The notes beneath the pieces are model-generated. The model had not been told where the DNA came from. It saw only the letters and a list, made by a program, of their open reading frames with translations, and ran no database searches. The translations under genes were made by a program, and so were the position numbers. Source: a virus (lineage: Duplodnaviria; Caudoviricetes). From it: 53,394 nucleotides of DNA. Below, one piece after another: positions 1-53,394 of this stretch; the stretch's first letter is position 1; each line of letters starts with the position of its first letter. The stretch is taken from positions 1-53,394 of IMG/VR virus record IMGVR_UViG_3300027963_003320; one strand, written 5' to 3'.

Positions 1-246
1 GATTTAAAGATGGCAATTGGTTATTCTTCGATTTCGACAAATAGAGTAACATTTACAGCAACAAAATCATATGATGAAGTAGTTAAACCAATTTCATTCT
101 CAGCAAAATATTTAAAAGAAATCCTTACTGCAAACAAAGAAGCAACATCTGCAAAATTAAAAGTATCAACTGATGGTTTAGCAAATGTTCAATTCCAAAT
201 AGATGACTTTATTTGTAAGTATTATTTAGTAGAAATCTCAAATTAA
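1..246 (+). CDS. Sliding clamp (gp45/PCNA-like), C-terminal part; 5' end outside the window
   Basis: Frame is open from base 1. The ISFSAKYLKEIL...LKVS..GL...F......YYL pattern resembles clamp C-termini, and clamp-loader genes lie just downstream. Confidence 0.65.
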   Translation, partial: DLKMAIGYSSISTNRVTFTATKSYDEVVKPISFSAKYLKEILTANKEATSAKLKVSTDGLANVQFQIDDFICKYYLVEISN

Positions 247-250
247 TAAA

Positions 251-595
251 ATGAAAGAACAATTAGAATTATTCCCAACAGAAGTTGGTTATGAATTATC
301 CCCACAAGAGGAATTACAACAACAAGAAGCGGGTAGTGTAGAAATGCCAGAAGAAAAAATAATCACGGACAGTGAGTGGTGTTTTCAATTTTTCAACAAT
401 GAACCAACTGTTTTTGCATGGCAAGAGTTGGGAGTAGAACCAAATCCATTGGTATTACAAATCAATCCAGTTGAAGGTGAAGGTTTGAATTTCCAACAAA
501 ATGGAATGACATTTAGAATTTTCCCTAGAGAAATATCAAAAGAAACAAAACTACAAAGATTGGAACAAAATGAAAGTAAAAATAAAGAAGCTTAG
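251..595 (+). CDS. Hypothetical acidic protein
   Basis: 114-aa ORF in operon context; no recognised motif. Confidence 0.6.
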   Translation: MKEQLELFPTEVGYELSPQEELQQQEAGSVEMPEEKIITDSEWCFQFFNNEPTVFAWQELGVEPNPLVLQINPVEGEGLNFQQNGMTFRIFPREISKETKLQRLEQNESKNKEA

Positions 596-1001
596 TCCGG
601 AAGCAGTTATACCCACCTACGCAAAAGATGGTGATGCCGGTATGGATTTAGTTGCAACATCAATGAAGTTTGATGGTACACAAATCACATACGGAACAGG
701 ATTAGCAATGGAAATACCCGAAGGATTTGTAGGATTAGTATTCCCTCGTTCATCCATTCGTAAAACCGATTTATCATTAAGTAATTCGGTAGGTGTAATT
801 GATAGTGGATATAGAGGTGAAATACAGGCAACTTTTAATCAAAGGTCATTATCATCTCAAAGTGGTAGTTTCGTATATGGTGTTGGTGATAGAATTATGC
901 AAATTATGATTATCCCACATCCTCCGATTGAGTTTGAAGAAGTAGAAGAATTAAATAACACCGAAAGAGGCGAAGGCGGATTCGGTTCAACTGGAAAATA
1001 A
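570..1001 (+). CDS. dut: Trimeric dUTPase
   Basis: Motifs AGMDL, PRSS, GVIDSGYRGEI and RGEGGFGSTG. Confidence 0.97.
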   Translation: MKVKIKKLSPEAVIPTYAKDGDAGMDLVATSMKFDGTQITYGTGLAMEIPEGFVGLVFPRSSIRKTDLSLSNSVGVIDSGYRGEIQATFNQRSLSSQSGSFVYGVGDRIMQIMIIPHPPIEFEEVEELNNTERGEGGFGSTGK

Positions 1002-1002
1002 T

Positions 1003-1950
1003 ATGAGTTTTTTCGCAAACGATATAAACAAAAGAGAACATAGTTTGTGGGTGGAGAAATACCGTCCACAAACTCTTGCTGACTATGTTGGTAATGAAAC
1101 CATCAAAGAAACAATTCAGCAGTATTTAGATGCAAACGATATACCTCATTTGTTGTTATACGGAAAAGCGGGTACGGGTAAGACCACACTTGCTAAACTA
1201 ATCGTAAACACAATCAAATGTGACTTTATGATTATCAACGCATCGGATGAAAACAATGTGGATACTGTTAGAACAAAAGTAAAGAACTTTGCATCATCGG
1301 TTGGGTTTGCAGGTTTCAAAGTAATCATCTTAGATGAGTTTGATTATATGACACCGGGAGCACAAGCGATTTTGAGAAACTTAATGGAAACATTCAGTAA
1401 GCATTGTCGTTTCATCTTAACTTGTAACTATATTGAGAAAATCATTGACCCTATACAAAGTAGATGTCAGTCTTTCGCAATCACTCCTCCGACTAAAAAG
1501 GATGTAGCAGTTCAGGTAGCAAAGATATTAGATACTGAAAAGATTAAGTATGAGCCAAAGAATATGGCTGATGTGATTAATTCATATTATCCAGATATTA
1601 GAAGAATACTTAATACTTGCCAATTACAATCTACAAAAGGTGAATTGAAAGTAGACCATAGAGTAATGGTTGAAGCAAATTTTGCAACTAAACTTATTGA
1701 CCTTTTAAAAGAAAGTGACGATAAGAGAAATATGTTTATGAAAATTAGACAGGCAGTAGCAGATAATAAACTAAACGACTATTCGGAAATGTATACAATG
1801 TTATACGACAAAGTGGACGAATACGCAACAGGAAATGTAGCAAATGTGATTTTAACTATTGCAGATGGTCTTTCAAAGGACGCATTGGTAGTAGATAAAG
1901 AAATCGTATTTATGTCTACAATTATACAAATATTAAACATAATAAAATAA
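1003..1950 (+). CDS. Clamp loader AAA+ subunit (RFC/gp44-like)
   Basis: LWVEKYRP, Walker A GKAGTGKTT, NASDE, Walker B ILDEFD and SRC motif. Confidence 0.95.
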   Translation: MSFFANDINKREHSLWVEKYRPQTLADYVGNETIKETIQQYLDANDIPHLLLYGKAGTGKTTLAKLIVNTIKCDFMIINASDENNVDTVRTKVKNFASSVGFAGFKVIILDEFDYMTPGAQAILRNLMETFSKHCRFILTCNYIEKIIDPIQSRCQSFAITPPTKKDVAVQVAKILDTEKIKYEPKNMADVINSYYPDIRRILNTCQLQSTKGELKVDHRVMVEANFATKLIDLLKESDDKRNMFMKIRQAVADNKLNDYSEMYTMLYDKVDEYATGNVANVILTIADGLSKDALVVDKEIVFMSTIIQILNIIK

Positions 1951-2189
1951 TGGAACAACAACAACAATTACCCCCGAATTTTAATTTAAACGATGCAAGA
2001 GATATGGATTGTGATTGTGGTGGAAAGATTTTCTTACCAGGTTACAGATTCAAAAAAATTAGTAGATTATTAACAGGTGCACCCAAAGATTCGGTTATGC
2101 CGATTGAATTGTATGTATGTGCAACTTGTGGTAAACCTTTAAATGAATTACTTCCACAAGAACTACAAGAAACAAAAATCATAGAATAA
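1950..2189 (+). CDS. Small zinc-ribbon protein
   Basis: CDCG...CATCG cysteine pairs; coupled by TAATG overlap. Confidence 0.6.
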   Translation: MEQQQQLPPNFNLNDARDMDCDCGGKIFLPGYRFKKISRLLTGAPKDSVMPIELYVCATCGKPLNELLPQELQETKIIE

Positions 2190-2638
2190 TGGCACAAAAG
2201 TTATTTGACCATATTAATGCAATAACTACTATTCAAGACCCAAAGTATTTTGACAAACTGTCAGAAGAAGATTTAAAAACTTGGAGTAACTTTATGATTA
2301 ATAGATTTTTATCAATGAAGCCTGAATGGGTTGAATTGATTGCATCTATATTACCCCTAACTCAAACTCTTTCCCCCAAAGAAATGTATAGTTTGTATAT
2401 TAATGTTATTCCAAAAGGTAAATACTTTTTGAAATATATTAAAGGAAAATCCGAAGATAAATACGAACAATTTATAGTAGACCTTTTAAAAAAAGAATAT
2501 GATTGTTCGGAAAATCAGGCAATTGACTATTTAGAGGTACTATATTCCACAAGAGAAGGTAGAGAATATCTTAAATATGTTTGTGAAAAATATGGTATAG
2601 ACAAAAAACAAATTACAAAACTGAAACTTAAAATCTAA
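2189..2638 (+). CDS. Clamp loader small subunit (gp62-like)
   Basis: LFDHINAI...FMINRFLS pattern, size and position after the gp44-like gene. Confidence 0.7.
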   Translation: MAQKLFDHINAITTIQDPKYFDKLSEEDLKTWSNFMINRFLSMKPEWVELIASILPLTQTLSPKEMYSLYINVIPKGKYFLKYIKGKSEDKYEQFIVDLLKKEYDCSENQAIDYLEVLYSTREGREYLKYVCEKYGIDKKQITKLKLKI

Positions 2639-3855
2639 TGGAGGAAATAACTTCACAATCGTATTGTAAATTTCCATTTATTCATATATGTTCATTAGCA
2701 GATGGAAGTACAAAACCATGTGGTATTGCAGACTCATTTGAAGATGGTATGAATTTAAACGAACATACAATTGAAGAAGTATATAATTCTCCACAAATGA
2801 AGCAACTTCGTAAAGATATGCTTGAAGGTGTTAGAAATAAAGTATGTAATGTATGTTATAGAAAAGATGATGCGGGAGAGTACAGTACTAGACAATTTTA
2901 TAATGATAATCAACTATGGGAACACCCCATTGTAAACGAAGATTATAGTGTAGATTCTATTCAACATTTTGATATTCGTTTTTCTAATTTATGCAATTTT
3001 ACTTGCAGAATGTGTGACCACGGGTCATCTTCAAATTGGTATGATGCATATAAGGTATTTGGGTTTCCAAAACCAACATCAAAAGTAATTAAATTAAGAG
3101 AAAATATTCTTGAAGATTTAATACCTCATATGAAAAATATTAAAAGTTTTTATTTTGCAGGTGGAGAACCATTGATAATGCCCGAACACAATGAGATAAT
3201 AAAATGGTTATATCAAAATTTACCAATAGATGAAGATGCGGGATGTAGACAATTGAGATTACATTACAATACAAATTTATCTATATTAAAATTTGAATCA
3301 ACGGATTTAATAAAAATGTGGAAAGGGTTTAAAAGAGTATTTTTATCAATTTCTTGTGATGGGGTACACGAAGTAGGAGAATACCAAAGAACAGGATGGA
3401 ATCACGATATATTTGTTGAAAATATGAATACGATTAAAAAAAGTTTTGTAGTATCTTCGACAAGAACAGGTGATAAAAAAAATTCAAATGAATTGATTTA
3501 TAATTTCCAATTTACAACTACAATTTGGAATATGCATCATATATTTGATTTTATTAAATTTATGAAAGAAAACAAATTTATAAAAACTTCTGAAAATATT
3601 GACTTTACATATGCATGGTCTCCCGATTATTGTTCTATAAATAATTTTGAGCCACATATAAAAGAAAAAATGAATTTGTTATTCAAAAAAAATATGAGAT
3701 ACATAAAATCTGAAAAAACAAAAGCAGAATTTAATGGTATTCTTAAATTTATGAATACAGAATCTACTGCAAACCCAGAATATGTAAAAGATTGTTCTAA
3801 AAAAATGGATATACTAAGAGCTCCATTAGAAAACGAAATAATTAATTTAGTATAA
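2638..3855 (+). CDS. Radical SAM protein with N-terminal SPASM/twitch-like Cys region
   Basis: CNFTCRMC (CxxxCxxC), GGEPL, and N-terminal C...PC...CxxC. Confidence 0.9.
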   Translation: MEEITSQSYCKFPFIHICSLADGSTKPCGIADSFEDGMNLNEHTIEEVYNSPQMKQLRKDMLEGVRNKVCNVCYRKDDAGEYSTRQFYNDNQLWEHPIVNEDYSVDSIQHFDIRFSNLCNFTCRMCDHGSSSNWYDAYKVFGFPKPTSKVIKLRENILEDLIPHMKNIKSFYFAGGEPLIMPEHNEIIKWLYQNLPIDEDAGCRQLRLHYNTNLSILKFESTDLIKMWKGFKRVFLSISCDGVHEVGEYQRTGWNHDIFVENMNTIKKSFVVSSTRTGDKKNSNELIYNFQFTTTIWNMHHIFDFIKFMKENKFIKTSENIDFTYAWSPDYCSINNFEPHIKEKMNLLFKKNMRYIKSEKTKAEFNGILKFMNTESTANPEYVKDCSKKMDILRAPLENEIINLV

Positions 3856-3885
3856 TTTGGTAAATCAAATTATTTGTCGTATATT
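3856..3885 (+). promoter_or_regulatory. Bacteroidota-type -33/-7 promoter (copy 1 of 8)
   Basis: TTTGGTAA at 3856 and TCGTATATT at 3877; the same 21-nt offset occurs in all copies. Confidence 0.75.
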
Positions 3886-3894
3886 AGATATAAT

Positions 3895-4779
3895 ATGGCA
3901 AGAGTATCATTTTCACAATATAGTATGTGGCATAATTGTCCACAACAATACAAATTAGCATACATAGATAAGTTAGGTGAATCGTCATCTAACATTCATT
4001 CAATCTTTGGAACCGCAATGCATGAGACACTTCAAAATTATTTGGAGAAATGTTTAAGAATATCAAAGTCACAAGCTGACAAAATGATTGACTTAAATGA
4101 GTATTTAAAAGAAAGAATGAGAGATGCATATCTTAAAGAAACGGAAGGGGAAATAGGAAATACAACAATTTGCACCAAAGAAGAAATGGTAGAGTTTTTA
4201 GAAGATGGAAATGTCTTATTAGATTGGTTCCAAAAACCGAAAAACTTTAACAAATTCTTTTCGTTAAAACACGATGAGTTGGTAGCAATTGAACAACCTA
4301 TAAACACAAAGATTTCAGAGAATGTAAACTTCATGGGTTTCATAGATTTAATTATCAGAGATACATTTACAGGTAGATATAGAATCATTGACTTTAAGAC
4401 TTCTACAAGAGGTTGGAGTAAGTATCAAAAATCAGACCCTGTTAAAAGTGCACAAATCTTATTATACAAAAAGTTCTATGCTGAATTACTAAACATTTCC
4501 GAAGATGTGATTGATGTTGAGTTTATCATTTTGAAAAGAAAGGTAGAAGTAAGAGAGGATATTCCAACACATAGAATTAGTAAACATATACCTGCAAATG
4601 GTAAGGTGTCGGTAAACAAAGCATGGAAAGGTTTTACGGACTTTGTAGAGAGTGTATTTGACAAAGATGGTAATTATAAAACTGAAATAGAGTACCCAAA
4701 GAACGCAACTAAACTATGTGAATGGTGTGAGTTTTTTCATAGAGGATTATGTGATAGAGGATTAAAAAATTTAAATTAA
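3895..4779 (+). CDS. PD-(D/E)XK nuclease (RecB/Cas4-like)
   Basis: SFSQ..CP, FGTAMH, E...GFIDL...IIDFKT, Q..LY and C-terminal CEWCEF...C. ATG 3895 is preferred because the TTG at 3874 lies inside the promoter. Confidence 0.88.
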   Translation: MARVSFSQYSMWHNCPQQYKLAYIDKLGESSSNIHSIFGTAMHETLQNYLEKCLRISKSQADKMIDLNEYLKERMRDAYLKETEGEIGNTTICTKEEMVEFLEDGNVLLDWFQKPKNFNKFFSLKHDELVAIEQPINTKISENVNFMGFIDLIIRDTFTGRYRIIDFKTSTRGWSKYQKSDPVKSAQILLYKKFYAELLNISEDVIDVEFIILKRKVEVREDIPTHRISKHIPANGKVSVNKAWKGFTDFVESVFDKDGNYKTEIEYPKNATKLCEWCEFFHRGLCDRGLKNLN

Positions 4780-4800
4780 ACAATATATATTTTAAAAGTT

Positions 4801-6183
4801 ATGGCAAAAAAGAAAATTCTGTTATTAGCGGATGATTTAAGAATGAGTAGTGGTATTGCAAATGTTTCTAAACAATTAGTTTTAGGAACTGTTGATAAAT
4901 ATGATTGGGTACAATTAGGTGCAGCAATCAAACATCCTGAAGCAGGTAAAGTATTTGATTTAAACGATAGTGTTAGAGAACAAACAGGCGTAAAAGATGC
5001 AAGTGTTAAAATATATCCATTTGATGGTTATGGTAATGCTGATGTAATCAGACAATTGTTAATGGTTGAAAAACCTGATGCAATCCTACACTTTACTGAC
5101 CCAAGATATTGGTTATGGTTATATGATATTGAGCATGAAATTCGACAAACCTGTCCATTATTCTTTTATCATATTTGGGACGATTTACCAGACCCAAAAT
5201 ACAATAGAGATTACTACGAAAGTTGTGATTGGATTGGATGCATTTCAAAACAAACATATGGTATTACGCGTAGAGTTTGGGGTTGGGATAAAGAAAAACA
5301 TTGGACTAAACCTGAAGCTTGGCAAGTAAGTTATGTACCACATGGTATCAATTCAGATTTATACAAACCAGTAGAAGTTCCAAAAGATTTTAAAGAAAGT
5401 ATATTTGGAGTTAAAGAATATGATTTTGTATTGTATTGGAATAATAGAAATATTCGTAGAAAACAACCGGTTGATGTAATTCTTGCATTCGATAAATTTG
5501 TAGAAGCACTTACTCCTGAACAAAGAAGTAAAGTATGTTTATTAATGCACACTACTCCTGTTGAAGAACATGGAACGGATTTACCAAGAACAATTGCAGA
5601 ATGTTGTTCACCTGAAACCAATGTAGTATTTGCACCAAATAGATATTCCGAAGAACAATTAAATTGGTTATATAATATAGGTGATGTGACAATCAATGTA
5701 GCATCAAACGAAGGATTTGGATTAGCAACGGCAGAGTCAGTAATGGCAGGAACACCAATCATATTAACGGTTACAGGTGGTTTACAAGACCAATGTGGAT
5801 TTAGAGACAAAGGTACGGGTAAATTGATAACTGCAGAAGATTATGTTGAAATTGGTTCTTTACATGATAGAAATAAAAAAGCAGGTGTAGTTTGGGGAGA
5901 TTGGGTTAAACCAATTTGGCCAGTTCGTTCAACAACAGGTTCAGTTCCTACTCCATACATTTTTGATGATAGAGTTGACTTTGAAGATATTACTCCTTTA
6001 ATTATGGATTGGTATAAAATGCCAAAAGAAGATAGAGATAAAGCTGCACTAAAAGGTAGAAAACATTTTATGGGTGAAGGTCTGTTAAGTAGAGAAGCAA
6101 TGTGTAAAGAATTAGTAGATGGTATGGAAGGAGCATTTGAAAATTGGAAACCAAAACAAAAATTTAAATTAATAGAGTTATAG
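4801..6183 (+). CDS. Glycosyltransferase, GT-B fold (GT4-like)
   Basis: NRNIRRK and SNEGFGLATAES motifs. Confidence 0.88.
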   Translation: MAKKKILLLADDLRMSSGIANVSKQLVLGTVDKYDWVQLGAAIKHPEAGKVFDLNDSVREQTGVKDASVKIYPFDGYGNADVIRQLLMVEKPDAILHFTDPRYWLWLYDIEHEIRQTCPLFFYHIWDDLPDPKYNRDYYESCDWIGCISKQTYGITRRVWGWDKEKHWTKPEAWQVSYVPHGINSDLYKPVEVPKDFKESIFGVKEYDFVLYWNNRNIRRKQPVDVILAFDKFVEALTPEQRSKVCLLMHTTPVEEHGTDLPRTIAECCSPETNVVFAPNRYSEEQLNWLYNIGDVTINVASNEGFGLATAESVMAGTPIILTVTGGLQDQCGFRDKGTGKLITAEDYVEIGSLHDRNKKAGVVWGDWVKPIWPVRSTTGSVPTPYIFDDRVDFEDITPLIMDWYKMPKEDRDKAALKGRKHFMGEGLLSREAMCKELVDGMEGAFENWKPKQKFKLIEL

Positions 6184-6184
6184 T

Positions 6185-7453
6185 ATGAAACCAACATTAG
6201 TATTTCAGGCACCAATAGCAACAAGAAGTGGGTATGGTGACCACGCGAGAGATTTATTACATTCTCTTTATAAATTAGATAAATTTGAAATCAAAGTTAT
6301 CAGCACTCGTTGGGGCAATACTCCAATGGACTCACTTAATTATGACAATCCATTTCATAAGTGGATAGTTGATAGTATTATTCCAAAAGTAGAACAAAAG
6401 CCTGACATTTATATTCAGGTTACTGTACCAAATGAATTTCAAGCAGTAGGACATTATAACATTGGAATTACTGCAGCAATTGAAACAACACATTGTCCAT
6501 TAGATTGGGTACATGGTTGTAATAGAATGGATTTAATTATAGTACCATCTGAACATTCAAAAAAGAGTTTAGTGGATAGTGTTTATAATGAGGCCGACAA
6601 CAATACAAAACAATTAATAGCACAACATAGAATTCAAAAACCTGTTGAAATTCTCTTTGAAGGATTTGATGAAATGGATTTTGGAACCGATGATGTGGTG
6701 AATGTAACTGAATTAGATGCAATCAAAGAAGATTTCGCATTTCTATTTGTAGGACATTGGTTAAGAGGTGATTTGGGTGAAGATAGAAAGAATGTGGGAA
6801 TGATGATTAAATCGTTTGCAATGGCATTCAAAAACGAAAAGGTTAAACCAGCATTAGTTCTTAAAACCAGTTCAGCAGGATTTAGTGTTATTGATAGAGA
6901 AACTACTATTAAAAAAATAAAAGATGTATTAGGAAAAGATTATAAGTCAGTTCCAGTTTATCTTTTACATGGTGACTTAACTCCATCTGAAATGAATGGG
7001 TTGTATGAACACAAAAAGGTAAAAGCAATGTTAAACTTTACAAAAGGTGAAGGATTTGGTAGACCTCTTTTAGAATTTAGTTTGACAGGTAAGCCGGTTA
7101 TCGTAAGTAATTGGAGTGGACATATTGATTTCTTAAAACAAGGTGCAGTATTATTAGAAGGTGAATTGAAACCTGTACATGAATCAGCAGCCGACCAATT
7201 CCTTTTAAAAGAATCACAATGGTTTAATGTAAATATTTCAAAAGCATTAACTGCAATGAAAGATGTTTATAAGAATTATGAGAAATATAAAACTGAATCA
7301 TCTAAATTGGGAAAACATAATTTAGAAAAATTTAGTCTAACCAAAATGACAGAAGGATTTGATACTATTTTAAATCAGTATGGTATTTATAGTAAGATAC
7401 AACCAAAGTTTCAACAATTACAATTACCAAAATTGAAAATGTTAAATAAATAG
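6185..7453 (+). CDS. Glycosyltransferase, GT-B fold (GT4-like)
   Basis: SGYG N-terminus, DRKN and KGEGFGRPLLE motifs. Confidence 0.88.
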   Translation: MKPTLVFQAPIATRSGYGDHARDLLHSLYKLDKFEIKVISTRWGNTPMDSLNYDNPFHKWIVDSIIPKVEQKPDIYIQVTVPNEFQAVGHYNIGITAAIETTHCPLDWVHGCNRMDLIIVPSEHSKKSLVDSVYNEADNNTKQLIAQHRIQKPVEILFEGFDEMDFGTDDVVNVTELDAIKEDFAFLFVGHWLRGDLGEDRKNVGMMIKSFAMAFKNEKVKPALVLKTSSAGFSVIDRETTIKKIKDVLGKDYKSVPVYLLHGDLTPSEMNGLYEHKKVKAMLNFTKGEGFGRPLLEFSLTGKPVIVSNWSGHIDFLKQGAVLLEGELKPVHESAADQFLLKESQWFNVNISKALTAMKDVYKNYEKYKTESSKLGKHNLEKFSLTKMTEGFDTILNQYGIYSKIQPKFQQLQLPKLKMLNK

Positions 7454-7926
7454 TGAGTAAATATAGTCCAATATATCGTAGGTACATAGATGATAAAAAT
7501 ATTGTAATGCCAAACCAAATGGTAAGGGCTAAGTTTTATCTAATAAAAGAATATGAATATGTAGATGGAACAAAAGGTAGATATACAGAAGCAACCGCAC
7601 CTATTATATTTACACTATTTGTATCGAGAGCAAAGAACATTGTCCATGCAGTAAAAGTAACAGATGTTAGACCTGATTTGATAAAAAAGTTTTTTGGTAA
7701 GTTTGTAAATGAAGAAACCGAACTATTAGAAGTAAAAGGTTCTTCAAAAAAAATATATCAATCAATTGTTAAAAAAGTTCCAATTATAAATGACAACGCA
7801 TATAGAACATATAAGCTAGATGGATTTGGAAGAATATTAGAATTGGATATGGATGTTGATTTGATGACGCCAAAAAATAAACATGTAGAAGGAATAGACC
7901 CAAAATCACAAATAAAAAGTAAATAG
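7453..7926 (+). CDS. Hypothetical protein
   Basis: GTG start overlapping the upstream TAG; 157 aa. Confidence 0.6.
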   Translation: MSKYSPIYRRYIDDKNIVMPNQMVRAKFYLIKEYEYVDGTKGRYTEATAPIIFTLFVSRAKNIVHAVKVTDVRPDLIKKFFGKFVNEETELLEVKGSSKKIYQSIVKKVPIINDNAYRTYKLDGFGRILELDMDVDLMTPKNKHVEGIDPKSQIKSK

Positions 7927-7928
7927 TT

Positions 7929-8168
7929 ATGACATCAAAAGAATTTGTTAGTTGGTTAAAAGGATTTACAGACGGAGTACATGAATTTAACATTACTCCA
8001 AAACAATGGGACAACTTAAAAGAAAAGTTAGCAGAAGTGGATGACAATACAATCCCTATGGGTGGTTTGTTAACCGACTATAATAGATTTGGAACATCAA
8101 CTACAACATCACTCCCATCGGGTAGTTCAATTAGTTATACAAATTCAACTGACGAAAAAATATTTTAA
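7929..8168 (+). CDS. Hypothetical protein
   Basis: 79 aa, GTTATG start context, operonic. Confidence 0.55.
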   Translation: MTSKEFVSWLKGFTDGVHEFNITPKQWDNLKEKLAEVDDNTIPMGGLLTDYNRFGTSTTTSLPSGSSISYTNSTDEKIF

Positions 8169-8791
8169 TGAAATTAAGTTACGCAATAACGGCTTGTAAT
8201 GAAGTCGAAGAAACTATTAGATTGGTAAATCAATTATTAAACTACAAAGAAGAAAATTCGGAAATAGTTGTTTTATTAGACACACCAAAATCACCTACTG
8301 AATTAGTAGAGTATTTGGAATTGCAAGCAAACGCAGACCACATTACACTTATTGAATCCGAATTTGATAACGATTTTGCACAATGGAAAAACTTATTAAA
8401 TTCACAATGTAAGGGTGAATGGATATTTCAATTAGATGCGGATGAGTATTTGACTCCGGATTTGATTGTAAATATGGAAGCATTGTTAGATAGTAATACG
8501 GATAAGGATATGATTGTTGTTCCAAGAATCAATACGGTTGAAGGATTGACTGAAACACATATTAAAAAATGGGGATGGAATATAAATGAAAAAGGTTGGG
8601 TTAATTTCCCAGATGTTCAAACTCGTATCTACAAAAACTCTGACAAAATTGGATGGAGTGGTAAGGTACATGAAAGAATAGTTGGGTTTGAATCATATAC
8701 AAATTTTCCAGCAGATGAAATATATTGTATCAGACATCCTAAGACAATAGACAGACAAGAAAGACAAAATAATTATTACGATACTTTATGA
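8168..8791 (+). CDS. Glycosyltransferase family 2
   Basis: SYAITACNE, WIFQLDADE (DXD) and VHE motifs. Confidence 0.88.
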   Translation: MKLSYAITACNEVEETIRLVNQLLNYKEENSEIVVLLDTPKSPTELVEYLELQANADHITLIESEFDNDFAQWKNLLNSQCKGEWIFQLDADEYLTPDLIVNMEALLDSNTDKDMIVVPRINTVEGLTETHIKKWGWNINEKGWVNFPDVQTRIYKNSDKIGWSGKVHERIVGFESYTNFPADEIYCIRHPKTIDRQERQNNYYDTL

Positions 8792-9681
8792 AAATAACAT
8801 TTATATATGACCATAAACCAAATGAACTTTGGTCTACACCATTGTCTTTATTAAATGAATTTAAAGAAAGAGGTTGGGAAACCGAAATAGTACAAATACC
8901 CGATGGTGATGATTCTCAATTACAATTATGGATTCAACAAGATATTCCAACGGATATTGTATTGTTTATGGATTGGGGTAGGTTTGATTCTAAATGGTTA
9001 GATAAGAATTTAAAACCATATGCATTTTGGATACAAGAAAGTGGTGATGACCCACAAAACTTTGAAAGAAACTATCCAAAAGCAAGTAGATTTCACTATA
9101 CAATTACTCCCGATAAGGAATCTGCAGAAGAATATAGAAGTAGAGGTATAAATGCCGATTGGGTTCCACATTGGGCAGATACGATGTTTCAATTTCCAAT
9201 GAATTTAGAACCCGAATATGTGGCAGTAACAAGTAGAGGTAGAGGTGGTTCTCATTTCTTAGACCACTTAACAAATTGGGCAGAAGGTGCAATTGGAAAT
9301 CAAAATGGTATGGATGCAAAACAACATACTGAATTTTTAAATAAAGGTTTGATGGTTATTCAAAATAGTAGATGGGGTGAAATCACTCGTAGAATTTTTG
9401 AAGGTATGGCTTGTGGTAAATTGGTCTTAACGGATAAATTAGATATAAGTAGGGGTTTAGAGGAATTATTTATAGATGGTGAAGATATTGTTTTATATAA
9501 TGATATGTTTGATTGTATTGAAAAAATGAACTACTATAATGAAAATGAAGAAGAGAGAGAAAGAATTGCATATAACGGAATGGCAAAGGTTATAGCAAAT
9601 CATACACAAATACAAAGAGTTGATAAATTAATAGAAAAATATGAAAATTTTAATAACAGGAGTAGCAGGCCTATTGGGTAG
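8788..9681 (+). CDS. Glycosyltransferase (CgeB/Glyco_trans_1_2-like)
   Basis: C-terminal RIFEGMACG.LVLTD...LF...ERERIA.NG. Confidence 0.8.
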   Translation: MKITFIYDHKPNELWSTPLSLLNEFKERGWETEIVQIPDGDDSQLQLWIQQDIPTDIVLFMDWGRFDSKWLDKNLKPYAFWIQESGDDPQNFERNYPKASRFHYTITPDKESAEEYRSRGINADWVPHWADTMFQFPMNLEPEYVAVTSRGRGGSHFLDHLTNWAEGAIGNQNGMDAKQHTEFLNKGLMVIQNSRWGEITRRIFEGMACGKLVLTDKLDISRGLEELFIDGEDIVLYNDMFDCIEKMNYYNENEEERERIAYNGMAKVIANHTQIQRVDKLIEKYENFNNRSSRPIG

Positions 9682-10657
9682 TAGTTTGGCCGACTGGATT
9701 ATTGAAAATATACCAAATGTAGAAGTAGTTGGTATCGATGATTTATCGGGAGGATATAGAGAAAATGTAAATCCAAAAGTAATATTTTGGCAACAAAATT
9801 TAATAGAACATCCAATAGAGAATGCATTCGATGTCCATAGATTTGATTATGTATTTCATTTTGCAGCATATGCAGCAGAAGGATTATCACCATTTATTAG
9901 ACAATATAATTACCAAAATAATTTAGTAGCAACTTCCAGAATTGTAAATAATTGTATAAAATATAATGTTAAAAGATTGATATTTACATCATCACTCGCA
10001 GTATATGGATATGGTGAAGGCGGGTTGTTTAATGAAACACAAATACCTAAACCAATCGACCCATATGGAGTAGCAAAGTATGCATGTGAAATGGATATAC
10101 AAATTGCAGGAGAACAACATGGATTAGATTGGTGTATTATAAGACCACATAATGTATATGGTATTAAACAAAACATATGGGACAAATATCGTAATGTGTT
10201 AGGTATATGGATGCATCAGTATTTGAATGGAGAACCAATGACTATATTTGGTGATGGTGAACAAACTAGAGCATTTAGTTATATAGATGATATAGTTGAA
10301 CCACTATGGAACGCAGCAATTAGACCAGAGGCATCTAAAGAGATTATCAATTTAGGTGGAGTCGAAGAATGGAGTGTAAATAAAGCAAATTCATTATTAA
10401 AAAGTATTATAGGTAGTGGCGAAGTTGTTTATAAAGAGGGAAGACATGAAGTAAAAAATTCAATACCAACATTTCAAAAATCAATAGATATTTTGGGATT
10501 TGAACATAAAAATAATTTAAAATTAGGCCTTACAAAAATGTGGGAATGGGCCAAAAAACAGCCTAAGCGAGAAATCTTTAGCTGGCCTTCCTACGAAATT
10601 GATAATGGAATTTATTCATTTTGGAAAACAAAAAATAATGCAAAAACTACCGATTAG
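9641..10657 (+). CDS. NAD-dependent sugar epimerase/dehydratase (extended SDR)
   Basis: ITGVAGLLG, HFAA, TSS, YGVAK, RPHNVYG and GDGEQTR. Confidence 0.93.
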   Translation: MKILITGVAGLLGSSLADWIIENIPNVEVVGIDDLSGGYRENVNPKVIFWQQNLIEHPIENAFDVHRFDYVFHFAAYAAEGLSPFIRQYNYQNNLVATSRIVNNCIKYNVKRLIFTSSLAVYGYGEGGLFNETQIPKPIDPYGVAKYACEMDIQIAGEQHGLDWCIIRPHNVYGIKQNIWDKYRNVLGIWMHQYLNGEPMTIFGDGEQTRAFSYIDDIVEPLWNAAIRPEASKEIINLGGVEEWSVNKANSLLKSIIGSGEVVYKEGRHEVKNSIPTFQKSIDILGFEHKNNLKLGLTKMWEWAKKQPKREIFSWPSYEIDNGIYSFWKTKNNAKTTD

Positions 10658-11381
10658 TATAGGAATACTATCTTGGCATAGTGGACAAGTATTAGTAGAT
10701 ACACTAACTACTTATTACGAAAATGGTTTATTCGATATGGTAAATGATGTGACTATCCTATTTCAGGAAGTAACACCACAAGATATGGAAATTGCAAGAC
10801 ACTTTGGTTTAGATTTCATAGGGTTACAAAAGAATATAGGAATAGGACAGGCATTCATTCGTTTAACTGAAAATGCACAAACCGATTATGTTTTAGTATT
10901 AGAACATGATTGGAATTTAATTGAAAATAGTGAAACTACATATGAAAGATTACAAGATGGTACTTACTTATTAAATGAGTGTCCTATAAACGCCGTTAGA
11001 TATAGACATAGAGAGCAACCTGGTAATCCACATTTTTCATTTAGAAATAAAGGTAAAGAACTTACTTATTATGATGATGAGATTGGATGTACATCACCAC
11101 ATCTTTTAGATTCGTTACATTGGTTAGACCCATCCATTGAATTTCCAGATAAGATACAAAAATTAGGACAACATTTTATAACAACATCTCGTTGGGGTAA
11201 TTGGACTAATAACCCAACAATGTATAAGAAAGATTTTTATTTAGAAACTGTTAGACAATTTGCAGGTGAAGGAATTGCATTGGAAGGAAATATTAGTAAA
11301 TGGTGGGCACAACAACAATTTGGAGTTGCACATGGTGAAGGATTATTTAAACATAATGACTGGCAAAAATACGGAAAATAA
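10638..11381 (+). CDS. Putative glycosyltransferase (GT-A-like)
   Basis: ISIGILSW, NIGIG and VLVLEHD. ATG at 10638 is the likelier start than TTG 10599. Confidence 0.6.
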   Translation: MQKLPISIGILSWHSGQVLVDTLTTYYENGLFDMVNDVTILFQEVTPQDMEIARHFGLDFIGLQKNIGIGQAFIRLTENAQTDYVLVLEHDWNLIENSETTYERLQDGTYLLNECPINAVRYRHREQPGNPHFSFRNKGKELTYYDDEIGCTSPHLLDSLHWLDPSIEFPDKIQKLGQHFITTSRWGNWTNNPTMYKKDFYLETVRQFAGEGIALEGNISKWWAQQQFGVAHGEGLFKHNDWQKYGK

Positions 11382-12751
11382 TGACAAAATTAATTATCTT
11401 TGATTTAGATGGTGTATTAGTAGAAGCTAAACAAATACATTTCGATACTCTAAATAAAGCCCTATGGGAAATTGGACAAAGTAACAAATATGTAATTACT
11501 GAAGCAGAACACCTATCCATATATGATGGATTAAAAACCAATCAAAAATTGGAGTTATTAACACAAAACAAAGGATTAGATAGAGATACATACGAAACAG
11601 TTTGGAATAGAAAACAACAACTTACAATTGAGGCTATATCCGAATTACAACCAGATTTAGAGAAGATTGAATTGTTTAAAGAACTTCGTAATAGAGGTTA
11701 TAAGTTAGCATGTGCTTCAAACTCAATTAGAAGGTCTGTGTTGGTTATGTTAGCAAAGATAGGTATAATTGAGTATATGGATTTAATCATCTCTAATGAG
11801 GATGTAAAGAACTCTAAACCACATCCTGAAATGTATTGGAAGGCAATGAGTATGATGAGTGTTTTGCCTGAAGAAACTCTTATTGTAGAGGATTCTCCAC
11901 ATGGACTTTTGGCAGCAAGTAGAAGTAGAGCAAACGTTTTAAGAGTAGATAATCCAAAAGATTTGGTAATATCAAAAATTATTCGTAAATTAGAGGAAAC
12001 TAAAAAAGTTATGAGCATACCAAAATGGCAAGGTGGTAAGATGAATGTACTTATCCCAATGGCTGGGGCAGGAAGTAGATTCCAAGCAGCAGGTTACACA
12101 TTCCCAAAACCACTAATTGATGTGGAAGGAAAACCAATGATTCAGGTCGTTGTTGATAATTTAAACATAGAAGCTACATACATTTATGTAGTTCAGAAAG
12201 AACATAGAGAGAAGTACAACTTAGATACCCTATTAAACTTAATCACTCCGAATTGTAAAATAGTAGAAGTAGATGGTATTACAGAAGGTGCAGCGTGTAC
12301 GACCCTATTAGCCAAAGAATTCATTGATAACGATGAACCATTGGTTATGGCAAACTCCGACCAATTCGTAGAATGGGATTCCAATGAGTTTATGTATAAG
12401 ATGATTGAACAAAAAGTTGATGGTGGCATTTTAACATTCAAAGCGACACACCCTAAATGGTCATTCGCTAAAGTGGATGAGTATGGATATGTAACGGAAG
12501 TAGCAGAGAAGAATCCTATTTCAGATATAGCAACTGTTGGTGTTTACTATTGGGCCAAAGGTTCTGATTATGTAAAGTACGCAGAACAAATGATTAGTAA
12601 GAACATTAGAACCAATAATGAATTTTATACTTGTCCAACTTTCAATGAAGCAATTGCTGATGGTAAAAAGATTAAAACATTTAACATTGATAAGATGTGG
12701 GGATTGGGTACACCTGAAGATTTAAATTACTATTTAGAAAATAAGAAATGA
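11381..12751 (+). CDS. HAD phosphatase fused to sugar-phosphate nucleotidyltransferase
   Basis: N-terminal FDLDGVL...KPHP...VEDS; C-terminal IPMAGAGSRF...PKPLI...EK...LGTPEDL. Confidence 0.9.
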   Translation: MTKLIIFDLDGVLVEAKQIHFDTLNKALWEIGQSNKYVITEAEHLSIYDGLKTNQKLELLTQNKGLDRDTYETVWNRKQQLTIEAISELQPDLEKIELFKELRNRGYKLACASNSIRRSVLVMLAKIGIIEYMDLIISNEDVKNSKPHPEMYWKAMSMMSVLPEETLIVEDSPHGLLAASRSRANVLRVDNPKDLVISKIIRKLEETKKVMSIPKWQGGKMNVLIPMAGAGSRFQAAGYTFPKPLIDVEGKPMIQVVVDNLNIEATYIYVVQKEHREKYNLDTLLNLITPNCKIVEVDGITEGAACTTLLAKEFIDNDEPLVMANSDQFVEWDSNEFMYKMIEQKVDGGILTFKATHPKWSFAKVDEYGYVTEVAEKNPISDIATVGVYYWAKGSDYVKYAEQMISKNIRTNNEFYTCPTFNEAIADGKKIKTFNIDKMWGLGTPEDLNYYLENKK

Positions 12752-13182
12752 TACTAATATCACATAGAGGAAACACAAACGGAAAGTTTGAATCATATGA
12801 AAACGAACCAGCATACATCGACAAAGCAATATCAGATGGATTTGATGTAGAGATTGATGTGTGGATGGTAGAAGGTCAATTATTTTTAGGACATGATAAA
12901 CCACAATATGGTGTTTCACAACATTGGTTTAGTGAAAGATTGCAACATTTGTGGATACATTGTAAAAATATAGAAGCAGTGGAATGGTTTAATATGCTTA
13001 ATAGTTATCACTATTTTTGGCATGAAGGAGATACTCTAACACTTACGTCAATGAATGTAGTTTGGGCATATCCTGGCAAACAACCAATCAAAGGTAGTAT
13101 TGCGGTTATGCCGGAAATCAATAATGATAATTTAGATGATTGCATAGGAATTTGTTCAGATTATATAAACGATTATAAATGA
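12748..13182 (+). CDS. Glycerophosphodiester phosphodiesterase-like protein
   Basis: ISHRGN, EN, VEIDV, LGHD and GICSD. Confidence 0.75.
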   Translation: MILISHRGNTNGKFESYENEPAYIDKAISDGFDVEIDVWMVEGQLFLGHDKPQYGVSQHWFSERLQHLWIHCKNIEAVEWFNMLNSYHYFWHEGDTLTLTSMNVVWAYPGKQPIKGSIAVMPEINNDNLDDCIGICSDYINDYK

Positions 13183-13847
13183 AAATAGGAATTAATTTAG
13201 TAGGAGTTTCATATAACGATGGAAAGATTGGTAGATATAGAAATTATGAAGATGCCATTGATGGTTTTATGACTAATGTTGTAAATCCATTAAAAGAAGA
13301 AGGACATGAAATATCTTTTTATTTATTTACATATGACTCTCCAAAAAAAGAAGATATTATAAAAATATACAATCCCAAAAAATCAACATTTTTAGACCCG
13401 AATTATAATAAATTAGGCGGTGGTGATAAATTGGAAAATGGAATGAAAACCATATCAGTAACTTATATTAATAGTTTGTATGAATTGGAAAATGAAGATT
13501 TGGATTTAGTAATATCAACAAGATTTGATATATCATTTAATAAAAATCCATTTAAAGAATATGAATATGATTTGAATAAATGTAATTATTTATGGAGAGA
13601 ACCTGAATTTACTCATGTCCCCATTGTAAGTGATACCTTTATAGTATTCCCACATTCAATGACATCAAATTTAATAGATGCAATTATAGAAATGGAAACC
13701 AATCCACCACATGGAGTTGGAGTTGCAATGCATAATATTTATATACCAATGTGTAATCAGGTAGGTAAAGATAATGTAAAAATAGTTTGTGATGAATTCA
13801 AAAAAAGTCACATAAATGACATATACACATTAACAAGACATGAATAA
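13179..13847 (+). CDS. Hypothetical glycosyltransferase-like protein
   Basis: DLVISTRFD motif similar to YVIKLRTD of the 46528 ORF; lies in the glycan island. Confidence 0.5.
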   Translation: MKIGINLVGVSYNDGKIGRYRNYEDAIDGFMTNVVNPLKEEGHEISFYLFTYDSPKKEDIIKIYNPKKSTFLDPNYNKLGGGDKLENGMKTISVTYINSLYELENEDLDLVISTRFDISFNKNPFKEYEYDLNKCNYLWREPEFTHVPIVSDTFIVFPHSMTSNLIDAIIEMETNPPHGVGVAMHNIYIPMCNQVGKDNVKIVCDEFKKSHINDIYTLTRHE

Positions 13848-14631
13848 GTTATTAAACGCATATCTTTGGGGTTATAAAAATTGGGAAGCAGCTGATAACT
13901 CTTTCCGAAAATTTAGAGAGTTCTATCCTGACGGAGATATTAATATTAGTGTCGATGATAATGGTGATTTTGAAAATTATACAAAAGTAGCTGAAAAATA
14001 TAATGCAGAATGTTATAAAAATCCATTTCAAATAGGATATCCTGGTAGTTTTCAAAATCATAAAAGTGATAGAGATTGTTGGCCAAAAGATAACGCATTA
14101 CTTTGGTGTGATAACATATATTGGGCTTGTAAAAAATCCGATTCTAAATTTATGGTTATATTAGAAGAAGATAGTTTTATTATAAAACCAATCAGCATTA
14201 TTAAAAATAACGAATTTGGAATAGCAGTTTTAGAATATAATGCAAATATAATAACTGAAAATATATTGTATATAATTCAACAAATAGGTGGTAATACCGA
14301 TGTTCCATTAAATATATTTGGTAACAAAGGATATGGTGCTAGTGGTGGATTTATCATAGATTGTCAAAAATGGATTATTAGCTGGGAAAAATTCAGACAC
14401 ATATTAGAATTAAATTATGATATGATTGCATCGTATGATAAATTAATTGGTTGGCCAGATTCATTAGGACAATTTGTTATTATGGCCGGTGGATTTAATG
14501 TTGTTCAGAATAAACAAATGGTACAAGCTTGGTATCACGAACGACCAGATTTATATCCTAACTATACCAATTGGAAAAACTACGAAATAGTTGATTATTT
14601 AAAAGATATAGAAGAAATTAGAAAGTTATAA
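13840..14631 (+). CDS. Hypothetical glycosyltransferase-like protein
   Basis: VILEED and GASGG; glycan island context. Confidence 0.5.
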   Translation: MNKLLNAYLWGYKNWEAADNSFRKFREFYPDGDINISVDDNGDFENYTKVAEKYNAECYKNPFQIGYPGSFQNHKSDRDCWPKDNALLWCDNIYWACKKSDSKFMVILEEDSFIIKPISIIKNNEFGIAVLEYNANIITENILYIIQQIGGNTDVPLNIFGNKGYGASGGFIIDCQKWIISWEKFRHILELNYDMIASYDKLIGWPDSLGQFVIMAGGFNVVQNKQMVQAWYHERPDLYPNYTNWKNYEIVDYLKDIEEIRKL

Positions 14632-15386
14632 TGAAAGATTTAGTTATATCAGCAATAGCAAACTATTTGCCAGAAAAGATTAAAATATACATTGAATCAC
14701 TAAACGATTGTGGTTACGATGGTGATAAGGTGATGATATGCTATAACATACCAAAAGAAACAATTGATTATTTAACAGATAAAGCTTGGGAATGTTATGG
14801 TGCTGAATTACAAGGTCATCCTCATATGAGAAGATTAATTGATATGTGGTGGTTCTTACAGAATGATGTGAGAGAATGGAATCATATAATTACAACAGAT
14901 GTAAGAGATATTGTATGGCAAACAAATCCATCCGATTGGTTAAGATTGACTAATAAGGATAAAATAATTTGTGCATCTGAATGTGTTACATATGAGAACG
15001 AACCTTGGGGTCACAAAAATATCCACGAAGGATATGGGCCGATGTTTTGGGATTGGATTAAATCAAACACAATTGCTAATGTAGGAGTAATTGCTGGAAA
15101 ACATAAATTAGTAAAAGATTTATTAATGTTGAATTGGTTAGTATCTCAATCAGGAGATGTTAGACATTTTACAGACCAAAGTTCTTTTAATTTTGTAATA
15201 CACAACGAACTTATAAAAGATAAAGTTGATATTAATTCAGATTTTGCATTACAAGTTGGAACTACAAAGATTGATTTTAAAATAGAAAATGATTTAGTTA
15301 TGAACGGTGATGTTCCATTTGTATTAGTACATCAATACGATAGAAATTCAGAATTAAATACTTTAATAACAAACAAATACAAATAA
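14631..15386 (+). CDS. Putative GT-A glycosyltransferase
   Basis: TDVRD (DxxD), NVGVIAG, DQ..FN and VHQYDR. Confidence 0.7.
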   Translation: MKDLVISAIANYLPEKIKIYIESLNDCGYDGDKVMICYNIPKETIDYLTDKAWECYGAELQGHPHMRRLIDMWWFLQNDVREWNHIITTDVRDIVWQTNPSDWLRLTNKDKIICASECVTYENEPWGHKNIHEGYGPMFWDWIKSNTIANVGVIAGKHKLVKDLLMLNWLVSQSGDVRHFTDQSSFNFVIHNELIKDKVDINSDFALQVGTTKIDFKIENDLVMNGDVPFVLVHQYDRNSELNTLITNKYK

Positions 15387-15871
15387 TGATTGTAGGTAGA
15401 GGTGATATAGCTTCCGTATTAAACGACAGACAGGGGGCAATTTTCTTTGCAGCTGGTGTTTCAAAAAGTACTGAAACTAAAGAAACGGAATTTCAACGTG
15501 AAATGGAATTATTGGATAAACAAGATAAAACTAAATGTCTATTTTATTTCAGTACAATTGCATTAGATGATATTAATAAAAATAACGAATATCATACTCA
15601 TAAACGCAGAATGGAATTACTTATAAAATCCAATTTTCAAAACTATAATATTATTAGAATTGGCAATATCACATGGGGAAGTAATCCAAATACATTTATC
15701 AATTATATTAAAAACAAAATTAAAAACGGAGAGCCTGTTGAGATAAAAGATGAATATAAATATATGATTGATAAAGAGCAATTGGTTTTATTAACAAATA
15801 ATCTACCATTGATAGGGCAAAATCAAATAAGTGTGTTTGGTCGAATGGCAAAAGTAAAAGAATTGATATGA
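15386..15871 (+). CDS. Short NAD(P)-binding epimerase-like protein
   Basis: IVGRGDIA, FAAGVS, YFST, Y..HK..ME and IIR. Confidence 0.7.
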   Translation: MIVGRGDIASVLNDRQGAIFFAAGVSKSTETKETEFQREMELLDKQDKTKCLFYFSTIALDDINKNNEYHTHKRRMELLIKSNFQNYNIIRIGNITWGSNPNTFINYIKNKIKNGEPVEIKDEYKYMIDKEQLVLLTNNLPLIGQNQISVFGRMAKVKELI

Positions 15872-16764
15872 TAGAAATTGTAATTTGGATAGCACCAACT
15901 GACATTGATGATTTAGAAAAATCTTTAAATAGATTAGATATTGGAAAAGATTATCTAACAAAAGAACAATGTAATAATATTAAATTTAATATTGTTATGT
16001 GCGTTTCGGATGAGATAATTGATTGGAGTAAAAGTAATGTTACTAAAGAAGAATGTACTGAAAAATTCTTAGGATTAAAACCCTTAACGGATTGGGCATC
16101 TCCTAGTATTTTTGAAACTACAACTACTATTAATGGTTGTACATCAATGAGAAGATTATCGGGTTATTCCGATTCAAAATATTATATATGGTTAGATACC
16201 GATATTATATTTGACCCACTAACATTAGCACATTCAATCAACTCAATAGACATAATTGAAAGTGTTGGGATTACTAAATTTGTATCTATTCCCGAAATAG
16301 TAAGACAATGGGATTCTACATGGGATTGTTTGGTTAATGAAAGATTTATAACCAAACCAATAGGATATCAGGCAACCAATAACCCACACATTGATGCTAC
16401 TATTTACGGAGAACCCATATTAGAAGAAGTTCGTAATAATGTTCCTCATCAACCATATATGAAATTTGGAGGTGGTTGGTTCGCATTAATATCAAAAGAA
16501 TTAATGAAGGCAATTCCATTTCCAGAAAACTATGGACACTATGGATTAGATGATACCTACTTAATGTGGGGTGCAAATATATTACAAGACCCTACTATAA
16601 AACAATTCAAATTAAAAAATATTATTGTTTGTGAAAATTATTTTGACAGAATGACTACTTATAAGGGTAAAATACAATTTATAGACAAACGAGAAGAATA
16701 TAAAAAGTATAATGAACAAATGTTTCACATAGGATTAGAAAATTTAATAAAAAACAAACAATAA
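15868..16764 (+). CDS. Putative GT-A glycosyltransferase
   Basis: WLDTD (DXD), GGGWF and YGLDD. Confidence 0.6.
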   Translation: MIEIVIWIAPTDIDDLEKSLNRLDIGKDYLTKEQCNNIKFNIVMCVSDEIIDWSKSNVTKEECTEKFLGLKPLTDWASPSIFETTTTINGCTSMRRLSGYSDSKYYIWLDTDIIFDPLTLAHSINSIDIIESVGITKFVSIPEIVRQWDSTWDCLVNERFITKPIGYQATNNPHIDATIYGEPILEEVRNNVPHQPYMKFGGGWFALISKELMKAIPFPENYGHYGLDDTYLMWGANILQDPTIKQFKLKNIIVCENYFDRMTTYKGKIQFIDKREEYKKYNEQMFHIGLENLIKNKQ

Positions 16765-17540
16765 TGACACTAGAAGAATCAAAGAAGTCACTAAAATTAA
16801 ACGGATATTGTGATTTTGAATTAAAAGATTTAAATGAAGAATTTTATAATTTATTTGAAAGTTTAAAATATATTGATGGAGATACACAATATTTAAACGA
16901 ATTTAATTCAGTAAGATTTGATTATAAACCAGATAATGAATTTGATATGAATAAAAATTATCACTTTAATTCATTTGCAGAATCTGATAATAAAAAAAAT
17001 GAAATTATTAAAGAATATGATGAAAAACATATTCCTCAATTGTGGTTATATGCAGTAAGATTACCAACAAATTCTGAAGATTTTAGCAGAACCAAACATA
17101 TAAAAGATAAAAATGCATTTGACAATGTATTTTATAGAATATCAGAATATTTTTATGGTGAAAATGAAAAGAATGTAAATATGGGATTACAATGGACTTG
17201 CTATTCCGAAGGATGTTTTTTAAAAGACCATAATGATGGGCAAGGTGACGAATATCAAAATACTTGTGCAATCTTAATTTATTTAAATGATGAATGGGAA
17301 CAAGACTGGGGTGGTAATTTAATATTAAGAAATACAAAAAATCCAAATGATAAAGATAGATTTACTCAATATAAAGTAGTTCCTAAATTTGGAAAAGTTG
17401 CAATTATAGATTTAAAAATATTTGATGTGTCACACGCAGTAGAAAAAATTATTGGTGACCATAAAAGATGTACATTATTAGCATTTGCAACATCTAAAAC
17501 TAAAAGAGATAAAATAAAAATTGAGAAAAAAGTTATCTAA
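16764..17540 (+). CDS. 2OG-Fe(II) oxygenase (prolyl-hydroxylase-like)
   Basis: HND (HxD), LIYLN..W....GG.L, distal SHAV and R. Confidence 0.88.
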   Translation: MTLEESKKSLKLNGYCDFELKDLNEEFYNLFESLKYIDGDTQYLNEFNSVRFDYKPDNEFDMNKNYHFNSFAESDNKKNEIIKEYDEKHIPQLWLYAVRLPTNSEDFSRTKHIKDKNAFDNVFYRISEYFYGENEKNVNMGLQWTCYSEGCFLKDHNDGQGDEYQNTCAILIYLNDEWEQDWGGNLILRNTKNPNDKDRFTQYKVVPKFGKVAIIDLKIFDVSHAVEKIIGDHKRCTLLAFATSKTKRDKIKIEKKVI

Positions 17541-18181
17541 TGAAAACTTTGTATATATTTGGTGATTCTTTTTCTACGAATTTTTCAACAATAAATGAAA
17601 TCCAATTGGAAGATTCTTGGCCAATATTATTATCAAATAAATTGGGTTATGAATTAAAATCATTCGCATCAGCAGGAATATCAAATTATGGAATATTAAA
17701 TACAATTTATAATAATTCAAATTTTGATAAAGATGATATTGTTATAATTGGCATCACATTCTATGATAGATTATATGATTTTTGGAAAAACATAGGAATA
17801 GATTTAAGAAATAATAATACGGAAGGATTTACACAAAACGAAATAAACTTCTATCAGGAAAAAATAATAAACACAAATGGAATGATGCAATATACACAAA
17901 ATGCATTATTACAATATAATTTTATAATTGATTCTATTAAAAATATAACAACAAATGTTTATTTTTGGAATATGGATAAATGTGGTCTGCCTTTGTTTAA
18001 TAAAATGGTTAAAAATAATCAAAAAAGTTATATAAAACCATTTAATGAAACCTGTTGGATTGATTATTGTAATTCAAATCCAAAGTGGTGGCAAACAAAT
18101 GATGATAGACATTTTGGAAAAACTGGCCATTTAGAATTTTTTCAATATTTATATGAGTATATACAAAAAGATTTAATATGA
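17540..18181 (+). CDS. SGNH/GDSL-like protein (paralog 1)
   Basis: IFGDSFS, AG.SN and C-terminal DRHF...GH. Confidence 0.75.
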   Translation: MKTLYIFGDSFSTNFSTINEIQLEDSWPILLSNKLGYELKSFASAGISNYGILNTIYNNSNFDKDDIVIIGITFYDRLYDFWKNIGIDLRNNNTEGFTQNEINFYQEKIINTNGMMQYTQNALLQYNFIIDSIKNITTNVYFWNMDKCGLPLFNKMVKNNQKSYIKPFNETCWIDYCNSNPKWWQTNDDRHFGKTGHLEFFQYLYEYIQKDLI

Positions 18182-18552
18182 AATTTGAAATAACACATCC
18201 AAAGATTTGGAAAGCAGTAAATGAAAAAAAGCTTCCAATGAAACATAAGATTCAAATCTATGAAAAATTGGGTGGAGCATATCGTTTAGGTGAGGATGGT
18301 GGAGAACAGGTCTATAATAAAATGACCGAACTACTTAAAAGTAGAATAAATGAAGGTCCTGAAACACAAGACCACGAAGTATCTATGGCAGGTAGCCAAT
18401 TAGACGATATTATTAGAAACGCAACGGAATTGAAAGGTAAAGTAGGTCAAGAAGAAATAAATCTACCAGGTTGGATTCAAGACCACATTTCACAGGCAAT
18501 GCAATTTATTAACCAAGCCAACACAGGCTATCATAAATTAGGAGAAAAGTAA
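18178..18552 (+). CDS. Hypothetical protein, possibly virion-associated
   Basis: 124 aa; ATATTTATA upstream. Function is inference only. Confidence 0.55.
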   Translation: MKFEITHPKIWKAVNEKKLPMKHKIQIYEKLGGAYRLGEDGGEQVYNKMTELLKSRINEGPETQDHEVSMAGSQLDDIIRNATELKGKVGQEEINLPGWIQDHISQAMQFINQANTGYHKLGEK

Positions 18553-18866
18553 TGGAAAATATGTATTCAGTAATAATTACGGCAATAACCGTATTAGGTG
18601 GAACATCGGCATGGAGATACTACGAAAAAAGAGCATTTCGTAAAGAAAAAGATGATGAGTTTATCAGACACGATTGTAAAGACCGTATCTCTAAATTAGA
18701 AGCATTATTAGAATCTGCATCAAAAGAAAAAGATGAACTTCGTAGTATGGTATTAAATCTTACAAAAGAAGTAGCAGCATTGAGTGTTAAAGTTGAGTTC
18801 CTTAATAAAGAAAACGATAAGTTAGAAAAGGCACTACCAAAGACAAAGAAACAATTAAATGGTTAA
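18552..18866 (+). CDS. Membrane-anchored coiled-coil protein
   Basis: N-terminal hydrophobic segment followed by heptad-like E/K/L region. Confidence 0.6.
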   Translation: MENMYSVIITAITVLGGTSAWRYYEKRAFRKEKDDEFIRHDCKDRISKLEALLESASKEKDELRSMVLNLTKEVAALSVKVEFLNKENDKLEKALPKTKKQLNG

Positions 18867-19722
18867 TTTACTTAAAGAATTCTTTTTCGGCCAACGATTT
18901 GCAAAGTTAGATGGTCGTAATATTGAGTTGGGTAAAGTTTACGGAAACCCAATGGTAAACGCATTCACACCATTGCAAGAAGAAGAAACCAAAAAATTAA
19001 GAATATTTGATTTTGACGATACATTAGTTAAAACAAAATCTCACATATACATTACAAATAAAGACGGAAAAAAATCAAAATTAACTCCTGGTGAATACGC
19101 AGTGTATGAACCAAAAGACGGAGACAATTATGATTTTTCAGATTTTGAACAAGTTAAACAACCACAAGAAATTAAAGGCGTTACTAAATTATTAAAAACA
19201 GTTGTAACTGCAGAAGGTGAAAGAAAGGTAGTAATATTAACTGCTAGAAGTGCATACAAACCTGTTAAGGATTATTTACAAGATATTGGATTGGAAGGTA
19301 TATATGTAGTCGCATTGGCATCTAATAACCCACAAGACAAAGCAGATTGGATTGAAGATAAAATCAAAGCAGGCTATAACGATGTCTTTTTTATAGATGA
19401 TTCACATAAAAATATTAGTGCAGTAAACAAACTTAAAGACAAATACCCTAATATTAAAATGAAGGTTAGTCATGTCAAACACGATATACCTGCACCACCA
19501 AAACAATCCGATATGAAATCACAAAAAGATAAGGAGACAACAAAAAAAGTTGAACCTAAAAAAAATGACATGAGTTTGAAATCTCTGTTACCAAAAAAAG
19601 ATTTGGACAAGACTATTAAAAATCCAGAGACAGGTAACAAAATCAAAATCAAAACAGCATTAGGATACGATAAAACCAAACCAGTATATAAAGCGGCACA
19701 ATTCGCATTAAAAAATAAATAG
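18859..19722 (+). CDS. HAD-superfamily phosphatase (PNK 3'-phosphatase-like) with C-terminal extension
   Basis: FDFDDTL, ILTAR, K and FIDDS motifs. Confidence 0.8.
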   Translation: MVNLLKEFFFGQRFAKLDGRNIELGKVYGNPMVNAFTPLQEEETKKLRIFDFDDTLVKTKSHIYITNKDGKKSKLTPGEYAVYEPKDGDNYDFSDFEQVKQPQEIKGVTKLLKTVVTAEGERKVVILTARSAYKPVKDYLQDIGLEGIYVVALASNNPQDKADWIEDKIKAGYNDVFFIDDSHKNISAVNKLKDKYPNIKMKVSHVKHDIPAPPKQSDMKSQKDKETTKKVEPKKNDMSLKSLLPKKDLDKTIKNPETGNKIKIKTALGYDKTKPVYKAAQFALKNK

Positions 19723-19724
19723 TT

Positions 19725-20171
19725 ATGATATACCTTTTCACAGGTCAACCCGGAAGTGGTAAAACTACTCTGGCTAAGAAGTTACAAATGTGGTTACAAA
19801 CTGATAAAAAAAATTGGAGAAAATCCGTATTTCATATTGACGGAGACCAACTAAGAGAATTATTTCCAAATACAGATTATTCCAAAGAAGGAAGATATAA
19901 GAATATCAACAAAGCTTTTGATATAGCAAAGTTTTTAGACGCATCAGGTAACGATGTCGTAATATCATTAGTTAGTCCTTATAAAGAATTAAGAGAGGAA
20001 TTTAAGTCTCAATGCAAAGTACAAGAGATATATTGTCATACTAAGCAAATGAGAGGTAGAGAAGATAAGTTTGCATTAGACTACGAACCACCTACCGAAT
20101 TTTATGTAGATTTGGACACATCAGAAAATCCAGATGATACATTTAAAAAATTACTTAAAATGATGTTATAA
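19725..20171 (+). CDS. Adenylyl-sulfate kinase-like P-loop kinase
   Basis: FTGQPGSGKTT, IDGDQLR, DYS.EGR..N, VSPY...R and YEPP; CysC-like but shorter. Confidence 0.78.
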   Translation: MIYLFTGQPGSGKTTLAKKLQMWLQTDKKNWRKSVFHIDGDQLRELFPNTDYSKEGRYKNINKAFDIAKFLDASGNDVVISLVSPYKELREEFKSQCKVQEIYCHTKQMRGREDKFALDYEPPTEFYVDLDTSENPDDTFKKLLKMML

Positions 20172-20172
20172 T

Positions 20173-21048
20173 ATGTTTAATAAAATATATTCAAATGGTT
20201 GTAGTTTTATGTGGGGCCACCACCATAATAATCCGTGGTATTTTAAATATTTTGAAGAAACCAAAGATATTGATATAAGTGCATTTTTGGAGGAATGTAA
20301 AAATCATAATCAAGGACAAGAAAATACACAATATACAAATCCAAATGTATTTAAACCATTTAATGAATTTGATTGGGTAAGAGAAAAGTATAATTACGCA
20401 AATAGAGTAGCGGAAGATTTTGGTGTTGAATTAATAAATGAATCTATTTTTGGTGGGTCTACTCATAGAATGTTTAGAAAAACAATTCAATATATAATTG
20501 AAACCAATGATGAAGATTTACAAAAAACTTTATTTTTAATAGAAATACCGCCTATCGGTAGAGGAGAAATTTATTTTTGCAATCAGGAAAGATATTGTAG
20601 TTTCGTAGGTGATGATAATTTTGATTTTATAAAGGAAGAAAATTTTGAATTAATTCAAAATTGGTATGATAAATCTTTTGATTTTGGAATAGAAGCTGCA
20701 TCGGACTTTCAAAAATTATATTTATTAATAAATTTATTAAAATCAAAAGGTATAAAGTTTTTATTTATACAATGTGGAGATGAAAGAATTAGAGAAGTCA
20801 AAAAATTAAATAAAAAATATGGAACTATTAAAAGTTTTGAAAAAATACAAAATGATATAACATATAATTCTGTACAATTTAAAAATGAACATAAAATTAC
20901 ATATGATTTAATGAGTTGGGTTTTGAGGGAAATGAAATGTAAATTTAGTGATGATACGAATGGTGTAAGTTTTGATGGTCATAATTCTATAAGAGGTTCA
21001 AAATTAATAGCAGACCAAATAGTAAAGCACATAAAAAATAATTTTTGA
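20173..21048 (+). CDS. SGNH-like protein (paralog 2)
   Basis: NGCSFMWG, GGS and DGHNS..G. Confidence 0.65.
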   Translation: MFNKIYSNGCSFMWGHHHNNPWYFKYFEETKDIDISAFLEECKNHNQGQENTQYTNPNVFKPFNEFDWVREKYNYANRVAEDFGVELINESIFGGSTHRMFRKTIQYIIETNDEDLQKTLFLIEIPPIGRGEIYFCNQERYCSFVGDDNFDFIKEENFELIQNWYDKSFDFGIEAASDFQKLYLLINLLKSKGIKFLFIQCGDERIREVKKLNKKYGTIKSFEKIQNDITYNSVQFKNEHKITYDLMSWVLREMKCKFSDDTNGVSFDGHNSIRGSKLIADQIVKHIKNNF

Positions 21049-21081
21049 TATACTTATTCGTATAATTAAATAGTTATTAGT

Positions 21082-21687
21082 ATGGAAAATGAAAATGAAG
21101 AAGTAGAGGGGTTTTTCCCAAATTTACAAAATAGTAGAACTACAAAAAGAGGATTAGGTGCAAGACCTTTAATGGAATCCCAAATCAAAGCAGCACAAGA
21201 AAAATCTCGTTCGGCATTTGAAGCCGCAAGAACATTGGGTGTATCATATAACACATATAAGAAATACGCAAAGATGTATGGTGTTTTTGACGACCTTAAA
21301 AACCCATATGGTATTGGTATTGAAAAAGCCAAACATATTAAAAATAAAAAATATGATATAGATGATATAATTGATGGAAAGCATTTACACTATCCATTAT
21401 TTAAATTCAAAAATAAATTATTTGCTAGTGGTTATATTCCAAAAATTTGTAGTAGTTGTGGGTTTAGTGAAGAAAGAATTACAGACAGCAAAATGCCATT
21501 GTTAATTGACTTTCTTGATGGAAATTTGAATAATAGAAAATTAGATAATATTAGAGCATTATGTTATAATTGCTTTTTCTTATTAGTAGGTGAACGAAAT
21601 GTAAAAAATTGGTACGCAGAAAACGGAGGACAAATAACAGAGGATGAAGAAAAAAATATACAGGAGCAAAGTTCCATTCAGGATTAG
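21082..21687 (+). CDS. HTH plus degenerate HNH/Zn-finger protein
   Basis: AARTLGVSYNTYKKY helix-turn-helix; CSSCG...DGNLNN...NIRALCYNC. Confidence 0.7.
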   Translation: MENENEEVEGFFPNLQNSRTTKRGLGARPLMESQIKAAQEKSRSAFEAARTLGVSYNTYKKYAKMYGVFDDLKNPYGIGIEKAKHIKNKKYDIDDIIDGKHLHYPLFKFKNKLFASGYIPKICSSCGFSEERITDSKMPLLIDFLDGNLNNRKLDNIRALCYNCFFLLVGERNVKNWYAENGGQITEDEEKNIQEQSSIQD

Positions 21688-22678
21688 TTTTGGCGGTGGC
21701 GGGACGGATATGCCAGACTATTGTAAGTACCACACCGGTGCTGTAATCAATACTACTATTCGTTTATTTACTCACACATCCTTAGAATTAAGAGATGATA
21801 CCAAAGTTACCTTTAAATGGATAAATAAAGACGAATTTGAGGAGCATGAATTTAGTGATGACTTAGATTGTTCTTATGGATTAAAGTTGTTTAAAGCAAC
21901 TCACAATCACATTTGTAAACGATATAATATAGAGCCCATTGGATATAACATAGTTTCCAACCAGGATGTACCAACAGGTAGTGGTTTAGGTACTTCATCT
22001 ACTCTCATAGTTTCTCTCATTGGTGTTTATATGGAATTATTCAATTTACCATTGGGTGAGTATGATATTGCAGAAATGGCAATTCAAATTGAAAGAATAG
22101 AGTTAAAAGAAAATGGTGGTAAGCAAGACCAATATGCAGCAGCATTTGGTGGATTCAATTATATGGAATTTAAAGGTGATGATGTAATAGTCAATCCACT
22201 TCGTATAAAAGATAGTGTACAAGATGAAATGGAAAATAATGTAGTTCTTTATTTTACCAATTTTACCCGTAATAGTTCCGATGTATTGACCGAACAAGTA
22301 CAAAAGATGAAAGACAAAAATAAAACATCCACATTATCACTTCATGCATTAGTAGAACAAGCTAAATTAATGAAAGATTGTTTAATAAAAGGAGCAATTG
22401 ATGATTTAGGTGAAATATTGGATTATGGATTTCAACAAAAGAAAATGTTAGCTAAAGGAATTAGTACACCTGAAATAGAATTACTATATAAAACCGCATT
22501 GGAAGCAGGTGCAACTGGTGGAAAGATAAGTGGAGCAGGTGGAGGAGGGTTTATGTTTTTCTATTGTCCAAATAACACAAAATACGATGTCATCAAAGCT
22601 TTGGATAAATTAAAAATGGGGTATCATCAACCATTTACTTGGAATAAATTAGGAATTAGAACTTGGCAAATAGGATAA
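21644..22678 (+). CDS. hddA: GHMP kinase, D-glycero-D-manno-heptose 7-phosphate kinase-like
   Basis: PFRISFGGGGTD, PTGSGLGTSS, GGKQDQYAAAFGG and GGKISGAGGGG. Confidence 0.85.
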   Translation: MKKKIYRSKVPFRISFGGGGTDMPDYCKYHTGAVINTTIRLFTHTSLELRDDTKVTFKWINKDEFEEHEFSDDLDCSYGLKLFKATHNHICKRYNIEPIGYNIVSNQDVPTGSGLGTSSTLIVSLIGVYMELFNLPLGEYDIAEMAIQIERIELKENGGKQDQYAAAFGGFNYMEFKGDDVIVNPLRIKDSVQDEMENNVVLYFTNFTRNSSDVLTEQVQKMKDKNKTSTLSLHALVEQAKLMKDCLIKGAIDDLGEILDYGFQQKKMLAKGISTPEIELLYKTALEAGATGGKISGAGGGGFMFFYCPNNTKYDVIKALDKLKMGYHQPFTWNKLGIRTWQIG

Positions 22679-22679
22679 T

Positions 22680-23930
22680 ATGATTAAGAAATGTAATTTT
22701 AATAAAGCATGTGTTTTACCATTTTCACATTTTAATGCGTACCCAATGGGAGACGCAAGAGCATGTACTATGAGTGAAATAATCAAAGATATCAATTTAA
22801 ATGAAATGTCTATTGATGAAGCGTTCAATTCAGAAGAGTATAAAAAACTAAGACATGATATGCTAAATGGTGTCGAAAATGATATTTGTAAAGTTTGTTA
22901 TAATATGGAAAGTAGAAATTCCGAAAGTTATAGACAAAAAGCAAATAAAGAATATAAAGACATTAACGGTTGGGAAATTAAAGATTTGGTAAAAGGTATA
23001 AAAAAAGACGGTGAATTAAAACCAAATTTTATAAAATTAGATATAAGACCTTCAAATATATGCAATTTTAAATGTAGGACATGTTCCTCACAATATTCAA
23101 CAAGGTGGATTGAAGAAGAACGAGATTATAATATATCCGTTGGATTGGATTTTGATGAAAATAAATACAAAACAGCAGAAAAATCTTTTGGAATTTCAAA
23201 TGAAAGTATTGTAAATCTACAAGAAATTTATATAGCGGGTGGTGAATCTTTATATATGACGGAGATGTATAAATTTATAGAAAAAATTGAAAACAAGTCC
23301 AAAATAACATTAAACATACACACAAATTTCAGTTTATTAAAATTTAAAAAATATGATGTATTTGAACTTTTAAAAGAATTTGGAATGGTAAATTTTTTTA
23401 TATCATGTGATGGCATTGGAGAAATTGGAGAATATATAAGAACAGGATTTAATTGGGAAACTTTTTGTAAAAATATTGAAACTTTATTAGTATTAGAAAA
23501 TAATACTAATAATTTTCGCCATAATTTTCATTTTACATCATCTATTCTAAATGTTTTTCATTTTTTTGAATTTTTAGAAGAAATGAAAAAAAGAAAATAT
23601 ATAAATGATGATTCTCAAGTACAATTTTATCCAGTAAGATGGCCGACATATTTAAATAGTGTAAATTTTAATTTGAAAAAAGAAATAATAGATTATTATA
23701 ATTCAAATATAGATAAAATAGAATCTAATAATTTAAAAACTCAAATTCAAAATTTTATAGATTATATAAATATGGTAAATATGACAGAAGATTGGACTGA
23801 AAACCACAATGAAGCGGGTATAGATTTTAGAGCAATAAGTAGTGCAAAAGCAATGTTAGAATTTGGAAATAAATTTAATGAGACAGAAATACCAGAAAGT
23901 TTAATTTATTTGAAAAATATTCTTATTTAA
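22680..23930 (+). CDS. Radical SAM protein, paralog of 2638..3855
   Basis: CNFKCRTC, GGESL and ISCDG..E.GEY.RTG shared with the 2638 ORF. Confidence 0.9.
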   Translation: MIKKCNFNKACVLPFSHFNAYPMGDARACTMSEIIKDINLNEMSIDEAFNSEEYKKLRHDMLNGVENDICKVCYNMESRNSESYRQKANKEYKDINGWEIKDLVKGIKKDGELKPNFIKLDIRPSNICNFKCRTCSSQYSTRWIEEERDYNISVGLDFDENKYKTAEKSFGISNESIVNLQEIYIAGGESLYMTEMYKFIEKIENKSKITLNIHTNFSLLKFKKYDVFELLKEFGMVNFFISCDGIGEIGEYIRTGFNWETFCKNIETLLVLENNTNNFRHNFHFTSSILNVFHFFEFLEEMKKRKYINDDSQVQFYPVRWPTYLNSVNFNLKKEIIDYYNSNIDKIESNNLKTQIQNFIDYINMVNMTEDWTENHNEAGIDFRAISSAKAMLEFGNKFNETEIPESLIYLKNILI

Positions 23931-23934
23931 AAGA

Positions 23935-23965
23935 TTTGGTAAAGTAATAAATTTGTCGTATATTT
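23935..23965 (+). promoter_or_regulatory. -33/-7 promoter (copy 2), upstream of iscU
   Basis: TTTGGTAA at 23935 and TCGTATATTT at 23956. Confidence 0.75.
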
Positions 23966-23982
23966 ATAGATAAACAGATAAT

Positions 23983-24393
23983 ATGGCATATTCAGATAAA
24001 GTTTTAGACCACTACCAAAACCCTAAAAATGTAGGAACTTTGGACAAATCTAAACAAAATGTAGGAACGGGTTTAGTAGGTGCACCAGAATGTGGTGATG
24101 TAATGAGACTACAAATAGAAGTAATTGATAATATTATTGTTGATGCAAAATTCAAAACCTTTGGATGTGGTTCAGCAATCGCATCATCTTCGGTAGCAAC
24201 TGAATGGTTAAAAGGTAAAACAATTGAGACCGCATTAACAATTGACAATATGGATTTGGTTGAGGAGTTAAATCTCCCTCCCGTTAAAATCCACTGTTCA
24301 GTTTTAGCAGAAGATGCTATCAAATCGGCTATCAACGATTATAGAGTAAAAAACGGATTAGAGGAAATAATCTTCGACGCCTCACATGTATAA
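23983..24393 (+). CDS. iscU: Fe-S cluster scaffold IscU
   Basis: MAYSDKVLDHY.NP.NVG, GAPECGDVM, FGCGSAIASSS and LPPVKIHCS. Confidence 0.97.
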   Translation: MAYSDKVLDHYQNPKNVGTLDKSKQNVGTGLVGAPECGDVMRLQIEVIDNIIVDAKFKTFGCGSAIASSSVATEWLKGKTIETALTIDNMDLVEELNLPPVKIHCSVLAEDAIKSAINDYRVKNGLEEIIFDASHV

Positions 24394-24403
24394 AAAATAA
24401 ATT

Positions 24404-24712
24404 ATGAGTTTTATTATTGGAAATAGTTGTATTGATTGTATGGATACTGCATGTGCAAGTGCATGTCCGGTAGATTGTATTCACGGACCTATCGATATGG
24501 AAGGTTCGGGTGGTGAAATTGAAAGAGATGGTAGAGCTGCATTTCCCGGTGGACAAATGTATATCAATCCTGACACTTGTATCAATTGTGGTGCATGTGT
24601 TCCAGAATGTCCTGTTTCTGCAATTTACGAAGATGAGGATATTGCAATTAAAGCAGGTGACGAAGTATCGGTGCATAAAAACTATGAATTTTTCGGACTA
24701 AAATACGCATAA
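24404..24712 (+). CDS. Dicluster ferredoxin (FdxA-like)
   Basis: CIDC.DTAC...CPVDCI and CINCGACVPECPV. Confidence 0.92.
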   Translation: MSFIIGNSCIDCMDTACASACPVDCIHGPIDMEGSGGEIERDGRAAFPGGQMYINPDTCINCGACVPECPVSAIYEDEDIAIKAGDEVSVHKNYEFFGLKYA

Positions 24713-25035
24713 TGGTAACAGTATCAGAAGGTGCAGCAAAAAAACTAAATTCACTCATTGAAGAAAGTGGGTTCAAAACTCCATTCGTTAGAGTGGCAGT
24801 TAAAGGTGGTGGATGTAGTGGATTGTCATACGACCTTTCATTTGATACCGACCAACAAACAGGAGACACTCTTGCAGAAGATAAGGGAGTACAAATCTTA
24901 ATAGACATGAAATCGTTACTATATCTTTTCGGGACTGAATTAGATTTTTCAGACGGACTTAATGGTAAGGGTTTCCAATTTATAAACCCTAACGCATCCC
25001 GTACCTGTGGATGTGGTGAGTCATTTGCATTATAA
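24712..25035 (+). CDS. iscA: A-type Fe-S carrier IscA/HesB
   Basis: GGGCSGLSY and NPNASRTCGCGESF. Confidence 0.95.
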   Translation: MVTVSEGAAKKLNSLIEESGFKTPFVRVAVKGGGCSGLSYDLSFDTDQQTGDTLAEDKGVQILIDMKSLLYLFGTELDFSDGLNGKGFQFINPNASRTCGCGESFAL

Positions 25036-25844
25036 TGAATAGAAAAACAAAAGGAACAGAACAAAAACTTTGGATAATTGGTGATAGTTTTACCAGCTTA
25101 CGATATGATAAAGAATCGTGGCAATTATATTTGTATGAAAATTTTGTTGGAAAAAATATGTATATATCATCCAAAGGAAGTAGAGATACTCAAACTATTT
25201 TTGATATTTTTTTACAAAATATACACAAAATCAATCCAAATGATGTTGTAATTTTATTTTTACCAAGTTTAATTAGATTTAGATTACCATTAAAATACCC
25301 ATATTGTGATGTAGAATATTCTTCAGATGAATTGAATAGTGAAACATATCAAATACCAATGTCTGGTATGCTTGGCAATGAACAACTTACATCAAATATT
25401 GCAACTACGGCACAAGAAATTGAAAGACAAAGCAAACTCACATTAGAATCACCATTAGATGAATTAGATTTTGAAGTCTTTGAGTCTAATTATTCAAAAT
25501 CTAAAATACTAAATTTTGCTAATATAACTCAAATGATTAATTGTTCAAAAGTGTTTACTGATAATTGGAATATGATATTAAAATCTATACAACTATATGT
25601 TCCATTTAAATTGATATATTATAGTTGGGCAAATGAATTAGATTCTTCTATTGTAAATACCAAAGATGTGATAATAAACGAATTGGGTTTTTGGGAAACT
25701 CTATCTGATGTTTGGCTTAAAACCGATGGTCAATCTGGAATTCAAGGTGACCCCCATTGGACTGATACGATGGACAAAGCATTTGCAGAACATATTATAA
25801 AAAGTTATCCACAATATTTCGATTATGAGTCTAAAACCTTCTAA
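25035..25844 (+). CDS. SGNH-like protein (paralog 3)
   Basis: LWIIGDSF, GSRD and DPHW. Confidence 0.72.
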   Translation: MNRKTKGTEQKLWIIGDSFTSLRYDKESWQLYLYENFVGKNMYISSKGSRDTQTIFDIFLQNIHKINPNDVVILFLPSLIRFRLPLKYPYCDVEYSSDELNSETYQIPMSGMLGNEQLTSNIATTAQEIERQSKLTLESPLDELDFEVFESNYSKSKILNFANITQMINCSKVFTDNWNMILKSIQLYVPFKLIYYSWANELDSSIVNTKDVIINELGFWETLSDVWLKTDGQSGIQGDPHWTDTMDKAFAEHIIKSYPQYFDYESKTF

Positions 25845-25912
25845 AGAAAACTTAAGTAAAACGGAAAAACCGACAAAATTCGAATACATATTTGAAGATG
25901 AAGAATCAAAAT
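25779..25912 (+). repeat. 134-bp direct repeat, copy 1
   Basis: Matches 26586-26719 with 4 substitutions by manual alignment. Confidence 0.92.
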
Positions 25913-25914
25913 AA
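25825..25914 (+). pseudogene. Truncated copy (29 codons) of the 26632..26832 gene
   Basis: MSLKPSKENLSKTEKPTKFEYIFEDEESK* versus MNLKPSKENLSKTEKPTKFEYIFEDEESKSIW... Confidence 0.85.
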
Positions 25915-26651
25915 TGAATAGAAAACTTTGGATTATTGGTGATAGTTTTGCAGGGATGTATGATAATGCCTGGGTTAAAACTATTTCCGACAAATTTGAT
26001 GGAAATTACCAAGTTTCATCCTATGGAAGTAGAGATGTACAAACTATTGTTGATATCTTTTTAAGAAATTTAAAAAATATAAAAGAAAACGATTTAGTAA
26101 TTTTAACATTACCAACTTTAAGAAGAGTAAGATTGCCATTACAAACCGGTTTAATGGATGTAGAACATTCAAATGAATATTGTCATAATGTAGATAAACG
26201 AAAATATTTAGATTATTTTGTTGGATTTGGACAATATACATTAGAAAATCCTGAACATATATTAGAACAACCACTAACAGGAATTTCAGATAAAGATTTA
26301 TTAGATGAAAATTTTAAATTTAATTTGAATTTACTTACAATAATAAACTCATCGGATGCAGTTAAAAATAGTTTTCAGGAAATGTTTAAATCATTTAAAT
26401 CATACTTTCCATTTGAAATTATAATATGGAGTTGGACAAACGAATGGGATATTCCAGAAATTTTAACTCGTGCTAAAATAGAAGAAATACTAGGATTTTG
26501 GGAATCACATCATATTTTATTTAATGAATCAGATGGTGAACTGGGTATAAAAGATGATTTTCATTGGAGTAAAAAAATGAATGATGCATTTGCAGAACAT
26601 ATTATAAAAAGTTATCCACAATATTTCGATTATGAATCTAAAACCATCTAA
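25914..26651 (+). CDS. SGNH-like protein (paralog 4)
   Basis: LWIIGDSF, GSRD and DFHW; tandem paralog of the 25035 ORF. Confidence 0.72.
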   Translation: MNRKLWIIGDSFAGMYDNAWVKTISDKFDGNYQVSSYGSRDVQTIVDIFLRNLKNIKENDLVILTLPTLRRVRLPLQTGLMDVEHSNEYCHNVDKRKYLDYFVGFGQYTLENPEHILEQPLTGISDKDLLDENFKFNLNLLTIINSSDAVKNSFQEMFKSFKSYFPFEIIIWSWTNEWDIPEILTRAKIEEILGFWESHHILFNESDGELGIKDDFHWSKKMNDAFAEHIIKSYPQYFDYESKTI

Positions 26652-26719
26652 AGAAAACTTAAGTAAAACGGAAAAACCAACAAAATTTGAATACATATTT
26701 GAAGATGAAGAATCAAAAT
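26586..26719 (+). repeat. 134-bp direct repeat, copy 2
   Basis: 807 bp downstream of copy 1. Confidence 0.92.
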
Positions 26720-26832
26720 CCATCTGGAAGTATGATTTGAAGAAATTTAGGAATGGGCCCATATCAGTTGAATATCATTGGAAAGCACACTATCTAAAAG
26801 AATTAGAAATTCGTCAAAAAAGAGGAAGATAA
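26632..26832 (+). CDS. Hypothetical protein
   Basis: 66-aa ORF; its 5' part is duplicated upstream. Confidence 0.65.
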   Translation: MNLKPSKENLSKTEKPTKFEYIFEDEESKSIWKYDLKKFRNGPISVEYHWKAHYLKELEIRQKRGR

Positions 26833-26862
26833 TTGGTAATATCAAAAATCTTTCTTATATTT
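26832..26862 (+). promoter_or_regulatory. -33/-7 promoter (copy 3, variant)
   Basis: ATTGGTAA at 26832 and TCTTATATTT at 26853. Confidence 0.65.
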
Positions 26863-26887
26863 AATAACAAAACAAAAAACAGCAATT

Positions 26888-27070
26888 ATGGCTAGTAAAA
26901 AAGAAGAACTATTTCAAACAATGAAAGAATTGTTTAATAAGTTCGAAGAAGAACACAACAAGACAACAAAAGTATCACAAAAGAATGCAAGAACCTTAAT
27001 CGGTGACTTAAAAAAAGTAGTTACAGATTATCGTCAGGCTTCAGTAGAAGAGACTAAAAGCAGTAATTAA
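26888..27070 (+). CDS. Small helical protein, Hc1 (histone H1-like) family-like
   Basis: AR...DLKK....YR..S.E pattern recalls the short Bacteroidota Hc1-like proteins; has its own promoter and terminator. Confidence 0.55.
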   Translation: MASKKEELFQTMKELFNKFEEEHNKTTKVSQKNARTLIGDLKKVVTDYRQASVEETKSSN

Positions 27071-27095
27071 AATTTACGCAGTCAAATATACTCAC

Positions 27096-27127
27096 AATCC
27101 CTCACCCTAAGAAGTGGGGGATTTTTT
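27096..27127 (+). terminator. Intrinsic terminator
   Basis: AATCCCTCAC-cctaagaa-GTGGGGGATT followed by a T tract. Confidence 0.85.
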
Positions 27128-27155
27128 GGTAATGTCAAAAATATTTCGTATATTT
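27125..27155 (+). promoter_or_regulatory. -33/-7 promoter (copy 4)
   Basis: TTTGGTAA at 27125 overlaps the terminator T tract; TCGTATATTT at 27146. Confidence 0.75.
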
Positions 27156-27183
27156 ATTTATTAACAAACAAAAAACAAAAGTT

Positions 27184-27390
27184 ATGGCAAAGTATTATTC
27201 AGTACAGGTAGCAATCGAAGTAGAAGATGCTAAAGGCAAAATCAAAAAACAAAAAGAAAATTATTTAGTAGATGCATTGTCTTGCACAGAAGCAGAAGCT
27301 AAGTTAGTAAACAAATTCGTAGAAGAAGCAGTGAAGCTTGAATATGAAGTAGTAAAAGTATCAGAAACAAACATCATTGAAGTATTTTAA
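27184..27390 (+). CDS. DUF4494-like protein
   Basis: E.YLVDALS.TEAEA motif typical of this Bacteroidota family. Confidence 0.75.
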   Translation: MAKYYSVQVAIEVEDAKGKIKKQKENYLVDALSCTEAEAKLVNKFVEEAVKLEYEVVKVSETNIIEVF

Positions 27391-28511
27391 TGAAAATCGG
27401 CCTACTATATAGAGCATATGAAGATTGTGTAGCAATACTACATGCATTTTGTGAAACCAAATTTGATTTAGAAAATGGTTCAAATACATTTACATTTTTT
27501 TACAAAGATGATGAATATGTATTTTCAAAAGATGTAGAAGTTATAGGAAAATGTGATTATAAAATACAATTATTTCATACATTTAATGAGTGGAAAGATT
27601 TCAAAGGATTTGATAAATTGATACAAACACAAATTGTAGAAAATTATCACATTACAAATGAAGAATTATTAGAATATTTAGATGCCGGAAATATATGTAT
27701 ATCATCGGCATCTATTTCATTTGAACATCCTAATTTTTTTTATGACCCAATTATAAATTTGATATTTTTCTATTATCATTATGGTTATAATTTTTTAAAT
27801 TATTATAAATTTGATAAAAAAGAAAATTTATTGGGAATATACCATAGACCAACCAACGGATTAAATTTAAATAAAAATCATAGAAATCATTTATATGACG
27901 AAATAAAAAATGTTATGGGTGATGATTTTGTATCATATGAATCAAATGAATATAATCAAAAAGTATTATTTCAATCATATATTACATTTGGCCATTGGGG
28001 TAATACTCACATTTCATCTTATATGGATTTTACAACATCAGTTTGTAATGTTGTATTTGAAACACTATACGCTACTGCTAATGTAGAAGGCCCTGCAACG
28101 GGTAATAAAATGTATGGTAGACAATACATTACGGAAAAAACATTAAAAGCAATATGTTTCTCAGAAGAAAATATATTTTTTATATGGTACGGCCCTACGA
28201 ATTTATACAAACATTTGATGGGTATGGGATTTTGGTTTTTAAATTCGGAATTTTATGATGAATCTTTGGAAATACCACATATGGACAATTTGCCATCTTA
28301 TTCACACATTGAACAATCTTTGATAGATGCATCATTGTATTTGAAAAAATTAAAAGAAGAATATAAAACAAACGAAGAAGTTCATAGTTATTTAGTAAAA
28401 AAATATGGCCATAAATTACAAAAAAATGTAGAATTATTTAAGACTATGTTAAATAGTTATGATAAAAAGGATTTACTATTAAATTTAATAAAAAATGGAA
28501 ACAGAAATTAA
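27390..28511 (+). CDS. Hypothetical protein, possibly glycosyltransferase-related
   Basis: NVVFET...YITEKTLKAI...G.....L..MGF, similar to the N-terminal half of the 48485 ORF. Confidence 0.55.
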   Translation: MKIGLLYRAYEDCVAILHAFCETKFDLENGSNTFTFFYKDDEYVFSKDVEVIGKCDYKIQLFHTFNEWKDFKGFDKLIQTQIVENYHITNEELLEYLDAGNICISSASISFEHPNFFYDPIINLIFFYYHYGYNFLNYYKFDKKENLLGIYHRPTNGLNLNKNHRNHLYDEIKNVMGDDFVSYESNEYNQKVLFQSYITFGHWGNTHISSYMDFTTSVCNVVFETLYATANVEGPATGNKMYGRQYITEKTLKAICFSEENIFFIWYGPTNLYKHLMGMGFWFLNSEFYDESLEIPHMDNLPSYSHIEQSLIDASLYLKKLKEEYKTNEEVHSYLVKKYGHKLQKNVELFKTMLNSYDKKDLLLNLIKNGNRN

Positions 28512-28740
28512 AGAAGAAAAAGAATTAGTTCTTAAAAGAGTTCCACCTGGAGATAGATGGGTATTCGCAGATGGTAGTAAAACCATATATCCATCACTAA
28601 CCGATGCATTAGAAGGTTGGTATCAAGAAAACGGAGATACTAACTTTTATATAGAAGCTCGTAACGGAACTGTTGAAATCATAAAAGAACAAGAAGTAGA
28701 AAAACCTGTAAAACGATTCTCATTATATGGAGAAGACTAA
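28495..28740 (+). CDS. Hypothetical protein
   Basis: 81-aa operonic ORF. Confidence 0.6.
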   Translation: METEIKEEKELVLKRVPPGDRWVFADGSKTIYPSLTDALEGWYQENGDTNFYIEARNGTVEIIKEQEVEKPVKRFSLYGED

Positions 28741-29164
28741 AACATTAGTCATAACAAGTGGTTATTTCAACCCCGTTCATAAAGGGCATATAGACTATTT
28801 AACACAAAGTAAAGAGCTTGGTGATAAACTCTTTGTAATAGTAAATAATGATATTCAAAGAGAGATGAAAGGGTCTAAAGAGTTTATGAATGAGGATGAA
28901 AGGAAACTTGTTATAGAAACATTAAAACCGGTAGATTGGGCAGTAGTTGCAATAGATAAAAATAATAGACAAGTTGACAAATCCATCGAAATGATACATA
29001 TGTTATACAAAGATGAATTTCAGAATTTCATTTTTACCAATGGTGGAGACCAGACAGAACAAACGATTGCAGAAGGTGATATTTGTAAAAAATTGGGAAT
29101 TAAAATGGTATTTGGATTGGGTGATAAAATACAATCATCATCGTGGTTATTAATGGATAAATAA
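28727..29164 (+). CDS. Cytidylyltransferase-family nucleotidyltransferase (TagD/RfaE-like)
   Basis: SGYFNPVHKGH (HxGH), VNND, ER, NGGD and KIQSSS. Confidence 0.9.
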   Translation: MEKTKTLVITSGYFNPVHKGHIDYLTQSKELGDKLFVIVNNDIQREMKGSKEFMNEDERKLVIETLKPVDWAVVAIDKNNRQVDKSIEMIHMLYKDEFQNFIFTNGGDQTEQTIAEGDICKKLGIKMVFGLGDKIQSSSWLLMDK

Positions 29165-29481
29165 TGAGCTATATTATAGGAAAAGATTGTATTGGATGTA
29201 TTGATACAAGTTGTGTAAAAGTGTGTCCTGTTGATTGTATTAATGGCCCTATAATAATAGACGGATTGGGCAAGGAAGTAGCAGGGATGAGTGATGAAGA
29301 TAAGGTGGGCAAACAAATGTATATCAATCCTGATGTATGTATAAAATGTGGTGCATGTATTCCTGAATGTCCTGTTGACGCAATTTACAGAGATGAAAAA
29401 GAAGCATTACATTTTAACGATGAAGAATCTATACACAAAAATTACGAATTTTATGGAGAAACATTTTCCAAAAAAATTTAA
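29164..29481 (+). CDS. Dicluster ferredoxin, second copy
   Basis: CIGC.DTSC...CPVDCI, QMYINPD.CIKCGACIPECPV and HKNYEF shared with the 24404 ORF. Confidence 0.92.
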   Translation: MSYIIGKDCIGCIDTSCVKVCPVDCINGPIIIDGLGKEVAGMSDEDKVGKQMYINPDVCIKCGACIPECPVDAIYRDEKEALHFNDEESIHKNYEFYGETFSKKI

Positions 29482-29516
29482 TATTTATATTTAATCATAA
29501 ACAAAACAAAAACAAA

Positions 29517-29753
29517 ATGGGACTATTCACATTTATCAAAAACCTTTTCTCTAAAGTAGAAGGTATTGAAAGTCAAGTTGAGTCATTTGTAGCAGAAGTT
29601 GAAACTAAAGCTCCTCAAGTAGCAGCTAAAGTTAAAACGGAAGTAACTAAAGTTAAAAAAGCAACTGCAAAAGCTAAAGAAGTCGTAGCAGAAGTTGAAA
29701 CTAAAGTTAAAAATGTAACTGCAAACAAAGCAACTAAGACAACAAAAAAGTAA
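29517..29753 (+). CDS. Small Lys/Val/Ala-rich protein
   Basis: VAEVETK repeated twice (22-bp repeat at 29589 and 29685). Confidence 0.65.
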   Translation: MGLFTFIKNLFSKVEGIESQVESFVAEVETKAPQVAAKVKTEVTKVKKATAKAKEVVAEVETKVKNVTANKATKTTKK

Positions 29754-29780
29754 GTAAAGTAAATCGGAAAATAACTAAAA

Positions 29781-29912
29781 ATGGCAAAAGCAAAAGCAGC
29801 TAGTTCTAACAAAACCTCATTTGGTACAAGAAAGACTGGCCCAGGTTCTGGACAAAAGAGTTACAACAAACATACTCCAAAACCAAAACGATACAGAGGA
29901 CAAGGTAGATAA
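29781..29912 (+). CDS. Small basic protein (43 aa) missing from the ORF track
   Basis: MAKAKAASSNKTSFGTRKTGPGSGQKSYNKHTPKPKRYRGQGR*; A-rich start context; its stop abuts the next ATG. Confidence 0.75.
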   Translation: MAKAKAASSNKTSFGTRKTGPGSGQKSYNKHTPKPKRYRGQGR

Positions 29913-29913
29913 T

Positions 29914-31059
29914 ATGATAAAGCTTAAATCATTAATAAATAAATCTTTTTTATTAAAGGAAGAGGATATCGTCAAAAACAAAAAGACGGGTAATGTATAT
30001 ACTGTACAACAAATGGACCCCGATAAACACGATAAAGCAACCCCTGCTGAGATTGAAAAAACTAAAGCTAAGTCAGGTGGTGTCATTCCGAAAGTAGGAC
30101 AAGAACCATCTACACCAAAGCCAGGTGTTAACCCACAGGCAAAACCTCAACAACCAACGGCACAACCCGCAGCAGGAGAAAAACCGAAAGCAGGAGAAAA
30201 ACCAAAAGCACAACCTACACAACCTCAACCAGGTGAAGCACCTCCTCCAGGAAAATTAAGTGGTAAAGATTTTCAAAGTTCTGCAGAAAAAAATGCAGAA
30301 AAAGAAAAACCACAAAGACCTGGTGCAGATGATATGAAGTTGAAAAACTTAATGCCAGGCATTGATACATCTAAAAAAACATTAGACCAAGTTAGTCCGA
30401 TGGAAAAAATGGAAGTAGCAACTAAAATTGATGCTTTGGTTGCAATGACCGATAAGGCAAAAGCAAATGGTGAAAAACCAGAATTCTTTAATCTTTGTGA
30501 TGTATCAATTCCAGGGTCAAATATATATTGTGAAGATAATTTAGGTATAGATAGAAACGATATGCCTCAATTCAAAGGTGATGCAAGACCTGGTTCACCA
30601 GCATCTAAATTACCAAAAAATAAAAATGGTGAAGTTGATGGTGAAGCATTCTTTAAAGAACTATTAGTAAAAGATGGTATTAAAGTAGATGGCCCACATG
30701 ATGTTCCACCGGATAGATTAAAAGCAACTCAAAAGAATATGGTTGGTGATAAAGTTGCAGGTATGTATAAAGGACTTGAAGAAAATCCCAATGACCCAGG
30801 TTTAACAGCACCTATATATGTTTCTAATGATGGTTATGTATTAGATGGCCACCATAGATGGGCAGCAATTGTTGCATATAATGCAAAAAATCCTGATAAG
30901 CCAATTCCTATGAAGGTAAACATAATAGATGAACCTATAAAACCATTGGTAAACAGAGCAAATAAGTATGCAGACCACATTGGTATTGAAAAGAAAGCCG
31001 CAGTAGCAGGACAGAGGTCGGGTACACCTCAAAACCAATCTCCAGAAAAAAAAAAGTAA
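29914..31059 (+). CDS. ParB/Sulfiredoxin-like domain protein with Pro/Gln/Lys linker, possibly virion-associated
   Basis: L.ATQ...PIYVS.DGYVLDGHHRWAA motif; start MIKLKSLI at 29914. Confidence 0.72.
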   Translation: MIKLKSLINKSFLLKEEDIVKNKKTGNVYTVQQMDPDKHDKATPAEIEKTKAKSGGVIPKVGQEPSTPKPGVNPQAKPQQPTAQPAAGEKPKAGEKPKAQPTQPQPGEAPPPGKLSGKDFQSSAEKNAEKEKPQRPGADDMKLKNLMPGIDTSKKTLDQVSPMEKMEVATKIDALVAMTDKAKANGEKPEFFNLCDVSIPGSNIYCEDNLGIDRNDMPQFKGDARPGSPASKLPKNKNGEVDGEAFFKELLVKDGIKVDGPHDVPPDRLKATQKNMVGDKVAGMYKGLEENPNDPGLTAPIYVSNDGYVLDGHHRWAAIVAYNAKNPDKPIPMKVNIIDEPIKPLVNRANKYADHIGIEKKAAVAGQRSGTPQNQSPEKKK

Positions 31060-31100
31060 ATACTAAACCATCCAAAAGAGTTTCTTCTAATGGTGAGGAA

Positions 31101-31784
31101 ATGGGAACAATTCAAACTAAAAAGGGTTCAACTATTTTTGGTGTAGAACATGATGATATTGAAGGTGCCAAAAAAGTGGTAGATGATGTTAAAAAAATGT
31201 ATTCACCAAATGATAAAATTGTATTTATGGGTGAAGGTGGTGACAAAGATAATAATTATGTTCCAGGTAGTGAACAAGAATATATCCACAATGAATTAAA
31301 AAAATCATTTCCAAATATGGAAAATGATAGTTGGGATGGGGCAGATTTAGATGTCCACAATGACCAATCTTTACTATATAAATATCAAAAAAAGAAAACC
31401 GGATTACCACATAATATTATTATGGCGGGCAATTGGGCAAGTATGGTTGGACAAGGTGAGGGGTTAGATAGTATGAATCCATCTAAGTATTTGGATGACG
31501 ATGGTAAGAATTTTTTACAACAATCAGCAAAAGAAGCAGGATTTCCACCTATTAGCAATTTTGACAAACCAAACAAAAAAGATAAAAAAATATTATATAG
31601 ATTATCATTCCCTGCAGATTATAACGATAAAAATACTGGTGTAAGTAAAGTATCTGATTCATTCAACGCAGCTAGAGATGAAAATTTAATTCGTAAAACA
31701 AAGGACTACGAAAATAAAGGATATAAAGTGGTATCAACTGCAGGAAATGGCCACATTGATTTAATAAAAAATAGAAAAAAATAA
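31101..31784 (+). CDS. Hypothetical protein with TraB/ChaN/EreA-like motifs; possibly a frameshift extension of the upstream gene
   Basis: FGVEH...GEGG...RDENL...AGNGH; the frame is open back to the A10 run at 31046-31055. Confidence 0.55.
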   Translation: MGTIQTKKGSTIFGVEHDDIEGAKKVVDDVKKMYSPNDKIVFMGEGGDKDNNYVPGSEQEYIHNELKKSFPNMENDSWDGADLDVHNDQSLLYKYQKKKTGLPHNIIMAGNWASMVGQGEGLDSMNPSKYLDDDGKNFLQQSAKEAGFPPISNFDKPNKKDKKILYRLSFPADYNDKNTGVSKVSDSFNAARDENLIRKTKDYENKGYKVVSTAGNGHIDLIKNRKK

Positions 31785-31790
31785 ATTGTT

Positions 31791-32531
31791 ATGAATAAGT
31801 TATGGATTTTTGGTGATAGTTTTTCACATGGGCATGGCTTTAATGATTCCGACCCATTTTATGAAGTCACTTTATCCGATGATATTGATAAACGATATTG
31901 GTGTGAAATTGTAGCAGATGAATTAAATTTAGAACTACATAATCATGCTAATGTGGGTGCATCTAATGATTATATATTAGACACCATCTTAAATAACGCA
32001 GACAAGATTGGAGAAAACGATTATATTGTAATCCAAGCTGCGTATTATAGTAGATTTGATGTTCCACATAAAAGTTCATTTAGTTTCTTACACACAATCG
32101 TTAGATATGGTGATAGTAGACATATTAAAGTAAACCTAATAGGTGACGACGATATGACCGACCACAAACACGAAACATTAGTAGACTTTGCAGTTTACTT
32201 TGCAGGATTACCAGCATACGAACATAGACAACTTAATAGATTTGAAAAATTAATAGGTTTATTAAAAACAAAAAATGTTGTATTTTGGTGTTTAAAATCT
32301 CCAGATTCTCCAAATATAGATGAAATTGAAATTATAAAAAAACCATACTTTATAAAATTTGATGAAAAGTATATAGGTGCGGAAGATTCTTATAAAAATT
32401 ATAAAGCAACTATGACTGACGAAAGTGGTGGTAAAATACAAGATGGGCATATCGGTGTTTTAGGACAACAAGTGATGGCAATGGAAACTCTTAAAAAATT
32501 CAACAAAACATACGATGACAAAAGAAAATAA
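31791..32531 (+). CDS. SGNH-like protein (paralog 5)
   Basis: LWIFGDSFS.G, GASN and DGHIG..G. Confidence 0.75.
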   Translation: MNKLWIFGDSFSHGHGFNDSDPFYEVTLSDDIDKRYWCEIVADELNLELHNHANVGASNDYILDTILNNADKIGENDYIVIQAAYYSRFDVPHKSSFSFLHTIVRYGDSRHIKVNLIGDDDMTDHKHETLVDFAVYFAGLPAYEHRQLNRFEKLIGLLKTKNVVFWCLKSPDSPNIDEIEIIKKPYFIKFDEKYIGAEDSYKNYKATMTDESGGKIQDGHIGVLGQQVMAMETLKKFNKTYDDKRK

Positions 32532-33294
32532 TATATTTGCAGTAGGATGCTCTTTTACATGGGGTGAATCTTTACAATTCTTTTCAGGATTAGATTCAGT
32601 AGTATGGAAAAAAGTAAGACCACAATTTCCAGACGCATTTAAAACATTGGATGATGGTCAATTAAATTTTATTAAAGAAAACAGATGGCCAGCACAATTA
32701 GCTAAAAAATTGAATGTAAATCATATTACTCAGGCAAAGAATGGTGGTTCAAATAATCAATCTTTACTTAAAGCTCAATATTTTTACAATAATACTGAAA
32801 ATTTAAAAAACTATAAAACTTTTATAATACAAATTACCGATTTTTCCAGAGACCCAATTATTTTTAAATTACCAAATGGTGAAACTATTGGAATAAGTGA
32901 TGCATCTATTATAAGAGAAGAAAAGGAAATATTTGGATTAGCTAATGATGATATAATATTTGATTCGTATCAGTATTTTTATGATAAATTATATGAATTT
33001 GTATTAGAATTAGAAAAATCAAATATTAAAACATTTATAATATGTTATCCTAAAGATGCAGTAGAACCATTATTAAATCATAGTTTATCAAAATATTATG
33101 TTCCATTGATATATGATAGTATAGAATATTCTTCAACGGATGATATAAGTAAACACCAACCACAATTAGTAATATCAAACTACTTTGCACCACAAAATTT
33201 AAATTATGGTGATAATCATTTGGTATTAGAAGGACATAAAATAATTTGTGATAGTATTTATTCCAGAATACTTGTAGATAATAATTTAAAATAA
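32515..33294 (+). CDS. SGNH-like protein (paralog 6)
   Basis: AVGCSFTWG, GGSN and DNHL..EGH. Confidence 0.72.
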   Translation: MTKENNIFAVGCSFTWGESLQFFSGLDSVVWKKVRPQFPDAFKTLDDGQLNFIKENRWPAQLAKKLNVNHITQAKNGGSNNQSLLKAQYFYNNTENLKNYKTFIIQITDFSRDPIIFKLPNGETIGISDASIIREEKEIFGLANDDIIFDSYQYFYDKLYEFVLELEKSNIKTFIICYPKDAVEPLLNHSLSKYYVPLIYDSIEYSSTDDISKHQPQLVISNYFAPQNLNYGDNHLVLEGHKIICDSIYSRILVDNNLK

Positions 33295-33300
33295 TATAAT

Positions 33301-34158
33301 ATGCTATTAAAAAGAGGTGACAATAACGAAAGTGTCAAACAATTACAAACAAAATTAGGTTTAGAAGCAATTGGTAACTACGGCCCTAAAACCGAAGATG
33401 CAGTAAAAGCATTTCAATTAAAAAATGGTTTAACTCCAGATGGTATTGTAGGAAATACTACATGGAATAAAATTATGGGTATTACGGAAGCAACAGCTCC
33501 AGTAACTCCTGCAGAAGTCTTAACTCCAAAACCAACTCCTGTAACAAATACAACCGGATTAAAGTTAGATACATTAAAAGGACATATTCCTGATAGTGTT
33601 ATAGCAATGATACCAGAAGTAGCATCTAAGTTTGAAATCAATACTCCATTAAGATTGGCTCATTTCTTAGCACAATGCGGACATGAAAGTGGTGGATTTA
33701 AATTAACACAAGAAAACTTAAACTATTCAGCTAAAGGTTTGAATGGTATCTTTAAAAAATATTTCCCAACATTAGAGTCAGCGGTTCCATACGAAAGAAA
33801 ACCAGAGAAAATTGCCAACAAAGTATATGGTGGTAGAATGGGTAACGGAGCAGAAGCAAGTGGTGAAGGTTGGAAGTTTCATGGTAGAGGATTTATTCAA
33901 TTAACAGGAAAAGAAAATTATACAGCATTCACTAAATCAATCGGTGAAGATTGTGTTGCAAACCCTGATTTAGTAGCAAGTAAGTACGCATTGGCTTCAG
34001 CAGCATGGTTCTTTAATAAGAATGGTTTACATAAAATGGCTGATGGTGGTGCAAACGATGATACTGTTACAAAAATTACTAAAAGAGTAAATGGTGGAAC
34101 TATTGGATTACCTGACCGTATCAAACATTTCAAAGAATATTATCATTTGTTGGCATAA
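33301..34158 (+). CDS. Endolysin: peptidoglycan-binding domain plus GH19 catalytic domain
   Basis: LKRGD...VKQLQ...AVKAFQ..NGL..DGIVG; AHFLAQCGHESG, ENLNYS, GRGFIQLTGK.NY and VNGG..GL.DR. Confidence 0.93.
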   Translation: MLLKRGDNNESVKQLQTKLGLEAIGNYGPKTEDAVKAFQLKNGLTPDGIVGNTTWNKIMGITEATAPVTPAEVLTPKPTPVTNTTGLKLDTLKGHIPDSVIAMIPEVASKFEINTPLRLAHFLAQCGHESGGFKLTQENLNYSAKGLNGIFKKYFPTLESAVPYERKPEKIANKVYGGRMGNGAEASGEGWKFHGRGFIQLTGKENYTAFTKSIGEDCVANPDLVASKYALASAAWFFNKNGLHKMADGGANDDTVTKITKRVNGGTIGLPDRIKHFKEYYHLLA

Positions 34159-34159
34159 A

Positions 34160-34189
34160 TTTGGTGTATTGAAATAATTTTCGTATATT
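34160..34189 (+). promoter_or_regulatory. -33/-7 promoter (copy 5)
   Basis: TTTGGT at 34160 and TCGTATATT at 34181. Confidence 0.7.
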
Positions 34190-34195
34190 AGTTAT

Positions 34196-34384
34196 ATGGA
34201 AAAATTAAAAATTACATTAAATGTTATTATCGTCACTTGTGTTATAGGTTTAGCAATATCGTATCTAACACAATTGATACCAGCATTACCAAAATTGACA
34301 TTCTTAGAAGCAGTTGGAGTATATTGTCTTTGGACACCATTACATCACTTTTTGAATACATTTGGAAAAGATAATATAGAATAA
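34196..34384 (+). CDS. Small two-TM membrane protein
   Basis: Two hydrophobic stretches in 62 aa, directly after the endolysin. Confidence 0.6.
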   Translation: MEKLKITLNVIIVTCVIGLAISYLTQLIPALPKLTFLEAVGVYCLWTPLHHFLNTFGKDNIE

Positions 34385-34441
34385 TACTATTTATAATGAC
34401 TTATTTTATATTTATATTCGTAAAAGTAAAAACGAGTATAT

Positions 34442-35098
34442 ATGAAAGCAAAGTTATTGCATCTAAAAAGTAACGCAAGGAACTATTTTGAAAAGTTTCT
34501 TATTGGTTTTGTTGGTCTATGGGTTGTAAGTGCATTATTATTTGAAGTAGTAATGATTACTTTGGAAATGTCAGGTAAAACCGAAACCACACAAGCGGTA
34601 TCGAATTGGTTTAGTTGGCATTTTGATGGAAGATTTAAAAATAGTCCAGAAAATATAATGTACAACGCCGAAGAACATATTTGGGTTGAAAGTGTTACCA
34701 ACGAAGTTAAAATTGGTAAGTTAGCAGGAAATAGAAAATTGGAGTTTGGTGTTAAGAATATTTTAGAAGAGTATTTACAGGAAAGAGGATTAGACCTTGC
34801 AACTGATGCAACACAAAGATTAAAAGTTTCAATTATATATTTGGATGTTTTGACTACAAAGAAAAATGTTTCTATTTTTCATAGTGGAGAAGAAACGGTG
34901 GTAATTCGTTTGAGAGGAACATTATACAAAGATGGTAAAAAAGATAAAGAGGTTATAGTAGAGGAAAGCTCGTCAGAAATCTCAATGTCAACTCTTATAG
35001 TAGATGAGGGTGGTAAATTTAATCAGACATCATTGAGTAACGCACTTAAAAAGGCTTCTGACAAATTAATCACTAAACTATTAGGAGAAAAAAAATGA
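34442..35098 (+). CDS. CsgG-like protein, membrane-anchored paralog
   Basis: FGVKNILEEYL and KFNQTSLSNALKKA align with LGVANIVLEYL and KFNQSTISISTKKA of the 43259 ORF. Confidence 0.55.
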   Translation: MKAKLLHLKSNARNYFEKFLIGFVGLWVVSALLFEVVMITLEMSGKTETTQAVSNWFSWHFDGRFKNSPENIMYNAEEHIWVESVTNEVKIGKLAGNRKLEFGVKNILEEYLQERGLDLATDATQRLKVSIIYLDVLTTKKNVSIFHSGEETVVIRLRGTLYKDGKKDKEVIVEESSSEISMSTLIVDEGGKFNQTSLSNALKKASDKLITKLLGEKK

Positions 35099-36753
35099 TA
35101 AAAACACTATTAACGATACTTGGAATACTAGTAATATCCATATCGTCAAATGCACAATTAACAATAAACCAATCAGTAACGCCTACAACAGGTTTAAAGG
35201 TTGGTGATACTATTTCAGTAAAGTATACAGTTGCAAGAGGTACAACTACACCAAGATATTTTTGGTTGAGATATCAATTCAACAATAAAGCATTAGCATA
35301 TGTTTCAACCACATTCTCACAAGGAACATCGGTACAAACATATTACACAAGTTGGACATCATATAAATTTACAGCAAGTACGGCAAATAGTATTACGGCT
35401 AAAGATTTGTATGCACAATATCTAATATCTCCATGGGGTTACGCAACTAACGCAGATTGGAATGTTGGTCAATTGACTGTACAAAGAACAGATGCATCAA
35501 TCAACGGAGATATTGCAACTCAAAAATATGTAATTAAAGATTTGGGTGAATATACAAACATTCATAAATTAGACTTATCTTATTCAATTGACGCAACAAG
35601 TGCATACATTACTCCAATTACAACCGACCCAGGTACAATGTCATTAACAAATGTAACAGGTAACACATCTCAATTCAAAGTAAGAGTTTTGTTTCCAACC
35701 GGATATAATATTGCCGACCATGGAATTTCATTATTACAATTAAACGCAACTAAAACTGATGTTAATTGGGGTACTTCTACATTGGCATATAAACAATTAG
35801 ATGCAAGTGGTGAAGCAACATTTACTACTGAAATTAAAGTTGGGGATACGATTGGGTTAATGGTAAGTCCACCAAACGCTAAAACATGGATGAATAATAT
35901 TATAACAGTATCCGACGCATATAAAGCATTTTTAGGTATTGCTCAAACTGACATTAATGGTACAAAAAACTTTTTCCAATATAATCGAGAAAGAATAATG
36001 GCCAATGTATCTAAAGATGACGGAGCTGGTACAGGTATTTACAATGAGACAGACGCATATTATTTATTTTCACATGTAATGGGTATAGATGTGAGTACAC
36101 AAGCATATATCCCATCATCTACCGCAACATCACTTCGTTATGGTAGTTCATTATTAAATCAAGGATGGTTAGATGGTACAAACAAATATATAACAATAGT
36201 AACATCACCAACACAGGTTGTAGATATGGTTTTTGCTTGGAATGGTGATTTAGATTTTTCTCACTCATCTTCTCTAACCGAAATTGCAAGTAGAATTGCA
36301 GCCGGTACTTATGCAAATTCAATAAAAGATAATACAGCAACAATTAAATCATTTGGAGTTCAATCAATGTCATATACACCAACGATTGAGGAAGCTAAAT
36401 TAGGTTTGGCATCTACAATTGTGAATGGTAAAGTAGTATTGACAGGAACATTGACAAGAGAGGGATTAGCGGGTTTAGAGGTAATCTTACAATACGATAA
36501 TACTAAATTAACTTTTGACAATATTTTATTTGACGCAGGAGCAGGTGTAACTAACTTTTCAACAAACGGAGATGGTAGATTAACATTTGGTTCTATGGAC
36601 CAGACAAAAGTAGGTAGAATTAGAATAGGTACTCCATACAAATTAACATTTATTCCAAAAGAAACTATAACAAATACTGCAGGTTTATTCTATACAGTTT
36701 TAGCTGACGCAGTTGATGGAGCCGGAAATAAGATTAACTTAATAGTTGAGTAA
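35095..36753 (+). CDS. Secreted beta-rich protein with dockerin-like and cohesin-like regions
   Basis: Signal peptide ending SNA-Q; ITVSDAY..F, AWNGDLDFSHS and LAGLEVILQYDNTKLTF. Confidence 0.6.
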   Translation: MIKTLLTILGILVISISSNAQLTINQSVTPTTGLKVGDTISVKYTVARGTTTPRYFWLRYQFNNKALAYVSTTFSQGTSVQTYYTSWTSYKFTASTANSITAKDLYAQYLISPWGYATNADWNVGQLTVQRTDASINGDIATQKYVIKDLGEYTNIHKLDLSYSIDATSAYITPITTDPGTMSLTNVTGNTSQFKVRVLFPTGYNIADHGISLLQLNATKTDVNWGTSTLAYKQLDASGEATFTTEIKVGDTIGLMVSPPNAKTWMNNIITVSDAYKAFLGIAQTDINGTKNFFQYNRERIMANVSKDDGAGTGIYNETDAYYLFSHVMGIDVSTQAYIPSSTATSLRYGSSLLNQGWLDGTNKYITIVTSPTQVVDMVFAWNGDLDFSHSSSLTEIASRIAAGTYANSIKDNTATIKSFGVQSMSYTPTIEEAKLGLASTIVNGKVVLTGTLTREGLAGLEVILQYDNTKLTFDNILFDAGAGVTNFSTNGDGRLTFGSMDQTKVGRIRIGTPYKLTFIPKETITNTAGLFYTVLADAVDGAGNKINLIVE

Positions 36754-38657
36754 TGAAAAAATTATTAGTTACATTCCTTTTAACAATATTATCATTCGTA
36801 ACCTACTCTCAATCAGGAGTGGGTTATGTTAATTATACCTCTTACAAAACACATAATGGTACGGGGGTAACAAACCAATACCTACAATTTCCATATACGG
36901 CAGCCGAATTTGACAATATATTAAACACAGCAAATTCAAATACAACCATAACAAGTACAGGAGAAGTTACTCTCGCAACTATGTGTAATGGTTCAACCGG
37001 AACACCACATTGGGGAGGTGATTTTTACGCAATTAAATTTGAATTTTGGTTTATCCCAACACAAACGGGTAGTTATTCATTTGGTATTAATTCAGATGAT
37101 GCAAGTGATTTATCCGTAGATGGAACAATGATAACAACTTTCTATGGTGGACATGCTTCCTATGCATATTATTATGGTTCAACAAATATGGTTGCTGGTA
37201 CAAGGTATAAGATAGTTGTTAGATATCAAGAATATGGTGGGGGTGATGCACTTTATGTAAGATGGTCAAGACCAAATGCACCAAATTCATATTCATATTG
37301 GAATGAAGAAGTAACAAATATCAATAGTACACCAACTAAAAAAGCAGTAGCAAATTTTAATTTGAATACCAATCTAACAGCAACAACATTTGCAGTAGCT
37401 TCGGCACTAAGTTCTGCAGGTTTGGTTGACATAACAACATCATTAGATAGTACTAAAATATCAAGCGGAACTAAGGGAACAATTGTAGGTGGAGAAGTTG
37501 AATGGTCATATATTGATTTAGGTGCAACAACAAGCACATTACACATTGATATGAGAAAATTTGGTAATACAACACCATCATCGGTTTCTCAAATAAATTT
37601 ATTAGATGTTTATGATGGTAATGTAACTTATATTAGTAATGATGGAACATGGTCAAATTATACTATCCCCTCATCTCTACCAAAAGTAACCAATGGAACA
37701 TCAACCAATACTCAATATATTAGAAATGGTAATGGATACTACGCATTTAAGTGTGAGGTAACATTTGCATCAGTAATGGCATATAATCCTCAATCAATAT
37801 CCGTAACAACTACAAATACAATATCAACTTTATATAATAGTATTGTGACGGTGTCGGATGTTTATTTGGCATTTAAGGAATTTGCAAATGGTGGTATATT
37901 TGGAAATCAAAGTGGTAACGAATTTACATATGGTATTCAGTATAAGAATGCAGATATAAATGATGATGGATATTTTAATGAAAAGGATTGTTTTGCATTA
38001 CTACAAAATTTGACAGGTGCAAAAACATTAGTAGATACATTCAACTTAAATAAAACAATGAGAATTATACCACAAACAAAATATGATAGTATTGGTAAAT
38101 CTAATTGGACAACATTTACAACACCATTGGGTAGTGGGTATTCATTTGATATAAACACAGGTAAAGCATCCGATACATTAAACTTAACAATGGCTTGGAA
38201 AGGTGATGTAAACATATCACATTCAACAACACCTAAGTCAAATGGTATTACTACAATGAGTATTAAAACTATGAATGTGGTTAGTACCGATATTAACGCA
38301 TCTATAATGACGGAAATAATTGGTGATAGTATTTATGCATATATTACATTAGACCCATTAGGACAAAATGTAGTAGGTACTCAATTCCAATTAAACTATG
38401 ATAATTCGGTCTTAAAGTTCAAAGGAATACAATTTACTACAAATGGTTCACCTACTAACTATGCAAGTGATAAGGGTGATTACATCAATTTGGGTTCGTT
38501 GGTAAGTGATGGTAGTACAAGTTTAGATAAGACAACAACATATAAGATTTCATTTTCGTCAAACACAAAATTGGATAACATATTGGGTTTAATTTCAATA
38601 GGTTCAACGGACGCAGTTAATAAAGATGGAAAAACACTAAAAATAAAAATAAACTAA
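36753..38657 (+). CDS. Secreted PA14-domain protein with dockerin-like and cohesin-like regions
   Basis: Signal peptide; PA14-like TGSYSFGINSDDASDL.VDG...YQEYGGG; ADINDDGYFNEKD; VVGTQFQLNYDNSVLKF. Confidence 0.7.
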   Translation: MKKLLVTFLLTILSFVTYSQSGVGYVNYTSYKTHNGTGVTNQYLQFPYTAAEFDNILNTANSNTTITSTGEVTLATMCNGSTGTPHWGGDFYAIKFEFWFIPTQTGSYSFGINSDDASDLSVDGTMITTFYGGHASYAYYYGSTNMVAGTRYKIVVRYQEYGGGDALYVRWSRPNAPNSYSYWNEEVTNINSTPTKKAVANFNLNTNLTATTFAVASALSSAGLVDITTSLDSTKISSGTKGTIVGGEVEWSYIDLGATTSTLHIDMRKFGNTTPSSVSQINLLDVYDGNVTYISNDGTWSNYTIPSSLPKVTNGTSTNTQYIRNGNGYYAFKCEVTFASVMAYNPQSISVTTTNTISTLYNSIVTVSDVYLAFKEFANGGIFGNQSGNEFTYGIQYKNADINDDGYFNEKDCFALLQNLTGAKTLVDTFNLNKTMRIIPQTKYDSIGKSNWTTFTTPLGSGYSFDINTGKASDTLNLTMAWKGDVNISHSTTPKSNGITTMSIKTMNVVSTDINASIMTEIIGDSIYAYITLDPLGQNVVGTQFQLNYDNSVLKFKGIQFTTNGSPTNYASDKGDYINLGSLVSDGSTSLDKTTTYKISFSSNTKLDNILGLISIGSTDAVNKDGKTLKIKIN

Positions 38658-39559
38658 TGAGACATTTAATAGTATTTATAGCATTTATATTTGCTTGTTT
38701 AATTACAGATAAAGCTTTTGGACAAATACAAAAACCTGATACACTACAATTATCACCAAAAGAATTATTTGGAGAAAGTGGTAATATGAATAACTTAGGA
38801 ATATTAGAGTCTTATATTGATTTTTCAAAAGATGTCCTATCATCATCAAACCTTTCAGTAGGTATAATTGGAAAGCAAGTATCTACTACATTAAATTTAG
38901 GATATAGTAAGTCATCAAATAATGGTAAATGGGCTCACTCATTTGCATCATCAATAAATCCTATATGGAACTACTATGGAGTAGGTTATGGTTTTAGTAG
39001 AAATACGGATACAAGAACTACTACATTACAATCATTCTATTCAACCGACTTTAATTTTCAAAAAGATATTACCTTATCATTCATAGATGTATTTAGAACT
39101 AAAAAATGGGGAACATTTGGATATAGTTTAATTGCATCAAAATCATTTTGGAATTCATACGAAGGTGAGTGGGAAGGAAAATATACAGTAGATGAAAATT
39201 ACAATTGGGTGAAAAATATATATCCAATATTACCGGCAGCATCTCAAATAACTTATAGGGGTATGGCAATGTACACATATACATTCAAAACAAAAAGAGT
39301 AAACATCTCACCACAAATATTTGCTATGAGTGATATCTACAAAGTATTCAAAGATGGTACTACATCGGATTTAGCATACTTTGATGATTTCAATTTGGAC
39401 TTATATTGTGGTACATCTATTGATTGGAAAATAACCAAAAGATTTATATTAAACACTAACATCAGATATAATACAACTTGGGATAAATTAAGTGAGTCGG
39501 TTGGATATAAAAAGAGTAACCCAATTCTATTTATGATAGGAACAAATTTTCAATTTTAA
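38657..39559 (+). CDS. Putative outer-membrane beta-barrel protein
   Basis: Signal peptide (AFG-Q), alternating aromatic strands, C-terminal GTNFQF. Confidence 0.65.
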   Translation: MRHLIVFIAFIFACLITDKAFGQIQKPDTLQLSPKELFGESGNMNNLGILESYIDFSKDVLSSSNLSVGIIGKQVSTTLNLGYSKSSNNGKWAHSFASSINPIWNYYGVGYGFSRNTDTRTTTLQSFYSTDFNFQKDITLSFIDVFRTKKWGTFGYSLIASKSFWNSYEGEWEGKYTVDENYNWVKNIYPILPAASQITYRGMAMYTYTFKTKRVNISPQIFAMSDIYKVFKDGTTSDLAYFDDFNLDLYCGTSIDWKITKRFILNTNIRYNTTWDKLSESVGYKKSNPILFMIGTNFQF

Positions 39560-39903
39560 TGAAAAAGATATTATTCATATTAGCATTGACTTTAATTGGG
39601 TGTAGAAAAGTAGAACCAGTAGTGATAACACCTGTTGTAACAACAAATGTATTCAATAATGCCAAAAACACTATTGATAACGGACAAGAAATACAATTTG
39701 ATTTAACAAAAAATGGTATATATACTCTAACAATGGGCGATAGTACGACCAACCAAGTTTTGACAAGAGAAAGGTTTAATGGTAAAATTGGAATAAATAA
39801 AAAGAAAATATACACTAAATCGTTATCAGTTAAATATTTATATCTGTTATTGGAGGATGAAAACAAAAGTAAAGTAGGAAAAACAATAATAATAGTAAAG
39901 TAA
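39559..39903 (+). CDS. Lipoprotein
   Basis: Lipobox LIGC after a hydrophobic leader. Confidence 0.7.
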   Translation: MKKILFILALTLIGCRKVEPVVITPVVTTNVFNNAKNTIDNGQEIQFDLTKNGIYTLTMGDSTTNQVLTRERFNGKIGINKKKIYTKSLSVKYLYLLLEDENKSKVGKTIIIVK

Positions 39904-39904
39904 A

Positions 39905-40285
39905 ATGAGAAAATTAGATAAAATTTTAGGATTAGGATTTTTGTTAACATTGGTATTGCTAAGTTGTAGAAAAACAAACGATGTAATATTGATAAACCAA
40001 ATCCCATCGGAATTAGCAATTAATAGTGTAAGTGGTATTAAATTGGAAACACCATTTGTAACATCACAAGTATCTATGAATGTTAAAAGTGAAGTAGCAC
40101 AAACAGTGACTATTAAGATTTTTGACATATCTAATCGTGTAGTATCAAAGTCAACAAGTGATGTGAAAGCAGGTGATAATGTATTAAAAGTATATACAAC
40201 CGCATTACCATCATCAGCATATAGAATTGCATTATTTGATAACAAAGGTAATCAATTAGGAATAACAGATTTTAATAAAATATAA
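39905..40285 (+). CDS. Lipoprotein with Ig-like / T9SS-CTD-like domain
   Basis: Lipobox LLSC; VTIKIFDI..RVV...G.N......L.S..Y.I.L pattern. Confidence 0.62.
   Translation: MRKLDKILGLGFLLTLVLLSCRKTNDVILINQIPSELAINSVSGIKLETPFVTSQVSMNVKSEVAQTVTIKIFDISNRVVSKSTSDVKAGDNVLKVYTTALPSSAYRIALFDNKGNQLGITDFNKI
40249..40285 (+). repeat. 37-bp perfect direct repeat, copy 1
   Basis: TAATCAATTAGGAATAACAGATTTTAATAAAATATAA, identical to 41017-41053. Confidence 0.95.
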
Positions 40286-40296
40286 AACTAAATAAA

Positions 40297-41013
40297 ATGG
40301 CAGACAGAAACGGAGACGGAATAGTATATCATCGCTCAGATTGCGGAGATAACAATGTAAGATGGTATGGATTTGGTGGCGACGGCCCTTGTTCAACATG
40401 TGAATCATGGGGACTTACCGACAAAGCAATACGATATATTCATGACCATCCTGAAACAAATCATAGAATTGAAGATGTGACCGGTAGAGAATGGGAAGAA
40501 GAAGTAGCACCGGTACTGATTAATATTGGAAATCAAATAGAGTCCGTAATTAAAGAAGGTTATGAAGAAGTAAAAGATGGTGTATACGATGCATACCAAT
40601 GGGCAGACAAAAACGCTTGTAATATAGTGGTAACCGCAGCTATTTCAGCGGGAATTGTTTACGCATTTACGCCAGAGCCGGCAAACCCAACGGCGGTGGC
40701 AACATCAACTACTCTATCAGCAATGGCATCAACTATTACTAGTATGGCTGTTAAAGTTGCGGTAGTAGGAGAAATGAGTGAAATCATAACAAATGCATTT
40801 TTACTAATACCGTATGTAAGTGATAGTATTGACCATACATTATTAAAAAATATAATTTCAAATTGTTTAGCTAAAAGTTTAGATTCTGCAGCGTTGTGGG
40901 CAACACCAGCTGGAGTTGGTATTGCAATTGGAGCAGCATTTGCACCGGTTATTGCAGATTTGATATGTACAAAAACTTGTCCTGAAGGATTTACTAAAGC
41001 ATTCACAGGATAA
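40297..41013 (+). CDS. Hypothetical Cys-containing protein with hydrophobic C-terminal helices, flanked by direct repeats
   Basis: 238-aa ORF between the two 37-bp repeats; no signal peptide. Confidence 0.7.
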   Translation: MADRNGDGIVYHRSDCGDNNVRWYGFGGDGPCSTCESWGLTDKAIRYIHDHPETNHRIEDVTGREWEEEVAPVLINIGNQIESVIKEGYEEVKDGVYDAYQWADKNACNIVVTAAISAGIVYAFTPEPANPTAVATSTTLSAMASTITSMAVKVAVVGEMSEIITNAFLLIPYVSDSIDHTLLKNIISNCLAKSLDSAALWATPAGVGIAIGAAFAPVIADLICTKTCPEGFTKAFTG

Positions 41014-41016
41014 TAT

Positions 41017-41053
41017 TAATCAATTAGGAATAACAGATTTTAATAAAATATAA
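41017..41053 (+). repeat. 37-bp perfect direct repeat, copy 2
   Basis: 768 bp downstream of copy 1. Confidence 0.95.
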
Positions 41054-41054
41054 T

Positions 41055-41402
41055 ATGGCAAAGGCAACAAAAACAACAAAGACATCGGAAGAAGCTGCAA
41101 TGGCTAAAAACGAAAAACATAATGACGGAACTATGAGTGGTTTGAAAAAAACTATGATTGGTACAGTTGGTACATTGGTAACTGCAGGTGGAGCATTTTT
41201 AATGACTTACTTACAAAAACCAAAAGAGAGTGATAAACAAGTTCAACCTCAATCAATCAACATCAACATGCCGGCTCAACAACAAGCAGCAGGTGGTAAA
41301 ACTGTAATCATCAAAGAAAAAAGTGCAACTCCTGCAACTGCAGCACCAAAACCTAAAAAGAAAGAAGGTGATGAGTTTAAAGAAGAAGCACCAAAATGGT
41401 AA
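41055..41402 (+). CDS. Single-TM protein
   Basis: IGTVGTLVTAGGAFLM hydrophobic segment followed by a low-complexity tail. Confidence 0.7.
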   Translation: MAKATKTTKTSEEAAMAKNEKHNDGTMSGLKKTMIGTVGTLVTAGGAFLMTYLQKPKESDKQVQPQSININMPAQQQAAGGKTVIIKEKSATPATAAPKPKKKEGDEFKEEAPKW

Positions 41403-41491
41403 TATGGTATCAAATAGGAACGGTAGTATTCTTTATAGGACTAATATCGTTTTTAATTAGACAGGCATTAAAAATTAAAAAAGATAAATAG
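41396..41491 (+). CDS. Small membrane peptide (31 aa) missing from the ORF track
   Basis: MVIWYQIGTVVFFIGLISFLIRQALKIKKDK*: one TM helix plus basic tail, overlapping the upstream stop. Confidence 0.55.
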   Translation: MVIWYQIGTVVFFIGLISFLIRQALKIKKDK

Positions 41492-41525
41492 GTTACATAG
41501 TTATAAACATTTTAAAAACAAAACT

Positions 41526-41789
41526 ATGACATTTAAAGAATGGGTAATTGACATTTTCAAAGACGAAAGAGGTGCAATTTCCGTAAAACCAGTAATCGCA
41601 TTTATAGGTTCATTATTCCTTTGTGGAACAATGTTAGCTAATTCATTTACCGAAGACCATTTCAAACCAGCAGCTGAATTAGTAAATGCCGTAATGGTAA
41701 TTACTGCTATCGGTATGGGTGCAGATACTTTGGATAAATTTACTAGCAAAAAAGTAGAAGAACCTAAAAAAGAAGAAGAATTAGGATAA
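41526..41789 (+). CDS. Two-TM holin-like membrane protein
   Basis: 87 aa, two hydrophobic helices, charged C-terminus. Confidence 0.55.
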   Translation: MTFKEWVIDIFKDERGAISVKPVIAFIGSLFLCGTMLANSFTEDHFKPAAELVNAVMVITAIGMGADTLDKFTSKKVEEPKKEEELG

Positions 41790-41805
41790 CAATTTCTTAA
41801 TATAG

Positions 41806-41833
41806 AAACCCTCACTTTATGTGGGGGTTTTTT
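41806..41833 (+). terminator. Intrinsic terminator
   Basis: AAACCCTCAC-tttat-GTGGGGGTTT plus T tract; same CCCTCAC/GTGGGGG stem as at 27096. Confidence 0.87.
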
Positions 41834-41837
41834 ATTT

Positions 41838-42539
41838 ATGTATATGAATAACTTATTAACGATAGTAATACCTTGTAAAAATGAAAAAGATAACATATAT
41901 GAGTGTATTGGATTTATTGCAAAGCAAGTGGGGTTCGCAGGAACTAGAGTTATTATTGCAGATACTTCCGATGAGGAGGATAGTTTAAATTTTTTACAAT
42001 ATACGGAGGATAACTACCGATATTCACTAAATATTGAACTAATCAAAGGTGGGTTTCCTGCAAAGGCAAGATTAGAAGGTAGTAAATTAGTAACCACTCC
42101 GTATGTATTATTTTTAGATGCAGACATAATGTTACAAAATAAATTCTTATTAGGTGAGTGCTTGGCATATAATACGGATTTAGTGACTGTACCATTTCAA
42201 ACCGAAACTGGATTTAATTGGATATTCCGTTTATTTGATATTCAGCAACAATTGAGTAATCTATTAGGAACACCATTCGCAATTGGTGGATTTCAATTGT
42301 GGAAAACGGAAGCATATTGGAAAACAGGTGGATATGATGAAACTCATTTATTTGCAGAAGATTATTGGGTTTCACAAAAAGCAGAAGTAATGAAAATACA
42401 TAATACAAAAGGAGTATGGACATCTGCAAGAAGATTTAAGAACAAAGGATTTTTTTACATGTTTATATTAAGTATAAAATGCTACATCAACCGAAACAAT
42501 ACAGAGTTTTTCAAACATCACCATCAATATTGGACATGA
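41838..42539 (+). CDS. Glycosyltransferase family 2
   Basis: IVIPCKNE, LFLDAD, GGYDE...AEDY and TSARRF. Confidence 0.9.
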   Translation: MYMNNLLTIVIPCKNEKDNIYECIGFIAKQVGFAGTRVIIADTSDEEDSLNFLQYTEDNYRYSLNIELIKGGFPAKARLEGSKLVTTPYVLFLDADIMLQNKFLLGECLAYNTDLVTVPFQTETGFNWIFRLFDIQQQLSNLLGTPFAIGGFQLWKTEAYWKTGGYDETHLFAEDYWVSQKAEVMKIHNTKGVWTSARRFKNKGFFYMFILSIKCYINRNNTEFFKHHHQYWT

Positions 42540-43252
42540 AATATAAAGCAATTATAGTATCTGATTTACATTTAGGAACAAAGGATAGTAAGGCTGAAGA
42601 GTTTATACAATTTATAGAGGAACATCCAACTGACCTACTAATTTTGAATGGAGATATAATAGATGGGTGGGCATTAAATAGAGGTACAAAATGGAAAAAA
42701 CAACATACCAAAGTAATCAGTAAGTTATTAAAGTTATCTAACAAAACACAATTAGTTTGGATAAGAGGTAATCATGATGAATTCATACAAGAGTTTATTG
42801 GTAGTCACTTTGGCGGTATTGAAATTAGAGAAGATTATGTTTTGGAATTAAGTCATAAAAAGTATTACATATTTCACGGAGATGTGATTGATGTGTTTAT
42901 TACAAAGTATAAGTGGTTGTCCAAAATAGGGGCAATAGGGTACGATTTTGCACTTACTTTGAATAGATGGTACAATCACTACCGAAAGTGGAGAAAGCTT
43001 CCATATCAGTCTATATCACAAAAAATAAAAGCAGGTGTAAAGGTTGCAACAAACTACATAAACGATTTTGAAGTAACTGCATTATCTATGGCTACCAAAA
43101 AAGGATGTGATGGGGTGATGTGTGGTCATATACATCAACCCGAAGATAGAATGATAAATGGTAAAAGATATGTTAATAGTGGAGATTGGGTAGAGAATAT
43201 GTCAGCTATTTGTATTGATAACGATGAAAATCTATATTTATACAAAAGATAA
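42536..43252 (+). CDS. Metallophosphoesterase, UDP-2,3-diacylglucosamine hydrolase (LpxH-like)
   Basis: SDLHLG, GDIIDGW, GNHD, HGD, CGHIH and NSGDW; ATGA-overlap start at 42536. Confidence 0.85.
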   Translation: MKYKAIIVSDLHLGTKDSKAEEFIQFIEEHPTDLLILNGDIIDGWALNRGTKWKKQHTKVISKLLKLSNKTQLVWIRGNHDEFIQEFIGSHFGGIEIREDYVLELSHKKYYIFHGDVIDVFITKYKWLSKIGAIGYDFALTLNRWYNHYRKWRKLPYQSISQKIKAGVKVATNYINDFEVTALSMATKKGCDGVMCGHIHQPEDRMINGKRYVNSGDWVENMSAICIDNDENLYLYKR

Positions 43253-43258
43253 GTATGT

Positions 43259-43981
43259 ATGAAAAGTTTATTCGTATTATTAAGTTTTTGTTTGTTAAGC
43301 AGTGTTGTGGGTGTTGCTCAAACGATAGGAAGCACTAAGACAGAAGATTTCAAAGCAGATTTCGAAAAGAAAAGAGACATCTCTCAATACATGGATTACG
43401 ATGGCCCTAAAAAGAACATTCAAATCCTAAAATGTGGTATTGGTGATGAGGTATATGAAATGTATCCTGAACTAAAAGAAAAGAGAGTTGGATTGGGTGT
43501 TGCAAATATCGTATTAGAATATTTGGACAACCTTAATAGATTTGAATTTACCGAAGATAAGACTGAGATTAAAAATAGAATGGTAAAACAATATCAGGCA
43601 TCTCAAGCTGGTATTTCTGAAAACAAAATAGATGGTAGAGGAAAGATTAAGTTAGCACATTACTTTGTAGAGATTGAAGTTTATGATTACTCCGTTAGTG
43701 AAGATGAAACTATTAACTTAAAAGATGGTATTAAAGATAATTTAGTAACTCGTTTAGGTTTGCAAGTTAGATTTACAAATGCAGAGAACGGAACAATTAT
43801 AGCAGCAAGTGGATTGGGTGAAGCAAAGACTAATAGACAATTAACTTTATTATCAGACGCAACAATAGACCCAATTAAGTTTAACCAATCAACTATTAGT
43901 ATTTCAACTAAGAAAGCATTGGATATAGCATGTGCAAATATTTTAGACAAGATGATTAAAAAAGGTGTATTCACTAAATAG
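43259..43981 (+). CDS. CsgG/HfaB-family (curli transport-like) protein
   Basis: Signal peptide; RFEF.E, G.IKLA.YFV...VYD, LQVRF.NAE.G.I...SG.GEA pattern. Confidence 0.7.
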   Translation: MKSLFVLLSFCLLSSVVGVAQTIGSTKTEDFKADFEKKRDISQYMDYDGPKKNIQILKCGIGDEVYEMYPELKEKRVGLGVANIVLEYLDNLNRFEFTEDKTEIKNRMVKQYQASQAGISENKIDGRGKIKLAHYFVEIEVYDYSVSEDETINLKDGIKDNLVTRLGLQVRFTNAENGTIIAASGLGEAKTNRQLTLLSDATIDPIKFNQSTISISTKKALDIACANILDKMIKKGVFTK

Positions 43982-43984
43982 ATT

Positions 43985-44800
43985 ATGAAAAAATTATTAA
44001 TGTTATTGTTGGTTATCCCAATGATATCTTTCTCACAGGTATCAAGTTGGAGAACAAACACATCTCAACAATCACAATCAACTCAAATAAGAGTTCAACC
44101 ATCTATACCACAACAAAATAATGTGAGTAGTTGGAGAACACAAACGGCACCAATTAGACCTGGTGATAACTTTGAAGGACAACCATTAGTAAGAAGATAT
44201 AGACCTACAACATACAATCCATATGGTTTACAATATGGTGTATGGGGATGGTATCAACCTTATCCTTACATTTGGTATGATAACTACGGGTGGAGACAAA
44301 GAAGTGTAGTTAGAATATACGAAAATGGTAGGAGAGATACAATTGCATCAACACCTGTATTATTTTCAGCAGGTATAGGACATACGAGTAATAAACAAAC
44401 CGCATTTTGGGGATTGATTGGTAGTAATAAAGGATATTTCATTATGGATTATGTAATGACTTATGCAATAGACCACAATCAGTATTATCCATATGGTCAA
44501 ATTAACAATGTTGACTTTCCACTTAGTAAAGAAGATTGGAAAAAAGAGTAAACTTTCTATGTTGGTGCAGGTAAAAGAATTGGTAAAATTGGAATACATG
44601 GTATGATAGGATTTGGTAATGAAGTGATTAGATGGCAAGGTAAAGATGACTTAGGTGGTATCTCATTTCCAAAATCAAACACATCATTCACTACATACAA
44701 AATCGGACTAATAAGAGATTTCAAATTCGTTACATTAAAAGTAGATACAGACCCAATTAGAGGGTATTCTCAAATCTCAATCGGACTGAACAATAAGTAA
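43985..44800 (+). pseudogene. Outer-membrane beta-barrel-like gene interrupted by in-frame TAA at 44549-44551
   Basis: The 43985 and 44603 ORFs share a frame; the bridge reads KKE*TFYVGAGKRIGKIGIHGMIGFG with no other stop. Confidence 0.72.
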
Positions 44801-46494
44801 TGAAGAAATGGTTAGCAACTATTTTATTGTTAATTGTTACAACCTTAACTGCATCAAAAGCAGAAGGGCAAACCGTTACCCAAACTTATATAGACCCATG
44901 TGACCAAAAGGTATATGTGGTCGTAATTCCATTCGGACAAAATCAAACTATCGCAGTTATTAGAGGTAAATCTAAAATTGTAACATTAGCAGATATCAGT
45001 AGTGGTGCATTTCAAACATGGGTGAATAGTGTATTCGCAACACCTTGTCCACAAAACGATGCAATAAGATTAGCACAAGAAGCTGCAGCAAGAGCAGCCG
45101 CAGATGCCGCAGCAAGAGCTGCCGGTGATGCTGCCGCAAAAGCCGCCGCAGATGCTGCATCAAAAGCAGCATCGGATGCCGCAGCAAAAGCTGCATCGGA
45201 CGCTGCTGCAAAAGCTGCTGCAAGTGCCGCAAGTGGGGCTGCAAGTAATGCAGCATCATCTGCTGCAAGTGGAGCTGCATCAAATGCTGCAAGTGGTGCT
45301 GCGAGTAACGCCGCAAGTTCGGCAGCAAGTGGAGCTGCATCATCTGCAGCCGGTAATGCAGCAGGTGGTGCCGCAAGTTCCGCTGCAGCAAGTGCCGCAG
45401 CACCTCCACCTGTAAATGTTCCTCCACCTACACCAACATCAACACCACCTGCCGCAGCACCACCACCTGCAAGTGGTAGTTCATCTCCACCGCCTGCAAG
45501 TGGTAGTGGTTCATCAAGTAGTTCATCATCAACGGAAGCAAAACCGGCTGAAGCAAAGCCGGCAGAAAGTAAACCTGCTGAAACTAAATCGGACAAACCT
45601 GCAGAACAAAAGCAAGAGGAAAAGAAAACGGAAACAAAACAAGAAGAAAAGAAAGAGGAAACAAAAACTGAGGAAAAGAAAGAAGAATCTAAATCTGAAG
45701 AAAAGAAATCAGAAGAAAAAAAGGAAGAAACTAAAAAAGAAGAAGAGAAGAAAGAAGAAAGTAAAAAAGAGGAAGAGAAAAAGAAAGAAGAAGAAAAGAA
45801 AAAGAAAGAGGAAGAGAAAAAGAAAAAACAAGAAGTAACAAACCCAACTTTATTAGCATCGGACATAACTGTTGCAGAAGCTACTCCTGGTAGTTATTTG
45901 GCATCTATATCATTGGGACTTAGTAAATCATCCCTAGCAGGTGATGTAAGTTATAGTGCAGGATTGGTAGTCAATAGTAATTTAAGTTCAATAGTAACAA
46001 CGGGTGGTATAACAAAAATGGGAATGACGGAAGATGGTCAATTGGATGCAATACATTCATACGGAACTGCATTTGCATATTTGGGTGGAAACTATATGAA
46101 CTTATTGGGATATACATACATTAAACCAACTCCGAAAAAAGGAACATATGGTTATAATGTGGGTGTAATCAATCTATTCTTAAAAAATGATGCCGGTGGT
46201 TTTGACTATAATATGGCAACATCGGCAATTGTATTTTGGACTAAACCTTATTCCTATTCAAAAAAACTTACAATATCACCACAGGTATTTACAATGTTTG
46301 CACCTATAAGTTATAATAGTGTAACAGGTGGAACAACAGTCAATAGACATATGGGATTTTTATTAGGAGCTGCATTTGACTATAAAATTAGTAAAAGATT
46401 TGGATTCTCAGCTAACTACAAAATGAGTGGTAATACTAAACCATATTCAACATTTCTAAGTAACTTTCAGATAGGTTCTAGGATGGTATTATAA
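44800..46494 (+). CDS. Secreted protein with Ala-rich, Pro/Ser-rich and Glu/Lys-rich linkers and a C-terminal beta-barrel-like domain
   Basis: Signal peptide (AEG-Q); low-complexity region about 45070-45830; C-terminal amphipathic strands ending FQIGSRMVL. Confidence 0.72.
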   Translation: MKKWLATILLLIVTTLTASKAEGQTVTQTYIDPCDQKVYVVVIPFGQNQTIAVIRGKSKIVTLADISSGAFQTWVNSVFATPCPQNDAIRLAQEAAARAAADAAARAAGDAAAKAAADAASKAASDAAAKAASDAAAKAAASAASGAASNAASSAASGAASNAASGAASNAASSAASGAASSAAGNAAGGAASSAAASAAAPPPVNVPPPTPTSTPPAAAPPPASGSSSPPPASGSGSSSSSSSTEAKPAEAKPAESKPAETKSDKPAEQKQEEKKTETKQEEKKEETKTEEKKEESKSEEKKSEEKKEETKKEEEKKEESKKEEEKKKEEEKKKKEEEKKKKQEVTNPTLLASDITVAEATPGSYLASISLGLSKSSLAGDVSYSAGLVVNSNLSSIVTTGGITKMGMTEDGQLDAIHSYGTAFAYLGGNYMNLLGYTYIKPTPKKGTYGYNVGVINLFLKNDAGGFDYNMATSAIVFWTKPYSYSKKLTISPQVFTMFAPISYNSVTGGTTVNRHMGFLLGAAFDYKISKRFGFSANYKMSGNTKPYSTFLSNFQIGSRMVL

Positions 46495-46527
46495 TTGAAA
46501 AATGTTATATTTATCTAAAATAGTTTT

Positions 46528-47310
46528 ATGAAAATTGCAGTTATTTTCGGTGGACAAATACGAACAGGTGTAGAAACTTCAAAAAGTATATTTAATTTTC
46601 TAGGAGAATATTTACCATATTGTGATTTTTTTGTACATACTTGGGATATCACATCATATAAAAATGGAGATTATCAGAATTCACATTCACCTGATTTTAA
46701 TTGGGATGCTATAAAATTAAAAGAAGAATATTTAAATGAGTTTTTAGAAATATACAAACCATTAAAATATAAAATGACTCCGTTTTTAAAATATAGAGAA
46801 GAAATGGAAAATATTCCATCACAATTACCACCATTACCACCAATGCCTGCCTGGACATATTCATTTTGGAAATCAAATGAATTAAAAAAAGAATATGAAA
46901 ATGAAAATAATTTTAAATATGATTATGTCATAAAATTAAGAACAGATTTAATATTCTGGCCTGAAATGATTTTAAAACCTATATTGGAATTTATAATAAA
47001 TAGTCAATTGAAAAAATTACCAATATATCATTTGGAAGATATGTTATACTTATCTACAAGTGAGGGAATGGATATTATGAGTTCAATAGGACATCCAACG
47101 AATGGTATATTATTGGAAGATTTTAGACAAAACTATTCAAACGATTTGAATAGAAGAATTGTTAAATTTGCACATGATACATTTGATAACATACCAAAAA
47201 TTAGTTTTGGAGCAAATTCTGGATATTTTTTATTAAGGCCTGAGGCAAAGGATTTTTCTTATGAAGAAATGGATAAGATGTATTATATATTTAAACACTA
47301 CTATGATTAA
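46528..47310 (+). CDS. Hypothetical glycosyltransferase-like protein
   Basis: MKIAV..GQIR, FFVHTW and KYDYVIKLRTD. Confidence 0.55.
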   Translation: MKIAVIFGGQIRTGVETSKSIFNFLGEYLPYCDFFVHTWDITSYKNGDYQNSHSPDFNWDAIKLKEEYLNEFLEIYKPLKYKMTPFLKYREEMENIPSQLPPLPPMPAWTYSFWKSNELKKEYENENNFKYDYVIKLRTDLIFWPEMILKPILEFIINSQLKKLPIYHLEDMLYLSTSEGMDIMSSIGHPTNGILLEDFRQNYSNDLNRRIVKFAHDTFDNIPKISFGANSGYFLLRPEAKDFSYEEMDKMYYIFKHYYD

Positions 47311-47322
47311 AACAAAAACAGC

Positions 47323-47958
47323 ATGAAAAAAGTAATATTGTTGGTTACACTATTAGTTATTAGTGTTACATTATTCTCACAAGATGTATTAGTATTAAAA
47401 CATACAAATTACACATCGAATTTCAGCAAGTCAAAAAAATATCCAGTAATGGTAGAGTGGTGGGAAACTAAAGCAAAAGTTAGTTGTCCAAATCCATTAC
47501 CAAGAAGAGATGCATTTCAACCTGACCCACAAGCAATAGTAGAAACGGATATCAAAGCTGACTATGTAGGTAGTGGTTATGATAGAGGGCATATGTCTCC
47601 TGCAGCATCCAACCAATGTCAAACTGCAGATGTTCAAATTGAATCGTTCTATATGAGTAATATGTCAGCACAAACACATAGACTAAATGCAGGTGATTGG
47701 AAGTCATTAGAAGTTTTGACAAGAGAATGGGCAAGTAAATATGATTCAGTTCACATATGGGCAGGTAATGTAGGTGAGATTAAAAGAATAGGTAGAGTTA
47801 CAGTTCCAAAACAATGTTGGAAAGTAGTATACATTAAAAAAACAAAAGAGTGGATGTTTTTTTTATTTGAAAACGACCAATCAAATCCAGACGGAATAAA
47901 TAACAATAAAGTTTTAAGACAAGATATAGAAAAATTAACAAGATTAAAATTTAAGTAG
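47323..47958 (+). CDS. Secreted DNA/RNA non-specific endonuclease (NucA/EndoG family)
   Basis: Signal peptide; YDRGHM.P, F.MSNM..Q...LN...W..LE and VP...WKV. Confidence 0.93.
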   Translation: MKKVILLVTLLVISVTLFSQDVLVLKHTNYTSNFSKSKKYPVMVEWWETKAKVSCPNPLPRRDAFQPDPQAIVETDIKADYVGSGYDRGHMSPAASNQCQTADVQIESFYMSNMSAQTHRLNAGDWKSLEVLTREWASKYDSVHIWAGNVGEIKRIGRVTVPKQCWKVVYIKKTKEWMFFLFENDQSNPDGINNNKVLRQDIEKLTRLKFK

Positions 47959-47962
47959 CAAA

Positions 47963-48475
47963 ATGAGAACTACCAAACTTGTAACATTAAATGAAGAAAT
48001 CCAATTAATAGATAAATTGGGTGATGAGTTATTAAGTGGTGGGTTTAATTCATCTAATTCGGTCATTATAGTCGTTTCTACGGACTATTCAGCAATAGCA
48101 GGACAAATACTTAGACACAAACTATCTTTCAATGGTGAGATAGTAGAGGGGTTTGGAATAGATGTACCATATCCTGATGAGGTGTGGAATAAAAAATATG
48201 TAGATACAATGTCAGCAGTATTTCAAAACTATGGTTATCTATTACAACGCAAAACAGTAATATTAATTGAAGCAGGTGTGATTAGAGGTGGCAATTATGA
48301 GTTTGTAACAAAATGGATGAAAAAACATTTAGGAATAGGAACACCAATTATCACTTTAACAATGTTTGAAAATATAGATAGTAGGTTTAAATCGGACTTA
48401 GTAGGTGAATATTATGATGATAAAACAGAAGATTTAACTTTTTGGTGGGAAAAGGATAACAAACATTGGAAATAA
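47963..48475 (+). CDS. Phosphoribosyltransferase-fold protein
   Basis: VILIEAGVIRGGN resembles a divergent PRPP loop; C-terminal F.WE. Confidence 0.5.
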   Translation: MRTTKLVTLNEEIQLIDKLGDELLSGGFNSSNSVIIVVSTDYSAIAGQILRHKLSFNGEIVEGFGIDVPYPDEVWNKKYVDTMSAVFQNYGYLLQRKTVILIEAGVIRGGNYEFVTKWMKKHLGIGTPIITLTMFENIDSRFKSDLVGEYYDDKTEDLTFWWEKDNKHWK

Positions 48476-48484
48476 TATAAGGTT

Positions 48485-50161
48485 ATGCAAATTGATTTTA
48501 ATTGGGTAAAGGTAGATAATATAAATAAATTTATTTATTTTAATTATTTTATATTTTCATCCGGCAATATGTTTTTTGAAAAATATGCATTTGATTTTGT
48601 TATTGAATTGGTAAATAGTAAAAAATATACCGATTATAAAATAATAATAGACCAGTTATCCGAACCAATTTGTAATGCAGGTAAACAGAGTTCAACAAAT
48701 GGATACCTAAACAATTATAAACTAATTGCTCCACATTTAAAAAATAAAGAAGTATATTTTATTTCTGATAATTCAAGTAAACAATTTAAAGAATGGATTA
48801 AAGAAGAATTTGGATGGAAACATATAACATACCACTTTCATTTTAATAATATAGTTACGGCAGCATTTACAAAATTGCCAATAAAAATAAAATCGGATTC
48901 GTATAAAAAGAAAATTATTATTATAAATGGAAATATGGATAATGACCACAAACCATTAGCTAAAAAAATGATGACTGATTTAAACCTATGGGATATATCA
49001 TATTGGTCATTCGCTGATAATACTAATTTTGGAATGGAAATATATCAACATTCAAAAAATTTATTTGTAATTTTTCAAAAATTAATTCCCCTATTTGAAA
49101 ATTCATTTTTATATGTAGTGACAGAAACATCATCTGATAACACTTACACCGATACAAATATTAGAGTAGATTTTATGTCAAAAATGGGTAGAGCATTGAT
49201 ATTACCTATGCCATTTGTAGTAATTGGAAATATGGGTGTATTAAAACATTTAAAAGAATTGGGATTCAAAACATTTTCAAATTGGTTTGATGAATCATAT
49301 GATGATATTGAAAATTTGGAAGAAAGAATGGTAGTAATAAAAAATTTAATTAAATCATTAAAAGATATAACATCCGAAAACCAATTAAAAATGAGAAATG
49401 AAATGTTAGACATTTTTACGCATAATAGGAAAGTTTTAAAAGAAATGATGTATTTTGAAGAAAAAAATATAAATTTGGAAATACCAAATTTTTTAACTAA
49501 ATTTGGTTATGAACCAATTAACTATGAAATAATGGAAGAATATAATATAAATAAATTTACAATTTTTTATCATAAAAATTTAGATGGTGGTGGGACTACA
49601 TTTGGAATAAATGCATTAAATTCATCAAATGTAAAAAAACAAATAAAATCCGGAAATATTTTAGAAATATGTTCGGGTCCTGGTTTTATGGGATTTTGGA
49701 CATATTATCACGAATATGCTAAAAAATTATTTTTATTAGATATTAATTCTGAAAATGAAGAGTATATAAATAAAACAATAGATTATAATACAATTGGTAA
49801 TAATACAAAGTTTAAACAATCCAATGTATTTGATAGTTTTACAGATAATATAATTTTTGATACAATAATAAGTAATCCACCACATTTTAAAACAAAAAGA
49901 CCTGGAGGATATAGAAATGAAAATGAAAAATTAATATCATTAGATGAAAATATGGAATTTCATATAAAATTTTTTAAAGATGTTAAACGATTTATGGATA
50001 AAAATAGTCGTATTATATTGGTTGAAAATTGTGATGGAGTAACTGAAGAAGATATACGAGAAATGACAAAAAACGATTTTAGAGTAGAATTAGTTGAATA
50101 TAATAAATATGGTTGGCAAGGAGAATCTACTTTTTATACAATTATTTTATACTTATTGTAA
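48485..50161 (+). CDS. Two-domain protein: GT-like N-terminus plus class I SAM methyltransferase
   Basis: VVTET...PFVVIG...L..LKELGFKTF..WFDESYD; LEICSGPGFMG, LLDIN and ISNPPHF. Confidence 0.75.
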   Translation: MQIDFNWVKVDNINKFIYFNYFIFSSGNMFFEKYAFDFVIELVNSKKYTDYKIIIDQLSEPICNAGKQSSTNGYLNNYKLIAPHLKNKEVYFISDNSSKQFKEWIKEEFGWKHITYHFHFNNIVTAAFTKLPIKIKSDSYKKKIIIINGNMDNDHKPLAKKMMTDLNLWDISYWSFADNTNFGMEIYQHSKNLFVIFQKLIPLFENSFLYVVTETSSDNTYTDTNIRVDFMSKMGRALILPMPFVVIGNMGVLKHLKELGFKTFSNWFDESYDDIENLEERMVVIKNLIKSLKDITSENQLKMRNEMLDIFTHNRKVLKEMMYFEEKNINLEIPNFLTKFGYEPINYEIMEEYNINKFTIFYHKNLDGGGTTFGINALNSSNVKKQIKSGNILEICSGPGFMGFWTYYHEYAKKLFLLDINSENEEYINKTIDYNTIGNNTKFKQSNVFDSFTDNIIFDTIISNPPHFKTKRPGGYRNENEKLISLDENMEFHIKFFKDVKRFMDKNSRIILVENCDGVTEEDIREMTKNDFRVELVEYNKYGWQGESTFYTIILYLL

Positions 50162-50182
50162 ATAACTTAAAATTAAATTATT

Positions 50183-50341
50183 ATGTGGAAAATTTGCTTA
50201 TCAGGAACAGACATTGCAATTGAAGGATGTGAGTCTATGACCGAAGAACAAGTAACTATTTGGTTTTTAGAAAATCAAGTAACATTAGATGAAGCAAATG
50301 AATATGGTGATACCACTAAATTCATTTGCTTAAATGTTTAA
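50183..50341 (+). CDS. Small acidic protein (52 aa) missing from the ORF track
   Basis: MWKICLSGTDIAIEGCESMTEEQ...FICLNV*; TAATG coupling to the next gene. Confidence 0.6.
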   Translation: MWKICLSGTDIAIEGCESMTEEQVTIWFLENQVTLDEANEYGDTTKFICLNV

Positions 50342-51054
50342 TGGTGGATTATAAAGGTTACGAATTTTATTTATTTGGATGTTCACATTCATCCAATCTA
50401 CATCACGAAACATTTCCTTATTTTGATAAAGCGGTTACATTGTGTTATGGTGGAAATTCTAATGATAGAATTTTACGTGAACTAAAAGATACAATATTAC
50501 ATTTAACAAATAATTTAACACAAAAAGTAGATAATATATATTTTAATATACAATTTACTTATTTTAATAGATTTGAAATATATTCGGATGTAGATAAAAA
50601 ATATATTCCATTTCACTCTCCAAACATAGCAAAACAACATTTTACAGAAAATCATCCATTATCAAAAGAATATAACGAATTTTATAAAAATTGGTTAACT
50701 TATATTTTTGATGAAGAAACTAGATTAAAAGAATTACTAATAGAATGTAAAATTCTTAAAAATTTAATGGATTCATTTGGTATAAAATATAGTTGGTGTT
50801 TGTGGGCAGGAATACATGGTGTTGAAATTGTAAATAGTGAAAAGCAAATAATTCAACAAAATATTATATTTACAAATGAATTTGAAGAACTTGGATTTGA
50901 AAAATTTGATGAATTTTGGTATTTTGAAGATTACGCAAAATTTAATAAAATGAGAAATTGTGATATAGCGGATAATATAGATGAACATTTACATACTGAA
51001 GCAAATTATGTTTTAGCAGAAATCGTCAAATTAAAATTCATACAAAAAACTTAA
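50341..51054 (+). CDS. SGNH-like protein (paralog 7)
   Basis: LFGCSHS, GNSN, IQFTY..R and DEHL; ATG 50341 by TAATG overlap. Confidence 0.62.
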   Translation: MVDYKGYEFYLFGCSHSSNLHHETFPYFDKAVTLCYGGNSNDRILRELKDTILHLTNNLTQKVDNIYFNIQFTYFNRFEIYSDVDKKYIPFHSPNIAKQHFTENHPLSKEYNEFYKNWLTYIFDEETRLKELLIECKILKNLMDSFGIKYSWCLWAGIHGVEIVNSEKQIIQQNIIFTNEFEELGFEKFDEFWYFEDYAKFNKMRNCDIADNIDEHLHTEANYVLAEIVKLKFIQKT

Positions 51055-51091
51055 TACATAACTCATTGATTTCCAATAACTTACAAGTTTA

Positions 51092-51123
51092 TTTGGTAAT
51101 TCAGGATATTTATCGTATATTTG
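51092..51123 (+). promoter_or_regulatory. -33/-7 promoter (copy 6), for tmRNA
   Basis: TTTG-N20-TATATTTG, an exact match to the Bacteroidota TTTG / TAnnTTTG consensus. Confidence 0.85.
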
Positions 51124-51135
51124 ATATAACAAATT

Positions 51136-51501
51136 GGGGATGCTATGGAATTGATTGCAATGTAAATGGTAGTATCACACGTGGACAAAGCATGAATGTC
51201 CTTAAATACTTGCAAAACAACAAAAGACGAAAAGTCAACAATGACTTACAATGACCTTATGGCATTCGTAGGTATGGATTACGCTGTAGCAGCATAACCA
51301 ATCCCGTACACATCATGGGACTTTAAATAGAATGTGAAATGAGTTTACTGAAACCTAAAATCAGTTGGTGGCCAGTTGTATTACCATACAGCCCTTATTA
51401 TTTTGGAAAGTTTGTAAGATTAAACTTTATCCTAAACGTGTGAAATGCTGATATTATTAGTTCTTTGTAAGACAGGGGTTCGATTCCCCTCATCTCCACC
51501 A
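51136..51501 (+). ncRNA. ssrA: tmRNA
   Basis: Acceptor GGGGATG/CATCTCC with G3.U70, T arm AGGGG-TTCGATT-CCCCT, ACCA end; internal tag frame ending YAVAA* at 51297. Confidence 0.95.
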
Positions 51502-51511
51502 AAAAAACATA

Positions 51512-51542
51512 TTTGGTAATTTGAAAAAGTTATCGTATATTT
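51512..51542 (+). promoter_or_regulatory. -33/-7 promoter (copy 7), for tRNA-fMet
   Basis: TTTGGTAA at 51512 and TCGTATATTT at 51533. Confidence 0.8.
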
Positions 51543-51552
51543 AATTTAATAT

Positions 51553-51624
51553 CGCGGGATAGAGCAGAGGTAGCTCACGTGGCTCATAACCACAAGGTCG
51601 GAGGTTCGAATCCTTCTCCCGCAA
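51553..51624 (+). tRNA. tRNA-Met(CAT), initiator type
   Basis: Cloverleaf with C1:A72 mismatch, CTCATAA loop and GTTCGAATC T loop; CCA not encoded. Confidence 0.92.
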
Positions 51625-51628
51625 CAAA

Positions 51629-51697
51629 TAAGATGATTGGTTGAAGCCAATAGTAATAAAACCGACTATGTGTTAAAGCCGGACATCAATTATCTTA
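51629..51697 (+). ncRNA. Candidate small structured RNA
   Basis: TAAGATGATTG (51629-39) pairs with CAATTATCTTA (51687-97), enclosing short hairpins. Confidence 0.35.
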
Positions 51698-51714
51698 AAA
51701 AAGTTTTAAATAAA

Positions 51715-51745
51715 TTTGGTAGAATAAAAAATTATTCGTATATTT
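51715..51745 (+). promoter_or_regulatory. -33/-7 promoter (copy 8), for the large ncRNA
   Basis: TTTGGTA at 51715 and TCGTATATTT at 51736. Confidence 0.8.
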
Positions 51746-51749
51746 ATTA

Positions 51750-52655
51750 AAACCGAAAGGAAGTTCTTTAAAAGATTAAAATATTTACGAAGTGGGTTTC
51801 GACTCACATAGTAAACAACGGCCGCTTATGGTCGTCAAATAAACTACGAAAGTAGGATAAAGTGGGTGTATTTAAGTGATACATCTGCGGTTACTCTCCC
51901 CGTAAGGAGAGACTAACTTAAGTAAGCAAGTGGGATATTGTTTGAGCTTTGTACGAAAGGGTAACACTATATCGGAAGAGTTTGGATAATTGGGGTAGTA
52001 TAGATACTCCAATTGAGGTGGGAACACCAATAAGAATAACCCATAGAATATCTTGTAAGAAGTGTAGACTTAATCCCTCTACATCATTGCGGTATTCAGT
52101 TTGATAGTTATCTTAACATTAAGCCATCCGAAAGGACGCAAGATAAGATAGTGTACAAGTGGTGTTGTTACCATCCTTATATAGAGTTTGCCAAAACCTA
52201 TATTTGAAGATGACTTAAAAAACCGCAGTAGGGATATTGCATCGAGTAGTTTAGTATTCTCTTGACCAAAAGTTGAGGGAGCTAGTGGTAAACCGCTACT
52301 TGAATCATTCTATAAACTAAAACTCAATTTGAATAGTAATTCAAACTACAATTTAAAATTAAGCTTAAGTGTTTACCAGTTGCAGATGAAAGGTGTGTAC
52401 ATAGTTAAGAGATGTTCTTAGCCACGATACCTCCGCAAGAGGTCTGTGATTCTATCGAAAGGTTTCTAATTCCGCAAGAATTAATTAGGTCGCGAGGCTT
52501 GAAGAAAATAAGTAAGTAGAGAGTAATCGGCAACTTATAGACTGATAGTCTTAAATCATCCACATTGAATTGGTACTACTCAAAAGGTAGTGGAAACGGG
52601 AGGAACTAATAATCTTTCTAAAGCTGGTTCACCAAATAGAGTATTCTCATCTATT
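51750..52655 (+). ncRNA. Large structured ncRNA, GOLLD-like; ends approximate
   Basis: About 900 nt with no ORF of 60 aa or more, own promoter, many GNRA/UUCG-type hairpins, flanked by tRNAs. Confidence 0.7.
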
Positions 52656-52660
52656 TATAA

Positions 52661-52730
52661 GCGGTGTTAGTGTAACAGTAGCACATCGGACATTCCAGTT
52701 CGAAGGAGGGGGGCAGCACCTTTTACCGCT
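52661..52730 (+). tRNA. Non-canonical tRNA-Gly(TCC)-like RNA
   Basis: GCGGTG/TACCGC acceptor, U discriminator, intact D and anticodon stems; D loop lacks GG, T loop lacks TTC, anticodon loop is 8 nt. Confidence 0.6.
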
Positions 52731-52817
52731 CAACAGTAATTTAATGAGGCTAGTATTAACCGGAGCATGACTTGACGTGGCGTATTTTGAAATTGAATTA
52801 CTTTTTATAGAGAAAAA

Positions 52818-52886
52818 ATGAAGAACTTAACATTACATACAGCAGATTGTCTAACCATTAGAATTTGGGGTGGCAATAGTATGTAA
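52818..52886 (+). CDS. Putative attenuator leader peptide (22 aa)
   Basis: MKNLTLHTADCLTIRIWGGNSM* after an A-rich start; the stop overlaps the antiterminator strand. Confidence 0.65.
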   Translation: MKNLTLHTADCLTIRIWGGNSM

Positions 52887-52931
52887 AGTTAGGAAAGTTT
52901 ATTCAAATAATTTATGGAAACCCTGACTTTA
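52884..52931 (+). promoter_or_regulatory. Antiterminator helix
   Basis: TAAAGTTAGG (52884-93) pairs with CCTGACTTTA (52922-31): 10 bp with one G.U, sequestering the terminator 5' arm. Confidence 0.65.
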
Positions 52932-52954
52932 ATTAGTTGGGGTTTTTTGTTTTT
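52918..52954 (+). terminator. Intrinsic terminator directly before the tRNA array
   Basis: AAACCCTGACT-ttaatt-AGTTGGGGTTT then TTTGTTTTT. Confidence 0.85.
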
Positions 52955-53027
52955 GGAGTATAGCTCAATTGGTTAGAGCACCATCCTGATACGGTGGTTG
53001 TTGAAAGTTCGAGTCTTTCTATTCCAA
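52954..53027 (+). tRNA. tRNA-Ile(GAT)
   Basis: Cloverleaf; anticodon 52988-90. Confidence 0.92.
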
Positions 53028-53033
53028 CACATA

Positions 53034-53104
53034 TCCGGTTTAGTGCAATGGCAGCATGTAGGTCTCCAAAACCTTTGATTACAGTTCGAGTCTGTAAACC
53101 GGTG
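53034..53104 (+). tRNA. tRNA-Trp(CCA)
   Basis: Cloverleaf; anticodon 53066-68; G73; U1:U72 mismatch. Confidence 0.9.
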
Positions 53105-53109
53105 CAAAT

Positions 53110-53182
53110 AGTTTCATAGTGAAATGGATTATCACATAACACTACGAATGTTAGAGTGTAGGTTCGAGTCCTACTGAAACTA
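53110..53182 (+). tRNA. tRNA-Arg(ACG)
   Basis: Cloverleaf; anticodon 53144-46. Confidence 0.92.
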
Positions 53183-53188
53183 CAATAA

Positions 53189-53259
53189 GGTGAGTTGTCC
53201 GAGTGGCTAGGTGAAGGTCTGCAAAACCTTTTACATTGGTTCGATTCCAATACACACCT
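53189..53259 (+). tRNA. tRNA-Cys(GCA)
   Basis: Cloverleaf; anticodon 53221-23; U73; one A:A mismatch in the acceptor stem. Confidence 0.9.
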
Positions 53260-53266
53260 CTTATAT

Positions 53267-53338
53267 GTTGAGCGTAGCCTAATGGTAGGGCAAAAGTTTG
53301 TGGCACTTTGTGTGTGAGTTCGATTCTCATCGTTCAAC
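53267..53338 (+). tRNA. tRNA-His(GTG)
   Basis: Encoded G-1:C73 pair; anticodon 53300-02. Confidence 0.92.
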
Positions 53339-53344
53339 CAAAAT

Positions 53345-53394
53345 ACCCGTATGGCGGAATTGGTATACGCAGTGGTCTTAGAAGCCATACAATT
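53345..53394 (+). tRNA. tRNA-Leu(TAG), truncated by the window end
   Basis: GGCGGAATTGGTATACGC D arm and GTGGT-CTTAGAA-GCCAT anticodon arm. Confidence 0.85.

What the first reader, a model, noticed from the sequence alone, without database searches (positions are those of the whole stretch)
52661..52733. tRNA-Gly-like RNA that keeps GlyRS identity but lacks translation features
Seen: G1-C72, C2-G71, G3-C70, a U discriminator and TCC in the loop are retained, and the D stem (GTGT/GCAC) and anticodon stem (TCGGA/TTCGA) pair. However, the D loop is AACAGTA (no GG), the T loop is GGCAGCA (no TTC), the T stem is G.U-rich and the anticodon loop has 8 nt (CATTCCAG). Established: these acceptor pairs, U73 and C35/C36 are bacterial glycine identity elements, and staphylococcal non-proteinogenic tRNA-Gly species also lose GG and TPsiC and donate glycine outside the ribosome. 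Inference: a dedicated glycyl donor for a tRNA-dependent transferase, a decoy for anticodon nucleases, or a frameshift suppressor. It sits upstream of the attenuator, so it is regulated separately from the normal tRNAs.
Basis: partly seen in the sequence, partly recalled or inferred. Interest (0 to 1): 0.7.

Follow-up and report, generated by a model that had tools for sequence, protein, structure and literature searches.

The report
Phage glycine tRNA dedicated to Mom
This 70-base RNA gene is an odd glycine tRNA of a kind that phages keep beside, or together with, the Mom enzyme that uses glycine-charged tRNA to chemically disguise phage DNA, so it is most likely a private glycine donor for DNA modification rather than for making protein.

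Summary
Window 52661-52730 is a 70-nt cloverleaf with G1-C72, C2-G71, G3-C70, U73, an 8-nt loop CAUUCCAG, no GG and no T-Psi-C. ARAGORN does not call it, and Rfam tRNA gives 20.5 bits (cut-off 29).

It is not decay. Nine homologues in related large phages keep it, with compensatory changes in all 5 anticodon-stem pairs.

The decisive result is a link to Mom:
- Relatives with the same loop lie next to Mom-family genes (PF25680) in 9 of 12 loci tested.
- Of 80 viral loci chosen by Mom protein alone, 72 carry a glycine-type tRNA within -15 to +24 nt of Mom. The control gave 0 of 637 random places.
- 36 of the 62 distinct sequences have 8-nt loops, and 22 lack both GG and TTC.
- A model built only from those elements scores the window's element at 53 bits.
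- Six relatives with this element carry two tandem Mom genes. In five syntenic ones the pair lies 4-12 kb beyond the window's left edge.

Mom is published to use Gly-tRNAGly as its co-substrate. The best reading is therefore a dedicated, probably ribosome-excluded, glycyl donor for Mom, co-transcribed with GOLLD. Charging and use by Mom are untested.

The parts
52661..52730 (+). tRNA-Gly-like RNA, 70 nt up to and including discriminator U73. No CCA is encoded; CAA follows.
   Evidence: Sequence. Rfam tRNA 20.5 bits, full length. Model R1 53.0 bits. Covariation in 10 homologues.
52661..52667 (+). Acceptor 5' strand GCGGTGT. It pairs with 52723-52729 (TTACCGC): G1-C72, C2-G71, G3-C70, G4-C69, U5-A68, G6.U67, U7.U66.
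   Evidence: Pairs 1-5 are invariant in 10 of 10 homologues. Pairs 6 and 7 are unpaired in 7 and 6 of 10.
52670..52684 (+). D arm GTGT-AACAGTA-GCAC, with A at the G18 place and G19 kept.
   Evidence: The stem is invariant. A18 goes with an N-G-C T loop in 22 of 22 sequences.
52686..52703 (+). Anticodon arm: stem TCGGA/TTCGA and 8-nt loop CATTCCAG (52691-52698). UCC is at 52694-52696.
   Evidence: All 5 stem pairs change on both sides and 100% of cells are paired. The loop is invariant in 10 of 10. It is also the commonest loop (17 of 62) in Mom-adjacent elements.
52708..52722 (+). T arm: 4-bp stem GGGG/CCTT (two G.U, two G-C) and loop GGCAGCA.
   Evidence: T stem cells are 100% paired, with one G.U to U-A change and a paired deletion. 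The same GGCAGCA loop occurs in Mom-adjacent L333.
52242..52653 (+). GOLLD RNA, conserved 3' domain. The whole RNA probably runs from about 51750-51800 to 52653.
   Evidence: Rfam RF02032 277.7 bits, E 2.9e-78. RNA contig depth is in the thousands over about 51824-52663 in 4 lake metatranscriptome runs.
51713..51752 (+). Promoter-like 40-nt repeat (TTGGTA-17-TATATT), the third of three copies. It is the nearest candidate promoter upstream of GOLLD and the element.
   Evidence: The other copies at 51090 and 51510 precede the tmRNA and tRNA-Met.
52735..52806 (+). Conserved hairpin element closed by an 11-bp helix and followed by a U tract, directly after the tRNA-like RNA.
   Evidence: Conserved in 9 loci. 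Fold; the z-score of -0.68 is not exceptional.
52916..52947 (+). Intrinsic-terminator-like hairpin with T run, separating this unit from the ordinary tRNA array that starts at 52954.
   Evidence: tRNA array.

Best explanation
The element is a phage-encoded paralogue of tRNA-Gly(UCC). It belongs to a widespread family of glycine-type tRNAs that accompany Mom-family DNA aminoacyltransferases.

Proposed mechanism:
1. It is transcribed with GOLLD from the promoter-like site at 51713-51752 (inferred).
2. It is cut out by the usual tRNA enzymes: RNase P at 52660/52661, then 3' trimming and CCA addition (inferred).
3. It is glycylated by the host GlyRS. It keeps G1-C72, C2-G71, purine4-pyrimidine69, U73, C35 and C36 (the sequence is shown; charging is inferred).
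4. Its glycine is handed to the phage's Mom enzymes, which turn adenine in phage DNA into N6-carbamoylmethyl-adenine. The chemistry is published for Mu Mom; use of this tRNA is inferred from gene association.
5. The extra base in the anticodon loop and the weak first pairs of the T stem probably keep it away from the ribosome and EF-Tu, so the donor pool is not drained by translation. This is inferred by analogy with staphylococcal non-proteogenic tRNA-Gly.
For: (1) Adjacency. Mom-family ORFs (PF25680, E 1e-35 to 1e-54) lie next to homologues of the element in 9 of 12 loci tested (L137, L126, L134, L129, L130, L132, L176, L192, L243). These Mom proteins are as little as 24-29% identical to each other.

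(2) Reverse test on 80 viral loci chosen by Mom protein only.
- ARAGORN finds a tRNA within 500 nt in 29. All 29 are Gly(tcc) 16, Gly(acc) 3 or '???(tc)' 10, and no other identity occurs.
- My detector finds a glycine-type element within -15 to +24 nt of Mom in 72 of 80, against 0 of 637 random places. ARAGORN adds 5 of the 8 misses.
- 28 of the 72 are on the opposite strand, so they are genes, not mRNA structures.

(3) The window's odd traits are family traits. Of 62 distinct elements, 36 have 8-nt loops (CATTCCAG in 17), and 22 lack GG; all 22 of those also lack TTCRA.

(4) Invariant columns of the family are G1 C2 G3, C35 C36, C70 G71 C72 U73 plus one A in the T stem. The first nine positions match the published GlyRS determinants (PMC10464925, passages).

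(5) Model R1, built only from those 62 elements, scores the window's element at 53.0 bits. The window's tRNA-Met gets 25.1, and ordinary tRNA-Gly genes in relatives' arrays get 31-46. In the complete relatives the GOLLD-slot copy is the only hit of 50 bits or more.

(6) Six records with a glycine-type element in the GOLLD slot carry two tandem Mom genes (145-154 bits; G001, G002, G005, G010, G013, G014). This includes both records that are at least 95% complete. In five of the six the pair lies 4.4-11.8 kb beyond the point that aligns with window base 1.

(7) G006 has nothing tRNA-like in the slot, has 87 kb of upstream cover, and has no Mom.

(8) Relatives also carry a normal tRNA-Gly(UCC) with a CUUCCAA loop. 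The slot copy is therefore not needed for decoding.

(9) Mom uses Gly-tRNAGly and rejects Gly-tRNAAla (PMC13219725, passages).
Against: - No Mom gene lies in the 53-kb window. Its presence in this phage is a prediction from synteny.
- Mom was not found in 5 further fragments that carry the element (G003, G004, G011, G012, G015). All cover less than 51 kb upstream of the island, so they are uninformative rather than contrary.
- Nothing shows that the RNA is made as a separate species, charged, or used. RNA contig depth over 52664-52747 is low (414, 28, 7, 0), against 98-1491 in the bin before. That fits excision of a small RNA but equally fits low expression.
- Mu Mom works with all three E. 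coli isoacceptors, so a private tRNA is not required for the chemistry.
- The 80 Mom loci are the best 80 of 565 relatives of one query, so they represent one part of the Mom family.
- Acceptor pairs 6:67 and 7:66 are mostly mismatched, and the T stem here has only 4 bp. This could mean a weakened molecule.
- G009, a very close relative by GOLLD (95% identity), has a 40-nt minihelix in the slot instead (L110).
Confidence: 0.6

Rival explanations
1. Its main role is as a processing signal. A tRNA-shaped module placed after GOLLD lets RNase P create the GOLLD 3' end, as the tRNA-like mascRNA does for MALAT1. The released piece would have no function of its own.
For: - It starts 7 nt after the GOLLD model end.
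- Among 93 non-redundant GOLLD loci the 3' flank is an intrinsic terminator in 43, an ARAGORN tRNA within 25 nt in 18 and a strict tRNA-like in 6. The detector's background is 50 of 1634 random places.
- Sister lineages with the same flanks carry only a 40-nt acceptor/T-arm minihelix in the slot (L055, L103, L110, L045).
- No promoter-like site lies between GOLLD and the element.
- RNA depth falls at the boundary in 4 of 4 runs. This is only a weak hint, because the data are contigs.
Against: - RNase P needs only the acceptor/T helix. Yet the anticodon stem shows compensatory change at 5 of 5 pairs, the 8-nt loop is invariant and the D arm is invariant, while the base of the acceptor stem is the least conserved part.
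- The same RNA family occurs beside Mom genes with no GOLLD nearby.
- L009 has GOLLD with nothing tRNA-like after it.
- This role can coexist with the donor role. As the sole role it does not explain the family.
Confidence: 0.1
2. It is a working translational tRNA: a glycine tRNA with an 8-nt anticodon loop that reads GGN triplets, or a four-base codon as a +1 frameshift suppressor.
For: - Identity elements and the cloverleaf are conserved.
- The A18/N-G-C elbow also occurs in phage tRNAs that look fully functional.
- An 8-nt loop does not by itself exclude triplet decoding. The precedent is the yeast mitochondrial tRNA-Thr (PMC3113583, search listing only).
Against: - Relatives already encode a standard tRNA-Gly(UCC), and some also a GCC tRNA.
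- The family tracks Mom genes rather than tRNA arrays.
- The first T-stem pairs are G.U here, and G.A or a bulged A in the Mom-adjacent family. These are the positions published to set EF-Tu affinity (PMC7826273, passages).
- Scores fall below the tRNA thresholds.
- I did not search for frameshift sites.
Confidence: 0.1
3. It is a regulator or decoy, not a donor. An uncharged or charged tRNA mimic would bind Mom, GlyRS or a host tRNA-cleaving defence nuclease and so control timing or protect host tRNA-Gly.
For: - The anticodon loop is strictly conserved but altered.
- Phages are reported to carry tRNAs with changed anticodon loops that escape host nucleases (PMC10264068, title and abstract in a search listing).
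- Close linkage to Mom would also fit a regulatory partner.
Against: - What is invariant in the family is the set needed for charging with glycine, including U73 and the first three acceptor pairs. That points to aminoacylation.
- No nuclease or defence gene was examined, and there is no direct evidence.
- The eLife paper holds none of the terms insertion, tRNA-Gly, T-loop or D-loop.
Confidence: 0.1
4. It is a decaying tRNA-Gly pseudogene with no function.
For: - ARAGORN and Rfam do not call it.
- Acceptor pairs 6 and 7 are mismatched and the T stem is shortened to 4 bp.
- L110 in record G009 (GOLLD 95% identical) has lost the element.
Against: - Ten diverged copies keep the fold, with 15 cells changed on both sides, and 0 of 500 shuffles reach the covariation score.
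- The odd features are shared with dozens of independent Mom-adjacent genes.
Confidence: 0.04

Closest known systems
Non-proteogenic tRNA-Gly of Staphylococcus (NP1-NP3), glycine donors for FmhB/FemA/FemB in cell-wall synthesis
   Same: Both are extra tRNA-Gly(UCC) paralogues that keep the GlyRS identity and have unusual D and T regions. Weak T-stem pairs lower EF-Tu binding, so the glycyl-tRNA pool is split between translation and a transferase (PMC7826273, passages). The same logic is proposed here.
   Different: - The staphylococcal lineage is stated to be restricted to staphylococci.
- The partner there is a Fem transferase. No FemAB or Acetyltransf_6 gene is present in the window or in 5 relatives.
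- Here the element is phage-encoded, the partner is Mom, the target is DNA, and many members have an 8-nt anticodon loop.
Phage Mu Mom, a GNAT-fold DNA aminoacyltransferase that uses Gly-tRNAGly to form N6-carbamoylmethyl-deoxyadenosine
   Same: It supplies the biochemical reason for a glycine tRNA beside Mom. Mom needs charged tRNA-Gly with an intact terminal adenosine and rejects Gly-tRNAAla (PMC13219725, passages).
   Different: The paper describes Mom as scavenging host isoacceptors. The main text has none of these terms: encoded tRNA, phage tRNA, own tRNA, adjacent, dedicated, neighbo-, genomic context, gene cluster. 'tRNA gene' occurs once, in the methods. Supplements could not be read. 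A private tRNA partner would be an addition to that system.
tRNAs embedded in or next to GOLLD RNA
   Same: GOLLD is known to lie in tRNA islands, often downstream of tRNA-Met, and to hold tRNAs or pseudo-tRNAs in its linker (PMC12286853; PMC12990946; PMC6582537). Here tRNA-Met lies upstream and a tRNA-like RNA directly downstream.
   Different: The known embedded tRNAs sit in the internal J13/15 linker. This one is appended 7 nt after the 3' end, and its family is defined by Mom, not by GOLLD.
mascRNA at the 3' end of MALAT1 (a tRNA-like RNase P signal). This comparison is recalled, not drawn from any call.
   Same: A tRNA-shaped module directly after a long structured non-coding RNA would let RNase P make the long RNA's 3' end.
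   Different: mascRNA is eukaryotic and is not aminoacylated. Here the anticodon arm and the GlyRS identity are conserved, which a pure processing signal does not need.
tRNAs with 8-nt anticodon loops: frameshift suppressors such as sufD (recalled) and yeast mitochondrial tRNA-Thr (PMC3113583, search listing only)
   Same: There is one extra base in the anticodon loop.
   Different: Those act on the ribosome. Here the extra base lies 5' of UCC and the family co-occurs with a DNA-modifying enzyme. No decoding evidence exists.

Membership tests
Mom-associated glycine-type tRNA family (defined here from 62 elements beside Mom genes) | Significant match to covariance model R1, which was built only from Mom-adjacent elements | tested here: met
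   53.0 bits, E 6.7e-11, full length 1-71. This is higher than the window's tRNA-Met (25.1) and the ordinary tRNA-Gly genes of relatives (31-46).
Mom-associated glycine-type tRNA family (defined here from 62 elements beside Mom genes) | Invariant G1 C2 G3 / C70 G71 C72, U73, and CC in the anticodon loop | tested here: met
   All are present at 52661-52663, 52727-52730 and 52695-52696. The invariant columns of the family are listed.
Mom-associated glycine-type tRNA family (defined here from 62 elements beside Mom genes) | A Mom-family gene (PF25680) in the same genome | tested here: inconclusive
   None lies in the 53-kb window, which is 23% of the genome. A pair is present in 6 relatives that carry the element. 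In 5 of them it lies 4.4-11.8 kb beyond the window's left end.
Mom-associated glycine-type tRNA family (defined here from 62 elements beside Mom genes) | Invariant A in the 3' strand of the T stem (G51.A63 mismatch or bulge) | tested here: not met
   The window has CCTT with that position deleted. Relatives L135, L125 and L136 have CCATT. This is a lineage variant, not a core feature of the proposal.
Canonical tRNA (Rfam RF00005 / ARAGORN) | Score at or above the gathering threshold, or a call by ARAGORN | tested here: not met
   20.5 bits against a 29-bit cut-off. ARAGORN makes no call.
Canonical tRNA (Rfam RF00005 / ARAGORN) | 7-nt anticodon loop, G18 G19, and T54-Psi55-C56 | tested here: not met
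   The loop is 8 nt, the D loop is AACAGTA and the T loop is GGCAGCA.
Staphylococcal non-proteogenic tRNA-Gly | Partner Fem-type transferase (FemAB PF02388, or Acetyltransf_6 PF13480) | tested here: not met
   0 matches in the window and 0 of 5 relatives, including records 95% and 100% complete.
Staphylococcal non-proteogenic tRNA-Gly | Low affinity for EF-Tu and no ribosome binding | not testable with these tools
   Only the sequence hint of G.U pairs at the first T-stem positions.
GOLLD RNA (is the element part of it?) | Covered by the RF02032 model | tested here: not met
   The model ends at 52653. 43 of 93 GOLLD loci end in a terminator at this point.
Frameshift-suppressor tRNA | Extra base in the anticodon loop | tested here: met
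   CATTCCAG, 8 nt.
Frameshift-suppressor tRNA | Acts on the ribosome at four-base sites | not tested

The most novel reading that the evidence does not exclude
GOLLD and the Mom donor tRNA form one functional unit. Each GOLLD transcript carries one glycine-donor tRNA at its 3' end. Assembly of GOLLD into its published multimeric cage would then gather, store or time the release of the donor tRNAs, and so of DNA modification, during infection. This would give GOLLD its first link to a defined pathway. A less bold part of this reading is more likely, at about 0.5: Mom plus a private, ribosome-excluded tRNA-Gly is a widespread two-gene DNA-hypermodification module in phages.
Probability: 0.1. Interest if true: 0.9.

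Novelty: new variant of a known kind. Interest (0 to 1): 0.8.

Why it matters
Mom's co-substrate was identified only recently, and the published picture is that the enzyme scavenges host glycyl-tRNA. These results suggest that many phages instead bring their own glycine tRNA. Its shape should keep it charged but off the ribosome.

If true, this would be:
- a second natural case, after staphylococcal cell-wall synthesis, of a tRNA paralogue set aside for a non-ribosomal transferase;
- the first such case that is virus-encoded and serves DNA modification.

It also explains a class of 'tRNA-???' calls with odd anticodon loops in phage genomes, and it gives a sequence marker for finding Mom-type DNA modification. 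The idea is directly testable with purified GlyRS, EF-Tu and Mom. The position right after GOLLD gives a first concrete lead on what that abundant, function-less RNA travels with.

Tried and rejected
- Kissing contact between the loop AUUCCA and the GOLLD motif GUGGAAA. The GTGGAAA variant occurs equally in GOLLD loci with terminators and in those with the element. No support.
- Bacterial origin of the family. A scan of genome contigs for the D arm plus CATTCCAG gave 0 hits.
- Exact-match search for the element in viral contigs gave 0 hits.
- Fem, GNAT-Fem, MprF-type and class II synthetase genes (PF02388, PF13480, PF09924, PF00587). None in the window. PF02388 and PF13480 are also absent from 5 relatives.
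- My first two tRNA-like detectors for the GOLLD flank were wrong (bad regex) or too loose in AT-rich DNA. I replaced them.
- My first two detectors for Mom loci demanded a perfect T stem and found 1 and 7 of 80. The family has a mismatch or bulge there, so one search dropped that demand and used a random-place control.
- RNA evidence. Only assembled contigs were available, so starts, ends and strand cannot be read. One X1 contig (52497-52685) bridges the GOLLD/tRNA boundary. Adapter-like loose ends at 52626-52628 could not be interpreted. Parts without cover are not used as evidence.
- The metagenome-contig scan did not complete and I did not repeat it.
- Two papers (Morgado 2020; Weinberg 2009) are not held.
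- The hairpin at 52735-52806 has no exceptional folding energy.
- Phyletic test for Mom in records with a minihelix in the slot (G007, G008, G009). The contigs cover too little upstream sequence to say anything.
Full report
**The observation**

The window is a 53,394-base virus fragment, estimated at 23% of a genome. Its right end is an RNA island:

| Feature | Coordinates |
|---|---|
| tmRNA | 51136-51501 |
| tRNA-Met | 51553-51625 |
| GOLLD RNA (Rfam RF02032, 277.7 bits) | 52242-52653 |
| tRNA array (Ile, Trp, Arg, Cys, His) | from 52954 |

The finding lies between GOLLD and the array.
- G1-C72, C2-G71, G3-C70 and discriminator U (52730).
- D stem GTGT/GCAC with D loop AACAGTA.
- Anticodon stem TCGGA/TTCGA with the 8-nt loop CATTCCAG.
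- T loop GGCAGCA in a G.U-rich stem.

Three points need correcting:
- The RNA ends at 52730 and is followed by CAA, not CCA.
- The T stem has 4 pairs, and acceptor pair 7:66 is U.U.
- The element begins only 7 nt after the GOLLD model ends.

Standard tools do not call it a tRNA. ARAGORN gives nothing. Rfam tRNA gives nothing at E<=10 in a 2.3-kb search, and 20.5 bits against a 29-bit cut-off in a 101-nt search.

**It is conserved, not decayed**

These gave nine homologues, each directly after a GOLLD RNA of 280-317 bits, in the same order: tmRNA, tRNA-Met, GOLLD, element, tRNA array.

In the alignment of the ten, pair counts show the following:
- 93.7% of cells are standard pairs.
- All 5 anticodon-stem pairs change on both sides, with no unpaired cell.
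- The T stem is fully paired, including a G.U to U-A change and a deletion of both partners of one pair.
- 0 of 500 shuffles reach the covariation score.
- The D stem, acceptor pairs 1-5 and the loop CATTCCAG never vary.
- Acceptor pairs 6 and 7 are unpaired in 7 and 6 of 10.

One caveat applies. Eight of the nine homologues were found with patterns that include the D arm, and the loop as well. The D-arm-only scan found no GOLLD-attached copy with another loop.

Other relatives carry something different in the same slot:
- L036/L106 and L122 have a more ordinary tRNA-Gly(UCC), with GG and TTCAATT.
- L127 has such a gene directly after the element.
- L119, L125, L127 and L135 carry a separate standard tRNA-Gly(UCC) in their arrays, with loop CUUCCAA in L119, L125 and L135.

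**'No GG, no T-Psi-C' is a swap, not a loss**

The same D arm with A at the G18 place occurs in phage genes that ARAGORN calls tRNA-Trp, Gln (three), Met, Asp, His and Trp. These have normal 7-nt loops, and several have an encoded CCA (8 of 23 contexts).

Among 29 distinct cloverleaf-compatible sequences with this D arm:
- A18 goes with an N-G-C T loop in 22 of 22.
- G18 goes with TTC in 5 of 7. The other two (L126, L129) read TTCAAAT by eye; the script misplaced the register.

G19 and C56 are kept. The elbow contact therefore appears to be rebuilt rather than abandoned, and this trait alone says nothing about translation.

**The link to Mom**

Several homologues with a normal elbow but the same CATTCCAG loop are lone genes in small viral contigs (L126, L129, L130, L132, L134, L137). 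ARAGORN labels them 'tRNA-??? (tc)'.

Pfam scans of their neighbours gave Mom-family proteins (PF25680, E 1e-35 to 1e-54) next to the RNA gene in 9 of 12 loci tested. In the other three (L128, L133, L238) only one neighbouring ORF each was tested. The Mom proteins are as little as 24-29% identical to one another.

Mom of phage Mu has been shown to use Gly-tRNAGly, with an intact terminal adenosine, to convert adenine in double-stranded DNA to N6-carbamoylmethyl-adenine. It rejects glycine carried on tRNA-Ala (PMC13219725, passages read; preprint 10.1101/2023.03.24.534169).

**The reverse test**

The search for related loci with an alignment of seven Mom proteins returned 80 viral loci chosen by protein similarity only. 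They are the best 80 of 565 confirmed relatives.
- ARAGORN finds a tRNA within 500 nt of Mom in 29. All are Gly(tcc) 16, Gly(acc) 3 or '???(tc)' 10.
- My detector asks for GCG...CGC plus U73, a D stem, an anticodon stem, and NCC in a 7- or 8-nt loop. It finds such an element within -15 to +24 nt of the Mom match end in 72 of 80 loci, and at 0 of 637 random places in the same loci.
- Of the 8 misses, 5 have an ARAGORN tRNA-Gly and one has only 108 nt of flank.
- 44 elements are on Mom's strand and 28 on the opposite strand.
- Of 62 distinct sequences, 36 have 8-nt loops (CATTCCAG 17, TATTCCAA 9). 22 lack GG, and all 22 also lack TTCRA. One (L333) has the window's own GGCAGCA T loop.

The invariant columns of the 62 are G1 C2 G3, the two C's of the loop, C70 G71 C72 U73 and one A in the T stem. 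Apart from that A, and with G3-C70 added, these are the published determinants for bacterial GlyRS: G1-C72, C2-G71, C35, C36 and U73, with purine 4 - pyrimidine 69 preferred (PMC10464925, passages). The window has G4-C69.

**Membership of the window's element**

Model R1 was built from these 62 sequences, none of them from GOLLD phages. Its scores are:

| Target | Bits |
|---|---|
| Window's element | 53.0 (E 6.7e-11) |
| The nine GOLLD-slot homologues | 46-60 |
| Window's tRNA-Met | 25.1 |
| Ordinary tRNA-Gly genes of relatives | 31-46 |

In the two near-complete relatives the slot copy is the only hit of 50 bits or more.

**Mom in this phage lineage**

The window has no Mom match. Two tandem Mom genes (145-154 bits against a 27.1-bit cut-off, open frames of 254-270 aa) are present in G001 (95% complete), G002 (100%), G005, G010, G013 and G014. 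All six carry a glycine-type element in the GOLLD slot. None of 14 control genomes passes the cut-off.

Alignment of the window's first kilobases to these records places window base 1 as follows:

| Record | Position aligned to window base 1 | Mom pair lies beyond the left end by |
|---|---|---|
| G013 (GOLLD 95% identical) | 15,623 | 4.4-5.8 kb |
| G005 | 22,897 | 7.7-9.1 kb |
| G001 | 60,251 | 6.7-8.2 kb |
| G002 | 56,829 | 6.3-7.7 kb |
| G014 | about 45,200 | 10.4-11.8 kb |

The window's contig therefore stops short of the expected locus.

Five other fragments with the element but no Mom (G003, G004, G011, G012, G015) cover at most about 51 kb upstream of the island. The pair lies 50-64 kb upstream in the syntenic relatives.

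G006 has GOLLD with nothing tRNA-like after it, covers 87 kb upstream, and has no Mom. This is a single case.

**Relation to GOLLD**

The GOLLD 3' end is a general 'slot'. Among 93 non-redundant loci the flank is:
- a terminator in 43;
- an ARAGORN tRNA within 25 nt in 18;
- a strict tRNA-like in 6;
- other in 24;
- 2 were false motif hits.

The detector's background is 50 of 1634 random places. By eye, the 'other' class includes 40-nt acceptor/T-arm minihelices (L045, L055, L103, L110) whose flanks match the window's.

A 40-nt promoter-like repeat occurs three times, before the tmRNA, before tRNA-Met and before GOLLD. No such site lies between GOLLD and the element, and the first terminator-like site is at 52916-52947. 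Co-transcription with GOLLD and release by RNase P is therefore the simplest route. It is inferred, not shown.

In four lake metatranscriptome runs, which are contigs only, summed depth behaves as follows:
- It is in the thousands over about 51824-52579.
- It is 98-1491 in the bin 52580-52663.
- It is 414, 28, 7 and 0 in the bin 52664-52747.
- It is also near zero over tRNA-Met and the tRNA array.
- One contig bridges the boundary.

This fits a small RNA that is cut off and lost in such libraries, but it is only a weak hint.

Published work places tRNAs near GOLLD and inside its linker. Two searches of the held library (GOLLD with RNase P, and GOLLD with tRNA-like) found nothing on a 3' tRNA-like module.

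**Mechanism and how sure I am**

*Shown:*
- The sequence features.
- Conservation with covariation.
- Family membership.
- The statistical association of the family with Mom genes.
- Mom pairs in relatives.

*Established by others:*
- Mom's use of Gly-tRNAGly.
- The GlyRS determinants.
- EF-Tu affinity is set by the first three T-stem pairs, and weak EF-Tu binding partitions staphylococcal tRNA-Gly to Fem enzymes (PMC7826273, passages).

*Inferred:*
- This RNA is excised and charged.
- It is kept from EF-Tu and the ribosome by its 8-nt loop and G.U T stem.
- It is used by Mom.

I put 0.6 on the donor role. The processing-signal role may well be true in addition. As the only role it does not explain the conserved anticodon arm or the GOLLD-free family members.

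**Novelty**

Searches of the held library returned only the two Mom papers and a jumbo-phage survey as relevant. The searches were: Mom with bacteriophage Mu and glycyl-tRNA; momylation; and Mom homolog/Mom-like/Mom family with tRNAGly. The survey notes Mom genes in jumbo phages but no tRNA partner (PMC7824862, passages).

The main text of the 2026 paper has none of these terms: encoded tRNA, phage tRNA, own tRNA, adjacent, dedicated, neighbo-, genomic context, gene cluster. It describes host isoacceptors as scavenged.

I therefore rate the finding as a new variant of a known kind: a tRNA paralogue reserved for a non-ribosomal aminoacyl transferase, here virus-encoded and serving DNA modification.

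Noticed in passing
window 52242-52653 (3' domain); whole RNA about 51750-52653: A full GOLLD RNA (277.7 bits) in a phage RNA island with a tmRNA and tRNA-Met upstream. It is very abundant in contigs of four lake-water metatranscriptome runs, with depth in the thousands.
   Followed up: partly
GOLLD 3' flanks in L003-L121: The GOLLD 3' end is followed either by an intrinsic terminator (43 of 93) or, within 5-17 nt, by a tRNA, an odd tRNA-like or a 40-nt acceptor/T-arm minihelix. tRNA-Met is the commonest. This suggests two alternative ways of making the GOLLD 3' end.
   Followed up: partly
L138, L144, L162, L167, L178, L186, L205, L225, L234 and others: A class of phage tRNAs of many specificities (Gln, Trp, Met, Asp, His, Gly, and one with anticodon CTA in L201) has A at position 18 together with an N-G-C T loop in place of T-Psi-C (22 of 22). 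This looks like covariation of the G18:Psi55 elbow contact.
   Followed up: partly
window 51090-51129, 51510-51549, 51713-51752: Three copies of a 40-nt promoter-like repeat (TTGGTA-17-TATATT) precede the tmRNA, tRNA-Met and GOLLD.
   Followed up: no
window 52735-52806 and 52819-52887: A conserved hairpin of about 75 nt closed by an 11-bp helix with a U tract, followed by a small conserved ORF (MKNLTLHT...). Both are shared with L019, L119, L125, L135, L136, L055, L103 and L110. There is no Rfam match.
   Followed up: partly
alignment A3 (Mom-adjacent elements in L257-L336): The T stem of the Mom-adjacent glycine tRNAs has an invariant A that makes a G51.A63 mismatch or a bulge. This is one of the positions reported to set EF-Tu affinity.
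   Followed up: no
G001 66997-68440; G002 63135-64566; G005 13760-15203; G010 30441-31875; G013 9807-11241; G014 55536-56970: The large phages of this clade carry two tandem Mom paralogues (254-270 aa each) rather than one.
   Followed up: no
L001 2533-2630 and 2712-2801; L022, L038, L071, L094, L097, L117: Another GOLLD clade has unusual tRNA-likes after GOLLD, with inserted hairpins or 6- to 9-nt anticodon loops. They are followed by a conserved motif TTTTCGTAGTGGTTAAC.
   Followed up: no
L036 7938-8010: A second glycine-type gene directly after the first has a 6-nt loop AUUCCU closed by a C-G pair. It scores 51 bits with model R1.
   Followed up: no

What the first reader, a model, noticed from the sequence alone, without database searches (positions are those of the whole stretch)
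52818..53394. Leader-peptide attenuator gating a phage tRNA array: candidate sensor of tRNA depletion
Seen: a strong intrinsic terminator (52918-52954) abuts the first tRNA, leaving no room for a promoter between them. Upstream is a 22-codon ORF whose stop codon begins a 10-nt strand (TAAAGTTAGG) complementary to the terminator 5' arm (CCTGACTTTA), so the two helices are mutually exclusive. The leader contains CAT, TGT, CTA, ATT twice and TGG, read by five of the six visible tRNAs (His-GTG, Cys-GCA, Leu-TAG, Ile-GAT, Trp-CCA). Arg is AGA, which Arg-ACG does not read. Established: in trp/his-type attenuators a ribosome reaching the leader stop masks the antiterminator, while a stalled ribosome frees it. 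Inference: stalling at about Trp17 (15 nt before the helix) or earlier would permit read-through. Unlike amino-acid operon leaders, it has no run of one codon but samples many, so it could turn on replacement tRNAs when any of several host tRNAs is cleaved or uncharged. I know of no described phage tRNA array controlled this way. Caveat: 22 codons will match several anticodons by chance.
Basis: partly seen in the sequence, partly recalled or inferred. Interest (0 to 1): 0.92.

Follow-up and report, generated by a model that had tools for sequence, protein, structure and literature searches.

The report
Leader-peptide attenuator before phage tRNA array
A tiny translated gene with switchable RNA hairpins sits directly in front of a phage's block of tRNA genes and is conserved in dozens of related lake phages, so the phage probably turns its tRNA genes on when translation slows.

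Summary
By itself the window's 10-bp complementarity is only marginal: it appears in 5% of shuffles. Relatives make the case. I found them through features other than the ORF and the terminator. Of 59 distinct, uncut loci, 58 carry a small ORF plus a hairpin and U-run. This lies 5-16 nt before the first tRNA in 53 of 55 loci measured. The frame is open in 47 of 47 unique sequences, with 0 stops in 1614 codons against 182 and 131 in the other two frames. ORF lengths run from 22 to 53 codons, and pN/pS is 0.45-0.70. Four segments form three mutually exclusive helices, 1:2, 2:3 and 3:4, and they change together across lineages. Segment 2 lies at the stop codon or 12-14 nt before it. This is the anatomy of a trp/his-type ribosome-mediated attenuator, here gating a phage tRNA array downstream of tmRNA, tRNA-Met and GOLLD RNA. 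The idea that it senses depleted tRNAs is untested. The match between leader codons and the array's anticodons is at chance once a full array is counted. I rate it a new variant of a known kind. Confidence is about 0.65 and interest about 0.8.

The parts
52818..52886 (+). Leader ORF: 22 codons plus TAA, MKNLTLHTADCLTIRIWGGNSM
   Evidence: Homologous ORFs of 22-53 codons occur in relatives. Frame 0 has 0 stops in 1614 codons, against 182 and 131 in the other frames. The 20 nt upstream are 12% GC with no SD, and A is at -3 in 26 of 35.
52826..52840 (+). Segment 1 (CTTAAC-A-TTACATAC), covering codons 3-8. It pairs with segment 2.
   Evidence: Fold. In relatives, cognate 1:2 energy is -9.5 against -7.0 for swapped partners, and 0 of 5000 permutations reach the observed value.
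52879..52893 (+). Segment 2 (GTATGTAA-A-GTTAGG). Bases 52884-52893, TAAAGTTAGG, form the antiterminator strand and begin with the stop codon.
   Evidence: The homologous strand in relatives co-varies with the terminator 5' arm.
52921..52931 (+). Segment 3: the terminator 5' arm (CCCTGACT) plus three loop bases that extend the antiterminator helix
52935..52953 (+). Segment 4 (AGTTGGGG) and the T-run TTTTTTGTTTT. Together they form the 3' arm and U-tract of the intrinsic terminator.
   Evidence: A terminator of the same style stands at 41804-41832 in the window.
52954..53394 (+). tRNA array: Ile-gat, Trp-cca, Arg-acg, Cys-gca, His-gtg and a cut sixth tRNA. It continues beyond the record.
   Evidence: Relatives carry 13-24 tRNAs.
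52735..52802 (+). Conserved hairpin motif directly upstream of the leader. The outer stem is AGTAATTTAAT/ATTGAATTACT and the core is AACCGGAGCATGACTTG. Its role is unknown.
   Evidence: No Rfam match at E <= 1.
51715..52653 (+). Upstream transcription unit that probably feeds the attenuator. It comprises a sigmaA-like promoter (TTTGGTA-N17-CGTATATTT, 51715-51745) and GOLLD RNA (Rfam match 52242-52653).
   Evidence: No such promoter lies between GOLLD and the array. Metatranscriptome contigs bridge 52652-52794.
52660..52731 (+). Degenerate tRNA-like element between GOLLD and the hairpin motif
   Evidence: Read. The homologue in L014 (7837-7907) scores 41.4 bits as tRNA. Neither nor calls it in the window.

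Best explanation
This is a ribosome-mediated (leader-peptide) transcription attenuator that decides whether RNA polymerase continues into the phage tRNA array. Polymerase arrives from upstream, in this window probably from the GOLLD promoter.

The nascent RNA can form three helices that exclude one another.
- Helix 1:2 closes the leader ORF.
- Helix 2:3 is the antiterminator.
- Helix 3:4 plus the U-tract is the terminator.

A ribosome that translates the leader to its end covers segment 2. In the 22-24-codon forms it sits on the strand. In the longer forms it sits directly against its 3' end. Segment 3 then pairs with segment 4 and transcription stops 0-15 nt before the first tRNA.

If the ribosome is slowed or stalled earlier in the ORF, segment 1 is masked or separated from segment 2. 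Segment 2 captures segment 3 as it emerges, the terminator cannot form, and the array is transcribed. In the longer forms the same may happen when no ribosome loads at all.

The output is therefore high when translation of the leader is slow. This would make the phage's tRNA supply self-correcting.

Shown here: the anatomy, its conservation, the co-variation of the helices, the maintained reading frame, and the absence of room for a promoter.

Inferred: that ribosome position selects the fold, and that tRNA shortage is the natural trigger.
For: 1. Relatives were found through tRNA-Ile or the upstream hairpin motif. Neither query involves the ORF or the terminator. Of 62 distinct motif-bearing cores, 58 have ORF plus terminator, 3 are cut by the contig end, and 1 lacks the ORF. 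L014 has the module without the motif.
2. The ORF is translated. 47 of 47 unique ORFs are open, with 0 stops in 1614 codons against 182 and 131 in 1567 codons of the other frames. Twelve length classes (22-53 aa) share the same N-terminus, and most forms of 29 aa or more share the C-terminal frame, so indels are multiples of three. The LEDTDVG tail differs only at synonymous third positions in L012, L013 and L015.
3. pN/pS is 0.45-0.70. Frame matters more than peptide sequence, as expected of a leader.
4. The helices co-vary. Examples are CTCTAAC:GTTAGAG:CCTCTGAC:GTTAGGGG (L013), CCTTGAC:GTCAGGG:CCCTGAC:GTCGGGG (L019) and CTCTTAACTT:AAGTTAAGGG:CCCTTAACT (L022). Cognate against swapped partners over 26 classes gives 2:3 at -13.0 vs -9.8, 1:2 at -9.5 vs -7.0 and 3:4 at -13.1 vs -10.9 kcal/mol. 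In each case 0 of 5000 permutations reach the observed value.
5. On a model-fitted alignment of 38 rows, the antiterminator has 93.8% of cells paired and 5 of 9 pairs changed on both sides. The co-variation score is 0.219 against 0.123 +/- 0.011 (0 of 500 shuffles), and slid controls give 0.004-0.109.
6. The geometry is constant. Segment 2 ends 12-14 nt before the stop in all 29-53-codon forms, even where the tails differ, and it overlaps the stop in the 22-24-codon forms. The stop lies 23-35 nt before segment 3, so a ribosome cannot reach the terminator itself.
7. Folds of 11 representatives all give 1:2 plus terminator. With segment 4 blocked, 2:3 forms in 10 of 11. In the ribosome-mask folding, segment 3 pairs upstream with P of about 0.9-1.0 for A-site positions up to about 13 nt before segment 2, and 0.2-0.5 for the last ten or so codons and the stop.
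8. The terminator arm ends 5-16 nt from the first tRNA in 53 of 55 loci. No copy of the phage's promoter motif lies between GOLLD and the array. The first tRNAs can therefore be made only by read-through.
9. In 4 of 4 metatranscriptome runs laid, contigs run from the leader across the terminator into tRNA-Ile at depth 3-21. The protein-coding flank has depth 0-4.
10. Passages of PMC9723704 report clues of leader-peptide attenuation upstream of amino-acid operons in a Flavobacterium.
Against: - In the window alone the 2:3 complementarity is not significant (5-8% of shuffles; z about -1.4 for the arm only).
- At equilibrium the terminator wins in the full-length RNA whatever the ribosome position. 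The switch must therefore be kinetic, which I could not test.
- With segment 4 blocked, the window's own RNA keeps 1:2 rather than forming 2:3.
- In the longer forms a terminating ribosome would abut segment 2 rather than cover it. Also, 2:3 beats 1:2 without any ribosome. The logic may therefore differ between forms.
- The leader has no run of regulatory codons, and the codon-to-tRNA match is at chance for a full array.
- One relative, L066, has lost the ORF but keeps a hairpin and T-run before its tRNAs.
- The terminator helix shows little two-sided change: 1 of 9 pairs, co-variation 0.133 against 0.122, with 19 of 500 shuffles as high.
- The co-variation alignment was fitted to the tested structure. 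The sequences are related, so shuffles and permutations overstate significance.
- The transcription start is unknown. DNA carry-over in the RNA libraries cannot be excluded. No ribosome footprints are available.
- Some peptide positions in the long forms are invariant despite synonymous change (G-K-V-D-Y). This hints at a role for the peptide itself.
Confidence: 0.65

Rival explanations
1. This is an ordinary small protein gene with its own intrinsic terminator. The tRNA array is expressed by constitutive leak-through or by later processing. The extra complementarities serve mRNA stability or self-limiting translation of the small gene, because helix 1:2 occludes codons 3-6. They do not control read-through.
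For: The long forms keep some residues despite synonymous change (G-K-V-D-Y, E, W, G, P). 23 protein clusters of 50-82 aa were found, unnamed or called hypothetical protein. At equilibrium the terminator dominates. The metatranscriptome contig covering the leader is listed at a higher depth than the contig crossing the terminator in 2 of 4 runs (179 vs 4 and 315 vs 3). These are different contigs, possibly from different strains, and the tool warns that contig depth cannot rank parts of a stretch.
Against: pN/pS is 0.45-0.70, which is high for a functional protein. The peptide shrinks from 53 to 22 aa by internal deletions while segments 1-4 and the position of the stop relative to segment 2 are kept. 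Segment 2 co-varies with the terminator arm, which a stand-alone gene does not need. There is no Pfam or PHROG family. There is no room for a promoter before the tRNAs.
Confidence: 0.15
2. Read-through is decided by a factor, not by the ribosome. The conserved hairpin motif just upstream (52735-52802) would be a nut- or put-like site that makes polymerase resistant to the terminator once a phage or host factor is present. This would give temporal control. The leader ORF would be secondary.
For: The motif has 87 distinct instances with a co-varying outer stem. In other phage contigs it sits right after a sigmaA-like promoter and a boxA-like GTTCTTTAACA, ahead of tRNA-Met or of ORFs. A boxA-like GTTCTTTAAAA follows the GOLLD promoter in the window.
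Against: L014 has the ORF and attenuator without the motif. The motif does not explain the maintained frame, the co-variation of 1:2 and 2:3, or the fixed stop-to-segment-2 spacing. The boxA-like match is not above chance in the window: 9 matches against 7.2 expected at one mismatch or fewer. The nut-like role is an analogy recalled from lambda and rrn leaders and was not tested. The two mechanisms could coexist.
Confidence: 0.12
3. This is a variant of the main model in which the nascent peptide is an arrest peptide of the TnaC, SecM or SpeFL type. It would stall the ribosome in response to a small molecule or to the state of the tunnel or release factor, rather than to tRNA supply.
For: Trp is present in 41 of 41 peptides. 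The W-x-G spacing is kept, and Met lies five codons after Trp in most forms. Several residues are kept through synonymous change.
Against: The Trp codon pairs with the CC of an upstream Pro or Thr codon in a conserved hairpin, so RNA structure can explain its conservation. Overall pN/pS is high. There is no sequence similarity to any known arrest peptide (searches found no family).
Confidence: 0.08

Closest known systems
trp/his/pheA/thr-type leader-peptide attenuators of amino-acid operons (recalled; clues in Flavobacterium psychrophilum are mentioned in passages of PMC9723704)
   Same: A short translated ORF, four segments forming 1:2, 2:3 and 3:4, and an intrinsic terminator with a U-tract. 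The stop codon is placed so that a finishing ribosome blocks the antiterminator. In the 22-codon form, the absence of translation is also predicted to give termination.
   Different: It gates tRNA genes rather than protein-coding genes. It is carried by a phage. It has no run of codons for one amino acid. ORF length varies from 22 to 53 codons. In the longer forms segment 2 lies inside the ORF, 12-14 nt before the stop.
pheST operon attenuator with the pheM leader (recalled from memory, not from a call)
   Same: A leader-peptide attenuator that controls a component of the translation machinery according to tRNA charging.
   Different: pheM has a run of Phe codons and controls a synthetase. Here the array covers about 20 amino acids and no single codon is enriched.
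T-box riboswitches (recalled)
   Same: Both choose between an antiterminator and a terminator in response to tRNA status, so the proposed purpose is analogous.
   Different: The T-box binds uncharged tRNA directly and needs no ORF. The Rfam search found no T-box match at E <= 1, and here an ORF is strictly kept.
pyrBI leader, sensing of transcription-translation coupling (recalled)
   Same: The leader peptide has no amino-acid-specific codon run, and the signal is the relative position of ribosome and polymerase.
   Different: In pyrBI the ribosome translates into the terminator and blocks it directly, so close coupling gives read-through. Here the stop lies 23-35 nt before segment 3, so the opposite logic is expected.
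GOLLD/tRNA islands of phages (passages of bioRxiv 10.1101/2024.12.08.627333)
   Same: GOLLD lies downstream of tRNA-Met and next to a tRNA island, as described for the family.
   Different: In the passages I read and in my literature searches, I found no description of a leader ORF and attenuator between GOLLD and the array.

Membership tests
Ribosome-mediated (leader-peptide) transcription attenuator | A short ORF upstream of the regulated genes that is maintained as coding | tested here: met
   47 of 47 unique ORFs are open. Frame 0 has 0 stops in 1614 codons, against 182 and 131 in the other frames. Indels are multiples of three.
Ribosome-mediated (leader-peptide) transcription attenuator | An intrinsic terminator (GC-rich hairpin plus U-tract) between the leader and the regulated genes | tested here: met
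   (stem energies -12 to -19 kcal/mol, T-runs). Present in 58 of 59 uncut distinct loci together with the ORF.
Ribosome-mediated (leader-peptide) transcription attenuator | An antiterminator helix that uses the terminator 5' arm and so excludes the terminator | tested here: met
   -13.0 vs -9.8 kcal/mol; 5 of 9 pairs changed on both sides, 0 of 500 shuffles. In the window alone it is marginal.
Ribosome-mediated (leader-peptide) transcription attenuator | An anti-antiterminator (1:2) that sequesters segment 2 when the leader is not translated | tested here: met
   It forms in 11 of 11 representative folds. Cognate energy is -9.5 against -7.0 swapped. In the long forms it is weaker than 2:3.
Ribosome-mediated (leader-peptide) transcription attenuator | A stop codon placed so that a finishing ribosome masks segment 2 | tested here: inconclusive
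   Met in the 22-24-codon forms, where the stop lies inside segment 2. In the 29-53-codon forms segment 2 ends 12-14 nt before the stop, at the trailing edge of a footprint. The steric effect cannot be computed.
Ribosome-mediated (leader-peptide) transcription attenuator | A run of regulatory codons for the sensed amino acid | tested here: not met
   No codon run is present. The codon-to-tRNA match is at chance for a full array. This feature defines the amino-acid-specific subclass, not the mechanism.
Ribosome-mediated (leader-peptide) transcription attenuator | Read-through responds to ribosome position in vivo or in vitro | not testable with these tools
   This needs reporters, Term-seq or Ribo-seq. 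Contigs crossing the terminator in 4 of 4 RNA runs are only a weak hint.
T-box riboswitch | Stem I with specifier loop and a conserved T-box sequence in the antiterminator | tested here: not met
   No Rfam match at E <= 1 over 50000-53394 apart from GOLLD, tmRNA, tRNAs and three weak chance hits.
GOLLD RNA (context, not the finding) | A match to the conserved 3' domain model RF02032 | tested here: met
   277.7 bits against a gathering score of 150, E = 1.8e-79, at 52242-52653. Also present in L012-L015.
nut/put-like processive antitermination site (upstream hairpin motif) | An RNA element that renders polymerase terminator-resistant, often with boxA | not tested
   Context only: the motif follows a promoter and a boxA-like sequence in other contigs.

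The most novel reading that the evidence does not exclude
Freshwater Bacteroidetes-type large phages carry a translation-speed sensor. It is a leader peptide whose decoding rate sets read-through into an array of about 20 tRNA genes. Any shortage of usable tRNA would then switch on the phage's replacement set. Possible causes are host shut-off, codon mismatch, and tRNA-cleaving defence nucleases. The sensor is wired into one island with a phage tmRNA, tRNA-Met and the GOLLD nanocage RNA. That would be the first known feedback control of viral tRNA supply, and the first leader-peptide attenuator controlling non-coding genes.
Probability: 0.35. Interest if true: 0.9.

Novelty: new variant of a known kind. 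Interest (0 to 1): 0.8.

Why it matters
Why phages carry tRNA genes, and when they use them, has been debated for decades. Codon compensation and escape from tRNA-targeting defences are the current ideas; I saw only the listings and abstracts of PMC10264068 and PMC11555353. A conserved switch placed exactly at the entrance of the array gives that question a handle. If slow translation opens the switch, the array is a regulated rescue system and not a constitutive supplement.

The finding would also extend leader-peptide attenuation to non-coding genes, to phages, and to a phylum whose translation initiation is unusual. It ties the enigmatic GOLLD RNA, a phage tmRNA and the tRNAs into one transcriptional layout that can be dissected. 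The module is short, common in lake metagenomes and metatranscriptomes, and easy to test with reporters.

Tried and rejected
- **Protein neighbours as anchors for relatives.** The 242-aa ORF gave no relative. The 558-aa methyltransferase-domain protein gave 10 loci at 33-53% identity with no tRNA, GOLLD or tmRNA, so there was no synteny to use.
- **BLAST against named phage records.** It matched only tRNA-Met-like stretches and one partial GOLLD-region hit in an uncultured 635-kb phage. No record covered the leader.
- **Column-based consensus folding.** RNAalifold on the MAFFT alignment of 50 attenuators (A2) recovered only 7 terminator pairs. Indels inside the helices shift the register, so I used per-sequence duplexes and a covariance-model alignment instead.
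It contained three off-target rows. It also aligned the 22-codon forms inconsistently, some on TTTGGGG (the Ile-Trp-Gly codons) and some on AAGTTAGG. I do not rely on its higher scores and report the cleaner A5.
- **TTTGGGG as the antiterminator in the 22-codon forms.** It is weaker (about -8.6 kcal/mol) and is not kept within that group; examples are TTTGGTA and TTGGGAT. I rejected it in favour of the stop-overlapping strand, which L014 supports by a matched insertion (GTTAAGG/CCTTAAC).
- **Rare-codon enrichment in the leader.** None: the CAI-like value is 0.63 against 0.71 +/- 0.13.
- **A promoter between the ORF stop and the tRNA.** I saw none by eye, and none of the five copies of the phage's promoter motif lies there. 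The sigma-70 scan is not informative for this host type.
- **pyrBI-like direct blocking of the terminator.** Rejected, because the stop lies 23-35 nt before segment 3.
- **Arbitrium-like signalling peptide or RiPP precursor.** Considered because of the conserved C-terminal hexapeptide. Rejected by eye: there is no hydrophobic signal sequence and the tail is lost in the short forms. I ran no signal-peptide predictor.
- **Metatranscriptome depth.** Depth drops from GOLLD (10^3-10^4) to the leader (7-315) to the tRNAs (0-27). These are per-contig figures and tRNAs are poorly captured, so I draw no conclusion on termination efficiency.
- **Supplementary files of papers.** They were closed. Supplements of the GOLLD and Flavobacterium transcriptome papers might list this region or similar leaders.
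- **Literature.** None of the listed titles or abstracts describes one. Subscription journals are not covered.
Full report
**Context.** The window is a whole viral metagenome record of 53,394 bases, estimated 23% complete. Its last 2.3 kb is a block of non-coding RNA genes.
- A tmRNA lies at 51136-51501 (Rfam 79.2 bits).
- tRNA-Met lies at 51553-51625.
- The conserved 3' domain of GOLLD RNA lies at 52242-52653 (277.7 bits, E = 1.8e-79).
- After a 300-nt gap come tRNA-Ile, Trp, Arg, Cys and His, plus a tRNA cut by the record end.

A promoter-like motif, TTTGGTA-N17-CGTATATTT, occurs five times in the window against none expected. Three copies stand before tmRNA, tRNA-Met and GOLLD, and none stands between GOLLD and the tRNA array. 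Its -7 part fits the TAnnTTTG box of flavobacterial sigmaA, as given in passages of PMC9723704.

**The observation.**
- The 22-codon ORF runs 52818-52886.
- The hairpin is at 52916-52947, followed by TTTTTTGTTTT.
- tRNA-Ile starts at 52954.
- TAAAGTTAGG (52884-52893, opening with the stop codon) pairs with CCTGACTTTA (52922-52931) over 10 bp.

The antiterminator strand is itself paired with codons 3-8 of the ORF (52826-52840) in a long hairpin that encloses the ORF (z = -4.2). The region therefore has the full four-segment layout of a classical attenuator.

Taken alone, the window does not prove this. A 10-bp complement appears in 5.2% of dinucleotide shuffles, and an equally good duplex in 7.8%.

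**Relatives.** Protein neighbours gave no syntenic relatives, and named phage records gave none either.
- A scan with the 3' part of tRNA-Ile found four viral contigs with the same order of tmRNA, tRNA-Met, GOLLD, gap and tRNA array.
- In all four, a small ORF and a hairpin with a T-run stand directly before the first tRNA. That tRNA is Asn in three of them and Ile in L014.
- A conserved hairpin motif just upstream of the ORF (window 52735-52802) then served as a neutral query, giving 31 viral loci.

Neither query contains the ORF or the terminator, so their presence in the hits is a fair test. The count for the 62 distinct cores of this motif subtype is as follows.
- 58 have both the ORF and the terminator. 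In three of these my automatic boundary failed, because ARAGORN did not call the first tRNA-Asn.
- 3 are cut by the contig end. Two of them hold a complete ORF; in the third the ORF runs off the end.
- 1 (L066) lacks the ORF and keeps only a weaker hairpin and T-run before tRNA-His.

**The ORF is translated, but its peptide is weakly constrained.** Among 47 unique coding sequences the frame from the conserved ATG has no stop in 1614 codons. The other two frames have 182 and 131 stops in 1567 codons each, and neither is open in any sequence.

Lengths fall into twelve classes from 22 to 53 codons. The peptides share the N-terminus M-K/R-x-L-x-x-H-T, and most forms of 29 or more codons share the tail K/Q-L-E-D-T-D-V-G in frame. 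Insertions and deletions are therefore multiples of three. In L012, L013 and L015 that tail differs only at synonymous third positions.

The 20 nt before the ATG are 12% GC with no Shine-Dalgarno sequence, and A is at -3 in 26 of 35. From memory, that is the kind of start region Bacteroidetes use.

Within length classes pN/pS is 0.45-0.70. This is high for a working protein and is what one expects if the act of translation matters more than the product. No Pfam or PHROG family matches. The 23 related protein clusters found are unnamed or called hypothetical. Some residues are nevertheless fixed: Trp in 41 of 41 peptides and His in 40 of 41, and G-K-V-D-Y in the long forms with synonymous variation. 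The His and Trp codons lie in RNA stems, so RNA structure may explain them.

**The helices change together.** Per-sequence duplex searches locate segments 1-4 in every lineage.

| Locus | Segment 1 | Segment 2 | Segment 3 | Segment 4 |
|---|---|---|---|---|
| window | CTTAAC | GTTAGG | CCTGAC | GTTGGGG |
| L013 | CTCTAAC | GTTAGAG | CCTCTGAC | GTTAGGGG |
| L019 | CCTTGAC | GTCAGGG | CCCTGAC | GTCGGGG |
| L022 | CTCTTAACTT | AAGTTAAGGG | CCCTTAACT | AGTTAAGGGG |
| L027 | CTTGAATT | AATTCAGG | CCCTGA | |
| L014 | CTTTAAC | GTTAAGG | CCTTAAC | |

I swapped partners among 26 distinct classes. In each row, 0 of 5000 permutations reached the cognate value.

| Helix | Cognate (kcal/mol) | Swapped (kcal/mol) |
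|---|---|---|
| 2:3 | -13.0 | -9.8 |
| 1:2 | -9.5 | -7.0 |
| 3:4 | -13.1 | -10.9 |

Against dinucleotide shuffles of each locus's own upstream region, the 2:3 duplex has z between -2.4 and -4.4 in 14 of 17 representatives. The three 22-codon representatives, the window among them, reach only about -1.3 to -1.5 when the terminator loop bases are left out.

A covariance model of the antiterminator was built from 28 in-register sequences and used to align 38 mid-length, long and L014 forms.
- 93.8% of cells are paired.
- 5 of 9 pairs change on both sides (UA/UG/CG, GC/AU, AU/GC).
- The co-variation score is 0.219 against 0.123 +/- 0.011 in shuffles (0 of 500 as high).
- Slid registers give 0.004-0.109.

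That alignment is fitted to the structure and the sequences are related, so these figures are upper bounds. On the same alignment the terminator helix is 91.4% paired but shows only one two-sided change. Its score of 0.133 against 0.122 is barely above shuffles, with 19 of 500 as high. Its G-rich 3' arm absorbs changes in segment 3 through G.U pairs.

**Geometry and folding.** In every form of 29-53 codons, segment 2 ends 12-14 nt before the stop codon, even where the tail peptide differs (LEDTDVG, LEEASGW, LRDINKG, SGCKCM, GDIKG). In the 22- and 24-codon forms the stop lies inside segment 2. The stop is always 23-35 nt before segment 3.
- A ribosome can therefore never reach the terminator itself. 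This rules out pyrBI-type direct blocking.
- A ribosome finishing the leader would sit on segment 2 or directly against it.

Folds of 11 representatives all give 1:2 plus terminator. With segment 4 blocked, 2:3 forms in 10 of 11, the window being the exception.

I then masked a 28-nt footprint at each codon.
- In RNA that ends just after segment 3, that segment pairs upstream with probability about 0.9-1.0 while the A site is anywhere from the start to about 13 nt before segment 2.
- The probability falls to 0.2-0.5 over the last ten or so codons and at the stop.
- In full-length RNA at equilibrium the terminator wins, so the choice must be kinetic, as in known attenuators.
- Without any ribosome the window's RNA holds segment 2 in 1:2 (0.48). 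In L013 and L058, 2:3 forms anyway (1.0 and 0.9). The short and long forms may therefore differ in what happens when the leader is not translated at all.

**No other route to the tRNAs.** The terminator's 3' arm ends 5-16 nt from the first tRNA in 53 of 55 loci, which leaves no room for a promoter.

Metatranscriptome contigs from four lake runs cover the island.
- GOLLD is at depth 10^3-10^4 and tmRNA at 10^2-10^3.
- The leader region is at 7-315 and the first tRNAs at 0-27.
- In 4 of 4 runs a contig runs from the leader across the terminator into tRNA-Ile, at depth 3-21. Examples are 52765-53043 and 52774-53009 with no mismatch.
- The protein-coding flank at 51000-51079 is at 0-4.
- Contigs also bridge the GOLLD 3' end to the hairpin motif (52652-52794).

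This fits a single unit with partial read-through. However, contig depths cannot rank parts of a gene, tRNAs are poorly captured, and DNA carry-over is possible.

**What is sensed.** For the six visible anticodons, 7 of 22 leader codons match against a 12.1% background (P = 0.012). That count is post hoc and includes two ATG codons. With a full 22-anticodon array as in L015, 19 of 22 match against 80.7% (P = 0.36). Codon adaptation is ordinary.

The sequence therefore gives no evidence for any particular codon as the sensor. What the anatomy does predict is a response to the overall pace of leader translation. tRNA shortage is one natural cause of slowing. Ribosome shortage and a peptide-mediated arrest are others.

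**The upstream motif.** The hairpin at 52735-52802 has 87 distinct instances with a co-varying outer stem and a nearly fixed core. It has no Rfam match. In other phage contigs it follows a sigmaA-like promoter and a boxA-like GTTCTTTAACA, and it precedes tRNA-Met or ORFs. It could be a leader or an antitermination element. L014 shows that the attenuator can exist without it. I did not resolve its role.

**Comparison and novelty.** The mechanism belongs to the known class of leader-peptide attenuators. The features I could test are met, except for a run of regulatory codons (see the membership table). What is new is the target (a tRNA array, that is, non-coding genes), the carrier (a phage), the lack of amino-acid specificity, and the elastic ORF length.

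Five literature searches listed no paper describing such control. The GOLLD cryo-EM preprint mentions only that GOLLD lies near tRNA islands and downstream of tRNA-Met (passages).

**Verdict.** The attenuator reading is well supported by comparative evidence, with confidence about 0.65. The tRNA-depletion trigger is plausible but untested, at about 0.35. I rate it a new variant of a known kind, with interest 0.8.

Noticed in passing
window 52735-52802; also L044, L047, L049, L052, L086, L090, L102, L159, L160 and others: A conserved structured hairpin with a variable, co-varying outer stem and the core AACCRGAGCATGACTTG..GG.G. There are 87 distinct instances and no Rfam match. In other phage contigs it follows a sigmaA-like promoter and a boxA-like GTTCTTTAACA, and it precedes tRNA-Met or ORFs. 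It may be a new leader or antitermination RNA motif.
   Followed up: partly
window 51136-51501: A phage-encoded tmRNA (Rfam 79.2 bits) that ARAGORN missed in the window. In relatives ARAGORN reads the tag DEKSTMTYNDLMAFVGMDYAVAA, and the same peptide is encoded at 51196-51297 here.
   Followed up: partly
window 51752-52653: GOLLD RNA (3' domain at 277.7 bits) with its own promoter at 51715-51745. It is by far the most abundant RNA of the island in four lake metatranscriptomes, at contig depth 10^3-10^4.
   Followed up: partly
window 52660-52731; L014 7837-7907; L013 about 7290-7385: A degenerate tRNA-like element directly after GOLLD. It scores as tRNA at 41.4 bits in L014 and carries a long insertion in L013. 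It may be a processing site that releases the GOLLD 3' end.
   Followed up: no
window 23935, 27125, 51092, 51512, 51715 (+ strand): Five copies of TTTGGTA-N17-CGTATATTT against none expected by chance. Three stand before tmRNA, tRNA-Met and GOLLD. The motif looks like a strong Bacteroidetes-type promoter class of this phage.
   Followed up: partly
window 51763-51773: A boxA-like GTTCTTTAAAA lies just after the GOLLD promoter. A similar element follows promoters in other motif-bearing contigs. In the window alone it is not above chance.
   Followed up: partly
L020, L021, L024 and other 22-codon relatives, about 16 nt before the ATG: These relatives have TTG-N19-TATATTTA ending 6 nt before the leader ATG. 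If it is a promoter, the leader mRNA would be almost leaderless. The window lacks this box.
   Followed up: no
L066 (motif, then hairpin, then tRNA-His): A deletion variant that has lost the leader ORF but keeps a weaker hairpin and T-run before its tRNAs. It is a natural test case for unregulated termination.
   Followed up: no
L017, L018, L094, just after the terminator: The first tRNA (Asn, anticodon gtt) has an aberrant or interrupted 3' half, and ARAGORN does not call it.
   Followed up: no
window 47323-47958 and 48485-50161: Two ORFs have Pfam matches: a DNA/RNA non-specific endonuclease (E = 3.4e-32) and a 558-aa protein with a small methyltransferase domain. Relatives of the latter lie in contigs without the RNA island.
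   Followed up: no
window 51339-52604 (table 5): RNA contigs skip 78-154 nt inside tmRNA and GOLLD. They probably come from related phages with shorter variable domains, not from splicing.
   Followed up: no
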